NCBI GenBank assembly: GCA_964638175.1
Contig: CAZWZY010000004.1
Coordinates: 12,926 to 76,925 of the forward strand
Reading direction: 5' to 3'
From: an uncultured Thermoplasmatales archaeon
Lineage (GTDB): Archaea; Thermoplasmatota; E2; DHVEG-1
Length of the DNA stretch: 64,000 nt
Below the pieces are notes generated by a model. That model saw only the letters and a program-made list of their open reading frames with translations, did no database searches and was not told where the DNA came from. This document shows, one piece after another, positions 1-64,000 of the stretch (within the stretch, counting starts at the first letter, position 1; each line of letters begins with the position of its first letter). Position numbers and translations under genes: made by a program.

Positions 1-380
1 AAACCATCTGAAGGATGAATGGTGATTGAGTATGGTGCTAGCCAGCGAATGTTACCATCATGGTTTCCTGGGACAAGATGAATGGTGCTGTACTCTTGTA
101 TTGCGTAAAAAAACGCCTTCACATCTCTTCGCTCTTGAATGGTTGTGGAAGGAATATTATGCTTGATGTCTCCTAATAAAACCAGCTCTTTTGGCGTGTA
201 TGTTTCGCACAGCCTGATTACCCGTTTCGTCAACTTTTCTGTCTGCGATGCAGTATGGATGCCCTGTTCTTGTAGCGTTTGCTCAATGCCTATATGAAGA
301 TCAGCAATTACAAGAATGTTGTCGTCTGTAATCAGTAATGCAGGTTCGTTGGAAACTGGTTGGAGGGGAGCCTCATTCAT
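1..380 (-). CDS. Calcineurin-like metallophosphoesterase (partial; C-terminal part runs off the window start)
   Basis: Minus-strand translation from the ATG at about 378-380 reads MNEAPLQPVSNEPALLITDDNILVIADLHIGIEQ...LLGDIKHN...VPGNHDGNIRW, which carries the D-x-H, GD and GNHD metallophosphatase motifs. No stop codon occurs before position 1. The gene lies 14 nt downstream of nnr on the same strand. Confidence 0.55.
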   Translation of the reverse strand, partial: MNEAPLQPVSNEPALLITDDNILVIADLHIGIEQTLQEQGIHTASQTEKLTKRVIRLCETYTPKELVLLGDIKHNIPSTTIQERRDVKAFFYAIQEYSTIHLVPGNHDGNIRWLAPYSITIHPSDG

Positions 381-393
381 TGTACATCACTTT

Positions 394-1911
394 TTATAGA
401 GAGGTTTTAAGTATTGTAGGAATTTCTTGGATGATATCTGTTGCAATCAATCCATATGATCGTTTTGAAAAGGCCTTGTTTCCTGCGATACCGTTAATAA
501 AAGCCCCCATGCGAGCTGCATGAAACGGCTCTGCTCCTTTTGCCATCAGTGCGCCAACAATACCAGCAAGAACATCACCAGTACCACCGACAGTCATCGC
601 TTGATTATGAACATTGTTGAGTTTGATCGACTCTCCATCTGTAATAACGTCAATCGCACCTTTTAATAAGATGGTAGCATCCAGCTTCTGTGCCCACGTA
701 GCAACAATATTTTTTTTCTGATTAAGTGATTTTGGTAAATGTACTCCAGTCAGTTTGGTAAACTCTCCTGCATGTGGGGTGATCACGGTTGGCATCCCAT
801 GAATATCTTTAGGATGGTTTCCTACCACTGCTATTGCATCGGCATCGATTACTAGAGAACTTTTGTGTTGTTTACATTGCTTTAGTATCGATGCCACAGC
901 ATCGTTTGTTTGTCGCTCTGTGCCCAATCCTGGTCCAATAACGACTGTATGTGCTTTTGATATCAATGGTATAAGAGTAGTAACATCGTCTGGTACAAGC
1001 AGGTGTTTATGAGTAAGTTCTGTTACAATGAGATTAGGAGCAATTGCTGCCAACGTTTTTGTGAGCCGCATTGGTCTGAGAGCATGTGGAGCAAAGGAGG
1101 TGATGGCAGTTGCCGCACGCTTAGGCGTCGCGATATAGACAAGATCGGCACCAGTGCGTAATGCTGCAAATCCTGTTAATGCAGGGGCACCGATATAGGG
1201 TCCGCCACCAATTACCAACACAATGCCATTGTCTCCTTTATGAGATTCTTTGCGTGGTCGTGGGTAGTACGCCTGTACATCCCCAGGGCCAACATAGTCA
1301 ACTGCCTTTTGCGGAATACCAATGTCAACAATAGTAATAGTACCACAATTTGTTTTGTTCATCCCTACTTTGGCGTCATGGAACGTTATGGTCTCTGTTG
1401 GTGTAAGGGCTATGTTCATCCCCACTCCAGTGGGAACGTCAACGGCGATCACTGGTTTTTTTACGATGGAATTTATCTTTGTGACAATTGTCCTGTATGG
1501 CTCCCGTAATTCACCAGAGAGCCCAATACCTAACATGGCATCAACAATAATATCATGACTGTTGAGTAGTTTATCAAGAGAAGGAAGCGCATCACGTTCA
1601 TAGATAGTGATTGCCTCTTTGTCTAATCTCTGAAAATTCTTTTGTGCAACATCGGTGCGAATATCTGCTTTTTTTCCAATCAAGAACACAGTTACCTGAA
1701 ACTGTTTTGCAAGGTACCGTGCAGCAACAAATCCATCACCGCCATTGTTGCCCGTCCCACAGAAAAGAAGAACGCTTTTTTTCGTCTTTCCAAAGCGATG
1801 AAGAATGTAGTCAGCAACGCCTTTTCCTGCATGTTCCATCAGTTGCATAGCGGGAACACCAAAGTATGCTGCGTTGCCATCTAACACATGGATTTCTCTA
1901 CTTTGAATCAT
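394..1911 (-). CDS. nnr: Bifunctional NAD(P)H-hydrate repair enzyme (YjeF-N epimerase plus ADP-dependent dehydratase)
   Basis: The 505-aa product has an N-terminal YjeF-N signature (LLFCGTGNNGGDGFVAARYL). The C-terminal carbohydrate-kinase-like half has VVIGPGLG and GGTGDVLAGIVGAL motifs. Confidence 0.85.
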   Translation of the reverse strand: MIQSREIHVLDGNAAYFGVPAMQLMEHAGKGVADYILHRFGKTKKSVLLFCGTGNNGGDGFVAARYLAKQFQVTVFLIGKKADIRTDVAQKNFQRLDKEAITIYERDALPSLDKLLNSHDIIVDAMLGIGLSGELREPYRTIVTKINSIVKKPVIAVDVPTGVGMNIALTPTETITFHDAKVGMNKTNCGTITIVDIGIPQKAVDYVGPGDVQAYYPRPRKESHKGDNGIVLVIGGGPYIGAPALTGFAALRTGADLVYIATPKRAATAITSFAPHALRPMRLTKTLAAIAPNLIVTELTHKHLLVPDDVTTLIPLISKAHTVVIGPGLGTERQTNDAVASILKQCKQHKSSLVIDADAIAVVGNHPKDIHGMPTVITPHAGEFTKLTGVHLPKSLNQKKNIVATWAQKLDATILLKGAIDVITDGESIKLNNVHNQAMTVGGTGDVLAGIVGALMAKGAEPFHAARMGAFINGIAGNKAFSKRSYGLIATDIIQEIPTILKTSL

Positions 1912-1973
1912 ACCAAAATGTTAAACAAGTCGTATGCTATATATGCTTCGACGTTGCGGGAGGTAGACGACTA

Positions 1974-2321
1974 ATGATGCCCGGCATGCCTGGAAGAATG
2001 AATCCTCGACAAATGAATCAAATGATGAAGCGACTCGGTATCAACATCAAAGAAATTGAAAATGTAGAACAAATCATCATCCGAACTGATAAAAAAGAAT
2101 ACATTTTTGATAGTGCCGAGGTAACAATTATGGAGGCGCAAGGGCAAAAGACCTATCAAATTTCTGGCAGTCCTCGCATCGTCGAACGAAAAGAAGGCAT
2201 TCCAGAAGATGATATTAAACTGGTGATGGAACAAACCGGAAAGTCGGAAGCAGAAGCAAAAAAAGCATTAGAGCAAACAAAAGGAGATATTGCAGAAGCA
2301 ATCCTCAAGTTGACAGCATAG
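1974..2321 (+). CDS. nac: Nascent polypeptide-associated complex alpha subunit (NAC plus UBA domain)
   Basis: The internal Met at 1974 is preceded by GGGAGGT about 10 nt upstream. The product reads MMPGMPGRMNPRQMNQMMKRLGINIKEIENVEQIIIRTDKKEYIF... and ends in a UBA-like tail (KKALEQTKGDIAEAILKLT), as expected for archaeal NAC of about 115 aa. Confidence 0.85.
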   Translation: MMPGMPGRMNPRQMNQMMKRLGINIKEIENVEQIIIRTDKKEYIFDSAEVTIMEAQGQKTYQISGSPRIVERKEGIPEDDIKLVMEQTGKSEAEAKKALEQTKGDIAEAILKLTA

Positions 2322-2324
2322 TCG

Positions 2325-3503
2325 CTATTGTTGGTAGAAGTATAATTTTTTCGAGCTATTATCTAATCGTGTCCCTTCGCCAATTTTATAGATGAAATTT
2401 GATGCTGTTTTTGCTTGAAAAGTAGTTCTGTTTTCTGCTTGTTCCACTGTATTGATTTCATGCAGACAAAAACTAAGCGCTCGAATCTTCCACCGTAGGT
2501 AGTATTGGTCAATCATTGTCGGATCATATTTTTTGACAAACCAATAAAGGAGTTCTACCCAATTGTTAATGTTTATCTGTTGTGATAGTTTGTAAAAAGT
2601 GTTGAAGTCAGTAACATCTCTCATTTTATAATAGATATCATCATGGGGAAGATACATCTTTTTCATCAGTTTAAAGCTTGAAAAACTCCGTTCAATTTCC
2701 TTTTTGATATCCATGTACCCTTCGTCAAAGACAGTATCCATTTCGAAAGGGGAAGCAATGCGCAGTACAGGCTTGATTTTCTTTCGTGCTGGAAGTTGAT
2801 AAAAGTATTGAATCATGCGCACTGCTTCTTCAAAGCACTGCACAAACATTTTTTTCAAATGCGTTAAGGTCTTTTTGTTATGCATTTTTTGTCCAAGATA
2901 GACTTCACCCATCTGATAGCCATAGATGAGTGATTTGATGGTAATAAAGGTATCAATTCCCCACCCGTAGGGAGGATTAATTCCTGTTGAAAATAAGTCC
3001 TTCAGTACTTCTGCTTTTAATGACAATTCGCCACCCAATGGCTGATCGATTTCCCAGGCGTTTGGGAAAAACATGGCAATCAAGGGTTTAGTGACGTGTC
3101 TGGTTATTTGTCCGTCAGTAGGATTTCGCGAAAAGGCGACTTTGACAATGTCTACATCTCGTTCAAGTGGTTCAAATAAAAAGGGGAACCACTTATTGAT
3201 ATTAGGACAAAAAATATCGCCATCCATATAAGCAATTCTCTCAAATCCTTGCTTGAGTGCGGCAAGGCCACCGTTAACCATACCAAGACCTTTCCCCATC
3301 TCGGTGGTATTCACATAGGTGTTTTCATGAATAACCTCGATAGTTTTTGTTTCCTTTGCTTTCAGTCGTTTAAACGTTTCTTCGTTTGACCCATCGGAAA
3401 TGATGATTTTGTCAATCACACCTGATTGCAGCGCTTCTTCTGCAAGAGAGAAGGGGTTGATTCCCTCATTTTTTGAGATGATGAGTAGACAATTCCCTGG
3501 CAT
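2325..3503 (-). CDS. GT-A fold glycosyltransferase (GT2/GT81-like, possibly a glycosyl-phosphoglycerate synthase type)
   Basis: The 392-aa product has an N-terminal nucleotide-sugar binding region (LLIISKNEGIN...IIISDGSNEE) and a DGD (DxD-like) motif at YMDGDIF. No TM segment was seen. Subfamily assignment is uncertain. Confidence 0.55.
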   Translation of the reverse strand: MPGNCLLIISKNEGINPFSLAEEALQSGVIDKIIISDGSNEETFKRLKAKETKTIEVIHENTYVNTTEMGKGLGMVNGGLAALKQGFERIAYMDGDIFCPNINKWFPFLFEPLERDVDIVKVAFSRNPTDGQITRHVTKPLIAMFFPNAWEIDQPLGGELSLKAEVLKDLFSTGINPPYGWGIDTFITIKSLIYGYQMGEVYLGQKMHNKKTLTHLKKMFVQCFEEAVRMIQYFYQLPARKKIKPVLRIASPFEMDTVFDEGYMDIKKEIERSFSSFKLMKKMYLPHDDIYYKMRDVTDFNTFYKLSQQININNWVELLYWFVKKYDPTMIDQYYLRWKIRALSFCLHEINTVEQAENRTTFQAKTASNFIYKIGEGTRLDNSSKKLYFYQQ

Positions 3504-3759
3504 GACGGCTATCTCACATAATGAATTCTTATTCTATCCTTCAGGAAAATAGCATAAAGAAAAAGATGAAGACTCTCCCATCATCTTTTTACTCCATCTC
3601 CCATCCTCAAGGGCATTAGAAACGTAATGCTAGTTATTGTATAAATATTCATCTATCTATTCATTCTTAAAAATACGTGTATATTCCTACATCCCTATAG
3701 CAAAACATTCTTATCAATTTATGGTATATCATAATAAGAACCATGCAGGAGTCAAGTAA

Positions 3760-4635
3760 ATGAAACAATCCTCTCATTCTACTGATCAGGCCGTACAAAA
3801 ACTACTCCAAGATCTGCAAAACGATAATTGGAATGTACGGGCAAATGCTGTGTTTGCATTAAAAAATTATGACATTCCTCAAGTAACCGATGCCTTGCTT
3901 CAAACCTTGAATGACGTGAATGAAAATGTCTGGCTTTCTGCTGTGAATGTATTAAAGGAAAAAAAAGACCCGCGGTTAGTTAAGCCCTTAGTAAAGACAT
4001 TACTTGAAGATAAACGAGACGAATTGCGATGGCACGCAGCATATGTACTGGGTGAGGTGGGGGATAAAACCGTTCTTGATCACATAGTGAAAGCCGTACA
4101 CGATCCCTGTGAGGAGGTTCGGGTTGACATTGCTCGTGCATTAGGAAAACTCGGAAATATCAAAGCTGTCGATTATCTCACACAAATGCTTGATGATGGA
4201 AGCCCGCGGGTGAGAAAAGAAGCCATTTCATCATTAAATGCACTGTCACCAACTACATCAAGTGATGCTCTTCTTAAATCGTTACAAGATACTGATAAAC
4301 GTGTGCGGTCGCTTGCCGCAATACTTGTTGGAAAAACAGGTAAAAAAGATGGAACTGTCCATCTGGTAAAAATGCTCAACGACCCCGATCCCGTAGTGCG
4401 GGTCTCTGCGATCTATGCATTAGATAAGCTTGGTGATCCGAATGCCGTTGAACCCTTGATTCATTGCTTGCAAGATTCATATTGGGAAGTTCGGAGTGAT
4501 GCCGCAACGGTGTTGGGAAAACTTGGTAACAGCAGAGCGATTGTCCCACTGCTTGATACTCTTCAAGATGAGAGTGGGTTCGTTCGCCATAGCGTGATAA
4601 AAGCATTGGAGAAATTTAATATCTTTAAAAAGTAA
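3760..4635 (+). CDS. HEAT-repeat (PBS-lyase type) protein
   Basis: The 291-aa product contains about 8 tandem repeats of roughly 31 aa following the pattern ...VR..A..ALGKLGD..AV.PL...L.D. This is the classic PBS lyase HEAT-like repeat. Confidence 0.75.
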   Translation: MKQSSHSTDQAVQKLLQDLQNDNWNVRANAVFALKNYDIPQVTDALLQTLNDVNENVWLSAVNVLKEKKDPRLVKPLVKTLLEDKRDELRWHAAYVLGEVGDKTVLDHIVKAVHDPCEEVRVDIARALGKLGNIKAVDYLTQMLDDGSPRVRKEAISSLNALSPTTSSDALLKSLQDTDKRVRSLAAILVGKTGKKDGTVHLVKMLNDPDPVVRVSAIYALDKLGDPNAVEPLIHCLQDSYWEVRSDAATVLGKLGNSRAIVPLLDTLQDESGFVRHSVIKALEKFNIFKK

Positions 4636-4776
4636 TGTTTCATATCTTTTCATATATCTTTTTATATGTCTTTTATGTGGCACTACATTGAGTTATACAA
4701 AACTGTGTTCCAATATCTATTTATATGATAGATGGTAATAATTGAAACCAGGACCAGTCCAAAGAGGACGTATATT

Positions 4777-5994
4777 ATGACTGTACATACCTCATTCGCC
4801 TTCCGCTCAGCTGTTCTGTTATGTATCATTAGTGTTCTTCTTCTTATCAGTTGGGCAGACCCACTGTTGGCAGCAGATGAAGCTGACATACGTGATAACC
4901 TCCTAGATACTAGTGGAATCCCTCCTTATGATTCCCCATTTACTACTTCCCAAAACGCAAACGCTACCCCTCTTTTTGTGAAGGGGGGTGTCGAGATTTC
5001 TGCTACCGAGGATACCGTTGTCACTCATATTTCAAACACTACCATTGATATCGCAAATGTCGATGGAACCACAAAAACAATAGATGTTACCCAAACAGTT
5101 GATTATTTATCCAATGCAACCCTTCACAAATCGATTAAAGGGTTGGATAATTACAAGGTGTCTGTTAATTTCGACTCATATGCTCCCGACTCTTTTACGT
5201 CTCTTGTAAATTACACTGTTGATTGGGGAAACGGTCAAGTTGAGGTAGGAAATGCAACAGTACTAACGACGCTTTCATATGTATATAGCAAGGAGGGAGA
5301 ATATCCTATCACTATTACATTAACCGACAGTAATGGGATTACGTATTCTTGTGTGAAAACCCAGTCTATTTCACTTTCAGCCGGTCAATACGTGCAACTC
5401 TGGATCGGAGACAACAAAGAAGTGGTTGCAGTAACCTCTGCAGCAGGATTTGGTAGTGTAGCCTTACTCGGCTTTGCCGCTACAGAAACAGGAAAATACA
5501 AACTCCTTGCCCTTCTCCCTTTGCTTATTCCCTTATACACTCGCATTCAAAAAGAAGATGTCCTGGATCAATTCGTTCGTGGAGAAATTTATGGATTCAT
5601 TAAGACACACCCAGGTGTCCATTATAACCAAATTATGAGAGAACTTGATGTCAAAAATGGCACGCTTTCCTATCATTTACACATGCTTGAAAAAACAGGC
5701 ATGGTCAAATCCCGAAAGGAGGGTCTTCGCTTTCGTGCCTTTTATCCCACTGGCATGAAGTTTCCCCAGGAAGAACGATACCGGCTGACCGAGCTACAGA
5801 CAAAGATCTTGAACTCTATTAAACAAAATGAAGGCATTAACCAAAAAGAAATTGCCCACGTGCTTGATGAGAAACATCAAACCATCAATTATAACATCAA
5901 AGTACTGCAACAAGCAGGACTTATCCATCTTCGAAAGAAAGGAAGAATGACCAATTGTTATATTTTTGAAGATGCCTATAGTCATGTTGCCTAA
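4777..5994 (+). CDS. Membrane-tethered transcription regulator: signal peptide, extracytoplasmic PKD-like domain, TM helix and two cytoplasmic winged-helix HTH domains
   Basis: The internal Met at 4777 gives a signal-like N-terminus (MTVHTSFAFRSAVLLCIISVLLLISWADPLLAA). An extracellular PKD-like segment follows (YTVDWGNGQVEVGNATV...YPITITLTDSNG). After a hydrophobic TM stretch (VALLGFAATE...LLALLPLLIPLY) come two ArsR/MarR-like wHTH units (IMRELDVKNGTLSYHLHMLEKTGMV and IAHVLDEKHQTINYNIKVLQQAGLI). Confidence 0.55.
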   Translation: MTVHTSFAFRSAVLLCIISVLLLISWADPLLAADEADIRDNLLDTSGIPPYDSPFTTSQNANATPLFVKGGVEISATEDTVVTHISNTTIDIANVDGTTKTIDVTQTVDYLSNATLHKSIKGLDNYKVSVNFDSYAPDSFTSLVNYTVDWGNGQVEVGNATVLTTLSYVYSKEGEYPITITLTDSNGITYSCVKTQSISLSAGQYVQLWIGDNKEVVAVTSAAGFGSVALLGFAATETGKYKLLALLPLLIPLYTRIQKEDVLDQFVRGEIYGFIKTHPGVHYNQIMRELDVKNGTLSYHLHMLEKTGMVKSRKEGLRFRAFYPTGMKFPQEERYRLTELQTKILNSIKQNEGINQKEIAHVLDEKHQTINYNIKVLQQAGLIHLRKKGRMTNCYIFEDAYSHVA

Positions 5995-6109
5995 TGCTAA
6001 TTTGTGACCTGTTTTTCTCCTTACATACAAAATTGATCACCGTAACGTTTAAGTAACACGCAAAAACCCGCTCCAAAGATGGTATATAAACCGCACAAGA
6101 TAATATCTG

Positions 6110-7321
6110 TTGTCCACAATAAAAACGGTGGACAGGATGTTGAATAGTATGAACGATAAAATCCACAACACGCTACGAAGCTGGAGATATGCTCGTCTTT
6201 GGAAACCTGTTACCGTCTGTATGATCGTATTTATTGCTCTTGCAGGATCCATACAGGCAGCACATACAGATTATTCTCAAGAAGCAAAACAAGTATCATC
6301 TGTTGTTCAGCCGATTGCTGCTGAACCCCAACCCTCATACGAATGGGTTCATTCGGGAAGAACTCTTTTTATTATAACCACGAACTCTGGAGAAACCATC
6401 TTTGCTGGCATTCAAGCAGTAATGCGTGTGCCACTCAACATGAAAACAGGACGGTTGTATTCCATCCCGGTATATTTCACACGGTTTACGCCACAACTTT
6501 GTGCCGCGTCAGAACTCAAGACCATTCCTACAGATAGTAATCAAGACATCTGCTGGAATCAAGATCACGCAGTAAGTATCCAGGCACAAAAACGTATCCC
6601 TCTAGATGTATTCATCGGTGTTGGTGCTGGTTCTCATTCATCGTGGAGTTGGTCCTCATCTCGGAGTGCTGCTGAGTCTAGACGACATGGGGTCACCATC
6701 GATATTGCGATCAATGGTGGCAGACCATGGAATTATCACATCCCATTGCGTGTTATATCAACGTATGCCCAAGATACAAATGTTCAACCAGTGGTATGTG
6801 GACTTACTCAACAGGTATGGATGTCTACACCATCCTATCACTATCTTTCCGATATTCCGACAAATACCTGGGATGGCCCGTATATTATCAAGGTGAAAAT
6901 TGACCCAGTATATACCTATCCTGCTGATGCAGAATATCTTGAGATCGACCAAGAGACACCTCCCGAACCACCTGTTGTAGAAGAAGAACAGGAAGATATC
7001 GATGATACAACTGAGTCCCTTCCAATAGAGGAACAATTGGTAGAGTCTCCCCCCGATTGTTCTGCCCCCTTTGTTTCAGCTGAAGAGACACCATCATCTA
7101 CTGACGTGTCACCCTCTCTTATGCAGGCTGGATTAAAATCAGTAAAATCTGTAGACATAACAACGGTAGACAACAAACCCATCTATAAGGTTAAAGGAGT
7201 AAAAAACGCAAAACTTCTGGGGATTATCAGCGTTGATATGGATGTTACACTTCAAATTGATATTGATACGGGTGAAATCCAAGCGATCCAAGAGCCATGG
7301 TGGGGATTCTTAGTCTCATAA
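6110..7321 (+). CDS. Membrane-anchored secreted protein with an acidic Pro/Glu-rich linker and a C-terminal PepSY-like domain (hypothetical)
   Basis: The 403-aa ORF may instead start at 6137. It has an N-terminal TM segment (VTVCMIVFIALAGSIQAA) and an acidic linker (EIDQETPPEPPVVEEEQEDIDDTTESLPIEEQLVESPP). The C-terminal module (KPIYKVKGVKNAKLLGIISVDMDVTLQIDIDTGEI) resembles PepSY. Confidence 0.45.
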   Translation: MSTIKTVDRMLNSMNDKIHNTLRSWRYARLWKPVTVCMIVFIALAGSIQAAHTDYSQEAKQVSSVVQPIAAEPQPSYEWVHSGRTLFIITTNSGETIFAGIQAVMRVPLNMKTGRLYSIPVYFTRFTPQLCAASELKTIPTDSNQDICWNQDHAVSIQAQKRIPLDVFIGVGAGSHSSWSWSSSRSAAESRRHGVTIDIAINGGRPWNYHIPLRVISTYAQDTNVQPVVCGLTQQVWMSTPSYHYLSDIPTNTWDGPYIIKVKIDPVYTYPADAEYLEIDQETPPEPPVVEEEQEDIDDTTESLPIEEQLVESPPDCSAPFVSAEETPSSTDVSPSLMQAGLKSVKSVDITTVDNKPIYKVKGVKNAKLLGIISVDMDVTLQIDIDTGEIQAIQEPWWGFLVS

Positions 7322-7350
7322 GAGTCCCCTTTCTCTTCCCTCTCATCTCC

Positions 7351-7361
7351 TTTTTTTTTTT
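7351..7361. terminator. Oligo-T tract (archaeal intrinsic-terminator-like) between convergent genes
   Basis: A run of 11 T residues sits about 30 nt after the stop of the 6110-7321 CDS, inside a C/T-rich stretch. Archaeal RNA polymerase terminates at oligo-dT tracts. Confidence 0.4.
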
Positions 7362-7450
7362 GACTTATAGTGATTCTACCAAGTTATATCGAAATACTGA
7401 CATGATTTTTTTGTCTATCTGAGAATTAATGATGGCAATTGCTTGGCTGC

Positions 7451-8137
7451 TCAATTCTTTTTCCATTGTTCTCCAAGATAATAGTGCTGATAATATGAAA
7501 AATCCTTTTCTTTTTCTTTTGTTGAAGCCTCTATGTTTCTCACCGTTTTTGATTTCTTTGGAAGATTAAATCGTTCAGCGACATCCTCGACGATTTTTAC
7601 AGGATTTGAAAGCACATCCTCATATCTAACATTAAGCGTAGGTGCAACATCTGCTAATGAAATGTATGAACCGTTCTTGCGATTCCACATTTCGATAGGA
7701 TTGTCAAATTGTGTTGTACCATGTTCACGTCCTATTGCTCTCCATGGTTCTGTGAGAAACTCCTCAAACGTTTCATATATGTTTTGAGCATGGTAGGGAT
7801 TGTTATATAACGAGAGCGACCAAGAGTACGGGTTTTTTGTCATGGTTATAAAACATACAGGTTTTGGATATGTAGCAATGACTTGCAAAAGGGTTGATGA
7901 TAGCAATGCATGTTTCCATCCAAGATTTTTTTGATAGGTCCGTTTGAAATAATAATCTATCAACGTTTCATCAAGATGCCTCCAAGGAACGAGCAGCCGT
8001 ATTGCGTCTGATAAGATGCTAACGTGACCAGGAACCACACCAGGCATTACAGAGACATCGAGATTTAATTGAAGTAATTGTGAAAGATAATTGGTGCCAG
8101 TGTTGCGCTCTCCATATATCTTGATTTTTTTACTCAC
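7451..8137 (-). CDS. Sulfotransferase-like P-loop protein (putative)
   Basis: The 228-aa product has an N-terminal IKIYGERNTGTNYL segment resembling the 5'-PSB motif (PKSGTTW-like). A later TKNPYSW segment resembles the 3'-PB region. Size matches small cytosolic sulfotransferases. Assignment is by motif only. Confidence 0.4.
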   Translation of the reverse strand: MSKKIKIYGERNTGTNYLSQLLQLNLDVSVMPGVVPGHVSILSDAIRLLVPWRHLDETLIDYYFKRTYQKNLGWKHALLSSTLLQVIATYPKPVCFITMTKNPYSWSLSLYNNPYHAQNIYETFEEFLTEPWRAIGREHGTTQFDNPIEMWNRKNGSYISLADVAPTLNVRYEDVLSNPVKIVEDVAERFNLPKKSKTVRNIEASTKEKEKDFSYYQHYYLGEQWKKN

Positions 8138-8549
8138 AACGTTAACATAACTATCCGACTTTTATAGTGTTGCCTGCTCTAAATTAAATAGACATCGGTA
8201 ACATTTCTTGAGAAATATAAATTCACTGGAATGTCATGAATGCTAGAGTTATATCGTTCAGTATTGGACCGTTCCTGATAATTCTCCGATAAAAGTTAAG
8301 ATTCCTTCAAACACGTTATCCAACTGGACACAATCCTCGTTAAAGTTTCTGGTGCATTGTTTAATTTTTCCTGCGCATCAAGGATAAAATGGCGGCGTAT
8401 GAACTACATCAATCCTTCTTTTCGATTTTGTATACTATTTTTCAAATACATCTCTCTTTAAGCAGATAAAAAGGTTTGTGAAAAACCCTGTTGCGAACAT
8501 TTTTATAACCTAAAGCTATTCATCTCTCCATGCGGGGAGTGAAACAAAT

Positions 8550-9245
8550 ATGGTTTTAGACGTAATAGCAGACGCGGTTAGTAGTGGGTTAAATGCCGCT
8601 GTACAATCGATGATGGCCTTTCTGCCAAATATAATAGCAGCAATTATCATTCTTATAATTGGCTATATCATTGGCAAACTTATTGGCGGAGGTGTCAGAA
8701 AACTTTTAGAGCGAGCAAAAATTGGTGATAAACTATCAAAAAATCTATTAATAAATCGAATGTTGACAATCCTTAATATAACATTTGAAAAATTAATTGG
8801 AATGATTATCTCCATATTCTTCTATGTCATATTCATACTTATTGCAATAAATATTCTTGGAGTAACCATGCTAAGTAACTTCGTCAACCTAGTGCTTTTA
8901 TACCTACCAAATCTCATAGCAGGCATCCTTGTTTTAATCGTAGGGCTTGTTGTTGTTGAATGGATTGTCACATTCATTAAAAATACCACTAAAGAATACA
9001 AAATCGCAGGCGCCAACATCATAGCGATGTTTTTTAGAGCAGTTCTTATGCTAGTGATAATTGTCATAACTCTCGACCAATGGAAAATTGACACCTCTAT
9101 CATCTACACGTTTTTACAGCCGCTTGCCTGGGGAGTTGCTGCTGCTATTGCCATAGCATTTGGATGGGGATTGAAAGATATTGTTGGTGAATCAGGCAAA
9201 AAGATAGTATCAGAATTGAGCAAAGAAGAAAAATCTAAAAAGTGA
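8550..9245 (+). CDS. Membrane protein with three 'conserved TM helix' repeats
   Basis: The 231-aa product has three repeats of LPN(I/L)IAxIxILIxGxxxG followed by a charged segment (LPNIIAAIIILIIGYIIGKLIGG, LPNLIAGILVLIVGLVVVEW, LQPLAWGVAAAIAIAFGWGL). The arrangement is MscS-N-terminal-like. Confidence 0.5.
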   Translation: MVLDVIADAVSSGLNAAVQSMMAFLPNIIAAIIILIIGYIIGKLIGGGVRKLLERAKIGDKLSKNLLINRMLTILNITFEKLIGMIISIFFYVIFILIAINILGVTMLSNFVNLVLLYLPNLIAGILVLIVGLVVVEWIVTFIKNTTKEYKIAGANIIAMFFRAVLMLVIIVITLDQWKIDTSIIYTFLQPLAWGVAAAIAIAFGWGLKDIVGESGKKIVSELSKEEKSKK

Positions 9246-9369
9246 TGATGTTACTTATCTAAACATCACACTACCTCTCTTTTTTTCTTTTCATTCTACT
9301 GTGTTTCATTTTTTGCGAGGTATGTTTATAAAAAGAAATTTACATTCCTACTTTTTCTTATGGATGCGA

Positions 9370-9444
9370 TGCTCCCGTCGGGATTCGAACCCGAGTGGCC
9401 GGCTCGAAAGGCCGGAATGATTGGCCGGACTACACCACGGGAGC
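9370..9444 (-). tRNA. tRNA-Glu (anticodon UUC)
   Basis: The minus-strand reading GCTCCCGTGGTGTAGTCCGGCCAATCATTCCGGCCTTTCGAGCCGGCCACTCGGGTTCGAATCCCGACGGGAGCA folds as a cloverleaf. It has a 7-bp acceptor stem, a GGTTCGAATCC T-arm, and an anticodon stem CCGGC/GCCGG with loop CTTTCGA (anticodon TTC). No CCA is encoded. Coordinates are within a few nt. Confidence 0.85.
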
Positions 9445-9519
9445 AAATAGCCAAGGTAAGTGCCAAGAATACCAAATACTTATTAAAAGTTTGTTGGTAA
9501 AAGTTACCCAGGCTTTTTT

Positions 9520-10383
9520 ATGATCATGTTAGACTTCAAGGGATATATGATTAAAATAATAAGAAAAATATTTAAATCATATATCTCCTTATGTTTTTCA
9601 ATCAATGGGGGAACAAACCAATTGAAACATTATTATTCGACATATCATTCTTCCGTTAGAGCAAAGATTGTTGGAGCAATACTAATAGCAATGGGTATAG
9701 TGTTCTTTATCAATCCTACCTCACTTAATGTCAAGATTGGCTTTGCATCAACACTCATTGGAATCTTTGCGATTCTTATGATAACAAAAAATAGCGTCCC
9801 CGAGACAATCAGCGATGATCAGATTAAAGGGAATATACATGCAGTAAAACAAATACTCGAAAAACTACACCTCGAAGGAAATGCTGTTTTTTTACCAAAA
9901 ACAGCAATACTTTCAGAAGAACGAATTCTAATTCCTCCAAACAACACGGACCTCATACAGATTCCTGATATAACTGCTGATGATGTTTTTTTAACGAGGG
10001 CGAGCGGGAAGAATATGGGGATATCAATGCCTCCCTCTGGTCTAAAATTATTGAAGGAAATTGAAAAAGAGGCTAATTTTGAGAACACAGAAGCAAAAGA
10101 TATCGAAGACAAATTACAGAAATTTGTAGGAATTGATCTAATCACCTCACTGTCATTTACAAAACATAACAATGGCTGGATATTGGAATTTAAAAAACCC
10201 TACTATTGCCCCAATGATGAAAATCTTTGTAAACGATATCCCTGTCCAACCTGTAGTGCCATTCTTACTGCAATCACTCGAACGTCAGATGGATCACAGA
10301 GTAAATTGTGGATAAAAGATATCAAAAACAATGGAGAAAAAATGACATTTTATCTCCATTTTATCAAAAAAAGAACTAAATAG
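9520..10383 (+). CDS. Hypothetical membrane protein
   Basis: The 287-aa ORF has an N-terminal TM pair (IVGAILIAMGIVFFINPTS..LIGIFAILMI) followed by a soluble domain with paired Cys (CPNDENLCKRYPCPTC). No recognisable family. Confidence 0.4.
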   Translation: MIMLDFKGYMIKIIRKIFKSYISLCFSINGGTNQLKHYYSTYHSSVRAKIVGAILIAMGIVFFINPTSLNVKIGFASTLIGIFAILMITKNSVPETISDDQIKGNIHAVKQILEKLHLEGNAVFLPKTAILSEERILIPPNNTDLIQIPDITADDVFLTRASGKNMGISMPPSGLKLLKEIEKEANFENTEAKDIEDKLQKFVGIDLITSLSFTKHNNGWILEFKKPYYCPNDENLCKRYPCPTCSAILTAITRTSDGSQSKLWIKDIKNNGEKMTFYLHFIKKRTK

Positions 10384-10394
10384 GGGGATATTAC

Positions 10395-10646
10395 TTGTTG
10401 ATGGCTGAAAAAATAACGTGGTTTATTGCAGCATGGATTGTAGCTATGATCTTCATTGCAGGAGATGCAGATATCGAGGTACTTATTATACTGACATTTA
10501 TTGGTCTACTCATCGCAAAAGAGTTTACGGATCGCTTTACTACTGTCCAGCTTAAGCATCGGATAAATATATTTGTTGGTGTGTTTTTTATCATTTTTGT
10601 TGTTGCTGTTGTAAAAAAAACGCTCACTTTTGTTAACTTGAGTTGA
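10395..10646 (+). CDS. Small hypothetical membrane protein (83 aa)
   Basis: The ORF predicts three hydrophobic helices. It sits 11 nt after the preceding gene and 4 nt before the next. Confidence 0.3.
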   Translation: MLMAEKITWFIAAWIVAMIFIAGDADIEVLIILTFIGLLIAKEFTDRFTTVQLKHRINIFVGVFFIIFVVAVVKKTLTFVNLS

Positions 10647-10650
10647 GGCT

Positions 10651-11622
10651 ATGAAACTTTCCTTCCCACGATACCCAGCTGATATCATTTTGTGTGTCTT
10701 GTTGAGTTTCTTATTAATCCCCTTGTCATTCATAGATGTGGGGGAGCTACTGCACGTCATTCTAGGACTGCCCTTTGTGATATTCATACCAGGATATGTG
10801 CTTGTTTTTGCGCTTTTCCCCACTAGAAAGTCAGAAAAGGGGATCGATACTGTAGAACGAATTGCATTAAGCATCGGTCTCTCATTAGTAATCGTAGCTC
10901 TTATTGGAGTGGGACTTAATTACACGCCCTTTGATATACAACAATCCTCAAGTGGTTTTTGCCTTTTTTTCTTTATAATTAGTGTTGGAGCCGTTGCAAT
11001 CTATAGATGGATAAAGGCAGCCTCAGACGAGAGATTTTTCCTGTCTATTCACTTGTCATTGACAACACCTAAACATAATGTTGATAAGGTACTTCTTATT
11101 ATGTTAGTTATAGTAATAGCGCTTACCATCGTTACTTTTGCATATGTTGCAATTACTCCAAAGTCGGCTGAAACCTATACTGAATTTTATTTACTGGGCT
11201 CAGATGGTACTTTATCAGACTATCCCCAAAACTTATATGCTGGTGAAAATGCGACGGTGACTGTTGGAATTACCAATCATGAACATCGGCCTGTTGATTA
11301 CACTATTGAAATCTGGATCCTTAACCAAACAATCTCTTACGAGGGGTTAAAAAATACAACGATATATCATAATGCATGGTTCTTACGCAAAATCAATATC
11401 ACTTTGCCCTATGAATCCAAAGACACAGAAATGCCATGGACTCCGCAGTGGCTGTATAACTATACGTTTAATATCACAAAAAAAGGAGAGTTTAAAGTGC
11501 TGTTTCTTCTTTTTACTGCACCAACTCAAATGTATGTGCGTTATGAAGATTACACAAGCATAATTGAACAAAACATTAACAATGCGTATGAAGAATTGCA
11601 CCTAAACGTGGGCATTCTCTAA
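10651..11622 (+). CDS. Hypothetical membrane protein (N-terminal polytopic region plus extracellular N-glycosylation-sequon-rich domain; possibly DUF1616-like)
   Basis: The 323-aa product has about 5 TM helices followed by a soluble region with many N-x-S/T sequons (NATVTV, NQTIS, NTTIY, NITLP, NYTFNITK). Confidence 0.45.
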   Translation: MKLSFPRYPADIILCVLLSFLLIPLSFIDVGELLHVILGLPFVIFIPGYVLVFALFPTRKSEKGIDTVERIALSIGLSLVIVALIGVGLNYTPFDIQQSSSGFCLFFFIISVGAVAIYRWIKAASDERFFLSIHLSLTTPKHNVDKVLLIMLVIVIALTIVTFAYVAITPKSAETYTEFYLLGSDGTLSDYPQNLYAGENATVTVGITNHEHRPVDYTIEIWILNQTISYEGLKNTTIYHNAWFLRKINITLPYESKDTEMPWTPQWLYNYTFNITKKGEFKVLFLLFTAPTQMYVRYEDYTSIIEQNINNAYEELHLNVGIL

Positions 11623-11638
11623 TTTTTCTTGATATGTT

Positions 11639-12025
11639 GTGAAAGCAATGCCTGGATTTATCCCTCATTTGATGGCCGGATGTGCCATGTTTATCATTGG
11701 TAGATATTACTTTAGAGACTATTTTGATGGCAGTGACAAAATAAAAGAACGTCTGTTTCTTGCAGTTGTATGCATACTATTTAGTTTCATCCCCGATATC
11801 TTTTTAATAGTATATTATTCAACCCACCTTGTTTCGTTTGAAACTGTTCTGCCCTGTCATGAACTTTCCCATGTGCTATGGGGGCCAATTGCTATTGCTT
11901 CCCTCCTTATTATTAAATATGGAATACAAACAAAGAGGGAACCAATATGGCTTATGGGTTTTTGGTCAATTGTTATTCATATGATAATGGATGTGCTAGT
12001 GCAGGAAAGTGGCATATGGTTCTAA
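11639..12025 (+). CDS. Hypothetical small polytopic membrane protein
   Basis: The 128-aa product predicts four hydrophobic helices and lies co-directional with the upstream membrane genes. Confidence 0.4.
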   Translation: MKAMPGFIPHLMAGCAMFIIGRYYFRDYFDGSDKIKERLFLAVVCILFSFIPDIFLIVYYSTHLVSFETVLPCHELSHVLWGPIAIASLLIIKYGIQTKREPIWLMGFWSIVIHMIMDVLVQESGIWF

Positions 12026-12099
12026 GGAGAATTACGCCCCGTATTATATAATATAAAGCTATAAATATAATAAACATATATTTACTTAGAGCGATTACG

Positions 12100-13077
12100 T
12101 TGAAAAAAAATGTCATATCTCTTGTTAAATTGCCCGATTCAATACTTTCCAAAGTATATTTGAAATTATTTCAGGAGAAGAGTTCTCTTAGCACCTTTCT
12201 TTTCCATGGATTATTTCGTGATGAAAAAGAGCGTTCGCCGAATCTTGTTGATCCGCAACCATGGATTACAGTAGAACAATTCCACCAGTTTGTAGAATAT
12301 TACATAGATCATGGCTACATATTCGTATCACCAGACGACGTTTTATCAGGTTTAAAAGATCATAATAGCTATATTATGATAACATTTGACGATGGCTATT
12401 ATAACAACGTTCATGCGTTGCCAGTTTTACAAAAATATGATATCCCTGCCATCTTTTTTATTTCTACCAATCACGTGATATATAACAAAGGATTCTGGTG
12501 GGACGTTTTGTACAGAGAACGAAAAAAAGCAGGAGGATCAACAAAAGAAATTGTCCGTGAGCAAAACGAATTAAAAACAAAGACTGCCGAAGCCATTGAA
12601 GCATATCTTCAGTTAACATTTGGAGAACGATCCCTGGAACCTCATGGAGATATTGATCGACCTTTTACACCTCACGAACTTCAAGAATTTTCTAGAGAGA
12701 ACAACGTCTTTCTTGGCAATCACACCAGCGATCATGCCATTCTTACCAACTATTGTTCTGATGCTATAAAAGCACAAATATGTAGTGCTCAGGATACTCT
12801 TAGTTCAATTACTGGAAGGACTCCTCTGGCTATTTCGTATCCAAACGGAAATTATTCCGATAGGATTATTAAGATATCGCGAGAGGCGGGAATTGAACTA
12901 GGGATCGCTATAGGATGCAGAAAAAATTACCTGCCATTTACCGATAAAAATGTAGATAATATGCGTCTTAATAGATTTGATATAACGGGATGTGATAATA
13001 TCCTTGCACAATGTGAGTTATTCAGATCAGATGTTCTGCTATATCCTTTGATTTTGAATGCATTAAAAAGAGTATAG
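12100..13077 (+). CDS. Polysaccharide deacetylase (NodB-homology, carbohydrate esterase family 4)
   Basis: The product carries the NodB motifs ITFDDGYYNN (Asp-Asp metal/catalytic pair), HAILT and NGNY. Translation starts at a TTG codon. Length is 325 aa. Confidence 0.8.
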   Translation: MKKNVISLVKLPDSILSKVYLKLFQEKSSLSTFLFHGLFRDEKERSPNLVDPQPWITVEQFHQFVEYYIDHGYIFVSPDDVLSGLKDHNSYIMITFDDGYYNNVHALPVLQKYDIPAIFFISTNHVIYNKGFWWDVLYRERKKAGGSTKEIVREQNELKTKTAEAIEAYLQLTFGERSLEPHGDIDRPFTPHELQEFSRENNVFLGNHTSDHAILTNYCSDAIKAQICSAQDTLSSITGRTPLAISYPNGNYSDRIIKISREAGIELGIAIGCRKNYLPFTDKNVDNMRLNRFDITGCDNILAQCELFRSDVLLYPLILNALKRV

Positions 13078-13117
13078 TATTTTGTGTCGATTGTATACCT
13101 AAGAATGACGGATTCAG

Positions 13118-13468
13118 TTATTCTGATTTGTTGACAATAAGAGCAATGGCAACAGCGGTATCTTCAGAGTGAGACAAGCTTATTTTTACATCGAAGTCGT
13201 CTGTGTTCACAATTGTAACAAAAGGAACTCCATTTTTGTTGTTTGCTATCTCGATCTGCTTTGGTAGTAGCTTGATACCGTAGCAAGAGAATGCTTTGAT
13301 AACTGCTTCTTTTCCAGCAAATCGGACTGCATAATGTTGGTAGGAATGTGCCTTGCTTTCGCAATAAGTGATTTCACGTTCTGTGAATATCTTGCTTAGA
13401 ATAGCTTTTTTTGAAGCGATATCCCTCTGGAATCGAGAGAGCGCCACACAGTCTATGCCGACTTCCAT
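13118..13468 (-). CDS. acpS: Holo-ACP synthase (AcpS-type 4'-phosphopantetheinyl transferase)
   Basis: The 116-aa product begins MEVGIDCVALSRFQ (a GIDxVxxxR start) and contains FAGKEAVIKA. Size and motifs are typical of AcpS. Confidence 0.75.
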   Translation of the reverse strand: MEVGIDCVALSRFQRDIASKKAILSKIFTEREITYCESKAHSYQHYAVRFAGKEAVIKAFSCYGIKLLPKQIEIANNKNGVPFVTIVNTDDFDVKISLSHSEDTAVAIALIVNKSE

Positions 13469-13506
13469 CTTATCTCCTCAGCAACAGTGGGTTGTGGTGC
13501 ATCTTT

Positions 13507-14556
13507 TTATACATCGCTATCTCCTGTGAAAAAATGCCAGTTGTTTTTATCTAAGAGATACGATTCTAATGAAAGATTTGTGTTATATAGCGCTACTATG
13601 GCATCATCCTCTTTTGTCATAAAGAAATTAAATTCTTTTAACTTCTTTTGAAATGATTCGTTTCCAAGATAACGAATAACAATGGCTCCCATTCCCTTTG
13701 CTTTGATATGTCGTATAAACTCTGTTAACAACACTGTCGGTACTTCCTCCGAGAATTTAAATAACATATCCACAATGTGACAGATATTTTCCTTTATATG
13801 ATAAACGACATATCCTGCAAGTTCTTTATTCTCGCCCATAAGACAAAAGATATCATACTCTTGTATAGATGGATACTTATATCTCCAGTTGAGAAACTGT
13901 GCAGTTCGCTCTCCAATGATAGTAAATTGTTTTGATGTTTCTTGCCAGAACGTATCAAATCTCTCGTCAAAATATTCTGGCATCTCTATGGTATATCTAT
14001 CATTTCTTTTAGAGTAGTGCTCTTTTGAGATGCTGTTGGCGACAACGTCTGCCATCGTTGAAACTATCCTGTTTTGAAGGATTGGAGGCAGATATTCTTT
14101 TGGCACCTTTTCTGTCTTTAATAACTTTATATATCGCTTAAATTTTCCAATTTCTACGTATCCTATTCGTAAAAAAAATGTTCGTGAAAGTTCATTTGGC
14201 ACTCCATAGATAAAGCTAAATCCAGCATCTCCTACTCTTGATAAAATTTCCTCTTGTAATCTGAGTGCTAGGCCAAATCCTCGATGTTTTTTATCTACAG
14301 CAAAATCTCCAGCTATTGCCGCATCCGTTGATTTACCATTCACAAACCATCTTCTTGGAAAAAGAGCTGCTGAACCAGTCACTGTATGAGAAGATTCATA
14401 TTTCGCCAACCAACAGGAAGCATTTCCGTAGGGACACTGTACATAGTTCCAGTCATATCTTTGTGACGATGCTACGTCTAGATTTCTCTGCAGTATGGGA
14501 AGAATATCTTTTTTGTCACGTTGTACATCAGCTTTAATGATGGTATAACTATTCAT
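13507..14556 (-). CDS. FemAB-like / GNAT-fold acyltransferase
   Basis: The 349-aa product has a GNAT acyl-CoA/ACP binding signature (HRGFGLALRL) in a roughly 340-aa two-lobed architecture. That arrangement is typical of FemAB-related proteins found in exopolysaccharide loci. Confidence 0.55.
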   Translation of the reverse strand: MNSYTIIKADVQRDKKDILPILQRNLDVASSQRYDWNYVQCPYGNASCWLAKYESSHTVTGSAALFPRRWFVNGKSTDAAIAGDFAVDKKHRGFGLALRLQEEILSRVGDAGFSFIYGVPNELSRTFFLRIGYVEIGKFKRYIKLLKTEKVPKEYLPPILQNRIVSTMADVVANSISKEHYSKRNDRYTIEMPEYFDERFDTFWQETSKQFTIIGERTAQFLNWRYKYPSIQEYDIFCLMGENKELAGYVVYHIKENICHIVDMLFKFSEEVPTVLLTEFIRHIKAKGMGAIVIRYLGNESFQKKLKEFNFFMTKEDDAIVALYNTNLSLESYLLDKNNWHFFTGDSDV

Positions 14557-15548
14557 TTTATTCCTAACTTCTGTTGCACAAAGGCAACTGTTTTTTGGTC
14601 TTCGATTTTGTTAATTCTCTCTAATGCTGATTCTCGGTCCAAGTGTCCCTCTCGAACCAAGTTTGCTAATTCAAATGCATAGGGATGAAAATGAAATTGT
14701 TTCTTATGTACGACGTTTGCAAATGAATTCAGCAGGCAATTGGTGGAGTTCGCATCCGTGTCTTGAGGTGCTTTCCACCCGTATTGACATATTTCTCGGT
14801 ATACTCTTTTTTCGTCGTACTCTAAAAACGCCAGGGGATGGATATTATATGGAAAGCGATACGAACCATCAAAATGCTTTTCCTCAAGGAAATAGGGGCT
14901 TATCTCATCTCCAACGATTTGATGCAGTGGTTGAAAGATTGCTTTTTGCATCATCTTTATCAGTTGAGCGTTGTTTTTCATGATTGATGAAGTAATGGGT
15001 GCTTGGCCCGGCGACCAGCCAAATGCAATAAAGGGAATATCTTTTTCGAGCGCGGTACGAAGGGCGCTGAATTTTACGATTCCCATGCAAGATGTACAAA
15101 TCGTACTCGACCGTTCAATGGTTTTTACGGCATATGGATTGTTGGTTGAACATTCGTAAAAAATTTTTTTAAGGACATCAAAACGGGGTTTGAGAGTGAT
15201 ATGATCGATTCCCAAATTTTCCATCACCGTTCTGATATTCTTGAACGCCTGTTCTGAAAGAAATCCATTATCAAAAGTAATAGCAAGAATGTTTAAGCCA
15301 TATGTTTCCTTCAATTTGATGGTGGTGTAAGTACTATCTTTGCCACCACTATAACACATTAGAGCATCGTAACTACTTTTTCCTTTGTACTCTTTAATCA
15401 ACTCCTCAAATTTTTGTTTGCACACGGTCTTTTTATCTTTTAGATGATGTATGCCCTTAAATTCAAGACAGAAGTTACAGATCCCATTCTCATTAATTCT
15501 GATTCCTGGAAAGGTTTCAGGTAATATGCATTTAAGACAGCGTTTCAT
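14553..15548 (-). CDS. N-acetyl sugar amidotransferase (WbuX/PseA-like PP-loop ATP pyrophosphatase with N-terminal Cys4 zinc ribbon)
   Basis: The internal Met (MKRCLKCILPETFPGIRINENGICNFC) has a G-rich RBS directly upstream. The PP-loop CYSGGKDSTY is present. The longer ORF-track start would overlap the upstream gene by 44 nt. Confidence 0.7.
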   Translation of the reverse strand: MKRCLKCILPETFPGIRINENGICNFCLEFKGIHHLKDKKTVCKQKFEELIKEYKGKSSYDALMCYSGGKDSTYTTIKLKETYGLNILAITFDNGFLSEQAFKNIRTVMENLGIDHITLKPRFDVLKKIFYECSTNNPYAVKTIERSSTICTSCMGIVKFSALRTALEKDIPFIAFGWSPGQAPITSSIMKNNAQLIKMMQKAIFQPLHQIVGDEISPYFLEEKHFDGSYRFPYNIHPLAFLEYDEKRVYREICQYGWKAPQDTDANSTNCLLNSFANVVHKKQFHFHPYAFELANLVREGHLDRESALERINKIEDQKTVAFVQQKLGIK

Positions 15549-16536
15549 TTCCCCCCTCCGTATTTTCCTGATCAAGTGTTGGAGGTAGTTTTCTTAAGTG
15601 TTTTGTAGCAGTATATTTGCTTGCGAAATCCCTGAATGCCCGTTGTACTTGTTGCTCCTCTAAATTCATTGCTTTGCACACTTCAGACACTTCGATATTG
15701 TTTTCCCACGCGTACAACAAAGGGTCAAGGAGATCATAGGGGATACGAAAATAGAATTCCTCATCACTTACCTGAAAACTAAAAGTGTCTGGACTTGGTG
15801 ATCTTTCTATGATCTCTGGGATCACGCCCGTATAATTCGAGAGCTGGTACACCTGTGTTTTATACAGGTGAGATAGAGGCTCGATATCAACTCCGCCATC
15901 TCCATACTTAACAAAAAAGCCCTGTAATAATTCAGTTTTGTTGGTTGTACCGCATACAAGATAATTTTTCATTTCTGCGTAATAATATAAATACATCATC
16001 CGTGTTCGCTGTTTGGTATCCGTAGCAGCGACAATACCGTTAAGTGCTTTTTTATTAAGTCGAAATGACCTTACGTTACCTTTGTTATCCTCTATTATTA
16101 ATGTGAAAACGTTGTATGCACCCTTGGATAACAAATCAGAAGGCAAGGTAATTTTTACTCTATGTTTGATTGAGTAATCTGGATAAATTTTTTTAATAAA
16201 CTCATCTCTTTTCTTATATGTTCCAACTTTCTCAAGAACCGTAGTTATGTCAACGATCTCTATTTCGATTCCTAATTTTTCTGCTTGTTTTTTGGCATAC
16301 ATAATACTTACTGGGTTAGATTCTTTTTCTGGAAGTAGTACACCAAATACCCTATCCTTTCCAAGTGCCCGCACACATAACTCAGCGGCAAGAGCAGAGT
16401 CGATGCCACCACTCAACCCTATTACTATGCCATCTCGCTTCATTGAGTCTGTTTGTTGTTTGATGAATGAACAAACCTGATCAATCTCCTTTTTGCAATC
16501 AAGTTTTAGAATCTCTTTTTGAAACGTCATTATCAT
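15532..16536 (-). CDS. NAD+ synthetase-like PP-loop amidotransferase (NadE family)
   Basis: The product has GIVIGLSGGIDSALAAEL near its N-terminus, the SGGxDS PP-loop. NadE-like motifs follow (KTELLQGFFVKYGDGGVDIEPL). Length is 334 aa. Confidence 0.6.
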   Translation of the reverse strand: MIMTFQKEILKLDCKKEIDQVCSFIKQQTDSMKRDGIVIGLSGGIDSALAAELCVRALGKDRVFGVLLPEKESNPVSIMYAKKQAEKLGIEIEIVDITTVLEKVGTYKKRDEFIKKIYPDYSIKHRVKITLPSDLLSKGAYNVFTLIIEDNKGNVRSFRLNKKALNGIVAATDTKQRTRMMYLYYYAEMKNYLVCGTTNKTELLQGFFVKYGDGGVDIEPLSHLYKTQVYQLSNYTGVIPEIIERSPSPDTFSFQVSDEEFYFRIPYDLLDPLLYAWENNIEVSEVCKAMNLEEQQVQRAFRDFASKYTATKHLRKLPPTLDQENTEGGNETLS

Positions 16537-16562
16537 ATTACTCCTATACTAAAGTTGTAAGT

Positions 16563-18110
16563 TCATACTCCAGTTGTCTCAGCTAAATACTTTAAATGTA
16601 TCTTTCCACTCGGTGTCTTTGGTAGCTGTTGATGAATTTCTACATATTTGGGGATCATGAATTGTTCTAGGTGTTTAGAGCATTGTAGAAGAATGCCCTT
16701 TTTAGATATGGATGAGCCTTCCCTCAACGAGACGACAGCTTTTATTGCTTGTCCAACTATTTTATCTGGTACTCCGACCACGCCCGCCTCAAGAACGTCA
16801 TCTATTTCATAAAGCACATTTTCTACTTCTTTTGGACTGACCAACCCTCCCGCCGTCTTAATCATGTCATCTTTCCGAGCAACGAAATAAAGGTAATTTT
16901 CATCATCCATTTTAAATAAATCTCCTGTAAACAAATTTTTTTCTCCAGGGTAATCTCCTTGCTTTAGTTTTTTTGCAGTCTCCTCAGGGCGATTCCAGTA
17001 CCCTTTCATCACGTTTGCACCTCTCACTACTAGCTCGCCAATCTCTCCCGGATTCGTGATCCTTTCTCCGACTTCGTTTACAAGATAGACCTCAGTATCA
17101 GGTATCGCCTTTCCGACAGAGGTTGGTCTTTTTGAGAGTTCCCCGGGTGGTAGGTAGGTCGCCCGCTTACATTCGGTAAGGCCATACATAGAATAGATTT
17201 TGGTTTTGGGGAATATTTCCTGAAGTCTGACTATATGTTTTACTGGTAATGTTTGAGCAGTGCTCGTGATATATCGTAATTTGGAAAAGTCGTAGGAATC
17301 TAAATTTTTCAATTTCAAAAGAATAGCAGCAATTGCAGGTACAAGAGGAAAACCCGTAATCTTCTCTTTAACAATCACGTCGATGATTTGGTAAGGATAC
17401 AGGAATGACTTCTCCAAGAATGCTGTTCCCCCAAATTTTATAGCCATTAGAATTTGATAGAGCCCATAGTCAAAAGAAAGAGGAAGACAATTAAGAATGA
17501 TGTCTTGGCTTGTGTTCTCTAAGTACGTAATAATAGAATTTGCGGCAGTTACCATATTCTGGTGTGTAAGCATGACGCCTTTGGGGTTACCTGTTGAACC
17601 AGAAGTATATATCAAACTTGCTAAATCAATGCTTATACAATTACTCCGAGGGCAGGATGTTGGATGCTGTAACGCCTCGTTGAAAGAAACCAACGTGGGG
17701 TTGTTGCGGGAATATTCATCGGTTACCAGTATCGTGGCTAACTCAGAGCAATGCAAAATAGTCTGGGAGACTTCCTCAAGGTGTCTTTCGTCTGTTATCA
17801 ATATTTTAGCTTGGCAATCATTTAGAATATATTGTAATTTTTTTGCTTTCACTTGAGGATGTATTATCACAAAAACGCCTGAAGCTTTTAATGCTCCAAA
17901 GAGAGATACGACTGATTCGACAGAATTTTCAAGGTATATTGCAACCCTATCTTGCTTTTGTAAACCATAAAATATTAATGCATTTGCTAGGGAGTTGGCG
18001 GCCTGTTCTAGTTCGAGAAAAGATGCCCTCTTGTTCTGACTAATCAATGCCATTTTGTTTGAGAATCTTTTTGCGCTTTGCTCCAAGAATTTATTTACCA
18101 ACATGTCCAA
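16563..18110 (-). CDS. AMP-dependent synthetase/ligase (acyl-CoA/acyl-ACP ligase)
   Basis: The 515-aa product carries the AMP-binding signature YTSGSTGNPKGV, a second core motif YGLTE, and GEIGELVVRG...GDL..D..GYL..R.KD.IK. Confidence 0.8.
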   Translation of the reverse strand: MDMLVNKFLEQSAKRFSNKMALISQNKRASFLELEQAANSLANALIFYGLQKQDRVAIYLENSVESVVSLFGALKASGVFVIIHPQVKAKKLQYILNDCQAKILITDERHLEEVSQTILHCSELATILVTDEYSRNNPTLVSFNEALQHPTSCPRSNCISIDLASLIYTSGSTGNPKGVMLTHQNMVTAANSIITYLENTSQDIILNCLPLSFDYGLYQILMAIKFGGTAFLEKSFLYPYQIIDVIVKEKITGFPLVPAIAAILLKLKNLDSYDFSKLRYITSTAQTLPVKHIVRLQEIFPKTKIYSMYGLTECKRATYLPPGELSKRPTSVGKAIPDTEVYLVNEVGERITNPGEIGELVVRGANVMKGYWNRPEETAKKLKQGDYPGEKNLFTGDLFKMDDENYLYFVARKDDMIKTAGGLVSPKEVENVLYEIDDVLEAGVVGVPDKIVGQAIKAVVSLREGSSISKKGILLQCSKHLEQFMIPKYVEIHQQLPKTPSGKIHLKYLAETTGV

Positions 18111-18390
18111 TCTTCTTTGTTATATAGGTAGTTATTTTATTCAAAGAATCCAAGTTATCGGGAACTAGTTCATCGTCTTCTACAGTAATATTAAACGTCT
18201 CCTCGATGTAACTTACCAGCTCCAATACTCCTGTCGAATCGATAATCCCTTTTTCCATGAACGAATCATTTTTATTAAGGACTGTTGAACCATTGCCTAG
18301 TCGAAAGTTATCGCGGATAAATAGTTGTAATTTTCCCCTAATTTCGTCTTCGTCTCTTTTGTGTACTTTTATCATTACGAATCCTCTCAC
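18091..18390 (-). CDS. Acyl carrier protein
   Basis: The 99-aa product has the IIDSTGVLELVSYIEETF segment, which contains the conserved DS(T/L) phosphopantetheine-attachment Ser. It overlaps the ligase gene by 20 nt. Confidence 0.7.
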   Translation of the reverse strand: MRGFVMIKVHKRDEDEIRGKLQLFIRDNFRLGNGSTVLNKNDSFMEKGIIDSTGVLELVSYIEETFNITVEDDELVPDNLDSLNKITTYITKKIGHVGK

Positions 18391-18794
18391 AACTAATATT
18401 TGATGAATTTGGAACCCTGTTTACGTATCTTCTAAGTACCTCTTCTAAATTATAAAAAAAGGTAATGTTCTGAATTTTTTTCGGGTACATTCCACTTTCT
18501 CCCTTATATTCTTCCGCTTCTGATTCAGATTGAATATTTCTAGTATTAAGCACTATGATTTTTTTTACGGTCAATAGTCATAAATCATCATCTTTATTAA
18601 TTATATAGTATATTATTTTTATCATAAAAATAGAAAAGATAATCTCACACAATTGTGCTCAATAAGAACAACTTTAATGAAAATATTTAAATATAAACTT
18701 TATTTTATTGATAATAATATTAATTTATGTTTGTGGGGGCTTGTCGTATAACGCGCATCTATCCATCGAGACTGTGTAATGGGAGGATAATCGA
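18391..18794. promoter_or_regulatory. Extremely AT-rich divergent intergenic region (putative bidirectional TATA/BRE promoters)
   Basis: About 400 nt of low-GC sequence with multiple TATA-like elements (ttaattatatagtatatta, aaatataaactttatttta). It separates the minus-strand ACP operon from the plus-strand glycosyltransferase operon. Confidence 0.4.
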
Positions 18795-19727
18795 GTGAAA
18801 GAGGCAACCCCTCTTCGTACTCTTGCTTTGATTCCATGCTACAACGAGGCGTCTACTATTGGTAGCATGGTAATCAAAAGTAGACGCTATGTAACTGAGG
18901 TGTTAGTTGTTGATGATGGTAGTGTCGACGATACTGCTAAAGTGGCCAGAGATGCAGGGGCAGTTGTCATTTCTCATAAAACAAATTGTGGAAAATGTCT
19001 CGCCATCAAAACAGGATTCAGATATGCATTACGGAAAAATTTTGATTATGTGGTTACCATCGATGGTGATGGACAACACAATCCTGACGAAATATCGATA
19101 GTTTTGGGAGACTTAATGAATAATGGCCATGACATAACTCTGGGCCTTAGATCAGGTGTTAACACTGAAATGCCAGCTTGGCGAAAAGTAGGAAAACGAG
19201 TCTTAGATTACGCGACTGGTTTTGGTAATGGCGGATACGTCACTGATAGTCAATGTGGTTTTCGTGCATTCAACAATAGAGCAATTAGAGCGATCACTCC
19301 AAAATTAAATGGTGAGGCATTTAGTGTCGAAAGTGAACAGTTGATTCGAGCTCATGAGTTGGGGTTGGAAGTAACTCATGCGAATATTACTTGTAAGTAC
19401 AAAGATTTAGATACATCCACAAAAAATCCTGCCTCACATGGTTTTTCTGTGCTACGTTATATCATTTGGCTTATCGCCGAGAGACGACCTTTGCTTTTCA
19501 TAGGTGTTCCTGGTTTTGTTCTATCGATAGTTGGTATTTTTTTAGGAATACTTACGTTACAAAGTTATAATCATACCGGTTTTTTTTCTATTCCTTACGC
19601 TCTTCTTTGTAGCGTTTTTTTGATTGTTGGTGCACTTGCAATGTTCATGGGAATGATGTTGAACGTTCTTCCCCACATAATTAAACAAGCGAGAGGACAG
19701 GAAGAATACAATGATGCCTTCAGATAA
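18795..19727 (+). CDS. GT2 dolichyl-phosphate hexose synthase-like glycosyltransferase (DPM1/GtrB/AglJ-like) with two C-terminal TM helices
   Basis: The product contains LIPCYNEASTIG and VVDDGSVDDT (DxD-containing GT-A motifs). Two hydrophobic helices occupy the final 80 aa or so. Length is 310 aa. Confidence 0.8.
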   Translation: MKEATPLRTLALIPCYNEASTIGSMVIKSRRYVTEVLVVDDGSVDDTAKVARDAGAVVISHKTNCGKCLAIKTGFRYALRKNFDYVVTIDGDGQHNPDEISIVLGDLMNNGHDITLGLRSGVNTEMPAWRKVGKRVLDYATGFGNGGYVTDSQCGFRAFNNRAIRAITPKLNGEAFSVESEQLIRAHELGLEVTHANITCKYKDLDTSTKNPASHGFSVLRYIIWLIAERRPLLFIGVPGFVLSIVGIFLGILTLQSYNHTGFFSIPYALLCSVFLIVGALAMFMGMMLNVLPHIIKQARGQEEYNDAFR

Positions 19728-19823
19728 GTATGACCATTTTTTGATACAGGATATAATCAGAACAACGGATTTGACGATAGACCAATGTAGAATACATGCT
19801 ACTGAGCCAACTGGGGAACCATC

Positions 19824-20981
19824 ATGAAGATTGCGATGGTAACCGAGTATTTGGCTCCTGAAGGACTGCCTCGCTTTGGAGGGGTTGATGCCAGAACTGT
19901 TAATCTAGCCAGACACTTGACAAGAAAGAATGACGTTCATATTATTACAACGTTTGTTGAAGGCGGAAATAGAGTAGAGCACTTTGATGGGGTTACCATA
20001 CATAGAGTTGGTAAAAAAAGAAAATTCACTCAGAGAGGTGATTTTTTTCAACGATTGCAATTTACTCACCAAGTACGTTCCGAGGTTATACGACTGCAAC
20101 CAGACATTGTGGATGGTAGTGGGTTTGTTTCATATGCGGGTAGTTACAGAGGAGCTGAAAACATAGGAGTTCCCTCTGTTGCGACAATTCATGAGGTTTG
20201 GCAGGGGGAATGGTTTCAAAACATGGGACTGATTAATGGTTTTGCTGGGCACATTTTGGAAAATCAATACCTCCGATACAATTTTAGCGGATATATTTCG
20301 GTGAGTAAGTTCACAAAAAAAAGATTGATGGAGAAGATTGGTATCGAAAAAGAGAGAATTGCGGTCGTATACAACGGAATCGATTTGGATTTATTCAACA
20401 AAACTATTGCTGATGGAAAATATCCTGAACCAACGATAGTAACTGCATGTCGGTTAGTTCCATATAAAAGAGTTGATGATCTACTTAGAGCAGTACAACT
20501 CTTGAGAATAGATCATCCAGATGTACATCTAAAAATTATCGGCGATGGTCCCCACAAAACGTATCTTAAAAACTTATCAAAACACTTGAAAATTGAAAAT
20601 AACATTGATTTTCTTGGTAGACTAAACGATATAACGGATGTGATTAAAGTCATGAAAAAATCACATGTGTTTGCATTGCCAAGTATAGTTGAAGGTTTTG
20701 GGATGGTTATTGTTGAGGCCATGGCTGCAGGCATTCCTTATGTCGCATCGGATATTCCACCGATTCATGAAGTGACTGACGGCGGTGTGGGTGGTGCACT
20801 ATGTCAACCAAAAAACTATGAGGATCTTGCAGCAAAACTACACTTCTTCTTGAATGACGACTTAGAACAGACTAATGCCATCCAAAAAGAAAGGATCAAT
20901 CATGTTAGGAGGTATGAATGGCAAAAGTTAGCGTCAGGCATTGAACAATGGTATGAGGCTCTCTGTGGGGGTAACGCTTAG
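19824..20981 (+). CDS. Glycosyltransferase family 4 (GT-B)
   Basis: The 385-aa product has the C-terminal GT1/GT4 signature FALPSIVEGFGMVIVEAMAAGIPYVASD. Confidence 0.8.
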   Translation: MKIAMVTEYLAPEGLPRFGGVDARTVNLARHLTRKNDVHIITTFVEGGNRVEHFDGVTIHRVGKKRKFTQRGDFFQRLQFTHQVRSEVIRLQPDIVDGSGFVSYAGSYRGAENIGVPSVATIHEVWQGEWFQNMGLINGFAGHILENQYLRYNFSGYISVSKFTKKRLMEKIGIEKERIAVVYNGIDLDLFNKTIADGKYPEPTIVTACRLVPYKRVDDLLRAVQLLRIDHPDVHLKIIGDGPHKTYLKNLSKHLKIENNIDFLGRLNDITDVIKVMKKSHVFALPSIVEGFGMVIVEAMAAGIPYVASDIPPIHEVTDGGVGGALCQPKNYEDLAAKLHFFLNDDLEQTNAIQKERINHVRRYEWQKLASGIEQWYEALCGGNA

Positions 20982-21434
20982 ATGAAAATTTGCCTAGCAT
21001 TTTCACCAGGCGGTCATTTCATAGAGATGAAAAGATTGATAGATGCATTCAAGGACCATGATGTTTTTTTTGCAACAATTAAAACAAGAACAACAAGCAA
21101 TCTAGCTCCTGCGTATTATCTTAGAGACAGCAGCGGATTAACAAAGATCCACATGATTCGTAATATGTTCATGGTGTCTCTTCAAAGCTTGCGGATCATT
21201 TTGCAGGAGCGACCTCGGGTAATCGCGAGTACAGGAGCAGACGTTACTATACCTCTCTGTTATCTTGGTAAATTGTTTGGTGCGAAAGTTATCTTTATCG
21301 AGAGCATATGCAGAATAAATGATCTTTCTTCATCCGGAAAACTAGTGTATCCGATTGCAAATCTCTTTTTAATTCAATGGAAAACGTTAACAAAAAAATA
21401 TCGTAGAGCCAAATATTGGGGGAATATTCTATGA
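20982..21434 (+). CDS. Alg14-like oligosaccharide biosynthesis protein (membrane-anchor/acceptor half of a split UDP-GlcNAc transferase)
   Basis: The 150-aa product has an N-terminus MKICLAFSPGGHFIEMKRL typical of Alg14/EpsF. Its ATG overlaps the stop of the upstream GT4 gene. Confidence 0.7.
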   Translation: MKICLAFSPGGHFIEMKRLIDAFKDHDVFFATIKTRTTSNLAPAYYLRDSSGLTKIHMIRNMFMVSLQSLRIILQERPRVIASTGADVTIPLCYLGKLFGAKVIFIESICRINDLSSSGKLVYPIANLFLIQWKTLTKKYRRAKYWGNIL

Positions 21435-21907
21435 TACTTGTTACAGTTGGCATGCATTCACAAGGATTTGATCGATTGATTAAAAAGATGGATGAACTTG
21501 CTGGAAAAACAAATGAAGAGGTAATAATGCAAATTGGTTCATCGTCTTATATGCCAAAAAATGCAAAATACTTTTTTTTTAAAGATTCACAAGACATGCA
21601 AGCATTGATTAAAAAAGCAAGGCTTGTGGTTTGTCACGGTGGTGCTGGAACAATACTTACAGTAATGGATGAGAATGTCCCTCTTGTTGCAGTTCCCCGG
21701 TTAAAGAAGTACCATGAGGCAATCGATGACCATCAAATCGAACTTGTTGAGTATCTGGCAAAAGATGGAACAATAACGGCAGTGTATGATTTTGAAGCAC
21801 TATCGAGCGTCCTAGATGAAACCTTCAATACTTCTTCTGTTACTATAAAAAAAGACAACACGTTAGCGGGAGCAATCAAGGTGTATCTTACTACACTGAC
21901 GGGATGA
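21431..21907 (+). CDS. Alg13-like glycosyltransferase (GT28 C-terminal domain; catalytic half of the split transferase)
   Basis: The internal Met begins MILVTVGMHSQGFDRLIKKMDEL. The product also has VVCHGGAGTIL, matching the Alg13/MurG C-terminal nucleotide-sugar domain. Confidence 0.7.
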   Translation: MILVTVGMHSQGFDRLIKKMDELAGKTNEEVIMQIGSSSYMPKNAKYFFFKDSQDMQALIKKARLVVCHGGAGTILTVMDENVPLVAVPRLKKYHEAIDDHQIELVEYLAKDGTITAVYDFEALSSVLDETFNTSSVTIKKDNTLAGAIKVYLTTLTG

Positions 21908-21923
21908 GTTCATTGGTGATGCT

Positions 21924-23063
21924 ATGCATGTATGTAATGTAATATCTACTCCTTATCCTCCTTGGGAAGGAATAGGACAGTATATTCGCGGGTACAGTAC
22001 TAAATTACTCGAAAAGGGTCATCAGGTTACTATCATCACTCGAGGCCCTTGGAAAAAAACACAACGAGAGACTATCGATGGCATTGAACTCATTAAAGTC
22101 CCATTTTTCCCTCTTTATCCTTTCTACATTCATTTGCACGGTCTTTTTGTTAATAACCTCTTTAAGTCTCTCGAGCCACAGGTAGACATCGTTCACATTC
22201 ATTCACCATTATCTCCTTTAGTAAAAACGTCTCTTCCTGTGATAGTGACTATTCATTCCCCACTGCTTTCAGACAGCGAACATGTCGAGGTGAGATCACT
22301 TTCTTCACTGTTAACAAAAATTTCTGCACGACTGGTGAGTTACCCATTGGAATTAAAATTAATCAACGCTTCAGATATGGTAACAACGGTATCTAACTCC
22401 GTTGCCCAAGAACTACAGAGCTATCAGTTGGATCCAAAGACAGTACGAATACTCTATAATGGTGTTGACGAGACGTTCTTTTCACCACAGCCTAATAAAC
22501 AATGTGGAGGAACTAAAAACATTTTGTATGTGGGCCGTATAACCCGCGAAAAAGGATTATTTGATCTTATCGAGGCGGGCAGGTACATTTGCGATAAACG
22601 ATCTGATGTACATTTTACTTGTGTAGGTAACGGAAAGGAACTTGGCATATTAAAACAAAACACAAGAACAAGGGGGCTTGAAGATAAATTTACGTTTACT
22701 GGACAAGTTGATAAAAAAAGACTTTTAAAACTATACCACGACGCAGATATCTTTGTTTTTCCTTCGTATCATGAAGGATTCCCAACGGTACTTCTGGAAG
22801 CCATGGCTTGTGGTTTACCTATTGTAGCAACAGATGTCAACGGAAATCGAGATGTGCTATCTGCTGGAAAAAATGGCGTTTTAGTGCCTCCAAAATCTCC
22901 GAAAGGAATGGCAGAAGCTATACTTACTCTTATCGAAAATGAACCGCTTGCAGATACGCTGGGTACACATGCAAGAAAAACAGTAGAGGAAAATTATACC
23001 TGGGATATAGTAACAAACAGGATTTTGGAATGTTACTATTTGCTTGATGGACGAAGATCGTGA
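21924..23063 (+). CDS. Glycosyltransferase family 4
   Basis: The 379-aa product has the GT-B signature FVFPSYHEGFPTVLLEAMACGLPIVATD. Confidence 0.8.
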   Translation: MHVCNVISTPYPPWEGIGQYIRGYSTKLLEKGHQVTIITRGPWKKTQRETIDGIELIKVPFFPLYPFYIHLHGLFVNNLFKSLEPQVDIVHIHSPLSPLVKTSLPVIVTIHSPLLSDSEHVEVRSLSSLLTKISARLVSYPLELKLINASDMVTTVSNSVAQELQSYQLDPKTVRILYNGVDETFFSPQPNKQCGGTKNILYVGRITREKGLFDLIEAGRYICDKRSDVHFTCVGNGKELGILKQNTRTRGLEDKFTFTGQVDKKRLLKLYHDADIFVFPSYHEGFPTVLLEAMACGLPIVATDVNGNRDVLSAGKNGVLVPPKSPKGMAEAILTLIENEPLADTLGTHARKTVEENYTWDIVTNRILECYYLLDGRRS

Positions 23064-23075
23064 AGGGGAAAGTGT

Positions 23076-24227
23076 ATGAATATTATGTGGATTAACAAGA
23101 TATCAAGCAAGGAATATTGGAGGACTACTCAGGTTGGTCTTTCTAATAGCTTGAGAAAAAGAAAACATCACGTAACCCTAGTGATGGCAAGAGAGATCGG
23201 AGAAAAAAAACCCGCAGATAAAGAAACCATCTATCTTCCGACAATACCGTATCCTGTTTTGTCTGGACTTTTTTTTGGTTTATTACTCTTCTTCTCCTTT
23301 CCCTTTTTCATTCGAAATCAGAAGCCAGACATAATTATCATCGATGGAACATCGGTATGGCTTCCCTTTACATTAACGCTAAAACTGTTCCATGTTCCCC
23401 TAGTAATGGATATCAGAACATTGCCGATAAAAAAGAAGAGCCCCCCACTCTTTGATATTTGCCTCTATTTTAGTAAATATGTAACAAATGCATTAACGAC
23501 TATCACTCCCGAGTTAGCAGCCGTACTGAGAACAAAATATGATCTTGATGGTCAAAAAATTGGCATTTGGTCATCGGGAGTTTCTCTCGAAGATTTTACG
23601 GTATCGTGCAGCAAGACCGCTGCCACTCCTTATCATCCAGATAAGTTTGTGATACTTCACCACGGATCCTATTCGTCTACACGAGGGGTAAAAAATTTAA
23701 TAATGTCAATAGGACAGATACAAGATGCTTTAAGAAAAAGAATTGAATTGATACTCATTGGAGTGCATGAAAAAGATCAAAAAGAATTTTTACAACTATG
23801 TAATGAAGAAGGCATTACAGAACAAGTCACAATCATGTCACGAGTTCCATATCGAGACATACCTTCATATATTCAATCGTCAGATATTGGTGTTATTCCT
23901 CTCCCCCCAGATAGGGACTACTGGAAAGTCAGCGTACCATTAAAAACTCTCGAATACATGGCAATGGAGAAACCAATAATAGCGACTGCCATTCCTTTTC
24001 ATCAAAGGATTTTTGAACAAGGGAACTGTGGCGTACTCCTTGATACTAATAATCCAAAAGCCTTGGTTCATGCAATTACGTATTTGTACCGACACCGAGA
24101 AGAGTTAACCAAAATGGGAAGAGTAGGCAGAGAACTTGTTTCTAATCATTATACGTGGGATTGCATTGCATCCGAATTCGAACAATTCATAAAAACCGTC
24201 TTGGTGGATTTTCAAGATGAATCGTAA
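23076..24227 (+). CDS. Glycosyltransferase family 4 (with N-terminal hydrophobic segment)
   Basis: The 383-aa product has a GT-B C-terminal region (VIPLPPD...TLEYMAMEKPIIATAIP). One TM helix is predicted near residue 60. Confidence 0.7.
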   Translation: MNIMWINKISSKEYWRTTQVGLSNSLRKRKHHVTLVMAREIGEKKPADKETIYLPTIPYPVLSGLFFGLLLFFSFPFFIRNQKPDIIIIDGTSVWLPFTLTLKLFHVPLVMDIRTLPIKKKSPPLFDICLYFSKYVTNALTTITPELAAVLRTKYDLDGQKIGIWSSGVSLEDFTVSCSKTAATPYHPDKFVILHHGSYSSTRGVKNLIMSIGQIQDALRKRIELILIGVHEKDQKEFLQLCNEEGITEQVTIMSRVPYRDIPSYIQSSDIGVIPLPPDRDYWKVSVPLKTLEYMAMEKPIIATAIPFHQRIFEQGNCGVLLDTNNPKALVHAITYLYRHREELTKMGRVGRELVSNHYTWDCIASEFEQFIKTVLVDFQDES

Positions 24228-25845
24228 ACAGATTAGCTACTGTGGCGGCATATGCTTTTTCGTTGGGTTACTCCTGATATTAATCTCCTGGCATTTTACA
24301 TATCCCATATCAATGGCAGAATCGGAGGAGGTTCTTTTCACTCAGTTTTTCCCTTCAATCTGGCCAGGAATTGTCATATCATTGATAGGTTTATTTTTAG
24401 CAGGATATTATTCTGAACGGAAGGGCATCAAGGCGATTTGCGCCTCGCTGTTTCCGCTCCTCCTCTATTCTTATGTGTATTATTTCTCTTATGTACCAAC
24501 GTCAGATGGTGGTGTTGCTAAAGCAATGTTTGAAATTTTTCATCAAACAGGCATCAATCCTACTATCGAGTCATACTTTCACTATCCCATTTATTTTACC
24601 TTGAATGAGATGGCAGGACAATTCCTTGGACTCGGTGCTGATGGTCTTGCAGCCATTTTTTTCACTATTTTTGGCAGTCTCATTGCAGTGTATCTCTATC
24701 TATTCTTCTCTAAGCATACACGACGTATTTCACATGGTGTTGCCTTTCTTGTTGTACCTCTTTATTTTCTCGCGATATTTACGTATCTTAATTACCAATG
24801 GGTTCCTCAAACACTAGCCCTTGTTTTATTTATACTTTTATTGATTCTCTTCGATCGAAAAGAAAATGTATACAAATCTTTGAGCATCGTTGTATTTACT
24901 GCTTTGGTTTTTACTCATGTGTTCATCCCTGTAATCTTTCTACTTTTTTTAGGATTGTCTTCATTTAAAAAGAAAGAATTTAGAAACAGTTTTCTTCTCA
25001 CGACCTCAATTTATGTTTTAGTTTTGATGTATTATGCAACCTTCTATCTCCCTGGGATTATAGATGCATTTAGACAAACGATTTATGGATTCGGAGAGGA
25101 ATATGCAATTAATTTATCGAGATCTTTTATGGAGCCAGAAGGATCAATAGATCAACTTATTAGTATGGTAAATAGAATGAGGATTCCCTTAATTTGGATC
25201 GTGTTATCCGTAGGTCTTTTCTTTTCATTCATTAAAAGAAAACTTGATTATCAAGTAATTCTTTTGGGGATGACAGGAGGATTCTATTTTGGCGTTGGTT
25301 TATTCTATTCTGTCCTTGGAACTCGTGCATTACAAGTGTTGTGCATCTCCTTGGTTGCGGGCGTAGGATTCTTTATCACTCGGTGGAAAAAACCAACGCT
25401 TGTGTTCATTTCCATTCTTCTCATCCTCTCCGTCTCTGGACCAATGAGGAGTGCCTACGATACGTATCTCTTTCAACAGGGGGAAGAAGAGGATGCTTGT
25501 AACTTTTTAGCCAGCACTCTACCCACAGAACAACCAACGAAATTGGGAATGGGCGGAATCAACTTTGGTTATTTCACTAAGAAGCACGAGTATCTATGTA
25601 GAGAGGTAAACACTAGTTCGGTCTGGGTTGTAGTCCCAGAAAATCCCGAATTTTATACTGTGTTCAATGTTTCAATGGGGGAACATATGGGCATACTGTA
25701 CAATCCTTCTCTGGAAAAAGAAATTGCTTCATTTGGGCTGGAGATGACCAGGATTGATGAAATTAAAGGTCAGATGTTGTTACATAATAAAATCTATGTC
25801 TGTGGCAAGACTTTTGTTGTTACATCACAACAAACATTAGATTAA
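24217..25845 (+). CDS. Polytopic membrane protein, candidate glycan polymerase/ligase (O-antigen polymerase-like) (hypothetical)
   Basis: The 542-aa product has at least 10 hydrophobic helices and a C-terminal soluble domain of about 120 aa. It overlaps the upstream GT4 gene by 11 nt inside the glycan locus. No motif-level identification. Confidence 0.45.
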   Translation: MNRKQISYCGGICFFVGLLLILISWHFTYPISMAESEEVLFTQFFPSIWPGIVISLIGLFLAGYYSERKGIKAICASLFPLLLYSYVYYFSYVPTSDGGVAKAMFEIFHQTGINPTIESYFHYPIYFTLNEMAGQFLGLGADGLAAIFFTIFGSLIAVYLYLFFSKHTRRISHGVAFLVVPLYFLAIFTYLNYQWVPQTLALVLFILLLILFDRKENVYKSLSIVVFTALVFTHVFIPVIFLLFLGLSSFKKKEFRNSFLLTTSIYVLVLMYYATFYLPGIIDAFRQTIYGFGEEYAINLSRSFMEPEGSIDQLISMVNRMRIPLIWIVLSVGLFFSFIKRKLDYQVILLGMTGGFYFGVGLFYSVLGTRALQVLCISLVAGVGFFITRWKKPTLVFISILLILSVSGPMRSAYDTYLFQQGEEEDACNFLASTLPTEQPTKLGMGGINFGYFTKKHEYLCREVNTSSVWVVVPENPEFYTVFNVSMGEHMGILYNPSLEKEIASFGLEMTRIDEIKGQMLLHNKIYVCGKTFVVTSQQTLD

Positions 25846-25946
25846 GAGGATAGTAAGCATATGAAAAAACGTGTCAAATTAATATTGCTTGGGGTGCGCT
25901 TTTATTATTGGGGGGTGTTCCCTTGTGGTGACTCGAGGCGATAGGG

Positions 25947-26705
25947 ATGATTGTTGACTATATCAAACGACGGTGGATAAAAAGAAGCTCGAATGCATAT
26001 ATTTCCCATCTGAGAAAAAAAGGCATAAGGATTGGAGAGAACGTTCATTTTTATGGGAATTTACAGTTAGTGTCAATTGATGTTACGCGCCCCTCGTTGG
26101 TTAAGATCAGCAATAATGTTGAGATTGTAGCTCCCTTTGATCTTAGCACTCATGGGTTTGAATGGGCAGTCTTTAGAGAAAAGTACCACGAAATTGTTGC
26201 TTCCTCTGGAAAAGTAACCATTGGTAATAACGTATATATCGGAGCGAATGTTGTCATTTTAAAAGGTTCTTGCATTGGAGATAATGTTATCATCGGTGCA
26301 AAATCTCTCGTTAACAAAGACATTCCCTCCAACTGTGTTGCGGCAGGAGTACCTGCTAAAAAAATCATGGACCTTGATGACTATTTCAAAAAACGGAAAA
26401 GAGAGTGTCTCGATGAGGCAAAAGAATATGCCTTGTCTATCTATGAGGTCTTTGGAAGGTTGCCCGTAGAAGAAGATTTCTTTGAATTTTTTCATCTCTT
26501 TCTTGAAAGGGATCAACAGTCCATTTCTGCCTTTAATGATAAATTGATATTGAAAATGAAACGAGAAAAAAGAACCGGTATGAGTGTACAGAGTCAGTTG
26601 AGTAGTGCATTCGAACAATTTTTAATGTCACAACCGCAATATGACTCCTTTGATGATTTTCTAGCAGATGCTGGAATTCCTCTCAAAAAAAGAAAACGTA
26701 AGTGA
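25947..26705 (+). CDS. Hexapeptide-repeat (left-handed beta-helix) acetyltransferase
   Basis: The product shows hexapeptide repeats in IGNNVYIGANVVILKGSCIGDNVIIGAKSLVNKDIPSNCVAAGVPAK. A C-terminal extension of about 90 aa follows. Confidence 0.75.
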   Translation: MIVDYIKRRWIKRSSNAYISHLRKKGIRIGENVHFYGNLQLVSIDVTRPSLVKISNNVEIVAPFDLSTHGFEWAVFREKYHEIVASSGKVTIGNNVYIGANVVILKGSCIGDNVIIGAKSLVNKDIPSNCVAAGVPAKKIMDLDDYFKKRKRECLDEAKEYALSIYEVFGRLPVEEDFFEFFHLFLERDQQSISAFNDKLILKMKREKRTGMSVQSQLSSAFEQFLMSQPQYDSFDDFLADAGIPLKKRKRK

Positions 26706-26749
26706 TACTGGAAAACAGGTGACCGTGTCTTCGTGAACAGATTGTTCTT

Positions 26750-28354
26750 CTATTTCTTTCTTATTAATTTGTTGATTAATGGTATTTTTATACCCGCTTT
26801 TTGTTCTATCAACTCAACGATTATGAGATCTTCTTCTCCAAAAAGTTTAAAGAGAACGAGAAAGACAAAGAACAATAGATACGAACATATGACGATCATG
26901 ATTTGACCAAACATGGTAAATGTGATGGGCAAATGGTGTATTACTACATAAGTTAGGACCATCATGATTACAAATATAGCAAGCATTTTAGCATACAATT
27001 GTTTGATTGGCTGCATCTTTGATATTGTATATAGATAGGTTAGTTCAACTACACTAAGAAGTATCAATGAGCCTCCTGTTGCCAGAGCAGCACCTGAAAT
27101 GCCATAGAGCGGTATCAAGGACAAATTTAATGTAATATTTACTATAGCGGCACTGGCAACGATATACATAAGTTGTCTTGTTTTTCCTAGCATCACTATT
27201 GATCCACTGATGGGGCCTAGACATATACGTATCGCATAGGCAATGAAAAGGAGGAACAGAGGAAACATCGCTTCCGCATAGTTATTGCCAAAAAGAAGAG
27301 AGACTACTACTGTTGGTTGAAGCAACACTAGCATAATAAGCGGAGATGTTATTAAAAAAATCCATTTAGTACTGGTTTGATAAAGCTCTTTTAATTCTAA
27401 CTTTTTATTTGCCCCATAGAGTTTCGTGCCGACTGGCTGATAGATAAACATGATGCTGATCAGGAAGATATTAAGATATGAGGAAATGGTGGCAGCAGCA
27501 TTGTATATCCCCACGTGGTACTCTCCCATGGAGAAACCAATCATGAATTTATCTGTGGCCTGAAGAATGAACCAAGACATACTACTAAATACCAGCGGGA
27601 TTGAAAAAAGTAGCAACTCTTTTTTAACAGAACCGCCTGATCGGTTAACTTTTATCTCTTGAGGAATTCTTTTCTTGAAATAAAGAACAGCTATGAAAAA
27701 CACAAAGAGGGTATTGGCGGTGATTGCCCAGAAGATATAATCAATTGTAAGTCCAAGTACAATTACAGGGACAATAAACAGCAGTTTCCCCCCATTCAAT
27801 AGGAGGTGAGAAAAAATCACATTTTCTTTCGCTCGATCAAATCCTCTAAAGATAATCACAATAATGCCAATAAGAATCCAAAAAGGTAAGCCAAAAGCAA
27901 GGATTTTCAACGCATGGCTTAGTTCATAATTATGGAACATATTTAAACTAATACAATCGGCGGATACAAAAAGAAAGATGCTAGCAAAAATGCCCGAAAT
28001 CAGTATACATTCTAATGAGGAGAGTATTGTTTCCTTCACTCGGCTATAGTCTTTTTTACTGCGATAAAATGCAATGTTTCTAGAGCAGCCGTCGTCTAAA
28101 CCTAGAAATGATATCTGCACTAAAAAAAGAAAAGTTGTCATTGCTAATGCATATATGCCAAATTCAGCAGGAGAATAGGATCGTGCGATGATAATAGGGA
28201 ATATTGCTGCTAAAATCGACCCTATGATTGTGCCAATGAGTATGATGCCTGTCCCCTTTGCAACAAGCTGTAGTGAATCATTAACAAGTTTTTTATCATA
28301 CGTCTGATCAGAGGTAGACGAATCTTTTCTCCTCTGTTTCATTTTCACGTTCAT
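26750..28354 (-). CDS. Wzx-type flippase (MOP/polysaccharide biosynthesis protein family)
   Basis: The 534-aa product has about 12-14 TM helices in the typical Wzx/PST layout. It sits next to the glycosyltransferases. Confidence 0.7.
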   Translation of the reverse strand: MNVKMKQRRKDSSTSDQTYDKKLVNDSLQLVAKGTGIILIGTIIGSILAAIFPIIIARSYSPAEFGIYALAMTTFLFLVQISFLGLDDGCSRNIAFYRSKKDYSRVKETILSSLECILISGIFASIFLFVSADCISLNMFHNYELSHALKILAFGLPFWILIGIIVIIFRGFDRAKENVIFSHLLLNGGKLLFIVPVIVLGLTIDYIFWAITANTLFVFFIAVLYFKKRIPQEIKVNRSGGSVKKELLLFSIPLVFSSMSWFILQATDKFMIGFSMGEYHVGIYNAAATISSYLNIFLISIMFIYQPVGTKLYGANKKLELKELYQTSTKWIFLITSPLIMLVLLQPTVVVSLLFGNNYAEAMFPLFLLFIAYAIRICLGPISGSIVMLGKTRQLMYIVASAAIVNITLNLSLIPLYGISGAALATGGSLILLSVVELTYLYTISKMQPIKQLYAKMLAIFVIMMVLTYVVIHHLPITFTMFGQIMIVICSYLLFFVFLVLFKLFGEEDLIIVELIEQKAGIKIPLINKLIRKK

Positions 28355-28382
28355 TGTTCTCCATACTGTTACGTTTACTTTT

Positions 28383-29357
28383 TTATTTAGTCACTCGTGA
28401 CTGTTGTAGCCAGGCCATTGTCTCAGCAAGTCCCTTACTAAGGTTGACCCTAGGTTTGAAGTGTAGTTTTTCTTGTACGAGAGAAATATCTGCTTGAGAT
28501 GATAGTATATCTTCCCGTTGCTTGTCCGTATACGCCAGCTTTGTCTGTGCATTACCTGTCTTCATGATTAAGTGGGCAAGATTTGCTATTGAAACCTGCT
28601 CTCCACTTCCTATATTAAAAACCCCACTTACGTTATGAGTTGCCGCTAAAATATTAGCATTGACCACATCTGAAACAAAGATAAAATCTCTTGTTTGTTC
28701 ACCAGTACCATAAATCACAAGAGGGCGATCCCGTAATAAGTTATGCATAAATTTTGGAATGACTGCAGCATAGTCACTGAATGGATTTTGGTAGGGACCG
28801 TATACATTGAAATATCGTAAACATGCTGTTTGTAGATCGTAAAGACTACTATACAACGAACAATATTGTTCTCCTATAAGTTTACTTGTAGCATATGGAG
28901 AAATTGGATGTACTGGCATGCTTTCTTTTAGGGGTAAGTTTTCTTCCGAAGGATTTCCATAGACTGCACAAGACGAACTGAATACGATCTTGTTAATTGC
29001 GTTTTCTTTTGATGCTTGTAGCACGTTTAGCGTTCCAGTGACATTTACTTCGTTGGTAGTCAATGGATCGCGTATGCTCTGTGGTACACTAGCAATTGCT
29101 GCTAAATGAAACACGACATCGATATCACTCAATACTTTTTGTAAAAGAGTGTAGTCGGTAACACATCCCTGTATAAACTCTATCTTTTTTGTTTCTACTA
29201 GATCCTTGATGTTATGATACTTCCCAGAGGAAAGATCATCAATAACAATGACTTGGTTGTCGTGTGCTGATAATGCTCTTGCAAGATTGGACCCGATGAA
29301 TCCTGCCCCTCCAGTAATAACAATCCGCTTTCCTTTCAGTTCATTCATATGTAGCAC
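28383..29357 (-). CDS. NAD-dependent nucleotide-sugar epimerase/dehydratase (SDR family, UDP-glucose 4-epimerase-like)
   Basis: The 324-aa product has ITGGAGFIGSNLARAL (a GxxGxxG Rossmann motif) and the YATSK catalytic motif (YxxxK). Confidence 0.85.
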   Translation of the reverse strand: MLHMNELKGKRIVITGGAGFIGSNLARALSAHDNQVIVIDDLSSGKYHNIKDLVETKKIEFIQGCVTDYTLLQKVLSDIDVVFHLAAIASVPQSIRDPLTTNEVNVTGTLNVLQASKENAINKIVFSSSCAVYGNPSEENLPLKESMPVHPISPYATSKLIGEQYCSLYSSLYDLQTACLRYFNVYGPYQNPFSDYAAVIPKFMHNLLRDRPLVIYGTGEQTRDFIFVSDVVNANILAATHNVSGVFNIGSGEQVSIANLAHLIMKTGNAQTKLAYTDKQREDILSSQADISLVQEKLHFKPRVNLSKGLAETMAWLQQSRVTK

Positions 29358-29496
29358 TTAATCTAAGCTATAGAGTATTTTATTATTAAACATATTAAAT
29401 ATTTTTCTATATATAATTTTTACTGCAAACTCTGTAATAAAAGTGTATATTATCTTTTGATTTTCGCCAAACAAGAACAGCAATATTATTTTAAAA

Positions 29497-29567
29497 TAGC
29501 CCCGTCCAGATTCGAACTGGAGTCGCTGGCTCCAAAGGCCAACATGATTGACCGCTACACTACGGGG
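29497..29567 (-). tRNA. tRNA-Gln (anticodon UUG)
   Basis: The minus-strand reading GCCCCGTAGTGTAGCGGTCAATCATGTTGGCCTTTGGAGCCAGCGACTCCAGTTCGAATCTGGACGGGGC(T) has a GC-rich acceptor stem, a GTTCGAATC T-loop and an anticodon loop CTTTGGA (anticodon TTG). Coordinates are within a few nt. Confidence 0.75.
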
Positions 29568-29673
29568 CTATAGGATGTTGATGTACGGTCTGGATTAGAG
29601 TTTTCCTATATAACTTTGCTGTCCTCAAAGCATTTATAAGACTGGCATCATGTCTGACTGTTGAGGTCCGAAT

Positions 29674-30162
29674 ATGGTTGATGATAAATTGCTCGATACC
29701 ATTTCACAGCTCTTGAAGACGCGTAACCTCTCTGTTGCGACCGCAGAGTCATGCACTGGCGGGCTTATTGCACATACCTTGACAAATATCTCAGGAAGTT
29801 CTGATTATTTTGATCGAGGCGTGGTGAGCTACAGCGATAATGCGAAGAGAGAATTATTAGAGGTCCCTCAAGAGCTATTGGACAAATACGGAGCAGTCAG
29901 TAAAGAAGTGGCACAGGCTATGGCCGAGGGCATTCGTGCCCGTTCAAACGCTACAATTGGTCTTTCAGCTACTGGCATTGCAGGGCCAACTGGCGGCACC
30001 AAGAAAAAGCCTGTTGGGTTAGTGTACATTGCGGTAGCAACCAAAGAAAAAACTGAGGTAAAACAATGTCATTTTTCAGGAAATCGTCTGGAAAACAAGG
30101 AAAGTACCTGTGCTGCTGCATTGGAATTGCTCTTACACGTTCTTGGCTCCCATTCACTATAG
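29674..30162 (+). CDS. CinA C-terminal domain protein (NMN amidohydrolase PncC-like)
   Basis: The 162-aa product contains SVATAESCTGGLIAHTLT and GLVYIAV, matching the CinA_C family. Confidence 0.8.
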   Translation: MVDDKLLDTISQLLKTRNLSVATAESCTGGLIAHTLTNISGSSDYFDRGVVSYSDNAKRELLEVPQELLDKYGAVSKEVAQAMAEGIRARSNATIGLSATGIAGPTGGTKKKPVGLVYIAVATKEKTEVKQCHFSGNRLENKESTCAAALELLLHVLGSHSL

Positions 30163-30217
30163 CCCCCCATACTTTCTAAAGATAAAACATTTAAATAGTT
30201 ATGATGTACCGCTACCT

Positions 30218-30979
30218 ATGAGAATTGCGCATATCTCTGATATTCATTGTAACTTTGGTACCGATTTTAACAAAGACATGTACGACAAAGCAGTGAAACA
30301 AGTCAATACATCAGATGCTGATTTGGTATTTATTTCTGGTGATCTGACAACGTGGGGACTGCTTTCCGAATATGAATTTGCCCAAGAACAACTAAAATCA
30401 ATTCTCCCTCGTGTAGCTATTGTTCCTGGCAATCATGATGAGCGCAATTTAGGATACAAATTATTTCCCGAATTTTTTGGTGAAACAGATTTTATTCATA
30501 CCTTTGATAAGCTCAATTTGGTTGGTCTTGCTTCAAGTGAGCCTGATAAAGATGATGGTCGTCTTGGCCGTGGTCGGCACAAACTCATTGAAAAAAGTGT
30601 CAAGAAAAATAAGCATACAATTATCGGCTTTCACCATCATGTGATCCCCATCCCTAATTCAGGAAGGGAAGCAAATATCATTGAGGATGCGGGCGAAACC
30701 TTAGATATTTTATTAAAAAATGAAATACCGCTGGTGTTAATGGGGCATCGACATGTTCCCTTCGCCGTCAAGATCCATAAAACACTTCTTGTTAATGCAG
30801 GAACCTTTTCCTGCACTCGCACTCGAGCACATTTTGGCAATACCTTCAATATCATTGACATTGACCACGACAAAATCGAAGTCACGGTCGTTGATATCGC
30901 AAAAGAAACGCAGAAAAAAATGATAGAATTTGATCTTGCTGGCGGGTGCTGTGAAAATAGATATTATGATACTCAATAA
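30218..30979 (+). CDS. Calcineurin-like metallophosphoesterase
   Basis: The internal Met begins MRIAHISDIHCNFG (the D-x-H-x-n-GD motif). Later motifs are GDLTTWG, GNHDE and GHRH. About 253 aa. Confidence 0.75.
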   Translation: MRIAHISDIHCNFGTDFNKDMYDKAVKQVNTSDADLVFISGDLTTWGLLSEYEFAQEQLKSILPRVAIVPGNHDERNLGYKLFPEFFGETDFIHTFDKLNLVGLASSEPDKDDGRLGRGRHKLIEKSVKKNKHTIIGFHHHVIPIPNSGREANIIEDAGETLDILLKNEIPLVLMGHRHVPFAVKIHKTLLVNAGTFSCTRTRAHFGNTFNIIDIDHDKIEVTVVDIAKETQKKMIEFDLAGGCCENRYYDTQ

Positions 30980-31078
30980 ACTATAGAGATTTTTTATGTT
31001 GAAATTTTCGTAATACTTTTCTATATAGTTTCTATACCACTCTATATTAACTAAATATTTATTACAGGGCGGAGGTCT

Positions 31079-32314
31079 TTGGTGGATCCTATTTGGTTGA
31101 TTATTGGTGGAGCTAGCGCCATTGCCTTTTATATGGCCTGGAGCATCGGCGCAAACGACGTAGCAAACTCTATGTCAACTGCCGTAGGAGCAAAGGCAAT
31201 CACCCATAAACAAGCAGTGGTAATCGCCGGGGTTCTCGTCTTTTTAGGTGCTGTGTTCGTTGGGCCACATGTTGCCCAAACCATAAAATCAGAAATAATA
31301 CATGTTGAGAGCATACCATCAAATCTTCTACTTCTAGGTTTTGTATCTTCTCTACTAGCTGCAGCAATATGGGCTACACTTTCAACATGGAAAGAAATGC
31401 CCATTTCAACTACTCATTCAATAATCGGTGCGCTCATGGGGTTCGGGATAGTTGTAGGCGGCGTAAGCTCGGTGAATTGGTTAAAAATTGGATCTGTCAT
31501 AGCAAGTTGGGTGTTGTCCCCAGTTGTTGGTTGCATCATTGCGTTCTTTGTTTTTAAAATAATTGTACGGCTTATTTTTGCCAAAGAAGAACCAGTTAGC
31601 GCTGCAAAGATTGTGGGTCCAATAATTATTGGATTGACGGGTTTTTTGGTTTCCACTTCATTATTATTTAAAACGTCTATATGTGACCAATATACTATTT
31701 CAGATACCCATGGCATAGTTATTTCAATACTAGTAGCAATAATCATTGGTATCGTCGGCATCATTCTATTAAGAAACGTACAAGCTAAAAAAGAAGAAGA
31801 TTATTTCACGGTAGAGAGTATTTTTAGGAAATTGCAAGTGGGAACTTCGTGTTACGTTGCATTTTCTATTGGTGCCAATGATGTGGCAAATGCCATTGGG
31901 CCTGTTGCGGGAATAATACCTTTAGCAGAAAATGGCGCGCTAAGCTCCGAAGCATCCATACCGTTTGGTCTGCTATTGCTTGGTGGAATCGGTATCGCTT
32001 TTGGTGCATTGACCTGGGGAAGACGTGTGATGAAAACGGTAGGGGAACGAATTACCAGTTTGACCAACACTCGAGGCTTTTCAGTAGATTTTGGCGCAGC
32101 AACAACGGTGTTAGTTGCATCACGGCTCGGTATGCCCATCTCTACATCACACACTGTTGTTGGTGCAGTTATTGGCGTGGGTCTTGCACGAGGCCTGGAG
32201 GCAGTTGATTTACGTGTGATTAAAAAAATAGTTGTATCTTGGTTGTTGACTCTGCCGATAGCGGCAGGTACTTCAATAGGAATATTCTTAGTCTTAAGAA
32301 CAATATTTGTATGA
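31079..32314 (+). CDS. pit: Inorganic phosphate transporter, PiT family
   Basis: The 411-aa product has two GANDVANS/A PiT signature motifs (residues about 24 and about 264) and roughly 10-12 TM helices. An alternative GTG start at 31082 has GGAGGT 5 nt upstream. Confidence 0.85.
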   Translation: MVDPIWLIIGGASAIAFYMAWSIGANDVANSMSTAVGAKAITHKQAVVIAGVLVFLGAVFVGPHVAQTIKSEIIHVESIPSNLLLLGFVSSLLAAAIWATLSTWKEMPISTTHSIIGALMGFGIVVGGVSSVNWLKIGSVIASWVLSPVVGCIIAFFVFKIIVRLIFAKEEPVSAAKIVGPIIIGLTGFLVSTSLLFKTSICDQYTISDTHGIVISILVAIIIGIVGIILLRNVQAKKEEDYFTVESIFRKLQVGTSCYVAFSIGANDVANAIGPVAGIIPLAENGALSSEASIPFGLLLLGGIGIAFGALTWGRRVMKTVGERITSLTNTRGFSVDFGAATTVLVASRLGMPISTSHTVVGAVIGVGLARGLEAVDLRVIKKIVVSWLLTLPIAAGTSIGIFLVLRTIFV

Positions 32315-32327
32315 GGTGGGTGAAAAA

Positions 32328-33026
32328 ATGACTGAAGAAGAGAATCACTTTCGAGCACCTTTAACTGACACCTTTAGAAGAAAATCTCCTTTTTCTCAGC
32401 TATTGGACCATATGTGTAAAGTTGAAGAGGGAATCTCGCTATTGGGCGAAGGGTTAATAAAATACTATAAAGGAGAATATGGCGGGTTTTCTGAACTAGC
32501 AAAAAAAGTTTCAAAAATTGAACACGAGGCAGATTTAATAAAAAGCAGCATACGAAGTCATTTGCCCTCTTCCCTGTTGATGCCTGTTGACAAAGGTAGG
32601 TTTTTGTGGACGCTTCGAGAACAAGATGCAATTCTCGATCATGCAGAAAATCTCTCTGAAATGCTTGATATGCGACATACAAAAATTCCAAAAGAACTCC
32701 AACAGCTTTTTATTGATCATACAAAACAAGTAATGAAAACCGTTTGTACAATGGAAGTTGCTGTTCAAAACATTAGAGATCTAGTTGAAACTGGTTTTGT
32801 TAAACGCGAACGAGAACAAACTAAACAATACATTAAAGATGTTCATGATTGTGAATGGAAAGCAGATCAATTAAGATACCAGATGACAAGAGGAATCTAT
32901 AAACTTGAAAAAAAACTGAGTTCAATGGACATGTATCATTTACTAAAGATAACTGACTGGGTTGATGAAATCGCTGATCATGCAGAAAATGTTGCTGATT
33001 GGTTACGGTCAATGATTGCCAAGTAG
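32328..33026 (+). CDS. Pit-accessory protein, DUF47 (PhoU-like helical-bundle regulator family)
   Basis: The product begins at the internal Met (MTEEENHF...). It is about 230 aa and helical, with a PhoU-like repeat character, and lies immediately downstream of pit in the conserved pit-DUF47 pairing. Confidence 0.65.
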   Translation: MTEEENHFRAPLTDTFRRKSPFSQLLDHMCKVEEGISLLGEGLIKYYKGEYGGFSELAKKVSKIEHEADLIKSSIRSHLPSSLLMPVDKGRFLWTLREQDAILDHAENLSEMLDMRHTKIPKELQQLFIDHTKQVMKTVCTMEVAVQNIRDLVETGFVKREREQTKQYIKDVHDCEWKADQLRYQMTRGIYKLEKKLSSMDMYHLLKITDWVDEIADHAENVADWLRSMIAK

Positions 33027-33028
33027 GC

Positions 33029-34036
33029 TTAGTTATTTTGCCCCACCAGATAGTTGATGACGGTTTCTGAGATATCTTCTGCGTATTCACCAATTCTTCT
33101 GATACTTTCGACGATATAACCAATTGAAAGGGCGATGTCTCCTTCTTGTTTTAAGGCAGTCTGATTGATTTTTTCACATTTTCTTTCTAGTGCTGCTACA
33201 CTATCGATATTTTGATTTGCGGCAACAATATCTTTTCTAAAAAACGACATTATACTTTTATTGAAAATATCTGCAGAGAGTGTACTTGCTTTCGTTAATT
33301 CTTCAATCATTCTTCTATCGATTTCTTTGTTGAGCATGTGAGTGGCTGTTGTTGCAATTCGTATGACGTGATCTCCAATACGCTCGATAATTCTGCTGAT
33401 AAGAAATGACGTGGTTGCGACTTCGGTAGTTGTTCCCATTTTTTCTGCAAAACTGACGTTTTGGAGAATGATGTTGTTTTGACGGGCAATCAACCAGTGT
33501 AACCGATCGACTTCGTTATCTCGATTCATTACGTCTTCTGCCAATTGTTTATCGCTCGTTTTCATCGCAGTCATGATATCCTCTTGCATACCTTTTACGA
33601 TGATATACATCCGTTTAATGGTTCTATCAAAAGGCATCTCTGAAGGATTGAGTAAATCTTTGATTACGATGTGAGAATCAGTCTCTTCGACGACTTCTTG
33701 GCCAATGGTCATCTGAGTAAAGTTACGAACGGTCAGTCTTGCTGCTGAAGGCAATCGGGCAGATGATTTCAACGTGATAGCATTAAACCCTGAGATATAG
33801 GCACCGATTAACCTTCTCAATAGATAGGTTTGGTTGGTAATTTTGTCAGTGTCAAATTCTTTCATTCTTTGGATGCTTTTTCGTTCCATCTTTGAGGTAA
33901 TAAGTAATGTACCATCAGATTGAACAAGCAAACCGACAGGATCATTTTTTTGTATATTAAGTGATCTAATCCAATCTTTTGGTAGGGTAATGATGTATGA
34001 TGACCCTCCAGTCATTTGCACACGTCTAATTTCCAT
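33029..34036 (-). CDS. Phosphate uptake regulator: N-terminal AbrB/SpoVT DNA-binding domain fused to tandem PhoU domains
   Basis: The product starts with MEIRRVQMTGGSSYIITLPKDWIRSLN (a SpoVT/AbrB swapped-hairpin motif). Two PhoU repeats follow, with D..E/ExxxD helices. Length is 335 aa. Confidence 0.8.
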   Translation of the reverse strand: MEIRRVQMTGGSSYIITLPKDWIRSLNIQKNDPVGLLVQSDGTLLITSKMERKSIQRMKEFDTDKITNQTYLLRRLIGAYISGFNAITLKSSARLPSAARLTVRNFTQMTIGQEVVEETDSHIVIKDLLNPSEMPFDRTIKRMYIIVKGMQEDIMTAMKTSDKQLAEDVMNRDNEVDRLHWLIARQNNIILQNVSFAEKMGTTTEVATTSFLISRIIERIGDHVIRIATTATHMLNKEIDRRMIEELTKASTLSADIFNKSIMSFFRKDIVAANQNIDSVAALERKCEKINQTALKQEGDIALSIGYIVESIRRIGEYAEDISETVINYLVGQNN

Positions 34037-34194
34037 ATTGCTCCTTCCAATAGTATAGATAGAATGATATCATATATTAATAACTTTTTATATATAACTA
34101 TATAGAATCATTTACCTAATATAGTAATCTATAGTATATGTAGAGAAAGTATATAATATGATATGAATTTGATGGGTTAAAAGGTGAAACTCCT
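34037..34194. promoter_or_regulatory. TATA-rich divergent control region between the AbrB-PhoU regulator gene and pstS
   Basis: 158 nt of nearly pure AT sequence with reiterated TATAG(T/A)A words (atagtatagatagaat, ctatatagaatcat, aatatagtaatctatagtatatgtag, agtatataatatgatatga). The genes on either side diverge from it. Confidence 0.4.
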
Positions 34195-35103
34195 ATGGGA
34201 GAGGACACACATAAAAAATTTAATAAAATGATGCTAGTAACGATCGCATGTATAGCACTACTTGGAACGATATTTAGTGGCTGCGTGCAGACGACGGAAA
34301 ACGGTGGTGGAGGAACAGCCACAGTAACAATTAAAGGATCTTCAACTGTGCTGCCTATTGCGGAGATTTGTGCAGAAGAATTCATGAAACTTTATGATAA
34401 TATCACCGTCACCGTAGCTGGTGGCGGCTCTTCAGTTGGAATCAAAGGAGTTGCCAATGGGGAATGTGACATTGGTGATGCCTCAAGAGGAGCAAAGGCA
34501 AGCGATGTTGAAGATATTGCCGGTGTTGAGTTCGACGACTTAGTCGATCATGTTATTGCCTATGATGGTATTGCTATTGTAGTTAGCCCAAATATCTATG
34601 AAACTGTAACTAGTTTGACCATGGAACAAGTTTACCTCATCTATACGGGCAATATATCCAACTGGAATCAAGTGGGCGGTCCAGATCTAGAGATTTATGT
34701 TAACGACCGTGCATCTACGAGTGGTACACGTGCATCTTTCTTTGAATTAGTTAAAAACAGTACTGGCTATGCACTTGAAAATTTCGAAGAAGATGGCGGC
34801 ACAGTTGTCTACGATGTCCAACATCAAGAAAACGCCAACGTAGTAACTGCGATATCTTTGAGTGAGAAAGCAATCGGCTATGTTGGTCTAGGATATGTGG
34901 ATGAAGAAACGTGTCCTGCAGTTGCCCTCAATGATGTCGTTCCATCAGTTGACACGGTTGTTGATGGTACCTATCCAATATCTCGAAGCCTCCATATGTA
35001 TACGCTTGGTGAGGCAACGGGTGCGGTTGCCATGTTCATTGACTATGTCATGAGTACGGCAGGACAGGAAATCGTAGAGGAAGAAGGATTCATCCCTCTC
35101 TAA
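34195..35103 (+). CDS. pstS: Phosphate ABC transporter substrate-binding protein PstS (probable lipobox-anchored)
   Basis: The product has an N-terminal signal with a GC(V) lipobox-like LLGTIFSGC segment, then TVTIKGSSTV and GGGSSVGI motifs, matching the PBP2 PstS family. Confidence 0.8.
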   Translation: MGEDTHKKFNKMMLVTIACIALLGTIFSGCVQTTENGGGGTATVTIKGSSTVLPIAEICAEEFMKLYDNITVTVAGGGSSVGIKGVANGECDIGDASRGAKASDVEDIAGVEFDDLVDHVIAYDGIAIVVSPNIYETVTSLTMEQVYLIYTGNISNWNQVGGPDLEIYVNDRASTSGTRASFFELVKNSTGYALENFEEDGGTVVYDVQHQENANVVTAISLSEKAIGYVGLGYVDEETCPAVALNDVVPSVDTVVDGTYPISRSLHMYTLGEATGAVAMFIDYVMSTAGQEIVEEEGFIPL

Positions 35104-35126
35104 TAAAAACAGAAACCGTGACCTGA

Positions 35127-36008
35127 ATGCATCTACAGTCTAGGATAAAGGAGACAATCATCAAAAATATATTCTTTATCCTGGCAGCTCTTTCTATTTT
35201 TGTTATCTCTTTTATCTTTTACTTTTTGTTTTTGAAGGCATATCCTTCCTTCGAGCTCTATGGTTTTGATATTTTTGGTACAGAATGGAGTGTCCCTCGA
35301 GAAGTCTATAAAATTGGCGCAGCGCTTTTTGGAACGGCCATTGTGACCATTGGTGCCATGATCATCGCCGTTCCTCTTGGTCTTGCTGGGGCCATCTTTC
35401 TGGCAGAACTTGCACCACATCATGTTCGAACTCTGTTAAAACCAATCATTGAACTGTTGGCAGGCATCCCATCTATTGTGTATGGTTTTTTAGGGGCGAC
35501 ATTGCTTGTCGGTTATCTTGGTCCAACATTTGATATGCTATCAGGCACCTCGTTTTTAGCAGGATCACTTATCCTTGGTATTATGGCCCTCCCCATCATC
35601 GTTAGCATTTCTGACGATGCCTTAAAATCTGTACCGCTAAGTCTTAAAGAAGCATCGTTGGCGGTGGGTGCCACAAAATGGGAAACCATTAAGAAGGTTA
35701 CCTTCCCCACCGCGATATCTGGTATCTCAGCAGCGGTAATCCTTGGTATGGGACGGGCGATTGGTGAAACCATGGCGGTTTCACTGGTGGTCGGTAATGT
35801 CATGCGTATCCCCATACCACCCTTTGATATCTTTGATCGTGGGGCAACGCTGACATCAATTATTGCCCTTGAAATGGGGGAAGCAACGGGCATTCAAACG
35901 AACTCATTATTTGCGTGCGGCGTTATTCTCTTTCTTATTGTCGGCATTATGAGCGTCATATCAAACATCCTTAAAGAACGGGTGGAAAGGAAGTTCAAGG
36001 GAGGCTAA
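35127..36008 (+). CDS. pstC: Phosphate ABC transporter permease PstC
   Basis: The 293-aa product has 6 TM helices and the EAA-like loop LKEASLAVGATKWETIKKVTFP. Confidence 0.85.
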   Translation: MHLQSRIKETIIKNIFFILAALSIFVISFIFYFLFLKAYPSFELYGFDIFGTEWSVPREVYKIGAALFGTAIVTIGAMIIAVPLGLAGAIFLAELAPHHVRTLLKPIIELLAGIPSIVYGFLGATLLVGYLGPTFDMLSGTSFLAGSLILGIMALPIIVSISDDALKSVPLSLKEASLAVGATKWETIKKVTFPTAISGISAAVILGMGRAIGETMAVSLVVGNVMRIPIPPFDIFDRGATLTSIIALEMGEATGIQTNSLFACGVILFLIVGIMSVISNILKERVERKFKGG

Positions 36009-36009
36009 T

Positions 36010-37293
36010 ATGAAAATACGAGATCTCTTGAATCATGGCAAACAATATGTTTCACTCTTTGCTGATAAGGACAATCATACCTTTAAGAATATTGCCTGTA
36101 GTATTGCCCTCATTTTTTCAATTATTGTTGTAGGTATTGGTTTTTCATCAGCGATTTTTTCGTATTATATTGGAGACACAAATCTAAGAATATTGCTTAT
36201 TATCCTTGGCACATTGATGTTGATTCTTACCTTTTATTCATTCCATTACTTGAAACAACGCAAAAAAATGATAGGACTGACCATTTTCACTATCCTCCTC
36301 CTTCTCTTTGCTTATTATCTTCCTTTATTCCCCCCGGCCTTTGAATTACGACAATTTGATATCGACGCATCTATTTTGAAATTCTTGTTCGTTTCAATAG
36401 CTCTCGTCATTATTGGCATTCTTGGCGCTTCGTATGCGATAAAACCTCTCTATAATTTTACCAGCCGATCAAGCCAGTATGCTGCATATCTTGTGTTGAC
36501 CTTTTCAATTATTATGATTATTTATCCATTGGCAATCATTGTTGGCAATATTTTTGCTAATGGTCTCGAAGGCATCACCTGGGAGTTTCTCACCCAAGAT
36601 GTTTCCCGCCATGGTACTCAAGGAGGCGTCTATGCTGCTCTCGTTGGCACCGTGTTTCTGATCATTGGAACGGCAATTATTGTACTCCCTCTTGGTATAG
36701 GAAGTGCCATTTATCTTACGGAATATGCGAAAGGGGGGCCTATTGTTCGTGTTATTCGTATTGCCGTCGATATTCTACAAGGAGTCCCCTCTATTGTCCA
36801 CGGTCTCTTTGGTCTAGCAGTTTTTGTTCCTCTTTTTGGTATTTCGCTGTTGACTGGCGTTTTGATTCTTTCATTTCTTACGCTACCAATTATCATCAGA
36901 ACTAGCGAAGAAGCAATTCGTGCCGTTCCCCAAAGTATACGGGAAGGCTCGTATGCGGTCGGTGCAACAAAATGGCAAACGATTCGACGAATTGTACTTC
37001 CACCAGCACTCCCTGGTATTATTACTGGTGGAGTACTTGGGTTAGGTCGAGCTGCAGGTGAGACTGCCCCCATCATGTTTACTGCCGTTTACTTTATGGG
37101 TGCGGGTGTTCCCAAAAATATTTTTGCACCCATTCAAGCATTACCAACTCATTTGTTACAATTAACCTATTATATGGGAGCATATCCTGTTGAGATTAAT
37201 GCATGGGCAACGGCCTTTTTGCTGATTGCCATTGTCTTAGGTATGAATGCCGTATCCATTGTTATTCGGGAGCGATTTAGAGTAGAATTTTAG
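36010..37293 (+). CDS. pstA: Phosphate ABC transporter permease PstA (with extended N-terminal TM region)
   Basis: The 427-aa product has an EAA loop [22 protein letters not shown] and about 8-10 TM helices. It starts 2 nt after pstC. Confidence 0.85.
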
Positions 37294-37301
37294 GTGATCG
37301 T

Positions 37302-38057
37302 ATGAAAACAAAGATGAATATTGAAAACTTGAATCTCTGGTATGATAAAAACCAAGCATTAATCGATGTCTCTATGCCAGTCTATGAAAAGAAGGTAACC
37401 GCCATTATTGGCCCTTCTGGCTGCGGAAAATCAACACTTATCCGTTGTTTGAACAGAATGAATGACATTATCGATAAGTGTAGAGTAGAAGGAAAAATTT
37501 TGCTTGATGGCAAAGATATCTATAATAAAAAAACTGATGTGGTCGAAGTTCGAAAAAAGGTTGGTATGGTCTTTCAGAAACCAAACCCCTTCCCAAAATC
37601 TAATTACGAAAACATTGCCTATGGCTGTCGGATAGCAGGCACTCGCAATAAAAAAAAGCTTGACGAAATCGTTGAAAATAGTTTAAAAGGCGCGTTTCTC
37701 TGGGAGGAAGTCAAGGATCGATTGCAAGATTCAGCCATGGGTCTTTCAGGAGGACAGCAACAACGATTGTGTATTGCCCGTGCACTTGCTATCAATCCTG
37801 ATGTCATTCTCATGGATGAACCGTGCTCAGCACTAGATCCCATTGCCACGGCAAAGATAGAAGATCTCATCCGCATTCTTATAAAGAAGTATACGGTTGT
37901 GATTGTCACCCATAATATGCAACAAGCAGCACGAGTCAGCGATTATACCGCGTATATGTATTTAGGAAAACTGATTGAATTTGGGGAAACAACCCAAATC
38001 TTTGAAAATCCAAGAGAGGAAAGTACAGAAAACTATATTACTGGACGGTTTGGATAG
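37302..38057 (+). CDS. pstB: Phosphate ABC transporter ATP-binding protein PstB
   Basis: The product has Walker [10 protein letters not shown], the signature LSGGQQQRL, Walker B ILMDEP and the PstB-specific C-terminus. Confidence 0.9.
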
Positions 38058-38765
38058 GTGAATGCAATGGTTGAGAAATTTCATAAAGAGTTAAAAAGCG
38101 TAAAAAAAGACGTAATGAAGATGGGAACATTGGCAACAGATATGCTTCAACAGTCCGTCGAGGCCCTCAAAGATATCGATGTCAAGAAAGCACAAGCAGT
38201 GGTCTCACAAAAGACAAAGCTTGCAGACATGGATGATCAGATCGAAGAGGAAACGTTACGGTTAATTACTCTCTATCAGCCCATGGCAAAAGATATGAGA
38301 GAAATTGCCTGTATTTTAAAGATGATTACCTATCTCACGAGAATTGGACGATATGGCAAAGATATTGCTAATCTGGTGAGTGAGTTTGAAAACAAAAAGC
38401 ATGCGAAGAAACTCATTAGTCTTTCCTATATGGCAAAAACAGCTACTACGATGATTGATGATGCCTTGTATGCGTTTGATACCGAAGATATTTCCAAGTT
38501 TAACGATTTTATCGATCGTGAAGAAACCGTTGACGAGCTTCGGTACTCCATTTTTAGAGAATGTTTGAGCTATATGATAGAAGATCCCAAAGTGATAACC
38601 CGCTGTACCTACTACATCATGATTGCTCGCTATCTTGAGCGTTGTGCTGACCATGCCTGTAAAATGGCAGAAAAAATTGTCTATATGACTACGGGCGACC
38701 GAGTAGAGATTGATTGCCGCGATAAAACAGGAAAGACGTGTTTTACCGGTGTGAAACCCACATGA
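38058..38765 (+). CDS. phoU: Phosphate signaling complex protein PhoU
   Basis: The 235-aa product has two PhoU repeats. It follows pstB with a 0-nt gap. A GTG start at 38058 or an ATG at 38067 are both possible. Confidence 0.85.
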   Translation: MNAMVEKFHKELKSVKKDVMKMGTLATDMLQQSVEALKDIDVKKAQAVVSQKTKLADMDDQIEEETLRLITLYQPMAKDMREIACILKMITYLTRIGRYGKDIANLVSEFENKKHAKKLISLSYMAKTATTMIDDALYAFDTEDISKFNDFIDREETVDELRYSIFRECLSYMIEDPKVITRCTYYIMIARYLERCADHACKMAEKIVYMTTGDRVEIDCRDKTGKTCFTGVKPT

Positions 38766-39169
38766 CGAAGAAAACGGTGCTTTTTCTGTGCACCCATAAT
38801 TCTTGCCGCTCTCAGATGGCAGAAGGATTGTTGAACACGTTGTACGGTGATACCTATCAAGCGTTTAGTGCAGGTATTGAAAAAACAAGTGTAAATCCCT
38901 ACGCCGTTGAAGTTATGAAAGAGATCGGTATCGATTTGTCGAAACACTATTCTAAGTCAATTGAAGAGTATAAGGACATGAAATTTGATGTCGTGGTAAC
39001 AGTATGTGACCATGCAAAGGAGACGTGTCCCTTTTTCCCGGGCAAACAGATACTGCACAAAAACTTTCGCGACCCATCAACATTCGAAGGAAGTATCGAA
39101 GAGACACTTGTTGGGTTTCGTAAGGTTCGTGATGATATGGCCCAATGGGTTAGAGAGATGTTTGAATAA
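38762..39169 (+). CDS. Low-molecular-weight phosphotyrosine phosphatase / ArsC-type arsenate reductase family protein
   Basis: The internal Met begins MTKKTVLFLCTHNSCRSQMAEG, which carries the CX5R P-loop CTHNSCRS. A later DP motif sits in ...FRDPSTFEG. The ATG overlaps the phoU stop (ATGA). Confidence 0.8.
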   Translation: MTKKTVLFLCTHNSCRSQMAEGLLNTLYGDTYQAFSAGIEKTSVNPYAVEVMKEIGIDLSKHYSKSIEEYKDMKFDVVVTVCDHAKETCPFFPGKQILHKNFRDPSTFEGSIEETLVGFRKVRDDMAQWVREMFE

Positions 39170-39273
39170 CGATAGAAGTTCATACGAAAAATATACAATG
39201 CCACCAACAAAGGCAAACAAACACTCGAACAGTTAAAACGATTTATTGCAGAATTGTCAGAGGAGGTTATGTG

Positions 39274-39384
39274 ATGTCGTATATCTCAATTGTTGGTGGA
39301 GGCATTATTACGGCGTTGTGTGCCTCGTTTCTCTCAAGAAAACGATTGTTTACTGAAGCTGAACAACTTGCTGGTTGGGTATAG
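39274..39384 (+). CDS. Small hydrophobic ORF (36 aa; hypothetical)
   Basis: The ATG lies 7 nt downstream of a perfect AGGAGGT. The product reads MSYISIVGGGIITALCASFLSRKRLFTEAEQLAGWV, one TM-like helix with a Gly-zipper. The ORF is absent from the ORF track because of its size. Confidence 0.25.
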   Translation: MSYISIVGGGIITALCASFLSRKRLFTEAEQLAGWV

Positions 39385-39404
39385 TATATATTGAACATTA
39401 TCAA

Positions 39405-40283
39405 TTAGGCGTAGAGCTTTACTATATTTTTGTTAAGGGAAAGATTCATTGATCGGGCAATCGCCGTACACTTTGTTCGCATAAGATAAGCAATAGGGCG
39501 ATAGGCTGTTTCAGAAAAGGATTCGTAGTTTGCCATTCCTTTGCACAGGATGATATCCGCTCGATCCAATGCAATATTCAATGGTTTGGGTAGCTTTGAA
39601 AAATCCACACCAATGGCAAAACACCCTGTTGTTAATACCTCATCAACAACATCGTTAAACTGTAACTCTTCTACATCATCCATGGTTGCATCACTGATGA
39701 TGGGCTCACCTCTTACCACAAGCGTCAGAAAGAGATCAGGATTAAATGATTTCAGTTCCCGACACAATATCTTATCAAAGACAATTTCTCCACAGTTATC
39801 GGTAAACAGCACCACTCGTGTGGCATCGTGTAGGAGGTGTTTTACCTGCTCAGTATCATCGTGTCCCAGTCCCTCGTCAACAAGATGATCAAACGTCTCC
39901 TTGAGTGCATTGGGATGGTCGCTTCCACCTTCGATGCCAAAATCCATGGTATTGCCAATAATGGCACAGAGCATACTCATCTTGATCGGGTCATCAGCTT
40001 GCGCAATCAACTTCTCAACACGAGGCACTAGAGAGTGGGCAATCTGGTTACTTTGTTGCTTCAACTCTTTGTACGGGTCTTCATCACCAAGCGTGTCATA
40101 AACCAGTTTATGTACTTTGGTGGCAATAGATGCACTGCACTCGTTTGGGTCGTACAGCTGCGAAAGCAATTGACAGGCATTTTTAATGGCCTCTGTTTTT
40201 ACGGTTGTATCAGTCGTACTCAGATTTGCTTCGTAGATAATTCGTTTGAGTAAGCAGGGTACACATTCGGTTTGAATCTTCAT
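39405..40283 (-). CDS. DUF89 (ARMT1-like) family protein, putative damage-control phosphatase
   Basis: The 292-aa product begins MKIQTECVPCLLKR and is an acidic protein with DxxG and GD motifs, matching archaeal DUF89/At2g17340-like proteins. The call rests on the motifs alone. Confidence 0.5.
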   Translation of the reverse strand: MKIQTECVPCLLKRIIYEANLSTTDTTVKTEAIKNACQLLSQLYDPNECSASIATKVHKLVYDTLGDEDPYKELKQQSNQIAHSLVPRVEKLIAQADDPIKMSMLCAIIGNTMDFGIEGGSDHPNALKETFDHLVDEGLGHDDTEQVKHLLHDATRVVLFTDNCGEIVFDKILCRELKSFNPDLFLTLVVRGEPIISDATMDDVEELQFNDVVDEVLTTGCFAIGVDFSKLPKPLNIALDRADIILCKGMANYESFSETAYRPIAYLMRTKCTAIARSMNLSLNKNIVKLYA

Positions 40284-40412
40284 ACAAGCACCAGGAATAA
40301 ATAAGCTATATTATACTTTTACGAATCAAAATTTAATAAAATTTTGAATAGTTTAAATGACCTCCTAATTATCTTTATAATTTATTAAAAATATTCTTAT
40401 AAAAAAAGTATT

Positions 40413-41555
40413 ATGATGGTTATGAAAAAGAAATTTGGAAAGTACATACATGTCTGGAAAATAGAAGGTTTTGTCAATATCGAAAAAAAATTTAAAGAGA
40501 GTATTAAAAATCAACTATTATTAAAATATGGTAGTTACCAAAAAACATCCAGCATTATTGGTAAAATTACTGGAATGCATTTATCTTATTTTTTAAGAAA
40601 AGAGAATTCATTTATAAGTATTAATAAACTTTTTAGATTAACAAATGCATTAAAAATTCCAAATAATGTTGTTGAAAGGAAAATAATTAAGTATCGTGAT
40701 CATGGCGCCCAACAATCCTTTTTAATAAGATTTCCCTTTAAAATAAATCCTCTAATTATTAGAGTCATAGCACACATTCCAGGCGATGGAAATATTAGAA
40801 AAGATGGTTTTGCAAGATGGATTCAAAAAGATACTAGACCTATGAAAATTCTCTTAAAAAAATTAGGATTCCCAATTAAAATATCAAAAAGTCGATTTGT
40901 TTGCATACCAAGATTTTTGGTAAAAGTAATTTGCGTGTCATTAGATTTGCAACCTGTAGATTTGAATTCCTCAAAACTTATCGAAACGGTGATGAAATTA
41001 CCGCGTCGTTATCAAGTTCAAACTATTCTTGCTTTAATCGAGGATGAGGCAACAATAGATGTTAGAGGTTATGGAGTAATAAATATAAGATTAGCAAATA
41101 AAGATCTTATAATGGCTTATGCCAAGCTTTGCGATTCACTTGGTTATAAACGAAGTGATGTTATAAAGAAAGCAAACTCAGGTTTTGGGAAAGGTACAAT
41201 CATATATCAATTTGGAGTTCTTGCTGATGGCATTAGAAAATTAGGCATTGATTATAATAAAACAGTTAAAAAATACAGTAAACCTGGAGGATTGTGGAAA
41301 AAGGACAATGCATTTAAACAAAGATATAGAAAAGCTCTTAGCCCTAGAGCTTTAAAGTGTAACGAATGGAGGAAAATAACCAAAAAAGTTTTAAAATTAT
41401 TCGAGAAGCACGAGGAATTAAGCGTTAAGAAAATATGTGATTTAATGAACACAGATGACTATAGCAGAGTTTATGAGAAAGTTAAATATCTATATAAAAC
41501 AGCAAGAATCAAAAGAGTAGGTTATGGGAAATATGCCCTAATTTATTATTTTTGA
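40413..41555 (+). CDS. Orphan lysine-rich hypothetical protein inside an AT-rich islet (weak LAGLIDADG-like motifs)
   Basis: The 380-aa product is very basic and Lys/Ile-rich, and the locus is visibly lower in GC than its flanks. A VIAHIPGDGNIRKDG segment resembles the LAGLIDADG (hhGhhDGDG) box. ALIEDEATIDVRGYG is a possible degenerate second box. Confidence 0.4.
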   Translation: MMVMKKKFGKYIHVWKIEGFVNIEKKFKESIKNQLLLKYGSYQKTSSIIGKITGMHLSYFLRKENSFISINKLFRLTNALKIPNNVVERKIIKYRDHGAQQSFLIRFPFKINPLIIRVIAHIPGDGNIRKDGFARWIQKDTRPMKILLKKLGFPIKISKSRFVCIPRFLVKVICVSLDLQPVDLNSSKLIETVMKLPRRYQVQTILALIEDEATIDVRGYGVINIRLANKDLIMAYAKLCDSLGYKRSDVIKKANSGFGKGTIIYQFGVLADGIRKLGIDYNKTVKKYSKPGGLWKKDNAFKQRYRKALSPRALKCNEWRKITKKVLKLFEKHEELSVKKICDLMNTDDYSRVYEKVKYLYKTARIKRVGYGKYALIYYF

Positions 41556-43121
41556 AACATATGGTCCATCTCTTGAATAACCTTGCTTGATGTAATATTT
41601 CTTGACTCCTACTCCTGAAATCACAACAATCTTCTTTGCATCATATTCCTCTTTGGCAATTTTTTCTGCGTTTTGAAGTAATAGTTTTCCATAACCCCTA
41701 TGTTGCCAACCGTTTTTAATACTGGCATCTAATGGCTTCATCGGACCATAAACATGAAGTTCACGTACAATCATACATTTTTTTCCAGTAATTTCAGATC
41801 TATGTGATTTTTCCGAAGGGCATCTCAACCTTAGAAATGCAATCAATATATCCTGTTTTACATCCTCATAAGAGAGAAATATTTCTTCCCCCTCAGAAGC
41901 CGTATACCTCTCGTTCAATAATTTTATATCTCTAGCTCTAGGTTCCATTCCTTCATTTAACTTTATATGTCCAACTTCTCTACATCGAATACATCTACAT
42001 TTAAAACTTTGATCTTGAACTATTTGTCTTAAATTACTCTTTTTCACACCAGATACAACCAGGTTTGATGGAATATCTCTTTGAATACGTTGAACTCTAA
42101 TCCATCTTGGTATTGATTTTTTAACTTCACGAATTAATTTAATCACTTTCTCTTCAGAATATGGTTTGTAATCACCTTTTTCCAACATTTTATATAATTT
42201 AGTTCCTTCAGTAACCAGTGTTGGATAAATCTTTAAACTATCGGGTTTAAAACAATTATCTTTAAAGAGCGTTCTGAAAGCGGTAATGTCTAGATTATAA
42301 TTTGAGTCTATTAAATTTGGCATCACATGATATGTTACTTTTAACCCAGCATCTTTTGCAATTCTTGTTGCCATGATTGAATCGCTAACTGTATGACCAC
42401 GATTCATCATTGTTAAAATATCATCATAAATTGTTTGAATTCCGAGTTCTACCCTTGTTGCACCCCAGGAAAGGCTTAAATCACAATGTCTAAGTCTAAA
42501 CCAATCCGGGCGAGTTTCTACAGTAAGGCCAATGCATCGAGATTTTGCTGTTTCATTAATCTTTTTTGCTTCTGATAGATTTTTAGAATCTATTTTATTT
42601 AAAGCATCATAACATCGCTTAACGAACCAATCTTGATAATAAGGAGTTCTTGCTGTAAATGTACCACCCATAATTATAAAATCGATTTTATCGGTAGGAT
42701 GTCCAATTGCGCGTAATTGCTCCAGACGATTCTTGGTCTGTAAGTACGGATCAAAATCATTCAATGTTGCGCGCATCGCTGCCGGTTCAAATCCCGTGTA
42801 GCTTTGTGGCGTCTGGTAGTCAGGACCTCCGGGGCAGGGTGTACACTTCCCATGGGGGCATGCTTCAGGCGAGGTCATCACCGCAATGATAGCAACACCA
42901 GAAATCGTACGCATCGGTTTTTTACGGAGAACAGACGTTGCCCACTCACGATCATCTTCAGAACAGTCGGAAGGCAATTGGGCAAGAATCTCACTATCGG
43001 GTGGAACCGTATCTAAGTGGTATTTTTTACAGAGCTTTATTTTTGTTTTATGAAGTTCTTCCTTTGATTGTATCTGTTTGGTAAGGATGAGATTGGTAAT
43101 CTCGGTGTAAAACGACATCAC
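41538..43121 (-). CDS. elp3: Elp3-type tRNA uridine(34) acetyltransferase (radical SAM plus GNAT)
   Basis: The 527-aa product has a radical-SAM Cys cluster region (ACPHGKCTPCPGGP) and a C-terminal GNAT (HRGYGKLLLQNAEKIAKEEY). Confidence 0.85.
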   Translation of the reverse strand: MMSFYTEITNLILTKQIQSKEELHKTKIKLCKKYHLDTVPPDSEILAQLPSDCSEDDREWATSVLRKKPMRTISGVAIIAVMTSPEACPHGKCTPCPGGPDYQTPQSYTGFEPAAMRATLNDFDPYLQTKNRLEQLRAIGHPTDKIDFIIMGGTFTARTPYYQDWFVKRCYDALNKIDSKNLSEAKKINETAKSRCIGLTVETRPDWFRLRHCDLSLSWGATRVELGIQTIYDDILTMMNRGHTVSDSIMATRIAKDAGLKVTYHVMPNLIDSNYNLDITAFRTLFKDNCFKPDSLKIYPTLVTEGTKLYKMLEKGDYKPYSEEKVIKLIREVKKSIPRWIRVQRIQRDIPSNLVVSGVKKSNLRQIVQDQSFKCRCIRCREVGHIKLNEGMEPRARDIKLLNERYTASEGEEIFLSYEDVKQDILIAFLRLRCPSEKSHRSEITGKKCMIVRELHVYGPMKPLDASIKNGWQHRGYGKLLLQNAEKIAKEEYDAKKIVVISGVGVKKYYIKQGYSRDGPYVSKIIN

Positions 43122-43233
43122 CTTCTCAATGCTATGACAGATAAAAATCTTTGTCCTTTATAGATCAGGAAAATGAAAGATATGTTTATTAAGGATGTTT
43201 TGATGATAAGCAAACACTGAGGAGAGACCCCTG

Positions 43234-44226
43234 GTGCATATCATAACAACAGTTGGACTAACCAAGAAGTTCAATAAACTGGTTGCGGTTGATGATATTT
43301 CATTTACGGTTGATAGGGGAGAGATATTTGGATTTTTGGGACCGAACGGTGCAGGAAAAACGACCACCATAAAAATGTTAACTACGCTTCTTACTCCAAC
43401 TGAAGGATCTGCCAGTATTGCTGGTGCAGATATCATCGCCGAGAGGGCCGAAGTACGAAAAACTATTGGCGTTGTCTTTCAGGAGCCAGCACTTGATACT
43501 GAGCTTACAGGGTATGAAAACCTGGATTATCACGCACGGATGTATGGGCTTTCACGGGCGCAGCGACAACAGCGGATTGATGAAGTACTCGACCTGGTCG
43601 ATCTTCAAGACAAAAAGAAAGTGTTCGTAAAACACTATTCGGGAGGCATGAAGCGGCGACTGGAAATTGCCCGAGGATTGATGCATTCCCCCAAAGTCCT
43701 ATTTCTTGATGAGCCAACCCTGGGTCTTGATGCGCAAACGAGAAGGGCCATTTGGCAGTATGTTAAAAAGATGAACAAAGAGGAAGGAACGACCATCTTT
43801 TTGACCACCCATTACATGGATGAAGCTGACTATTTATGTGATCGTATCGGTATCATTGATCACGGAAAAATTCTCATCATCGACAAAACAACGAACTTAA
43901 AGAAGAGTATTGGTAATGATATCATCACCCTTGAGTGTTCAGACGTAGAAACACTCAAAGAGCATGTACAAAAGCAACCATGGATTAATAGCATCAAGCA
44001 CCATGATTCTTGCTTAACACTTGGTGTTGAAAAGGCTGAAGAAAAAATTCCTGCATTATTTGAGCTGGCGAATTCTCTTGGTATAACGATCACCTCAATC
44101 TATAGTAGAACGCCAACGCTGGATGATGTATTTCTTACGTACACGGGTCGCACTATGCGTGATACGAATGCCGACCGAACCATAGAAAAAACACCACGCT
44201 CTCGCTGGAGGCACCGGCAACGATGA
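43234..44226 (+). CDS. ABC transporter ATP-binding protein (ABC-2/DrrA-like exporter)
   Basis: The product has Walker A GPNGAGKTT, signature YSGGMKRRLEIA and Walker B LFLDEPT. A C-terminal domain of about 100 aa follows. Confidence 0.85.
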   Translation: MHIITTVGLTKKFNKLVAVDDISFTVDRGEIFGFLGPNGAGKTTTIKMLTTLLTPTEGSASIAGADIIAERAEVRKTIGVVFQEPALDTELTGYENLDYHARMYGLSRAQRQQRIDEVLDLVDLQDKKKVFVKHYSGGMKRRLEIARGLMHSPKVLFLDEPTLGLDAQTRRAIWQYVKKMNKEEGTTIFLTTHYMDEADYLCDRIGIIDHGKILIIDKTTNLKKSIGNDIITLECSDVETLKEHVQKQPWINSIKHHDSCLTLGVEKAEEKIPALFELANSLGITITSIYSRTPTLDDVFLTYTGRTMRDTNADRTIEKTPRSRWRHRQR

Positions 44227-44990
44227 ACGCAGGCAGAGAACTCCAGGCGATTTACATCATGTGGCTCCGCCAATTGAAACGATTTTTCCGCTCAAAAAGT
44301 CGACTTGTTGCTACTATTGTTCAACCACTCTTTTTTCTGTTCATCCTCGGTTCAGGTTTTCGCAATGCGATGATCCCTGGTATGGAAGGCAATGACTTTA
44401 TGCATTTTCTTGTCCCAGGGATTATCACCATGGCCATTTTATTTTCCTCGATGTTTACTGGTCTTTCAGTACTGTGGGACAGGCAATTTGGATTTTTACA
44501 AGAAGTACTGGTTGCACCCATTAGTCGGTTTTCCATTATCATAGGGAGAACATTGGGAGGTGCGACGACCGCGCTTCTTCAGGGATTTATTATCTTATTT
44601 ATTGCGATCGGTCTTGGCATTTCTATTGTAAGTGTGCCTGGTCTACTGTTTACCATTCTGTTTATGATTTTTATTGCGTTTACTGCAGTAGGATTTGGCC
44701 TCTTAGTTGCATCAAAGATGGAAAGTATGGAAGGATTTGGCCTTATCATGAACCTTCTCATTTTTCCGTTACTGTTTCTTTCGTCAGCATTTTTCCCAGT
44801 GGCTTCAAATCCTATCCTCCAATCCATCGCCATGGTAAATCCCCTGTTTTATATGGTTGATGGTCTTCGGGGGAGTCTCTTAGGAATAGATAACCTCTAT
44901 CCGCCTCTTCTTGATCTTGGCATTGTGGTGTTGATATCTATAGTGATGATGGGCATTGGGACCTATCTATTTAATAAAAGTGAGGCGTAG
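44223..44990 (+). CDS. ABC-2 family transporter permease
   Basis: The 255-aa product has 6 TM helices. It overlaps the ATPase gene by 4 nt, which suggests translational coupling. Confidence 0.8.
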   Translation: MNAGRELQAIYIMWLRQLKRFFRSKSRLVATIVQPLFFLFILGSGFRNAMIPGMEGNDFMHFLVPGIITMAILFSSMFTGLSVLWDRQFGFLQEVLVAPISRFSIIIGRTLGGATTALLQGFIILFIAIGLGISIVSVPGLLFTILFMIFIAFTAVGFGLLVASKMESMEGFGLIMNLLIFPLLFLSSAFFPVASNPILQSIAMVNPLFYMVDGLRGSLLGIDNLYPPLLDLGIVVLISIVMMGIGTYLFNKSEA

Positions 44991-44992
44991 TC

Positions 44993-45379
44993 TTACAGGG
45001 ACAGTAAGAATACACCTGCTGCTACAATCAGAACAAGCGCAAGCACCATCATAGCAAGGGCAATTTTCCAATTGGATCCAAAAATGATGGGGAGGGGACC
45101 GATGAAGACCACGCCTCCTGTTTTTATTGACGAGTTCTGTTTCTCATGAGTGAGCAGGGCGTTGGTTCTTGTGTGCGTCGACTGCATCATGCCAAGAAAA
45201 AAGCATACAAAGAAACCAGCAAGACACAAAAACGCAGCACCAGCGAAAATCCCGGACCCAATCATAAAGGGAATAATCACGGCGATACCCAGCTCAACTT
45301 CCCCTCGAATAATTCCCAAAACAAGAAACACTACTCCTCCTGTAAGTAAAACCAAGGAAAGAAGATACCATTTGTTCAT
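44993..45379 (-). CDS. DUF131/TIGR00304-like small membrane protein
   Basis: The internal Met begins MNKWYLL.... The product has about 3 TM helices and a GGVVFIGPLPIIFGS segment. Its ATG overlaps the folD stop (ATGA). Confidence 0.5.
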   Translation of the reverse strand: MNKWYLLSLVLLTGGVVFLVLGIIRGEVELGIAVIIPFMIGSGIFAGAAFLCLAGFFVCFFLGMMQSTHTRTNALLTHEKQNSSIKTGGVVFIGPLPIIFGSNWKIALAMMVLALVLIVAAGVFLLSL

Positions 45380-46245
45380 GAGGTAGTGTCCTCGAGACAA
45401 TTTTTGTAGGTGGTAACCATATTTTGTAATGAACAAGCAATGGTGACTGGACCCACGCCCCCAGGAACCGGCGTGAGTGCACGTGCTTTATTGGTAACTG
45501 ATGCGACATCGACATCACCGCATACTCCTTGTTTGGTTGACACAATACCTACATCGATGACGATCGCATGCCGTTTGATATGGTCTGCGGTAATTAACCT
45601 GGGAAGGCCTGTTGCCGTTATCAGAATGTCTGCTTGTGTAGTATAGGGTTTGATGTCTTTGGTATACACATGGCACACCGAAACGGTCGCGTTTCTGTTC
45701 AATAATAATGCCGTCAGTGGTTTTCCTACCACATTACTATGATTTACAACGGTAACGGCGGCGCTCCGTAAGTTAATATGCTCATGATCAAGGATTGTTA
45801 TTACCGCAAGCGGTGTACAGGGAACAAGATGCTCATTTCCTAATATCGTTTCTCCCATATTGTATGGTGTTAATCCTTCAACATCCTTTTGGGAAGAGAT
45901 GGCAGCAATAAGTTTCTCAGCAGAAAGATGGGCGGGAAGTGGAAATTGCAGCAAGATACCATGGACAGCAGAATCTTCGTTAAGAGAGTGAATGGTTTGT
46001 AGTAGTTTTTTTTCGGAAACATCCTGGGAGAAACTGAGATGGGATGAAGAAATACCAACATCATCACAGGCCCTTTCTCGCAATTTTAAATAGAGAGCTG
46101 AGGCGGCGTTCTCCCCAACGGTCAGTGTGGTAACGGTCGGCTTGACACCAGACTGTTTAACGAGGAGAGCAATATCTTGCGCAATCGTTTTCTTCATCGC
46201 TTGTGCGATTGCTCTCCCATCAATGTGTGTTGCAACCATATGCAA
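45376..46245 (-). CDS. folD: Bifunctional methylenetetrahydrofolate dehydrogenase / methenyltetrahydrofolate cyclohydrolase
   Basis: The 289-aa product has the FolD signatures GILLQFPLP and TPVPGGVGP. Confidence 0.85.
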   Translation of the reverse strand: MHMVATHIDGRAIAQAMKKTIAQDIALLVKQSGVKPTVTTLTVGENAASALYLKLRERACDDVGISSSHLSFSQDVSEKKLLQTIHSLNEDSAVHGILLQFPLPAHLSAEKLIAAISSQKDVEGLTPYNMGETILGNEHLVPCTPLAVITILDHEHINLRSAAVTVVNHSNVVGKPLTALLLNRNATVSVCHVYTKDIKPYTTQADILITATGLPRLITADHIKRHAIVIDVGIVSTKQGVCGDVDVASVTNKARALTPVPGGVGPVTIACSLQNMVTTYKNCLEDTTS

Positions 46246-46278
46246 GTCACCAGGTACATTTGCATCAGGATATAAAGG

Positions 46279-47094
46279 CTATGGTTTTCTCCCAATGGCA
46301 TAAAATTGAGGGAAGAAGTTAAGCTGTACCCCCTCATCGAGAGATTTCAGATATTCGTACTCCCACGAGTCAATCTCTTCTTGCGTCAGTCCTGCATCTT
46401 TCAATGCTTTCACATAGAAATCCCGGGCATGCAGATAGTATGCTTTATCTTCCTCGCAACTCCAGATACGGGTGTTGCCAATACCCACTTTGGTATTTAA
46501 TCCTGCACGAACAAAGAGACATCGCAATTTTCTGCCGATGTGTGGATCTCCTCCCTTTTCTCTGATTGCGTTTCCTGCAAAGATTCTGTCAACCTTAGGA
46601 TTTTCAGGATAATGTAACTTACTGCCATAATCGGGTTCCAAGGAGGCTAGTACCACTCCTCCTTTTTTGGTAACCCGAGCCATTTCACAGACAACTTGTT
46701 GCGGATTATCTGCCCACATCAAGAGGAGATTGCAGGTCACGATGTCAAATGTGTTATCATCAAAAGGCAACGCTTCTGCACTCCCTACATGCAACTCGAT
46801 GTTGCTCTCTTTTTCAAGGATATTTTTGGCAACCGCGATCATATCTGCTGATCCATCGATTGCAACTACCTGTCCTTTGGTCAATCGGGCGATATCGCGA
46901 GTGACCATCCCTGAACCACAACCGACATCTAAAATCATCTTCGCTTCTTTTAATCCAACTTCTAGATACAGGGGAATGCGCTCCTCTGCGGTTTCCAGTG
47001 ATTGCAGTTCTAATTTTTTAATGAAATCATTGAGTTCTTCTTTGGTCCGCTTATGGAACTTGCTACCGTGCTTTGTATTCATATGTTCGAACAC
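46279..47094 (-). CDS. Class I SAM-dependent methyltransferase
   Basis: The 271-aa product has the motif I ILDVGCGSGMVT and a post-I acidic residue (AIDGS). Confidence 0.75.
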   Translation of the reverse strand: MFEHMNTKHGSKFHKRTKEELNDFIKKLELQSLETAEERIPLYLEVGLKEAKMILDVGCGSGMVTRDIARLTKGQVVAIDGSADMIAVAKNILEKESNIELHVGSAEALPFDDNTFDIVTCNLLLMWADNPQQVVCEMARVTKKGGVVLASLEPDYGSKLHYPENPKVDRIFAGNAIREKGGDPHIGRKLRCLFVRAGLNTKVGIGNTRIWSCEEDKAYYLHARDFYVKALKDAGLTQEEIDSWEYEYLKSLDEGVQLNFFPQFYAIGRKP

Positions 47095-47163
47095 TACATG
47101 TGATTCTGTTTAGTATACTTTTCTTTCATCACCCCGTAGTTTTTTAAAGAGGATGCGTTATTC

Positions 47164-48468
47164 ATGGTCATCATGACGGGAGTTATTTTACAAGTTGCCC
47201 TTGATTTACTGAACGCTCATCGTGCGATTGATATTGCACATGATGCAGTAAAAGGAGATCCTGACTGTTGGTTGGAAGTTGGAACGCCTCTCATTAAAAG
47301 CGAAGGTATGAATATCATCCGGACACTGAGAGAACAGTTCCCAGATAAAACGATTGTCGCTGATATGAAAACCATGGATGTGGGTGCGATTGAAACAGAA
47401 ATGGCAGCCAATGCAGGCGCAACAGTGGTTTGTCTACTCGCTGCTGCAGATGATAGTACTATTACGGATGCCGTAAAATCAGCGCGTAAATATGGTGTGA
47501 AAGTGATGCTCGATCTCATCGGAGTAGCTGATGCCGTTTCACGGGCCAAAGAGATAGAGCGTCTTGGTGTCGATTATTTGTGTATTCATGTGGGTATCGA
47601 CCAACAAATGCACGGAAAAACACCCACCACTCTTTTGAAATCAGTGATACAGGCAACCTCGATTCCGGTTGCAGTTGCTGGTGGTCTGAATACAGAGACT
47701 GTTGCAGCGGTCGTCAAGGCAGGTGCACAGATTATCATTGTTGGGGGAGCGATTACCAAAGCACATGATGTCACCAAGGCGACCAAACAGATAAAGCAAG
47801 CCATCGTCAAAAAACAAGCACGGAGTACCACCTTGTTTAAAAAATATGACACGACTGAACTTAAAAAAGCATTCTCGTTAGTATCTACTCCCAACATTTC
47901 TGATGCGATGCATAAGCAGGGTGCAATGGAAGGCATTCGTCCCATTAAACTCGGCTTTCATATGGTTGGCCAGGCCCTCACGGTAAGAACCATGGATGGG
48001 GATTGGGCAAAACCGATTGAAGCCATCGAGCAAGCAAATGGCAAAGTCATTGTTGTCGATGTGCATGGCGGTACAACCGCTATCTGGGGAGAACTTGCTA
48101 CCTGGAGCGCAAAGCAGCGAGGAGTTGCAGGAGTGGTCATTGATGGTGCTGTACGGGATTTAGATGATTTGGTAACGATGGATGTGCCTATTTTCGCTCG
48201 TCACATTAGCGCTCATGCAGGAGAGCCAAAAGGACTGGGGGAAATTGGCGCTGAAATTCGCTGTGGTAATCAACCAGTACGCGCCGATGATTGGATTATT
48301 GGTGATGACTCGGGAGTTGTGGTGGTTCCTCAAGAAATCGCCCAAGAAATTGTCAATCGTGCGCTTGATGTAAAGGAACATGAAAATCGTATTCGCGAGG
48401 AAATTAAAAGCGGAGGCTCACTCGGTTCTGTTCTCGACGTAAAAAAATGGGAGAAGAAGATAGGGTGA
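47164..48468 (+). CDS. Fusion protein: 3-hexulose-6-phosphate synthase-like (OMPDC/KGPDC fold) N-terminal domain plus RraA-like (ribonuclease-regulator / 4-hydroxy-2-oxoglutarate aldolase family) C-terminal domain
   Basis: The N-terminal half (ILQVALDLLNAHRAIDIAHDAV...VADMKTMD...GVDYLCIHVGIDQQ) matches HPS-like orotidine 5'-phosphate decarboxylase-fold enzymes. The C-terminal half (VVDVHGGTTAIWGELATWSAKQRGVAGVVIDGAVRDLDD) matches the RraA/MenG-like fold. The same fusion occurs in Methanosarcinales genomes. Confidence 0.7.
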   Translation: MVIMTGVILQVALDLLNAHRAIDIAHDAVKGDPDCWLEVGTPLIKSEGMNIIRTLREQFPDKTIVADMKTMDVGAIETEMAANAGATVVCLLAAADDSTITDAVKSARKYGVKVMLDLIGVADAVSRAKEIERLGVDYLCIHVGIDQQMHGKTPTTLLKSVIQATSIPVAVAGGLNTETVAAVVKAGAQIIIVGGAITKAHDVTKATKQIKQAIVKKQARSTTLFKKYDTTELKKAFSLVSTPNISDAMHKQGAMEGIRPIKLGFHMVGQALTVRTMDGDWAKPIEAIEQANGKVIVVDVHGGTTAIWGELATWSAKQRGVAGVVIDGAVRDLDDLVTMDVPIFARHISAHAGEPKGLGEIGAEIRCGNQPVRADDWIIGDDSGVVVVPQEIAQEIVNRALDVKEHENRIREEIKSGGSLGSVLDVKKWEKKIG

Positions 48469-49445
48469 AGAAAGTCGTTCATATTACTGATCTTTCTCGG
48501 CTCGATGATGCCTTCGGATTTTTTAATCTCCAGAGTTTTGTGGGAAAAGAGGTGTTGTTCAAATTACACATGGGGGAAATGGGAAACAAATACTATCCAA
48601 AACCTTCTCTCGTGAAGCCAGTTGTTGATCATCTCAAGTCTATGGGTGTGTCTCCTTTTTTCTATGATACAACTGTTGCCTATCCCGCTCTCCGTCATAC
48701 AAAAAGAGGATATGAAAAGGTGGCAAAATTGCACGGGTACACCAAATTAGGGTATAAGGTTGTCATCGATGATGCTGGCGTGGGGGTGACAGTAGAAGGA
48801 CGGACCTATGACGTCGGTACAACATTACATGCCACATCGCATATCGTTGCCTTTTCTCATGTGAAAGGTCATGTGGCGACAGGCATGGGAGGTGCTATTA
48901 AAAATTTTGGTATGGGCGGTGTTACCAAAGAGACAAAAAAAGGTATGCATCATGCAAGCCGTCCACTGCATCAACCAGATGCTTGCACCTTTTGCGGCGT
49001 ATGTGCTGAAGTCTGTCCATTTGATGCCATTACTGTCAATAAAAAGAAGTGGAAACTGAGCAAACGCAAATGTTTTGGCTGTGGCGTTTGTGTCGACAAC
49101 TGTGCACACCAATCACTCGTCAACGAAGAGAAAAATCTGCAGTATCTCTTAGCCTGTGCCGCGAAGGCTTGTGTGCACCAGAAAAACGTACTCTACATTA
49201 ATGATGTCAATCGAATTTCAAAAAGCTGTGACTGTGACCCCATGGCTGGACCTCTCGTCTGTCCTGATGTCGGTTTTCTCGTTGCCGATGATATGGTTGC
49301 TATTGATAAGGCATCCCTTGATCTTATCCATAGTGTAAAGCCCAATGTCTTTGAAAACATCAATAATGTCGATCCTGAAAAACAAATAAAATATGGAGAG
49401 GAGATCGGATTAGGATCTGCCTCTTATACGTTGATTGAGCTGTAG
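48447..49445 (+). CDS. DUF362-domain protein with two 4Fe-4S ferredoxin-type clusters
   Basis: The 332-aa product has CTFCGVCAEVCP and CFGCGVCVDNCA (two CxxCxxCxxxCP boxes) embedded in a DUF362-like scaffold. It overlaps the upstream fusion gene by 22 nt. Confidence 0.6.
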   Translation: MGEEDRVKKVVHITDLSRLDDAFGFFNLQSFVGKEVLFKLHMGEMGNKYYPKPSLVKPVVDHLKSMGVSPFFYDTTVAYPALRHTKRGYEKVAKLHGYTKLGYKVVIDDAGVGVTVEGRTYDVGTTLHATSHIVAFSHVKGHVATGMGGAIKNFGMGGVTKETKKGMHHASRPLHQPDACTFCGVCAEVCPFDAITVNKKKWKLSKRKCFGCGVCVDNCAHQSLVNEEKNLQYLLACAAKACVHQKNVLYINDVNRISKSCDCDPMAGPLVCPDVGFLVADDMVAIDKASLDLIHSVKPNVFENINNVDPEKQIKYGEEIGLGSASYTLIEL

Positions 49446-49449
49446 ACTC

Positions 49450-50061
49450 TTATTTTATGGTCGGTTTGCCAATAGGTAGAACAACTTTTCCATAGGTTTC
49501 ATTGATGACTTCAGCCATTGCTAAATAGATGGCGCTGAGACCACAGATAATTCCCTCGTAACCAGCAATCGTGGTAATGGTTGGATTGTTGGTAAAGTCA
49601 CCTAACGCAAGCAGCCAGAACAAAATTGTCAACGACAGGAAGACAAATTGTAGTGCTTTGTTTTTCTTTAACGTGGAGATAAACATCATAAAGGTGAACA
49701 GTCCCCACATAAACAAATAGGCACCCTTTGCTTGCAATCCTGGCGTAGTTATTCCTGGAATGAGGTTGGGCAATACAACTAAACCAACAAAACTTAGCCA
49801 AAATAACCCATAGGAGCAAAAGGCGGTGACTCCAAAAGTGTTTCCTTTTCGATATTCAAGAATTCCTGCAATGATTTGTGCCAAGCCGCCGTAAAAGATC
49901 CCCATGGCAAGAATCATCGATCCTAGTGCAAAAAACCCAGCGTTATGAATATTCAACAGCACCGTTGTCATACCGAAACCCATAAGACCAAGCGGTGCTG
50001 GATTTGCTAATAGTTCTTTTTCAGCCATAACCTTATCACGAGGGGGCTGAATAAACATCAT
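49450..50061 (-). CDS. GPR1/FUN34/YaaH-family acetate (succinate) channel
   Basis: The 203-aa product has the [18 protein letters not shown] signature (N-P-[AV]-P-[LF]-G-L-x-[GSA]-F) and 6 TM helices. Confidence 0.75.
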
Positions 50062-50198
50062 CTTTAAAAATCTATCGAGAAAATCAACATTCTACTGTGA
50101 AAACATAACCACAAATCCGGTGAGAAGCATGGCGACAACGATGAAAATCACCAGTAGTTTTACCAGCCACTGTTTGAGCGTCGATTTCTTTATCTTTT

Positions 50199-52934
50199 TC
50201 ATGTTTTTCTCTCCAAGGAAACGTAGATGCCATCGAAGTGCAACATCGTAGTATTTTTTTCTCCTTTAATGCCCGTAGTTTTGGTCACTTGAAGATATCC
50301 CTTGGTAATGAGTTGCTCCTTGTGGTCTAAGGAACTTTTTGCAGGAGGAATATCAGCCCAAGTAATATCGCCCTGTTTCTGAACTTTTGCAATTAACGCT
50401 TCTTGGTTCTTTGCTATCCATGAGGTAATTGCTTTACTGTCTTTCTTAAATAAGGGACCAATTTTTGCGTGTACTGGACGTACTTCCTGAATGGTTACTT
50501 CGATGGTTGGTTTTCCTGCAATAAAGGCATGATCGTCAGGATACTTTAAGGTGGATTTGATGATGTCTGCACTGGGCTGTAACTGCTTAATAATAGCAGC
50601 AGGCGCATAGGTCGCAGAGGAAGATAGTGGTGCATTGAGGGCGATGCCTTGTTCGCTTTTCCAGGATCGAACCTGTGCAATGTAGGTTTTCACGAGTTCT
50701 CCTGCGCGTTCCTTTTTCTCATCAATCATTACAAGCTCTGGCCACGAGGAAATATGGATACTTTCATCGTGTTCAGCGTTCTTGTAATGAAGGTGATACA
50801 ATTCTTCAGCAATATGGGGGAAAAACGGTGCAAACAACTTGAGGATGCCCAGCCCAATAGTGTAAAGTGTATAGGAAATACTTTCCACGTTTTTGTGTTG
50901 TTTCAACGGTTCTTTCACCATCTCCAGATAATGATCAGCTAGTTCATGCCAAAGAAAATATTCGATATCCTTCATGGTTTGCGAATAATCAAATCGATCC
51001 ATTTGTTCAGTGCATTTCTTTACGAGTTTGCTATATTTTGAGATAATCCAGAGGTCGATGTCTTGTAACACTGGTTTTGACAGTTTTTTTTCCTTGAGAA
51101 TCATACTGATGAACTGTTCGACATTCCACAATTTTCTCAGCAGACGTATACCACGAATCACATCTTTTGTTCGGAAGGGGTTGTCCTCGCCAAGTGCACA
51201 GCTTGCCGCGTAGCAACGGAATGCATCAGAACCGTACTCGTGAATGACTTCTAAGGGGTCAATGACATTTCCCAAACTGGCATGCATAGGGGTGCCATCT
51301 TCTGAGAGGATGAAACCGCCCATCATGATATTTTCAAAGGGCTTTTCATCAGTAAGAAGCGTACATCGTAAGATAGTATAGAACGCCCAGGTACGAATGA
51401 TGTCATGCGCCTGTGGACGCAGCGACATGGGATATAACTGTTTGAATTGTTTCTCATCTCGATGCCAGAATGTATTGTACAGCGGAGAAATAGAGGAATC
51501 CATCCAGGTATCAAACACATCTTCGCATCCTTTGAGGTTCCCGCCGCATTTCGGACAGGAATCAACGGGTGGCTTGTCGATGGTAGGATCGATATAGCAA
51601 TCCTCTGGTCGGGCAATCACTACTTCATGACATTGTTCACATTCCCAAAGAGGAATGGGGGTGGCAAAGTATCGTTGTCGTGAAATAACCCAATCCCACT
51701 CCAGACTATTGACCCAGTCTTCCAGTCTGATCTTCATAAACTCTGGATACCAGTTCATCTCATTGCTTGTCTTGAGTACGAGGTCTTTAAACTCAGTTGT
51801 TTTCAAAAACCACTGTTCTGCATTGACAAATTCAACCGGCGTTTTGCACCGCCAACAGACTCCTACATTTTGCTCAAGCGGTTCTTGCTTGATGAGCAGG
51901 CCTTCTGCTTGCATATCTTTGATTATTTCCTTACGTGCCTCACCAAGGGGCTTTCCTTGATATTTTCCACAGATGGCAGTCATATGCCCTTCTTCGTCAA
52001 TACTCATTTCAATGGGAAGTTTGTATTTGAATACCCAGTTCAAGTCTTCTTTGTCACCAACGGTGCAAATCATGACAATACCAGAGCCAAACTCAGGATC
52101 GACAGCGTCATCTTCAACAATCTTTACTTCTTTGTCAAATACAGGGACCAGTAATACGCTATCAATCAGCCATGGTGCGCGTTCGTCAGTGGGGTGAACC
52201 GCAACAATTTGGCATGAGGGTAGCATCTCCGGCCTCGTGGTGGCAATTTCCACATAGGTGCCCTTGTCGTCTTTGCCGATACCATGGTACTTCAACAGTT
52301 GTTTTGACGGTTCTTTTTTAAAATAAAATTTAATGGTGTTGAGTTTTGTTGTCCGATCGGTATACGTTACCTCAGCATCAGCCATAGCAGTCATACAGCG
52401 CGGGCACCAATTGACGGGAAATTCCCCTTTATAGATCAATCCTTTATTGAATAATTCAATAAACGAGATTTGGGTGAGACGACGATAATATTCGGCATTG
52501 GTTTGGTAGTAGATGCTGGGATCCATACTTTCCCCAAGAATAATGAATTGCTCCGTCATGGTCTTGATATTTTTTTCTGCAAACTCCGAGCACAGTTTGG
52601 TAAATTTATGACGGTCGATATCCTTGCGGGTGATGCCTAACTGTCGTTCGACTCGTTCTTCAATGGGAATGCCGTTGACATCAAAACACAGAGGAAAAAA
52701 GACATTGTATCCTTGCATCCGCTTATAGCGGGCAGCAAAATCAATGTGGGTATAATGCACCGCGTGTCCAGCATGCAACGGGCCTGATGCATATCGTGGA
52801 GGAACATCAATGCTATAGGATTCTTTTTTACTTTTTTGGTCAAAATGGTAAATTTTTGATTGTTGCCATTGTTGTTGCCATTTTTTCTCTAGTGCTTGCT
52901 GATCATATGAAACCATAGATTGTTTCTCCACCAA
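50199..52934 (-). CDS. valS: Class I aminoacyl-tRNA synthetase, most likely valine--tRNA ligase
   Basis: The 911-aa product has PPRYASGPLHAGHA (HIGH region), a CP1 editing-domain-sized insertion, C4 zinc-like Cys pairs and a KMSKS-like region. Size and arrangement fit archaeal ValRS better than IleRS or LeuRS. Confidence 0.65.
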   Translation of the reverse strand: MVEKQSMVSYDQQALEKKWQQQWQQSKIYHFDQKSKKESYSIDVPPRYASGPLHAGHAVHYTHIDFAARYKRMQGYNVFFPLCFDVNGIPIEERVERQLGITRKDIDRHKFTKLCSEFAEKNIKTMTEQFIILGESMDPSIYYQTNAEYYRRLTQISFIELFNKGLIYKGEFPVNWCPRCMTAMADAEVTYTDRTTKLNTIKFYFKKEPSKQLLKYHGIGKDDKGTYVEIATTRPEMLPSCQIVAVHPTDERAPWLIDSVLLVPVFDKEVKIVEDDAVDPEFGSGIVMICTVGDKEDLNWVFKYKLPIEMSIDEEGHMTAICGKYQGKPLGEARKEIIKDMQAEGLLIKQEPLEQNVGVCWRCKTPVEFVNAEQWFLKTTEFKDLVLKTSNEMNWYPEFMKIRLEDWVNSLEWDWVISRQRYFATPIPLWECEQCHEVVIARPEDCYIDPTIDKPPVDSCPKCGGNLKGCEDVFDTWMDSSISPLYNTFWHRDEKQFKQLYPMSLRPQAHDIIRTWAFYTILRCTLLTDEKPFENIMMGGFILSEDGTPMHASLGNVIDPLEVIHEYGSDAFRCYAASCALGEDNPFRTKDVIRGIRLLRKLWNVEQFISMILKEKKLSKPVLQDIDLWIISKYSKLVKKCTEQMDRFDYSQTMKDIEYFLWHELADHYLEMVKEPLKQHKNVESISYTLYTIGLGILKLFAPFFPHIAEELYHLHYKNAEHDESIHISSWPELVMIDEKKERAGELVKTYIAQVRSWKSEQGIALNAPLSSSATYAPAAIIKQLQPSADIIKSTLKYPDDHAFIAGKPTIEVTIQEVRPVHAKIGPLFKKDSKAITSWIAKNQEALIAKVQKQGDITWADIPPAKSSLDHKEQLITKGYLQVTKTTGIKGEKNTTMLHFDGIYVSLERKT

Positions 52935-53019
52935 GGTTCAATGTAATCCTGTAGTGGTCAAAGAATTTTTCCTTATAAAGATTGAGGTTCTCTCAATTAC
53001 AACTACCAACATGTGATAT

Positions 53020-54096
53020 TTATGAACGGAACGGAAAACGTATCGTTCTTGTTTTCTCCCATTTCAACCATGTTGCAGATTTGTTAATCTCAATATCTTC
53101 TGGCGAAGGGGTTATCTCGTGCCAATGATGATAGTTCCACCCCAGATATTCAGACGAGCCGCCGCCGACAGAAAAGATAAAGAGGTTGTTGTTATCAGAT
53201 CCAAAGTTTGTATATTTAAACAGTTTTGTATAGTCATCATAGGTCACATCAATAGGTACCCACCCATAGGAGGGAAGATAAATCTCGGCAATTCTATGAT
53301 AGACCCGATCCACATATGGGGGCTCTGTTTTACAAATGGTCCCTCCTTTATATCTGGCAGGGATGTCAGCAGCACGGCACAGGGCAATGTATGCAGAACA
53401 ATATTCTGAACACGATCCATTGCCTCGTTTGAGTACGGTTGGAGCATCATCCCAAACATCATCTAACACATACTCTAAGTGACTAATGACATAATTGTGT
53501 AGCTTTTTTGCCTGACGTAACAGATTACGTTCTTTTCCAATAACTTCCTGAACAATATTTTGAATATACGGGTCGTTGATTTTATAGAATTCGTCATCAG
53601 CCGTATATTGTTCAATAATTTCTTGAGGTATTTCCCCCCGTACCCTCCAAGGAAGAAGGATATATTGCACGGCATAGAGCGTAGCATTGAGATTCCAAGA
53701 TAATGTTATGGTTTCATTGGGAGCTAATGTGTGATTATAATATGCAGCAACTTGTCCCCACCTGTCTGTTTTGAACCCTTGAGGTGCTGGGGAATAGTCA
53801 ATTTCGCCATGAATCTCTTGATTATACAGGGTCGGTGGTTGAGCAAGATAGGTAGTGACATTTTTGGTGGCTGTTCCGTTATTGGTAATGTGTTCTGTAA
53901 ATTGAATGGTAACTTCTCGAGCATCCCATCGAAAACATAAGGGAATCTTCTCTCTGCTGAAAAGACGATGGCTGTTGCATTGCTCTGTTAGTGACGATTG
54001 AGAAGATACAGAGGGAATCATGCTGACAATAAGTAACAAGATGATTCCAACGACCACTATTTTAGCAATAATTGTCTTTTTTTCCATCTGAATCAC
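53020..54096 (-). CDS. Secreted transglutaminase-like cysteine protease-fold protein
   Basis: The 358-aa product has an N-terminal signal/TM (IVVVGIILLLIVSMIPSVSSQ). A transglutaminase-core motif follows (NGSCSEYCSAYIALCRAADIPARY), with downstream His and Asp residues. Confidence 0.7.
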   Translation of the reverse strand: MIQMEKKTIIAKIVVVGIILLLIVSMIPSVSSQSSLTEQCNSHRLFSREKIPLCFRWDAREVTIQFTEHITNNGTATKNVTTYLAQPPTLYNQEIHGEIDYSPAPQGFKTDRWGQVAAYYNHTLAPNETITLSWNLNATLYAVQYILLPWRVRGEIPQEIIEQYTADDEFYKINDPYIQNIVQEVIGKERNLLRQAKKLHNYVISHLEYVLDDVWDDAPTVLKRGNGSCSEYCSAYIALCRAADIPARYKGGTICKTEPPYVDRVYHRIAEIYLPSYGWVPIDVTYDDYTKLFKYTNFGSDNNNLFIFSVGGGSSEYLGWNYHHWHEITPSPEDIEINKSATWLKWEKTRTIRFPFRS

Positions 54097-54193
54097 TACT
54101 AAATATTACGGTTCCATGTATATAATTATTTTTATCTATCCTCATTTATTTGGAAACAAATGATAAAAAACCCCTGTTCAAACAGGATTTTTA

Positions 54194-54586
54194 TTAATCT
54201 TCAATTAGTGATTTTAAGGAGGTGAGGTCTTTTTTAATGGCATCAACTTCTTTTAACTTCTCCTGTTCGAAGCTTTTGATAATCTTGGGGAGTGGTGCTT
54301 TTAGTGAATAGAGGTGAACGGGACGGCCTTTCCCCTTCTTTTTTAAGTCCCGTTTTTCAACCCATCCTTTATCCTGAAGATGTTGCATCGCAATACTTAC
54401 TTCAGGCTGCCGTAAATTGGCACCTCGCTCAATTTCAGCAGAACGACACTCATCAACATGAGAGATATACAGGAGGGTTTTCGCTAAGTTCTTGGGCATT
54501 CCTAAGTCTGTAAACACATGAACGATTCGCTCATCTTGAGATTGTAATTTGTAGGATGCTTTTTTTGTCATATTTTCATCCTTCAA
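54194..54586 (-). CDS. Winged-helix transcription regulator (TrmB/MarR-like)
   Basis: The 130-aa product has an HTH in TLLYISHVDECRSAEIERGANLRQPEVSIAMQHLQDKGWV and a K/G-rich wing. Confidence 0.5.
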   Translation of the reverse strand: MKDENMTKKASYKLQSQDERIVHVFTDLGMPKNLAKTLLYISHVDECRSAEIERGANLRQPEVSIAMQHLQDKGWVEKRDLKKKGKGRPVHLYSLKAPLPKIIKSFEQEKLKEVDAIKKDLTSLKSLIED

Positions 54587-54640
54587 TATTATAATTATAA
54601 AAGTATAATATATGGGCAGTTTATAAATTTTTTGCGCCTT

Positions 54641-55306
54641 TCATCCCAAAAATCCTAATGCTTCTTCTATTCTCCCCATTTCAATACCCGTGGTACGATT
54701 GCCAATAATGGCCCCTTTGGTATTTGCTACGAGCCCACTTCCGATAAGTGGCGCTCCATGATTGACGGTACCAATCATAACATTTACTTGAAATACATCG
54801 CTCAATAGTCTTTTTTCTTCGTCAGTGACCTTGGGATGACACAAACATCCTTTATTGGTGACGACGGCTGCCATGCCAACGGTTTTGAGGGTGCCAATGG
54901 TTCCTTTATAGACAGGCACATCACAAGTCTGTTTGATATCATCGAGTGTTTTTTTGCTCAGATCAGGATGTGCAAGTGCTCCATAGTCATTCATCAACAC
55001 ATCGTTACCAGCAGCATTGTAGATGTCTTCAACCACGCATACCTTTAATCCTTGGTCTTTGATCATCTGTAAACTGTTGTCATCGATAAAATCGGTTACG
55101 ATTGCCCCCCTTGAATTAACACTTAGTAGTGATCCAATAATACTTGCATCTGCAATGCTGAGCTCAACTAGTTCGACACCCAATGCAGCAACAATTTTCT
55201 TCTTAATCTTTTTTAAAAGCTGAGTCCGTACAAACGCAAGGTCGTCATTTGCACGACAAAATACGCCAACATTTGGATTTTCATTGAAATCCAACAGCTC
55301 AAGCAT
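54641..55306 (-). CDS. eif6: Translation initiation factor 6 (aIF6)
   Basis: The 221-aa product begins MLELLDFNENPNVGVFCRANDDLAFV and shows the pentameric repeat structure typical of eIF6. Confidence 0.85.
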   Translation of the reverse strand: MLELLDFNENPNVGVFCRANDDLAFVRTQLLKKIKKKIVAALGVELVELSIADASIIGSLLSVNSRGAIVTDFIDDNSLQMIKDQGLKVCVVEDIYNAAGNDVLMNDYGALAHPDLSKKTLDDIKQTCDVPVYKGTIGTLKTVGMAAVVTNKGCLCHPKVTDEEKRLLSDVFQVNVMIGTVNHGAPLIGSGLVANTKGAIIGNRTTGIEMGRIEEALGFLG

Positions 55307-55309
55307 AGA

Positions 55310-55960
55310 CTAGTCACTTTTCTTTTTGGTGGCTGTTTTCTTTTTCCTACTTGATGTCTTTTTTGTTGTTTTCTTCGCTGGTTTTTTCTTTTTCGTTTTT
55401 GTAGATGTAGTCTTTTTTTCTGGTTTTTTCTTTGCCCCAGTCTTTTTTGTAGGAGGTTTCGGTTGTTTTTCTTCTTTCTCTTTTGTCGGTTTTTCTGCAG
55501 GCTCTTCTTTTTTCTCTTTTGGTGCTTTCTTTTTCTTGATTTTTACGTCACCATCTGCAGTAGGCGCAATTTCGTAGTCTCCGGTACCTGCTTCCTCACC
55601 CGACCCTGCTGGTTCTTCCTCTTCTTCTCTGCGGAGAATGGGTGCTTTCTTCCCCTTTTCTTCCTTCAACAGTTCCCGTCGAGATTTGGTAAATCCCGTT
55701 TCAGGTAGATATGCTTCGACGACACCATCATCGAATTTCACTGCTTTTATCCTTATTTTGCTCGGAATGTGGTATTTTCCTTTTGACCACAATGCGTTAT
55801 TGAGTGAGTCATCAATCCAAATATCCTTTTCTACAACCTTCATGTGTCTTGTTAAGTACTGCTTAACACGTTTCACTGCGGTTGGTGCTGCTGTCGAGGA
55901 TTTCACCCCGATCTTCTTTAACGGAACGATATAAATACGTTCGATTTCTTCTGCCATAGT
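55310..55960 (-). CDS. rpl31e: 50S ribosomal protein L31e with a ~120-aa C-terminal Lys/Pro/Glu/Thr-rich low-complexity tail
   Basis: The L31e core (ERIYIVPLKKIGVKSSTAAPTAVKRVKQYLTRHMKVVEKDIWIDDSLNNALWSKGKYHIPSKIRIKAVKFDDG) is followed by KKKKAPKEKKEEPAEKPTKEKEEKQPKPPTKKTGAKKKPEKKTTSTKTKKKKPAKK.... The ORF track starts at a TTG at 55966. An ATG start (MTMAEE) lies about 6 nt downstream. Confidence 0.8.
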   Translation of the reverse strand, partial: TMAEEIERIYIVPLKKIGVKSSTAAPTAVKRVKQYLTRHMKVVEKDIWIDDSLNNALWSKGKYHIPSKIRIKAVKFDDGVVEAYLPETGFTKSRRELLKEEKGKKAPILRREEEEEPAGSGEEAGTGDYEIAPTADGDVKIKKKKAPKEKKEEPAEKPTKEKEEKQPKPPTKKTGAKKKPEKKTTSTKTKKKKPAKKTTKKTSSRKKKTATKKKSD

Positions 55961-55962
55961 CA

Positions 55963-56121
55963 TCAAGCTTTCTTCAGATTATTTCTTCGCCAGTGGCGGG
56001 TTTTTGGATGACGAGTAAACCGTCTATTGGTTCGAATCATAATCCAGGCGGGAACTCGTCGGTTGCTCTTCGTTGCTTTGTTTAGTCGAATTTTTTTACC
56101 AAGTGATTTATGGGTTGACAT
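55963..56121 (-). CDS. rpl39e: 50S ribosomal protein L39e (not in the ORF track because under 60 aa)
   Basis: Minus-strand translation gives [52 protein letters not shown] (52 aa). This matches the L39e consensus (KKxRLxKAxKQNRxVPxWxxxKTxRxxxxxxxRRHWRR). Its stop overlaps the L31e start region. Coordinates are within a few nt. Confidence 0.8.
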
Positions 56122-56126
56122 AGGAT

Positions 56127-56480
56127 CTACCTTCTTTTTATCGAGATATCTCGTTTTTTTGGCATAATCTTTTTGAGCAGCATCCGTAACTGCTCATCAT
56201 TTATTTTACTTTGCAATTGACCCTGCTGAGCGGCAAGGATGAGTTGATGTTCAATATTTTCCGCGATCTCTGGTCGGGCAACCTTAATGCGCCCTAATCG
56301 TTCCCGTGCATCGTTGGTAAGGATGGCCCGCAAGATTTGTTTTTTTTGTTCTTCAAAGGCCTGTTGTTGTTTTTCCTGTTCTTCGAGCATCGATTCTTGG
56401 AATGCTTGCTGTTGTTGTAGCTCTTGGGCACGTTTTTTCCGTATCTTCTCTAACTCTTTATCCATAACTCTGAGAACCAT
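56127..56480 (-). CDS. PDCD5-like double-stranded DNA-binding protein (archaeal DNA-binding protein family)
   Basis: The 117-aa product is helical and Q/E/K-rich. It has a C-terminal [24 protein letters not shown] segment matching the dsDNA_bind/PDCD5 fold. The position next to S19e is conserved in archaea. Confidence 0.6.
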
Positions 56481-56483
56481 ACA

Positions 56484-56936
56484 TTAATATTTTTTTAATT
56501 CAGGATGATATGATACTACCTCTTTGAGAACTTCATATGAGGCATTATCTAAAAAGGATCGACCTTTTGGAGTAAGTATTCTTCCTCGTCCTTTGACTTT
56601 GGTCACTAAACCTGCTTGTTCTAGTTGTTGGACGGCATGTCGAGTAATGGCACCACTGCCACTCCGTGCTTTATACGGCTTTGACCCGCGGTCACGTTTA
56701 CCACCATATTCTGCACGTAAACGTTCGATACCGATGCCGCTATTCATGTAAATCTTTCGTAGAATGGATGCGCAGCGCGTATGCCACCAGTGTTTATCTT
56801 CTGGTGGTTGCTCCTTTGTCACACCCGTTCTCAAATAACTTGCACCCTCTGGGGAAACAATGGTTTTATCTTGTTGCAGCTTTTTTGCAACGTTGTCGAT
56901 TAATTCTTTTGCGGGAACGTCATAGACTGTTGTCAT
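56484..56936 (-). CDS. rps19e: 30S ribosomal protein S19e
   Basis: The 150-aa product begins MTTVYDVPAKELIDNVAKKLQ and contains WWHTRCASILRKIY and GGKRDRGSKP segments. Confidence 0.85.
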   Translation of the reverse strand: MTTVYDVPAKELIDNVAKKLQQDKTIVSPEGASYLRTGVTKEQPPEDKHWWHTRCASILRKIYMNSGIGIERLRAEYGGKRDRGSKPYKARSGSGAITRHAVQQLEQAGLVTKVKGRGRILTPKGRSFLDNASYEVLKEVVSYHPELKKY

Positions 56937-56990
56937 AGCTTTATTGCTCCTGAGATAGCCCTAATGTGGGTAACGGTAATAACCGATAAG

Positions 56991-57335
56991 TTATTTAAGC
57001 CTAGCGGAGAGCGTTTCTTTCTGTTTTAGGGGAATACGAGTATATTTTTGGCAGCTGCAACAGTAGATAATCAGCCTCCCTCGATGAATTCGTATACGGG
57101 AGGACGTGTGAGGAAGAAGATAACAATAGCAATGCTTGCAAAATCTTCGTTTGTATTCTGCAGGAATGGGTACAAGATGGCGCATGGAAAGTTTTCGGGC
57201 TAGGGCAACATATCGATTTGCCAATGAGAGATTATGTGCTAGTGCATGATGTTCTGCTAATGAAAAGAGATGTGCAATACGTCTCCGAGCAATGGCCTGT
57301 TGTTGTTTCTTACTTTTTGACGGTTTGTTTCCCAT
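56991..57335 (-). CDS. rnp4: RNase P protein component 4 (Rpp21/Rnp4)
   Basis: The 114-aa product has the basic N-terminal helix IARRRIAHLFSLAE and a zinc ribbon (CKHCYCYL...CCSCQKYT). Confidence 0.75.
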   Translation of the reverse strand: MGNKPSKSKKQQQAIARRRIAHLFSLAEHHALAHNLSLANRYVALARKLSMRHLVPIPAEYKRRFCKHCYCYLLPHTSSRIRIHRGRLIIYCCSCQKYTRIPLKQKETLSARLK

Positions 57336-57424
57336 TTTTTATCAAATGCCTGTTAAATGCTTTGTTTCAACTTTATGCTTATATCATTTATATATGTTTT
57401 ATAAAATGAGAAAGAAAAGAACTC

Positions 57425-59260
57425 TTAGATAAATACATGTACTGATATCAATCCATTCTCGTAGTATGGCGGCCACAATTCGCCAAATGCCCCACCTTCA
57501 ACAGCCTCAGGCTTGTGATAAATCAACACTTCTCTACTGATCGACTCGATAGTATTTGCATTCTCGCGAGAGGGTCCAAAGGAAGTAATGATCCCCTCGT
57601 CGTTGCTAATGGTAATATTAAGATTATAGACTATAGTTTTTGATACATCAAGGTCAAAAAGAGCGGCTGCGTTTTCCGTATTAATTTTTTGTAAATTTTT
57701 TACTTTATAGTAGTCAAGAATGATGCTCTTGGATGTTTTGTACTTCACTTCAAAGAGATAGCTTTTTTCCGCAAGTTGAGTATAATTAACATAATAATTT
57801 GATCCAACTGATGACATGGTTTCATTGCTAATGTCGGGGAAGATGTCCTTACTTACTGCCACCCATGGTTTCGCATCGTCGTCTGGCAGAGTCAACGTAT
57901 TTGCTTTAACCATATGGATGCTCGTGTCATTTGCTATAGTATTGTTTACTCTAAGCATTACATAGTAGGTACCATTATTTCCATAGTCATAAGTGGGATT
58001 TGCCCCTGTTGCATTCGGTGCTCCGGGAGGATTGGTTGTATCCCAGCTGGTATCCCATTCCCACCACCACTCGAACGTTGCATCATCGGCGTTTAGTACC
58101 GACTCTGATGCATCAAATCGTATCTCAGTCCCTGGACCAAGTCCATCACTGTCAAAAAAGGAAAAGTGAGCGACTGGCGCATGGCCGACCGTTGCAGTTG
58201 TCGTCGCATCTGGAAACATCCAACCTACCAATGAACGATCTCCCCGAGAATCTTCTACCCAGAGTGTTACTTCATACTCTCCTGCTTCGTCATATGTCCA
58301 TGTCGGTGCTACTCCTATATCTTCTTGGAGAGGTTGACCCTCATAAAATCTCCAATCATATTGTACGATAGGATCATGCTCCCAAGGGTCTTCTGTACTG
58401 CCAGATCCATCGAATGTGATGGGTTCGCCAGGTTTTCCGTAGTATGGTCCATCTGCATCAGCTATAGGTGGAAAGAGATTGTGAACCAGGGCATCGTTGT
58501 TACCGACTGTTATAAAATAACAATGATCGGTGTCGATTCCTAAATCATATGTTGGCACTTGTTCATATCTTTGTTCCAGTGAGTTGATCACTATGGTCGT
58601 TGAGGAGAACGACAACGTGTCACCAATATGTAAATCTCCTGCATCAATCCATGACCCCTCAGAATAGACACGATGATTAGGTGTGAGCTTTAGACAATCA
58701 TTGATTACTAGATAATAGTCTCCCATTTCTTCAGCAGCATGGTGATAGATATTTTTTACTTCCCTGTTGGTAATCGTATTTGTTTTTTCATTATATGATT
58801 TTACCATATCGCCGACGACGATATCTTCGATATGTTTGTACGAGCCATCTGCCATCACCACTTGTGTACCAGCAAGAAAACAACTTTCGGCAATGCCTAT
58901 GCGACTATCTTTTACTCGCTCTCGTGAAAGAACGGTGATTTCTCCTTCATCACTGATATTGAATATCCCATATTCCACTGTTGGGTATGTTGCTAGACCA
59001 ACCATACTCACATTTTGTATATCAGTTTCCCATCCTGAAGTATGGCCAACTCCTTGCCCTGGTGAATTAACCAGCAATTCCATGATATCGATACTTTTCG
59101 CTTCCAAGTCAACATTCGGTCGGTCATGGGTGCTATAAATGCTGTTTGCGGCAACAAAGAATACAATAAGTAGAGAAATTGAGATGCCAATGGCTACAAG
59201 AGACTCCAGCACAGGAGATATCCCATCCTGATTCCGACCAAAGATTCTTCTGCTTTTCAT
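57425..59260 (-). CDS. Cell-surface protein: class III (pilin-like) signal/TM, then a Hint (intein-like, BIL-type) autoprocessing domain, two PKD-like domains and a beta-rich C-terminus
   Basis: The N-terminus is MKSRRIFGRNQDGISPVLESLVAIGISISLLIVFF. The Hint domain spans about aa 127-261, from CFLAGTQVVMADGS through the T-x-x-H block (LTPNHRVYS) to ...ALVHN followed by Leu (nt approximately 58478-58882). PKD-like segments follow (PITFDGSGSTED...YEVTLWVEDSRG and EIRFDASESV...YYVMLRVNNT). Sub-coordinates were computed from the ORF-track frame. Confidence 0.7.
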   Translation of the reverse strand: MKSRRIFGRNQDGISPVLESLVAIGISISLLIVFFVAANSIYSTHDRPNVDLEAKSIDIMELLVNSPGQGVGHTSGWETDIQNVSMVGLATYPTVEYGIFNISDEGEITVLSRERVKDSRIGIAESCFLAGTQVVMADGSYKHIEDIVVGDMVKSYNEKTNTITNREVKNIYHHAAEEMGDYYLVINDCLKLTPNHRVYSEGSWIDAGDLHIGDTLSFSSTTIVINSLEQRYEQVPTYDLGIDTDHCYFITVGNNDALVHNLFPPIADADGPYYGKPGEPITFDGSGSTEDPWEHDPIVQYDWRFYEGQPLQEDIGVAPTWTYDEAGEYEVTLWVEDSRGDRSLVGWMFPDATTTATVGHAPVAHFSFFDSDGLGPGTEIRFDASESVLNADDATFEWWWEWDTSWDTTNPPGAPNATGANPTYDYGNNGTYYVMLRVNNTIANDTSIHMVKANTLTLPDDDAKPWVAVSKDIFPDISNETMSSVGSNYYVNYTQLAEKSYLFEVKYKTSKSIILDYYKVKNLQKINTENAAALFDLDVSKTIVYNLNITISNDEGIITSFGPSRENANTIESISREVLIYHKPEAVEGGAFGELWPPYYENGLISVHVFI

Positions 59261-59302
59261 ATCTGATCACTTTTATATTTCTCTTTTATTCGTTTACATC
59301 CA

Positions 59303-59791
59303 TTATTCTGGCTGGCAGATGAGTGAATACGTAACATTTTCAGAGATCGTAGTTTTTCCGTCATCAAAGGTTAATGAGACATCAGCATAGTACACGTGAC
59401 TTTCATTTTCAAGATGAGAATACCAGTAGCTGTTGAGTGTGGCATCCAGGAGGTTTCCATAGGTAAGTTCCAACAACCTAAGCTGATCTCTGGTTTGAGC
59501 AAACGCGTCAAAGATGACATTGATATCTCCCTTGAAGGTTAATACCTCCCCGTTGTTTGAGATGTCGGTGAGGAGGTTGTAATTAAAGGCAGTCCCAAAT
59601 GCTTCTTTCACATAATTGAATTCTGATACTGTTGAGGTTGCTCGTTCGTTTGAAATAGCAACATCGAGATTGATAATATCTACTGCAAGCGATGAAATGA
59701 CAAAGATAGACAATGCAAGTAGTATTCCCATGAGAATGATCATTTGGCTTGCATTTCTCCTTGAATGATGTTTTCTCTTCATACGTAGCAC
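59303..59791 (-). CDS. Small pilin-like (class III signal peptide-like) secreted protein
   Basis: The 162-aa product has a basic N-terminus followed by a hydrophobic helix (MLRMKRKHHSRRNASQMIILMGILLALSIFVISSLAV). The remainder is beta-rich. It overlaps the upstream gene by 13 nt. Confidence 0.45.
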   Translation of the reverse strand: MLRMKRKHHSRRNASQMIILMGILLALSIFVISSLAVDIINLDVAISNERATSTVSEFNYVKEAFGTAFNYNLLTDISNNGEVLTFKGDINVIFDAFAQTRDQLRLLELTYGNLLDATLNSYWYSHLENESHVYYADVSLTFDDGKTTISENVTYSLICQPE

Positions 59792-60321
59792 ATCTCCAAT
59801 CTTACATCATATAGCGAGCCGCTATAATCTTGGAAATTACTTGAGCTTCTCAGATCACTTGCCACAATCGTTGGGAATTTTGTTGCATCTAAAAGATCAG
59901 GGTGAATGGTAACAGTGATATGGGAAACGGTCACAGGCTCTATCAGTTTGACTGGCTCGGTGTCATCAAGCAGTGAATTGCGCCAAAAGATGGTTTTTGT
60001 GCCATTGCTGATATAAATATTATACATTGTGCTTGGCGGAAGCATGTTTTGTAGATTTGATAAAATAAGTGCTTTGTAATTGTCAGTTATCAAATAAAAG
60101 ATAAGTTTACTTTTTGGAAAGCCTTCTGGTAGCACGTCACTTACTTCATCATTATACAAGGTTTGTAGCGCGTCGTCCCCTTTTACTTTTAAGTAATCAG
60201 TATGGGTATTACTGACTGTTGATGTTGGCGAAAGTTGATAGAGAAACACCAGCGCAACGAGTATGGTAATGGCAAAGATTACTGATTCCAACACCATCAT
60301 TTGCGCCTTATCATCCATCAT
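59779..60321 (-). CDS. Small pilin-like (class III signal peptide-like) secreted protein
   Basis: The 180-aa product begins MMDDKAQMMVLESVIFAITILVALVFLY, a K-A|Q prepilin-peptidase-like site with a VLES motif shared with the Hint/PKD protein. Its start lies 3 nt after the stop of the beta-helix gene. Confidence 0.45.
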   Translation of the reverse strand: MMDDKAQMMVLESVIFAITILVALVFLYQLSPTSTVSNTHTDYLKVKGDDALQTLYNDEVSDVLPEGFPKSKLIFYLITDNYKALILSNLQNMLPPSTMYNIYISNGTKTIFWRNSLLDDTEPVKLIEPVTVSHITVTIHPDLLDATKFPTIVASDLRSSSNFQDYSGSLYDVRLEMCYV

Positions 60322-60323
60322 GG

Positions 60324-63300
60324 TTAATCTAGCCCCACTCTAATGCCTTTTCCCCCTCGTTCTACGGTGAGTGCATTTATGATCCAGGTCTTTCCTGGTT
60401 CTCCTTCAAAGGCGATATCCAGGTCCCCTCCATTGTGATGTACGGGGAACCATTTTGTTTCATACTTGCCTTTTTCTGTTTCCGGAAACTGCAGCGTTCC
60501 TCCAGGGTAGGAAATAGTTGTCGCGTTGCAGGTTCCACTGTAATTTCCCCTAGTGATGGTAATGACATAGTCATCAGCAGACAAGTTTATCCTAAACACC
60601 GCACGCTCTATTCCATAGTTACAATCTCGGAGCACTGGCCCTGGCGTGAATGGATTAAAAGTAAGAATATTCTTCGCTTGAATTTTTTCTGTTTCTTCCC
60701 ATCCATACTGTGCCGATTCTGGTGATCCAATAGTAATTGCTGGCGAAATAGCAGGATTTTTTAACACTCGAATCCAATCAACAAGGAGGTGCCCTTCCTC
60801 TGGTGACATGAGACTACAGCCAAGGCCGACTTTCCCCTCCATATACGGCACACCCACAGCATTTTCTATGGGCTCTCCATCATCTCCTGTTTCGTACCAG
60901 TGGGTATCAATGCCGGAAATGTTTCCTATATCTGCAAAATTAGAATGGTGATATAAATATGAACGTATTCGAGCAATATGGTCTTTGTGCGGGTCTCCTG
61001 TATCTGGCTTGTACCAGAACTTTCCTGTATACAGGAATGTTTTCATTCGTAGCCAGTCAGAAATAGCTAGTGTTGTGGTTTCTTTCAAATGATAGATATT
61101 TTCTGTTACGCCGGGAGGAAACGTACCGGGATCATAATAGTAATATTTATACATCGATAGATTGGTATTGGGCGTCTCGTTAAGGGCAAGAATATAGTAC
61201 GATTTAGTTAGACTCAACATGCCACTTTCATAGATTCCAAATCCCATCATGTTTCCCTGCCCTTCATTTACTTTCATCAGTGCTTCAACAGTATATGAAG
61301 ACTCATTTGCTGTTATGGACGGCGGCTGCCCTTCGCTTGGATCGGCAATAGATGGGATAGAAAAATCTTTTGTCATGATAAATTCCTTTGTGGTTAGATT
61401 GAGGCAACCGTCAGTGATATTGTCATTTATATCGCCACTTGTTGGTGACAGATCCCAGTTAGTTGCTATGTTGTATGGAATTGAAGGCCCTGGTGGATTT
61501 TCGAAATCGTCAAAAAACACAGACACCTCATCCATCGTGTGATTGTGGATATCGGTCAATGGTTGATCATAGCCATAGTAGAGATACAGGTGGTGTTCTC
61601 TCTGGCTTTTCAAGTTCATTTTTACCAAAATGATCGATTCACCATACGGGTTCCAATAATCAATATAGTATGGTCGCACGTTATACCGTCCCCCTCCAAG
61701 AGGCCATCGGTCTTTATTTTCGGGAGTAGCACCAGAGATGTTGCGAGGCGTATCCACCTTACCGTCGCTTCCAAGAATATCCTGATCAAATCCTGTATAA
61801 AAGTCATAGGCACCTTCCCATCCTTCGTCATAATCGTCCCAATGGTTTCCTCCTTCCGAACCATTGTCCCATTGATTTGTTCCTTCATCCCATGCTGATC
61901 CATTGCGGAAGATATTGCCATAGATGGTATTAGATCCACAGTTGGAGGTATTGACGTTAATACAATAAACGTTATCAACTATCTCACAGTCAATAACGTC
62001 ATTTTGGTCGGAATCGAGATCAAGAAAAATACCAATATCGTTTTTTGAAATGGTGTTCGATTCAATCGTGTTTGAGTCGGATCGATCACTGATATAAATG
62101 CCCTTATCTCCAGTATCTGTATGCGAATAAATTGAACAATCTTCAATAATGTTGTCGATTGAATCGGTAGTGAGATAGATGCCGGAATCATCATTTTCAT
62201 AAATCTCACAGTTTATTATGCGGTTTTCTACTGATGAATCAATTTTTATGCCGTTGGTGTTTTGGTATATAGTACAATCCTGTATTTCACACCCCTCTGA
62301 TGAATCATAGATGTATATGCCATCCCCACCATTGCCTTCAATAGTACATGTGTGAATCAACTCCTCTTCGTCGGTATCAATATACACACCATGTCTACCA
62401 TTTGATGAAACACGAGAGTTATTAAGACTGATGTAGGGCGGGAAATGTGGAACATGTCCACAGGAAAAGATACGAACGCCATCTCGGGTATTATCATGGA
62501 TATAGCAGTTTTCCTTAACCATGCTGTTTTCTGAAGATTTCATATAAATGCCATCCTCATTATTCTCAACAATACAACCCGTAATTATTGTACTGTCTGC
62601 ATCGTCTAAATAGATGCCTTCATCAGTATTATCGTGAATTACACAGTTGGTTATACGATTAGAGATGCCATCAGTAATGTATACCCCTCTTTGGGCATGG
62701 CCATATATCTCACAATCTATAATCTGAATGTCATGAGCTCCATTGTAAATTTTTACACCATAATCCGTGTTGCCATTGCTGTAAATGGTACAATTTGTGA
62801 TAACGATGTTTTCCGCATTTGATCCACCAATATTAATACAGGGCTGTGGATCATCACTTCGTTCGGTATAGATGGTACAATCCCTGATATTGATGGTGCC
62901 GTCGTTGTATATATAAATCCCGCTTGTTTTGCCATTATAGATGGTTAGCGAACTGATATTTACTTCGCTTCGATCTATGTTGATTAAATGATTGCTTAAT
63001 CCAGTACCGTCTATAATGACACCGTCTCTGCTCTCTCCAAAGATGGTTACACCAGTCTTAGCTATGGTAAACTTTTCATTATATATACCGTTATAAATAT
63101 AGATGGTTCCCCTGTTTGTTACATGATCTAATGCTTCTGTTATAGTCTCAACATGATAATAGTCATACCAATCAGGATCTGGGTTATTGTCATCAACTTG
63201 AATAAACATACGCTGCCACTCTCCTGTAATGCGCTCTCCTGTCTGAAACGGATTAGCTCCATCGCCATCATAGTTTACTGGTTTTCTATCTATCATCATC

Positions 63301-64000
63301 GGGGTAGAGCCTCTCTCTTCAACTAAATATACATCATCGTACCGCACGAAATCAATCCAGACTTGCTCTCGGTAACCATCTGAAAAGTCACCCCACCAGT
63401 TGCCAATGGAATAGGGAGTCCCTCCATCCCACATATATGTTGCCGGATGATGTCCATTATCAAATTGGAAGGTAGACAACAGAGTAATCATATCTGCCCA
63501 TCCTTGGTATGCCCCTGGTTCAGGTTCATTTTTTGAATTAAATTCTATGTTGTTATAGTAGAAGGCATTGAGCTTTGTAGCTGGCCCCCCACTTATATAG
63601 ACGCCGAATCTATTGCCAAAAATGTTACTATGGCCAACGAGGTTCTCAACAACGGGTTTAGGAGTGATTCCTTCAAAGCCAATCATGTCTACGCCGTCGT
63701 CACCATTATCAAAGAAATTACAGTAATTAAACCAGTTGAAGCTTGCTTCTATAGTGATTGTTGCGCCATCCTCGCCGTTAAAGTAGAAATCACAGTTTTG
63801 AAAAGAGTTTGTGTTGGAGCCGTATTCTAGATATGCTCCGTCATTGGTATTGTCATAAAATTGACACCATTTGAATTGATTATTTAATCCTGAGACAAAG
63901 ATACATACGCCCCAATCATTATTGTAGAAATTACAATGGAGAATAGTATTCCAGACGGAACCAACAAATCCGATGCCATCTGCTCCTCTTCCACTAGCCT
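60324..64000 (-). CDS. Large cell-surface protein with parallel beta-helix (PbH1) repeats (N-terminus lies beyond the window end; disaggregatase/NosD-like)
   Basis: The minus-strand frame stays open from 60324 to the window end, giving more than 1,224 codons. PbH1-type repeats recur (NCVIHDNTDEGIYLDDADSTIITGCIVENNEDGIYM..., CTIYQNTNGIKIDSS, CEIYENDDSGIYL, CNFYNNDWGVCIFVS). The C-terminal third has no repeats and contains many N-x-S/T sequons. Confidence 0.7.
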   Translation of the reverse strand, partial: ASGRGADGIGFVGSVWNTILHCNFYNNDWGVCIFVSGLNNQFKWCQFYDNTNDGAYLEYGSNTNSFQNCDFYFNGEDGATITIEASFNWFNYCNFFDNGDDGVDMIGFEGITPKPVVENLVGHSNIFGNRFGVYISGGPATKLNAFYYNNIEFNSKNEPEPGAYQGWADMITLLSTFQFDNGHHPATYMWDGGTPYSIGNWWGDFSDGYREQVWIDFVRYDDVYLVEERGSTPMMIDRKPVNYDGDGANPFQTGERITGEWQRMFIQVDDNNPDPDWYDYYHVETITEALDHVTNRGTIYIYNGIYNEKFTIAKTGVTIFGESRDGVIIDGTGLSNHLINIDRSEVNISSLTIYNGKTSGIYIYNDGTINIRDCTIYTERSDDPQPCINIGGSNAENIVITNCTIYSNGNTDYGVKIYNGAHDIQIIDCEIYGHAQRGVYITDGISNRITNCVIHDNTDEGIYLDDADSTIITGCIVENNEDGIYMKSSENSMVKENCYIHDNTRDGVRIFSCGHVPHFPPYISLNNSRVSSNGRHGVYIDTDEEELIHTCTIEGNGGDGIYIYDSSEGCEIQDCTIYQNTNGIKIDSSVENRIINCEIYENDDSGIYLTTDSIDNIIEDCSIYSHTDTGDKGIYISDRSDSNTIESNTISKNDIGIFLDLDSDQNDVIDCEIVDNVYCINVNTSNCGSNTIYGNIFRNGSAWDEGTNQWDNGSEGGNHWDDYDEGWEGAYDFYTGFDQDILGSDGKVDTPRNISGATPENKDRWPLGGGRYNVRPYYIDYWNPYGESIILVKMNLKSQREHHLYLYYGYDQPLTDIHNHTMDEVSVFFDDFENPPGPSIPYNIATNWDLSPTSGDINDNITDGCLNLTTKEFIMTKDFSIPSIADPSEGQPPSITANESSYTVEALMKVNEGQGNMMGFGIYESGMLSLTKSYYILALNETPNTNLSMYKYYYYDPGTFPPGVTENIYHLKETTTLAISDWLRMKTFLYTGKFWYKPDTGDPHKDHIARIRSYLYHHSNFADIGNISGIDTHWYETGDDGEPIENAVGVPYMEGKVGLGCSLMSPEEGHLLVDWIRVLKNPAISPAITIGSPESAQYGWEETEKIQAKNILTFNPFTPGPVLRDCNYGIERAVFRINLSADDYVITITRGNYSGTCNATTISYPGGTLQFPETEKGKYETKWFPVHHNGGDLDIAFEGEPGKTWIINALTVERGGKGIRVGLD

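Follow-up and report, generated by a model that had tools for sequence, protein, structure and literature searches.

Ribosomal protein eL31 of a Thermoprofundales-type archaeon carries a conserved C-terminal module followed by a long lysine-rich tail

The ribosomal protein eL31 (L31e) has been described as a single-domain protein, without extensions and without partners among the other ribosomal proteins (PMC9932298). It is one of the proteins round the exit channel (PMC1934995), and in yeast Rpl31 is a contact for NAC and RAC at the tunnel exit (PMC3418300). The solved archaeal eL31 proteins are 82–95 aa long. Other ribosomal proteins carry extensions. In insects, the C-terminus of mosquito RpS6 and the N-termini of fly and mosquito RpL23a and RpL22 consist of lineage-restricted, length-variable, lysine-rich low-complexity sequence on a conserved core, and a heterologous ribosome can accommodate such an extension (PMC548281, PMC1934995, PMC11764897). 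Eukaryote eL14, eL6 and eL13 also have long, basic and partly disordered tails, and the extensions of eukaryote ribosomal proteins are located on the surface of the rRNA and connect parts of the ribosome (PMC9932298, PMC11764897).

The gene studied here lies on the (-) strand of the window, the 64-kb stretch of DNA that was analysed, and the host, an archaeon, belongs to the Thermoplasmatota and is of the Thermoprofundales (MBG-D) type. The ORF as listed covers 55310..55966 and gives 218 aa from a TTG. Almost every homologue begins at MAEEIERIY, and the start is therefore probably the ATG at 55957, with a CDS at 55310-55957 (-) of 215 aa that begins MAEE. The alternative ATG, at 55963, shares nucleotides with the stop codon of L39e (TGATG). 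Upstream is the gene of ribosomal protein L39e (55963..56121 (-), 52 aa; Pfam PF00832, 68.3 bits), whose stop codon borders on or overlaps the start of L31e. Downstream, the TAG stop of L31e at 55310-55312 is followed by a 3-nt spacer and then by the ATG of eIF6 (54641..55306 (-), 221 aa; Pfam PF01912, 221.5 bits), just as the initial annotation had it. The archaeal operon order is S19e - PDCD5-like - L39e - L31e - eIF6; the gene occupies the same slot between L39e and eIF6 as canonical eL31, and the order was the same in the related loci L001, L027, L043 and L081 among those examined. The linkage of the operon to prefoldin and FtsY, present in locus L082, has been lost in this lineage. The gene is the organism's single, orthologous eL31, and we infer by homology that its product is part of the 50S subunit, located at the exit of the tunnel.

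The core domain takes up residues 1-85 (55703..55957 (-)). Pfam Ribosomal_L31e (PF01198, cutoff 25 bits) matched it with 40.3 bits and E=3.7e-10, covering only residues 20-74, and 56 PDB eL31 sequences matched at E<=0.01, covering only residues 6-87. The core has a pLDDT of 80-95 in the AF2 model, and the top Foldseek matches, which are informative for the core only, were all eL31 chains. The archaeal ones, with H. marismortui 1S72 chain X and M. acetivorans 9NRI chain BZ as the canonical examples, gave a TM (target) of 0.81-0.85 and an rmsd of ~2 Å, so that the core is predicted to have the same alpha/beta fold as canonical eL31. Its dN/dS is 0.06-0.16 and its mean majority-residue frequency 0.89.

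In contrast to the solved proteins, this eL31 goes on for ~130 residues beyond the core, in four parts: a linker helix, an acidic spacer, a motif and a tail rich in K, T, P and E. The initial annotation had described a tail of ~120 residues resembling histone H1. The length was about right, but lysine-rich sequence is confined to the last 71 aa, and residues 86-144 are a conserved, non-repetitive module. In the linker (residues 86-108, ETGFTKSRRELLKEEKGKKAPIL; 55634..55702 (-)) the residues K91, R93, R94, E95, L97, E99, E100 and K104 are invariant, and it ends in the likewise invariant P106-I107-L108. The mean majority-residue frequency of the linker, 0.94, is higher than that of the core, and the AF2 model shows a helix from residue 93 to 103, with a pLDDT of about 60-70. 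It is followed by an E/G-rich acidic spacer (residues 109-123, net charge -5; 55589..55633 (-)), variable in both sequence and length, with a majority-residue frequency of 0.61, gaps in the alignment and a pLDDT <50 in AF2. Next comes a near-invariant motif (residues 124-144, DYEIAPTADGDVKIKKKK; 55526..55588 (-)) of the pattern G-x-x-D-Y-E-I-A-P-T-A-D-G-D-V-K-I-K-K-K-K, in which G124, Y128, P132, G136, V138, K139 and K142-144 are invariant and the majority-residue frequency is 0.88. The dN/dS of linker and motif is 0.009-0.10, and purifying selection on the proximal module (residues 86-144) equals or exceeds that on the core.

The motif may possibly be a beta-hairpin that folds only upon binding. 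In the AF2 model of the full protein it is not packed against the core, and the extension has low confidence except for the short helix. Neither Pfam, with matches accepted up to E=10, nor a PDB profile search related the extension significantly to a known domain. Apart from a spurious GHBP match, the motif gave three weak, non-significant matches to a beta-trefoil hairpin of designed origin (E=0.04). The motif occurs once per locus and in L31e only; no further copy was found in other proteins in six frames over 500 kb of the window plus loci.

The distal tail (residues 145-215, 71 aa; 55313..55525 (-)) is polycationic and, by AF2, disordered. It contains 30 K, 12 T, 8 P, 8 E, 5 A and 4 S, that is 42% K, 23% T+S and 7% A, with a net charge of +22, and ends in KKKSD; the AF2 pLDDT is <50 from residue 144 onward. 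The lysine-rich sequence quoted in the initial annotation is present exactly in the ORF. Among 161 homologues the tail is 33-111 aa long with a median K+R content of 0.44 and a median net charge of +20; the charge is +15 or more in 116 of them and climbs toward the C-terminus. In five of the 161 motif-bearing tails the net charge is <=0, down to -26. The tails thus span net -26 to +36, with their length class and a hydrophobic content of 2% kept. The dN/dS of the tail, 0.10-0.39, is relaxed yet below 1, and selection acts on the composition and length class of the distal tail and not on its sequence. No comparable K/R-rich segment was found in another ORF within the 64-kb window, and a genome-wide trend therefore gets no support.

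The tail had also been described as repeats of K, P, E, T and A. This does not hold, as TRF found only a 15-nt unit repeated 2.9 times with 65% match and a score of 46, and we rejected an origin from tandem or simple-sequence repeats. Neither TRF nor the short A-runs reveal head-to-tail DNA units on which slippage could act. The longest A-run in the tail CDS is 7, as compared to 11.2 expected from synonymous shuffles, and over 43 loci the longest run had a median of 7, whereas the shuffles averaged 9.9 (P<=0.05 at 23 of these loci). Long A-runs are avoided in the tail CDS.

The likeness to histone H1 appears, from sequence, to be one of composition only. A search with Pfam up to E=10, of the whole protein and of the extension separately, matched no family besides L31e and so neither a Linker_histone winged-helix domain nor any other H1-related family; there are no [ST]PxK motifs in the tail, and T+S exceeds A. 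Like the insect extensions, the tail is a lineage-restricted, length-variable, lysine-rich low-complexity addition to a ribosomal-protein core, as seen across the 161 homologues, and insect L23a is located at the tunnel exit, as is eL31. H1-like extensions of ribosomal proteins are however a class of analogy and not a family of homologues. The archaeal tail differs from the insect ones in domain of life, in host protein and partly in terminus, and its origin is independent; the insect tails are rich in Ala, Lys and Pro and resemble the H1 sequence, whereas this one is rich in K, T, S, P and E and similar in composition only. It is also preceded by a conserved structured module, and none has been reported for the insect tails. 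The eukaryote tails have been seen in structures and are tied to rRNA expansion segments, whereas the archaeal tail is known from its sequence and its host has an otherwise reduced ribosome.

The initial annotation reasoned that the continuity of the ORF excludes a frame artefact. The comparative tests agree that there is no artefact, but the open frame as such proves nothing, because A/G-rich DNA stays open by composition alone. Here it is open also in other sense frames and on the antisense strand, and we rejected the open frame as a coding argument. The frame is settled by other evidence: the CDS length differences of -15, -12, -18, -6 and +21 nt are every one in-frame, dN/dS is <1, and >160 homologues have the same layout, so that the annotation as L31e with a real, translated C-terminal extension stands. 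The three overlapping Phe-rich ORFs on the opposite strand (55326-55577, 55463-55708 and 55638-55934, all (+)) were rightly taken for artefacts of composition. They lie on the T-rich, stop-poor complement, and the antisense strand was open in all 43 homologous loci, over stretches of 66-212 aa.

The best 120 of 831 homology matches are 175-231 aa long and have the same layout, and the >160 distinct homologues that share the four parts include Thermoprofundales (MBG-D) MAGs. The layout was found in 44 species-level genomes, among them SG8-52-3 and M9B1D, which have been placed in Thermoprofundales (PMC6461988). The tail is universal in the clade of this gene, and the proposed comparison of orthologues showed that its length varies between lineages. 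Where sister lineages share the linker, their tails are strongly acidic (net -8 to -30), and the linker was recognised in loci L046-L053, which have acidic tails. The orthologue of locus L027 has an acidic tail of net -14. Linker, motif and basic tail may have been gained in that order. Methanomassiliicoccales, Archaeoglobi and Halobacteria lack the extension, and cultured relatives have the 82-95-aa core only. It had been thought unusual for an archaeal ribosomal protein. This is true in relation to the solved structures and to the description in PMC9932298, but not in metagenomic data, where 77 of 136 L31e cluster representatives have a C-terminal extension of >=40 aa. In 36 of the 136 the extension is charged and of low hydrophobicity (9 basic, 6 acidic, 21 mixed), and charged L31e tails are common in environmental archaea. 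Our literature search found no earlier description of an L31e extension, and this one is undescribed in structural studies. On single contigs we also observed fusions of L31e to FHA, Rho_N, Zn-ribbon and EF-Ts; none of them has a second member at 90% identity, some are probably chimeras, and they were not used as evidence.

Other variants are fusions of L31e to a helix-hairpin-helix (HhH) domain in other Thermoplasmatota-like lineages (for example P0313, locus L082); their genes are orthologous and belong to the same operon. An HhH motif was found in 88 of 119 matches, in the same operon slot, and 69 of these 88 have the linker. The linker pattern that we define here for Thermoplasmatota, LPE..S.R..EK..P[IV]L, is present in the protein of the window (P106 I107 L108, SRRE), and hhalign of its linker against that of HhH-bearing L31e gave E=4e-5 and a probability of 70%, which is moderate support. 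In the fusions the homologous linker LPE..S.R...EK..P[IV]L is likewise followed by an acidic spacer and then by a module of nucleic-acid-binding type. There the distal module is a folded HhH (PF14520), whereas here it is the motif DY..P..DG.VKIKKKK with a polylysine-rich disordered tail, and the two distal parts do not align in hhalign. The idea that the motif is a vestige of the HhH N-flank (PVTDVKG against PTADGDVKI) was unsupported, as hhalign aligned the linker only.

From the sequences, binding of nucleic acid is the most plausible role of the extension. We propose that the conserved docking segment and the disordered tail together may form a ribosome-anchored, nucleic-acid-binding arm beside the exit tunnel, a proposal that could as well be wrong as right. 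Since eL31 sits on the rim of the exit tunnel, linker and motif would dock on the surface of the large subunit, on rRNA or a neighbouring protein, and the polycationic tail, held there by the docked module, would be a flexible arm with electrostatic affinity for RNA backbone. The likeliest target would be 23S rRNA in cis, with charge neutralisation or stabilisation as the effect; another RNA at the exit site, for example SRP RNA, is a possible target. That an independent Thermoplasmatota lineage carries an HhH on a homologous linker favours contact with nucleic acid as the common theme. Against the arm speaks that AF2 leaves the motif unpacked on the core, that this tail is the only K-rich one in the 64-kb window and that the linker homology to the HhH lineage has moderate support. 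Acidic tails cannot bind RNA electrostatically, and as they occur in members of the clade and in sister lineages they weaken models that build on positive charge only.

It is conceivable that the extension instead recruits a partner to the exit site. The invariant motif would then be a short linear motif that brings in a factor acting on nascent chains, for example NAC, SRP/FtsY, methionine aminopeptidase or the Sec translocon, or the polybasic tail would tether the ribosome to anionic membrane lipids, which would favour co-translational secretion in sediment archaea that secrete peptidases. Yeast eL31 contacts NAC and RAC, and eL31 is among the proteins round the exit channel (PMC3418300, PMC1934995). 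The motif is near-invariant though disordered alone, as expected of a binding motif, extracellular peptidases are highly transcribed in Thermoprofundales (PMC6461988), and recruitment is partly compatible with the RNA-binding arm. We nevertheless find this explanation unlikely, as the candidate partners are conjectural, the motif was found in no other protein across 500 kb, and the linkage of the operon to prefoldin and FtsY is lost here though kept in L082. Membrane tethering also fits badly with the acidic tails and HhH domains that other lineages carry on the same linker.

Somewhat similar doubt, and rather more of it, attaches to the possibility that only a long, highly charged, hydrophilic chain matters and that the sign of the charge drifts between lineages. 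Such a disordered bristle could act by entropic exclusion, in solubility, in the spacing of ribosomes or by clearing non-specific material from the exit site. It would suit the range from net -26 to +36 at constant length class and 2% hydrophobic content, the acidic sister clades, the wide occurrence of charged L31e extensions (36/136 representatives) and the relaxed dN/dS of the tail. However, the 116 of 161 clade tails at +15 or more, with charge climbing toward the C-terminus, indicate that the sign is apparently held within the crown group. The near-invariant motif and the KKKK would also be left unexplained, and the replacement by HhH suggests specific contact with nucleic acid.

A role outside the ribosome, in which free eL31 would bind and compact DNA through its tail as an H1-like chromatin protein, comparable to what has been proposed for fly RpL22/RpL23a, is very improbable. 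The lysine-rich composition with P, A and T and the non-specific DNA binding of HhH domains agree with it, but the protein has neither a linker-histone domain nor S/TPxK, it is the sole eL31 orthologue and comes from a compact operon of translation genes, the acidic variants could not bind DNA, and a free pool of eL31 is an assumption only. The notion that a normal 90-aa L31e was joined to non-coding sequence, through a frameshift, an assembly error or translation into an A-rich spacer, is effectively refuted: A/G-rich DNA is indeed open in several frames from composition alone, but an independent assembly carries an identical protein, the >160 distinct homologues come from many studies and have one layout, indels are in-frame and every segment has dN/dS <1, a conserved motif lies 40-60 residues beyond the core, and in L001, L027 and L043, among the loci examined, the stop is directly before the eIF6 start.

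A further and quite speculative scheme is one to which we give little credence at present. Thermoplasmatota eL31 would be a modular platform at the exit tunnel, with an ancient structured linker (helix and P[IV]L) and distal modules swapped between lineages: a polyanionic disordered tail, the hairpin motif with polycationic tail described here, or an HhH domain. The polycationic and HhH versions would couple the exit face to nucleic acid or membrane, for example to SRP RNA, mRNA, nucleoid DNA or anionic lipids. If true, this would be a prokaryotic, lineage-specific counterpart of the extension networks of eukaryotic ribosomal proteins, with an evolutionary inversion of charge.

eL31 is regarded as minimal, extension-free and partner-free (PMC9932298), and it is placed at the tunnel exit, to which factors acting on nascent chains bind. 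In globally abundant sediment archaea, and in the lineages with acidic and HhH variants, its size is more than doubled, and since the added module is conserved at least as well as the core, an undescribed feature of the ribosome at the exit site is indicated. There is also a modest practical effect, in that annotation pipelines and ribosomal-protein phylogenies should keep and trust long L31e genes. The eL31 proteins form a natural series, from tailless through acidic tail to motif with basic tail, alongside the folded HhH, and this series could be useful for studying the origin and role of disordered charged extensions of ribosomal proteins.

On the minus strand, the ORF at 55310..55966 belongs to a compact translation operon of archaeal type, in which Pfam recognises Rpr2 (56991-57335), S19e (56484-56936), a PDCD5-like dsDNA_bind protein (56127-56480), L39e (55963-56121), L31e itself and eIF6 (54641-55306). 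As listed the ORF has 218 aa and a TTG start, but this start is probably unused and the real one probably the ATG at 55957, giving 215 aa, because nearly all homologues begin with MAEEIERIY. The stop codon, TAG at 55310-55312, is followed 3 nt on by the ATG of eIF6. The protein is a bona fide eL31. Its Ribosomal_L31e match is confined to residues 20-74 (40.3 bits, cutoff 25), the alignment to eL31 sequences in the PDB covers residues 6-87 only, and the AlphaFold2 model, run with an alignment, has a confident core (pLDDT 80-95) to which archaeal eL31 chains compare with TM 0.81-0.85. All solved archaeal eL31 proteins in the PDB are 82-95 aa long. The central observation of the initial annotation, an L31e with a long lysine-rich C-terminal tail, is confirmed; the tail has a net charge of +22.

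Elsewhere in the window, a 611-aa predicted surface protein (57425-59260, minus) has a hydrophobic N-terminal segment, a Hint / PT-HINT module at residues ~125-261, intein-like or pretoxin, and then PKD domains; a Hint module in such a protein is unusual. The region 59303-63686 encodes a 1120-aa right-handed beta-helix / NosD-like protein (60324-63686, minus), followed by overlapping ORFs of 180 aa (59779-60321) and 162 aa (59303-59791) with no Pfam match. A 434-aa fusion (47164-48468, plus) joins an OMPdecase/HUMPS-type domain (9-210) to an RraA-like aldolase domain (242-387); neighbouring genes code for a DUF362 / 4Fe-4S protein at 48447-49445 and, at 49450-50061, for a membrane protein of the GPR1/FUN34/YaaH family (Pfam PF01184).

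The extension is not the uniform lysine-rich tail first described. A 62-homologue alignment, a focused alignment of the extension and per-region statistics divide it into four parts, with conservation taken as the mean majority-residue frequency. The eL31 fold, residues 1-85 (55703-55957), has a conservation of 0.89. The linker, residues 86-108 (55634-55702; ETGFTKSRRELLKEEKGKKAPIL), reaches 0.94, with SRRE..L.EE...K.PIL invariant, and leads into a variable, E/G-rich acidic spacer, residues 109-123 (55589-55633; 0.61). The motif, residues 124-144 (55526-55588; GTGDYEIAPTADGDVKIKKKK; 0.88), has invariant G124, Y128, P132, G136, V138, K139 and K142-144, and the 71-aa tail, residues 145-215 (55313-55525; 0.50), is made up largely of K30 T12 P8 E8 A5 S4. 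In pairwise codon alignments dN/dS was 0.06-0.16 for the core, 0.009-0.10 for linker plus motif and 0.10-0.39 for the tail, below 1 in every segment; by this measure purifying selection constrains linker plus motif no less strongly than the eL31 fold. AlphaFold2 places a helix at 93-103 in the linker with moderate confidence, and pLDDT is <50 throughout past ~residue 110. Linker plus motif are not predicted to form a fold of their own. The distal tail, a disordered polycation, is under selection for its composition. The extension and its profile had no significant match to any Pfam family or PDB chain, and the resemblance of the motif to the beta-hairpin of designed beta-trefoils in the profile search was non-significant. 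Six-frame translation of 500 kb gave one copy of the motif per locus and none outside L31e.

The continuous reading frame had been offered as proof that the tail is coding, and this argument is weak here. The tail region is strongly A/G-rich (AT skew -0.7), which keeps the two remaining sense frames and the antisense frames open as well, and antisense open stretches of 66-212 aa are present in 43/43 homologous loci. That the tail is real and translated is instead borne out by comparison, by homologues, in-frame indels and dN/dS <1. An independent assembly has the identical protein in the same operon, the protein search gave 831 homologues, the best 120 of them all with the same layout and lengths of 175-231 aa, and a scan with one genome per species found the full layout in 44 loci. 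All CDS length differences in the codon alignments are multiples of three (-15, -12, -18, -6, +21 nt). No true DNA repeat was found in the tail region, contrary to the repeats first reported. About 70% of the tail lysine codons are AAA, yet in the tails from the window (55313-55525, minus) and from 43 loci the interleaving of codons holds A-runs to 9 or fewer. The longest run has a median of 7 and a maximum of 9 in these loci, where synonymous-codon shuffles average 9.9, and in the window it is 7 against 11.2; the shortening is at P<=0.05 in 23/43 loci. Selection to avoid slippage or sliding on poly(A) in a translated region would account for this. An artefactual extension can practically be dismissed.

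Among 161 distinct motif-bearing sequences tail length spans 33-111 aa (median 68), with a median of 44% K+R, 2% hydrophobic residues and a median net charge of +20 (-26 to +36), increasingly positive nearer the C-terminus; 5/161 tails are at 0 or below and 116/161 at +15 or above. SG8-52-3 and M9B1D, which are Thermoprofundales, i.e. MBG-D (Zhou et al., PMC6461988), have the full layout, and the window organism therefore belongs in or near Thermoprofundales. Archaeoglobi, Methanoperedens-like archaea, Halobacteria and Methanomassiliicoccales have an 82-87-aa core and nothing more. Sister Thermoplasmatota MAGs from Guaymas, Pescadero and groundwater (loci L046-L053) carry the P[IV]L linker and a strongly acidic, E-rich tail of 40-128 aa (net -8 to -30) with no motif, and in L041-L044 linker and motif precede a mixed tail (0 to +11). 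Tails are strongly basic in the crown group, of which the window is a member, and one subclade within that group has apparently gone back to mixed or acidic ones. Ordering the 85-residue cores by NJ, a crude procedure with few columns, leads us to the hypothesis of a nested acquisition, from core only to a linker with acidic tail, then a motif with mixed tail, and finally a basic tail. The charge of the tail appears to have been inverted in evolution.

In a large set of sequences from another abundant Thermoplasmatota-like lineage (L082:2501-3169, also P0271-P0388), orthologous L31e ends in a helix-hairpin-helix (HhH) domain (PF14520), carried by a linker, LPE..S.R..EK..P[IV]L, that is homologous to the one in the window. 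The domain is preceded by LPE..GS[IV]R...EKAAE.P[IV]LK and then an acidic/His-rich spacer; the HhH motif was found in 88/119 matches, 69 of these 88 also having the P[IV]L linker. In a profile-profile comparison the two linker types align over 31 columns (E=4e-5, probability 70%), and the distal parts gave no alignment. At L082 the operon reads S19e - dsDNA_bind - L39e - L31e - eIF6 - L18Ae - prefoldin - FtsY, and L31e-HhH occupies the same slot in a 672-kb contig and 44 blocks of the collection. After eIF6 this differs from the window, where a MarR/TrmB-like regulator (54194-54586, minus) and a transglutaminase-core protein (53020-54096) lie 3' of eIF6, as also in the independent contig L081. 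A literature search found no mention of L31e together with helix-hairpin-helix. Such tails had been called unusual, but C-terminal extensions of at least 40 aa are present in 77/136 L31e cluster representatives whose core is complete, in a sample biased by a query that included the tail, and 36 of the 77 are charged with low hydrophobicity. To judge from these sequences, long charged L31e appendages are common in uncultured archaea; no solved structure in the PDB has one of this kind. Four single-contig proteins (P0122, P0212, P0096, P0250) combine L31e with an FHA, Rho_N, zinc-ribbon or EF-Ts segment. All four are singletons at 90% identity, and some probably arose as chimeras in assembly or gene calling.

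Near the tunnel exit in yeast, Rpl31 is where NAC and RAC/Zuo1 make contact (PMC3418300). We propose that linker and motif dock on the large-subunit surface and place a flexible polycationic arm next to the exit site, where it would bind the RNA backbone electrostatically, with 23S rRNA in cis as the most parsimonious target. We give this RNA-binding arm about an even chance. The HhH domain on a homologous linker in another lineage supports nucleic-acid contact as a theme. The nucleic-acid binding proposed in the initial annotation is plausible. The main objection to the RNA-binding arm is the acidic tails on the same linker, which imply either that the ancestral role was indifferent to the sign of the charge or that the function shifted once motif and basic tail had arisen. 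Recruitment of a factor or a membrane by motif and tail is a good deal less probable, and partly compatible with the RNA-binding arm. Slightly less probable again, the tail could be a charge-agnostic hydrophilic "bristle". An extraribosomal H1-like chromatin protein is very improbable. The lack of a winged-helix domain in Pfam rules out membership of the linker-histone family, and the supposed H1-likeness is further weakened by a T/S-rich tail with no S/TPxK motifs. The extension has its nearest functional analogues in insects, in the lysine-rich, histone-H1-like extensions of RpS6, RpL23a and RpL22 (PMC548281, PMC1934995, PMC11764897), likewise lineage-restricted and of variable length on a conserved core; that of L23a is at the tunnel exit and is tolerated by a heterologous ribosome. 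The insect extensions are Ala-rich and belong to another domain of life and other host proteins, and, unlike them, the eL31 tail is preceded by a strongly conserved structured module.

Lineage-specific extensions of ribosomal proteins are as such already well known; we found no prior description of an extended L31e in the searchable literature. According to a recent review (PMC9932298), eL31 consists of one domain, lacks extensions and has no partners among the r-proteins. Here a protein held to be free of extensions carries a conserved addition throughout a clade, at a site that matters functionally, and the alternative distal modules in the L31e set form a natural series.
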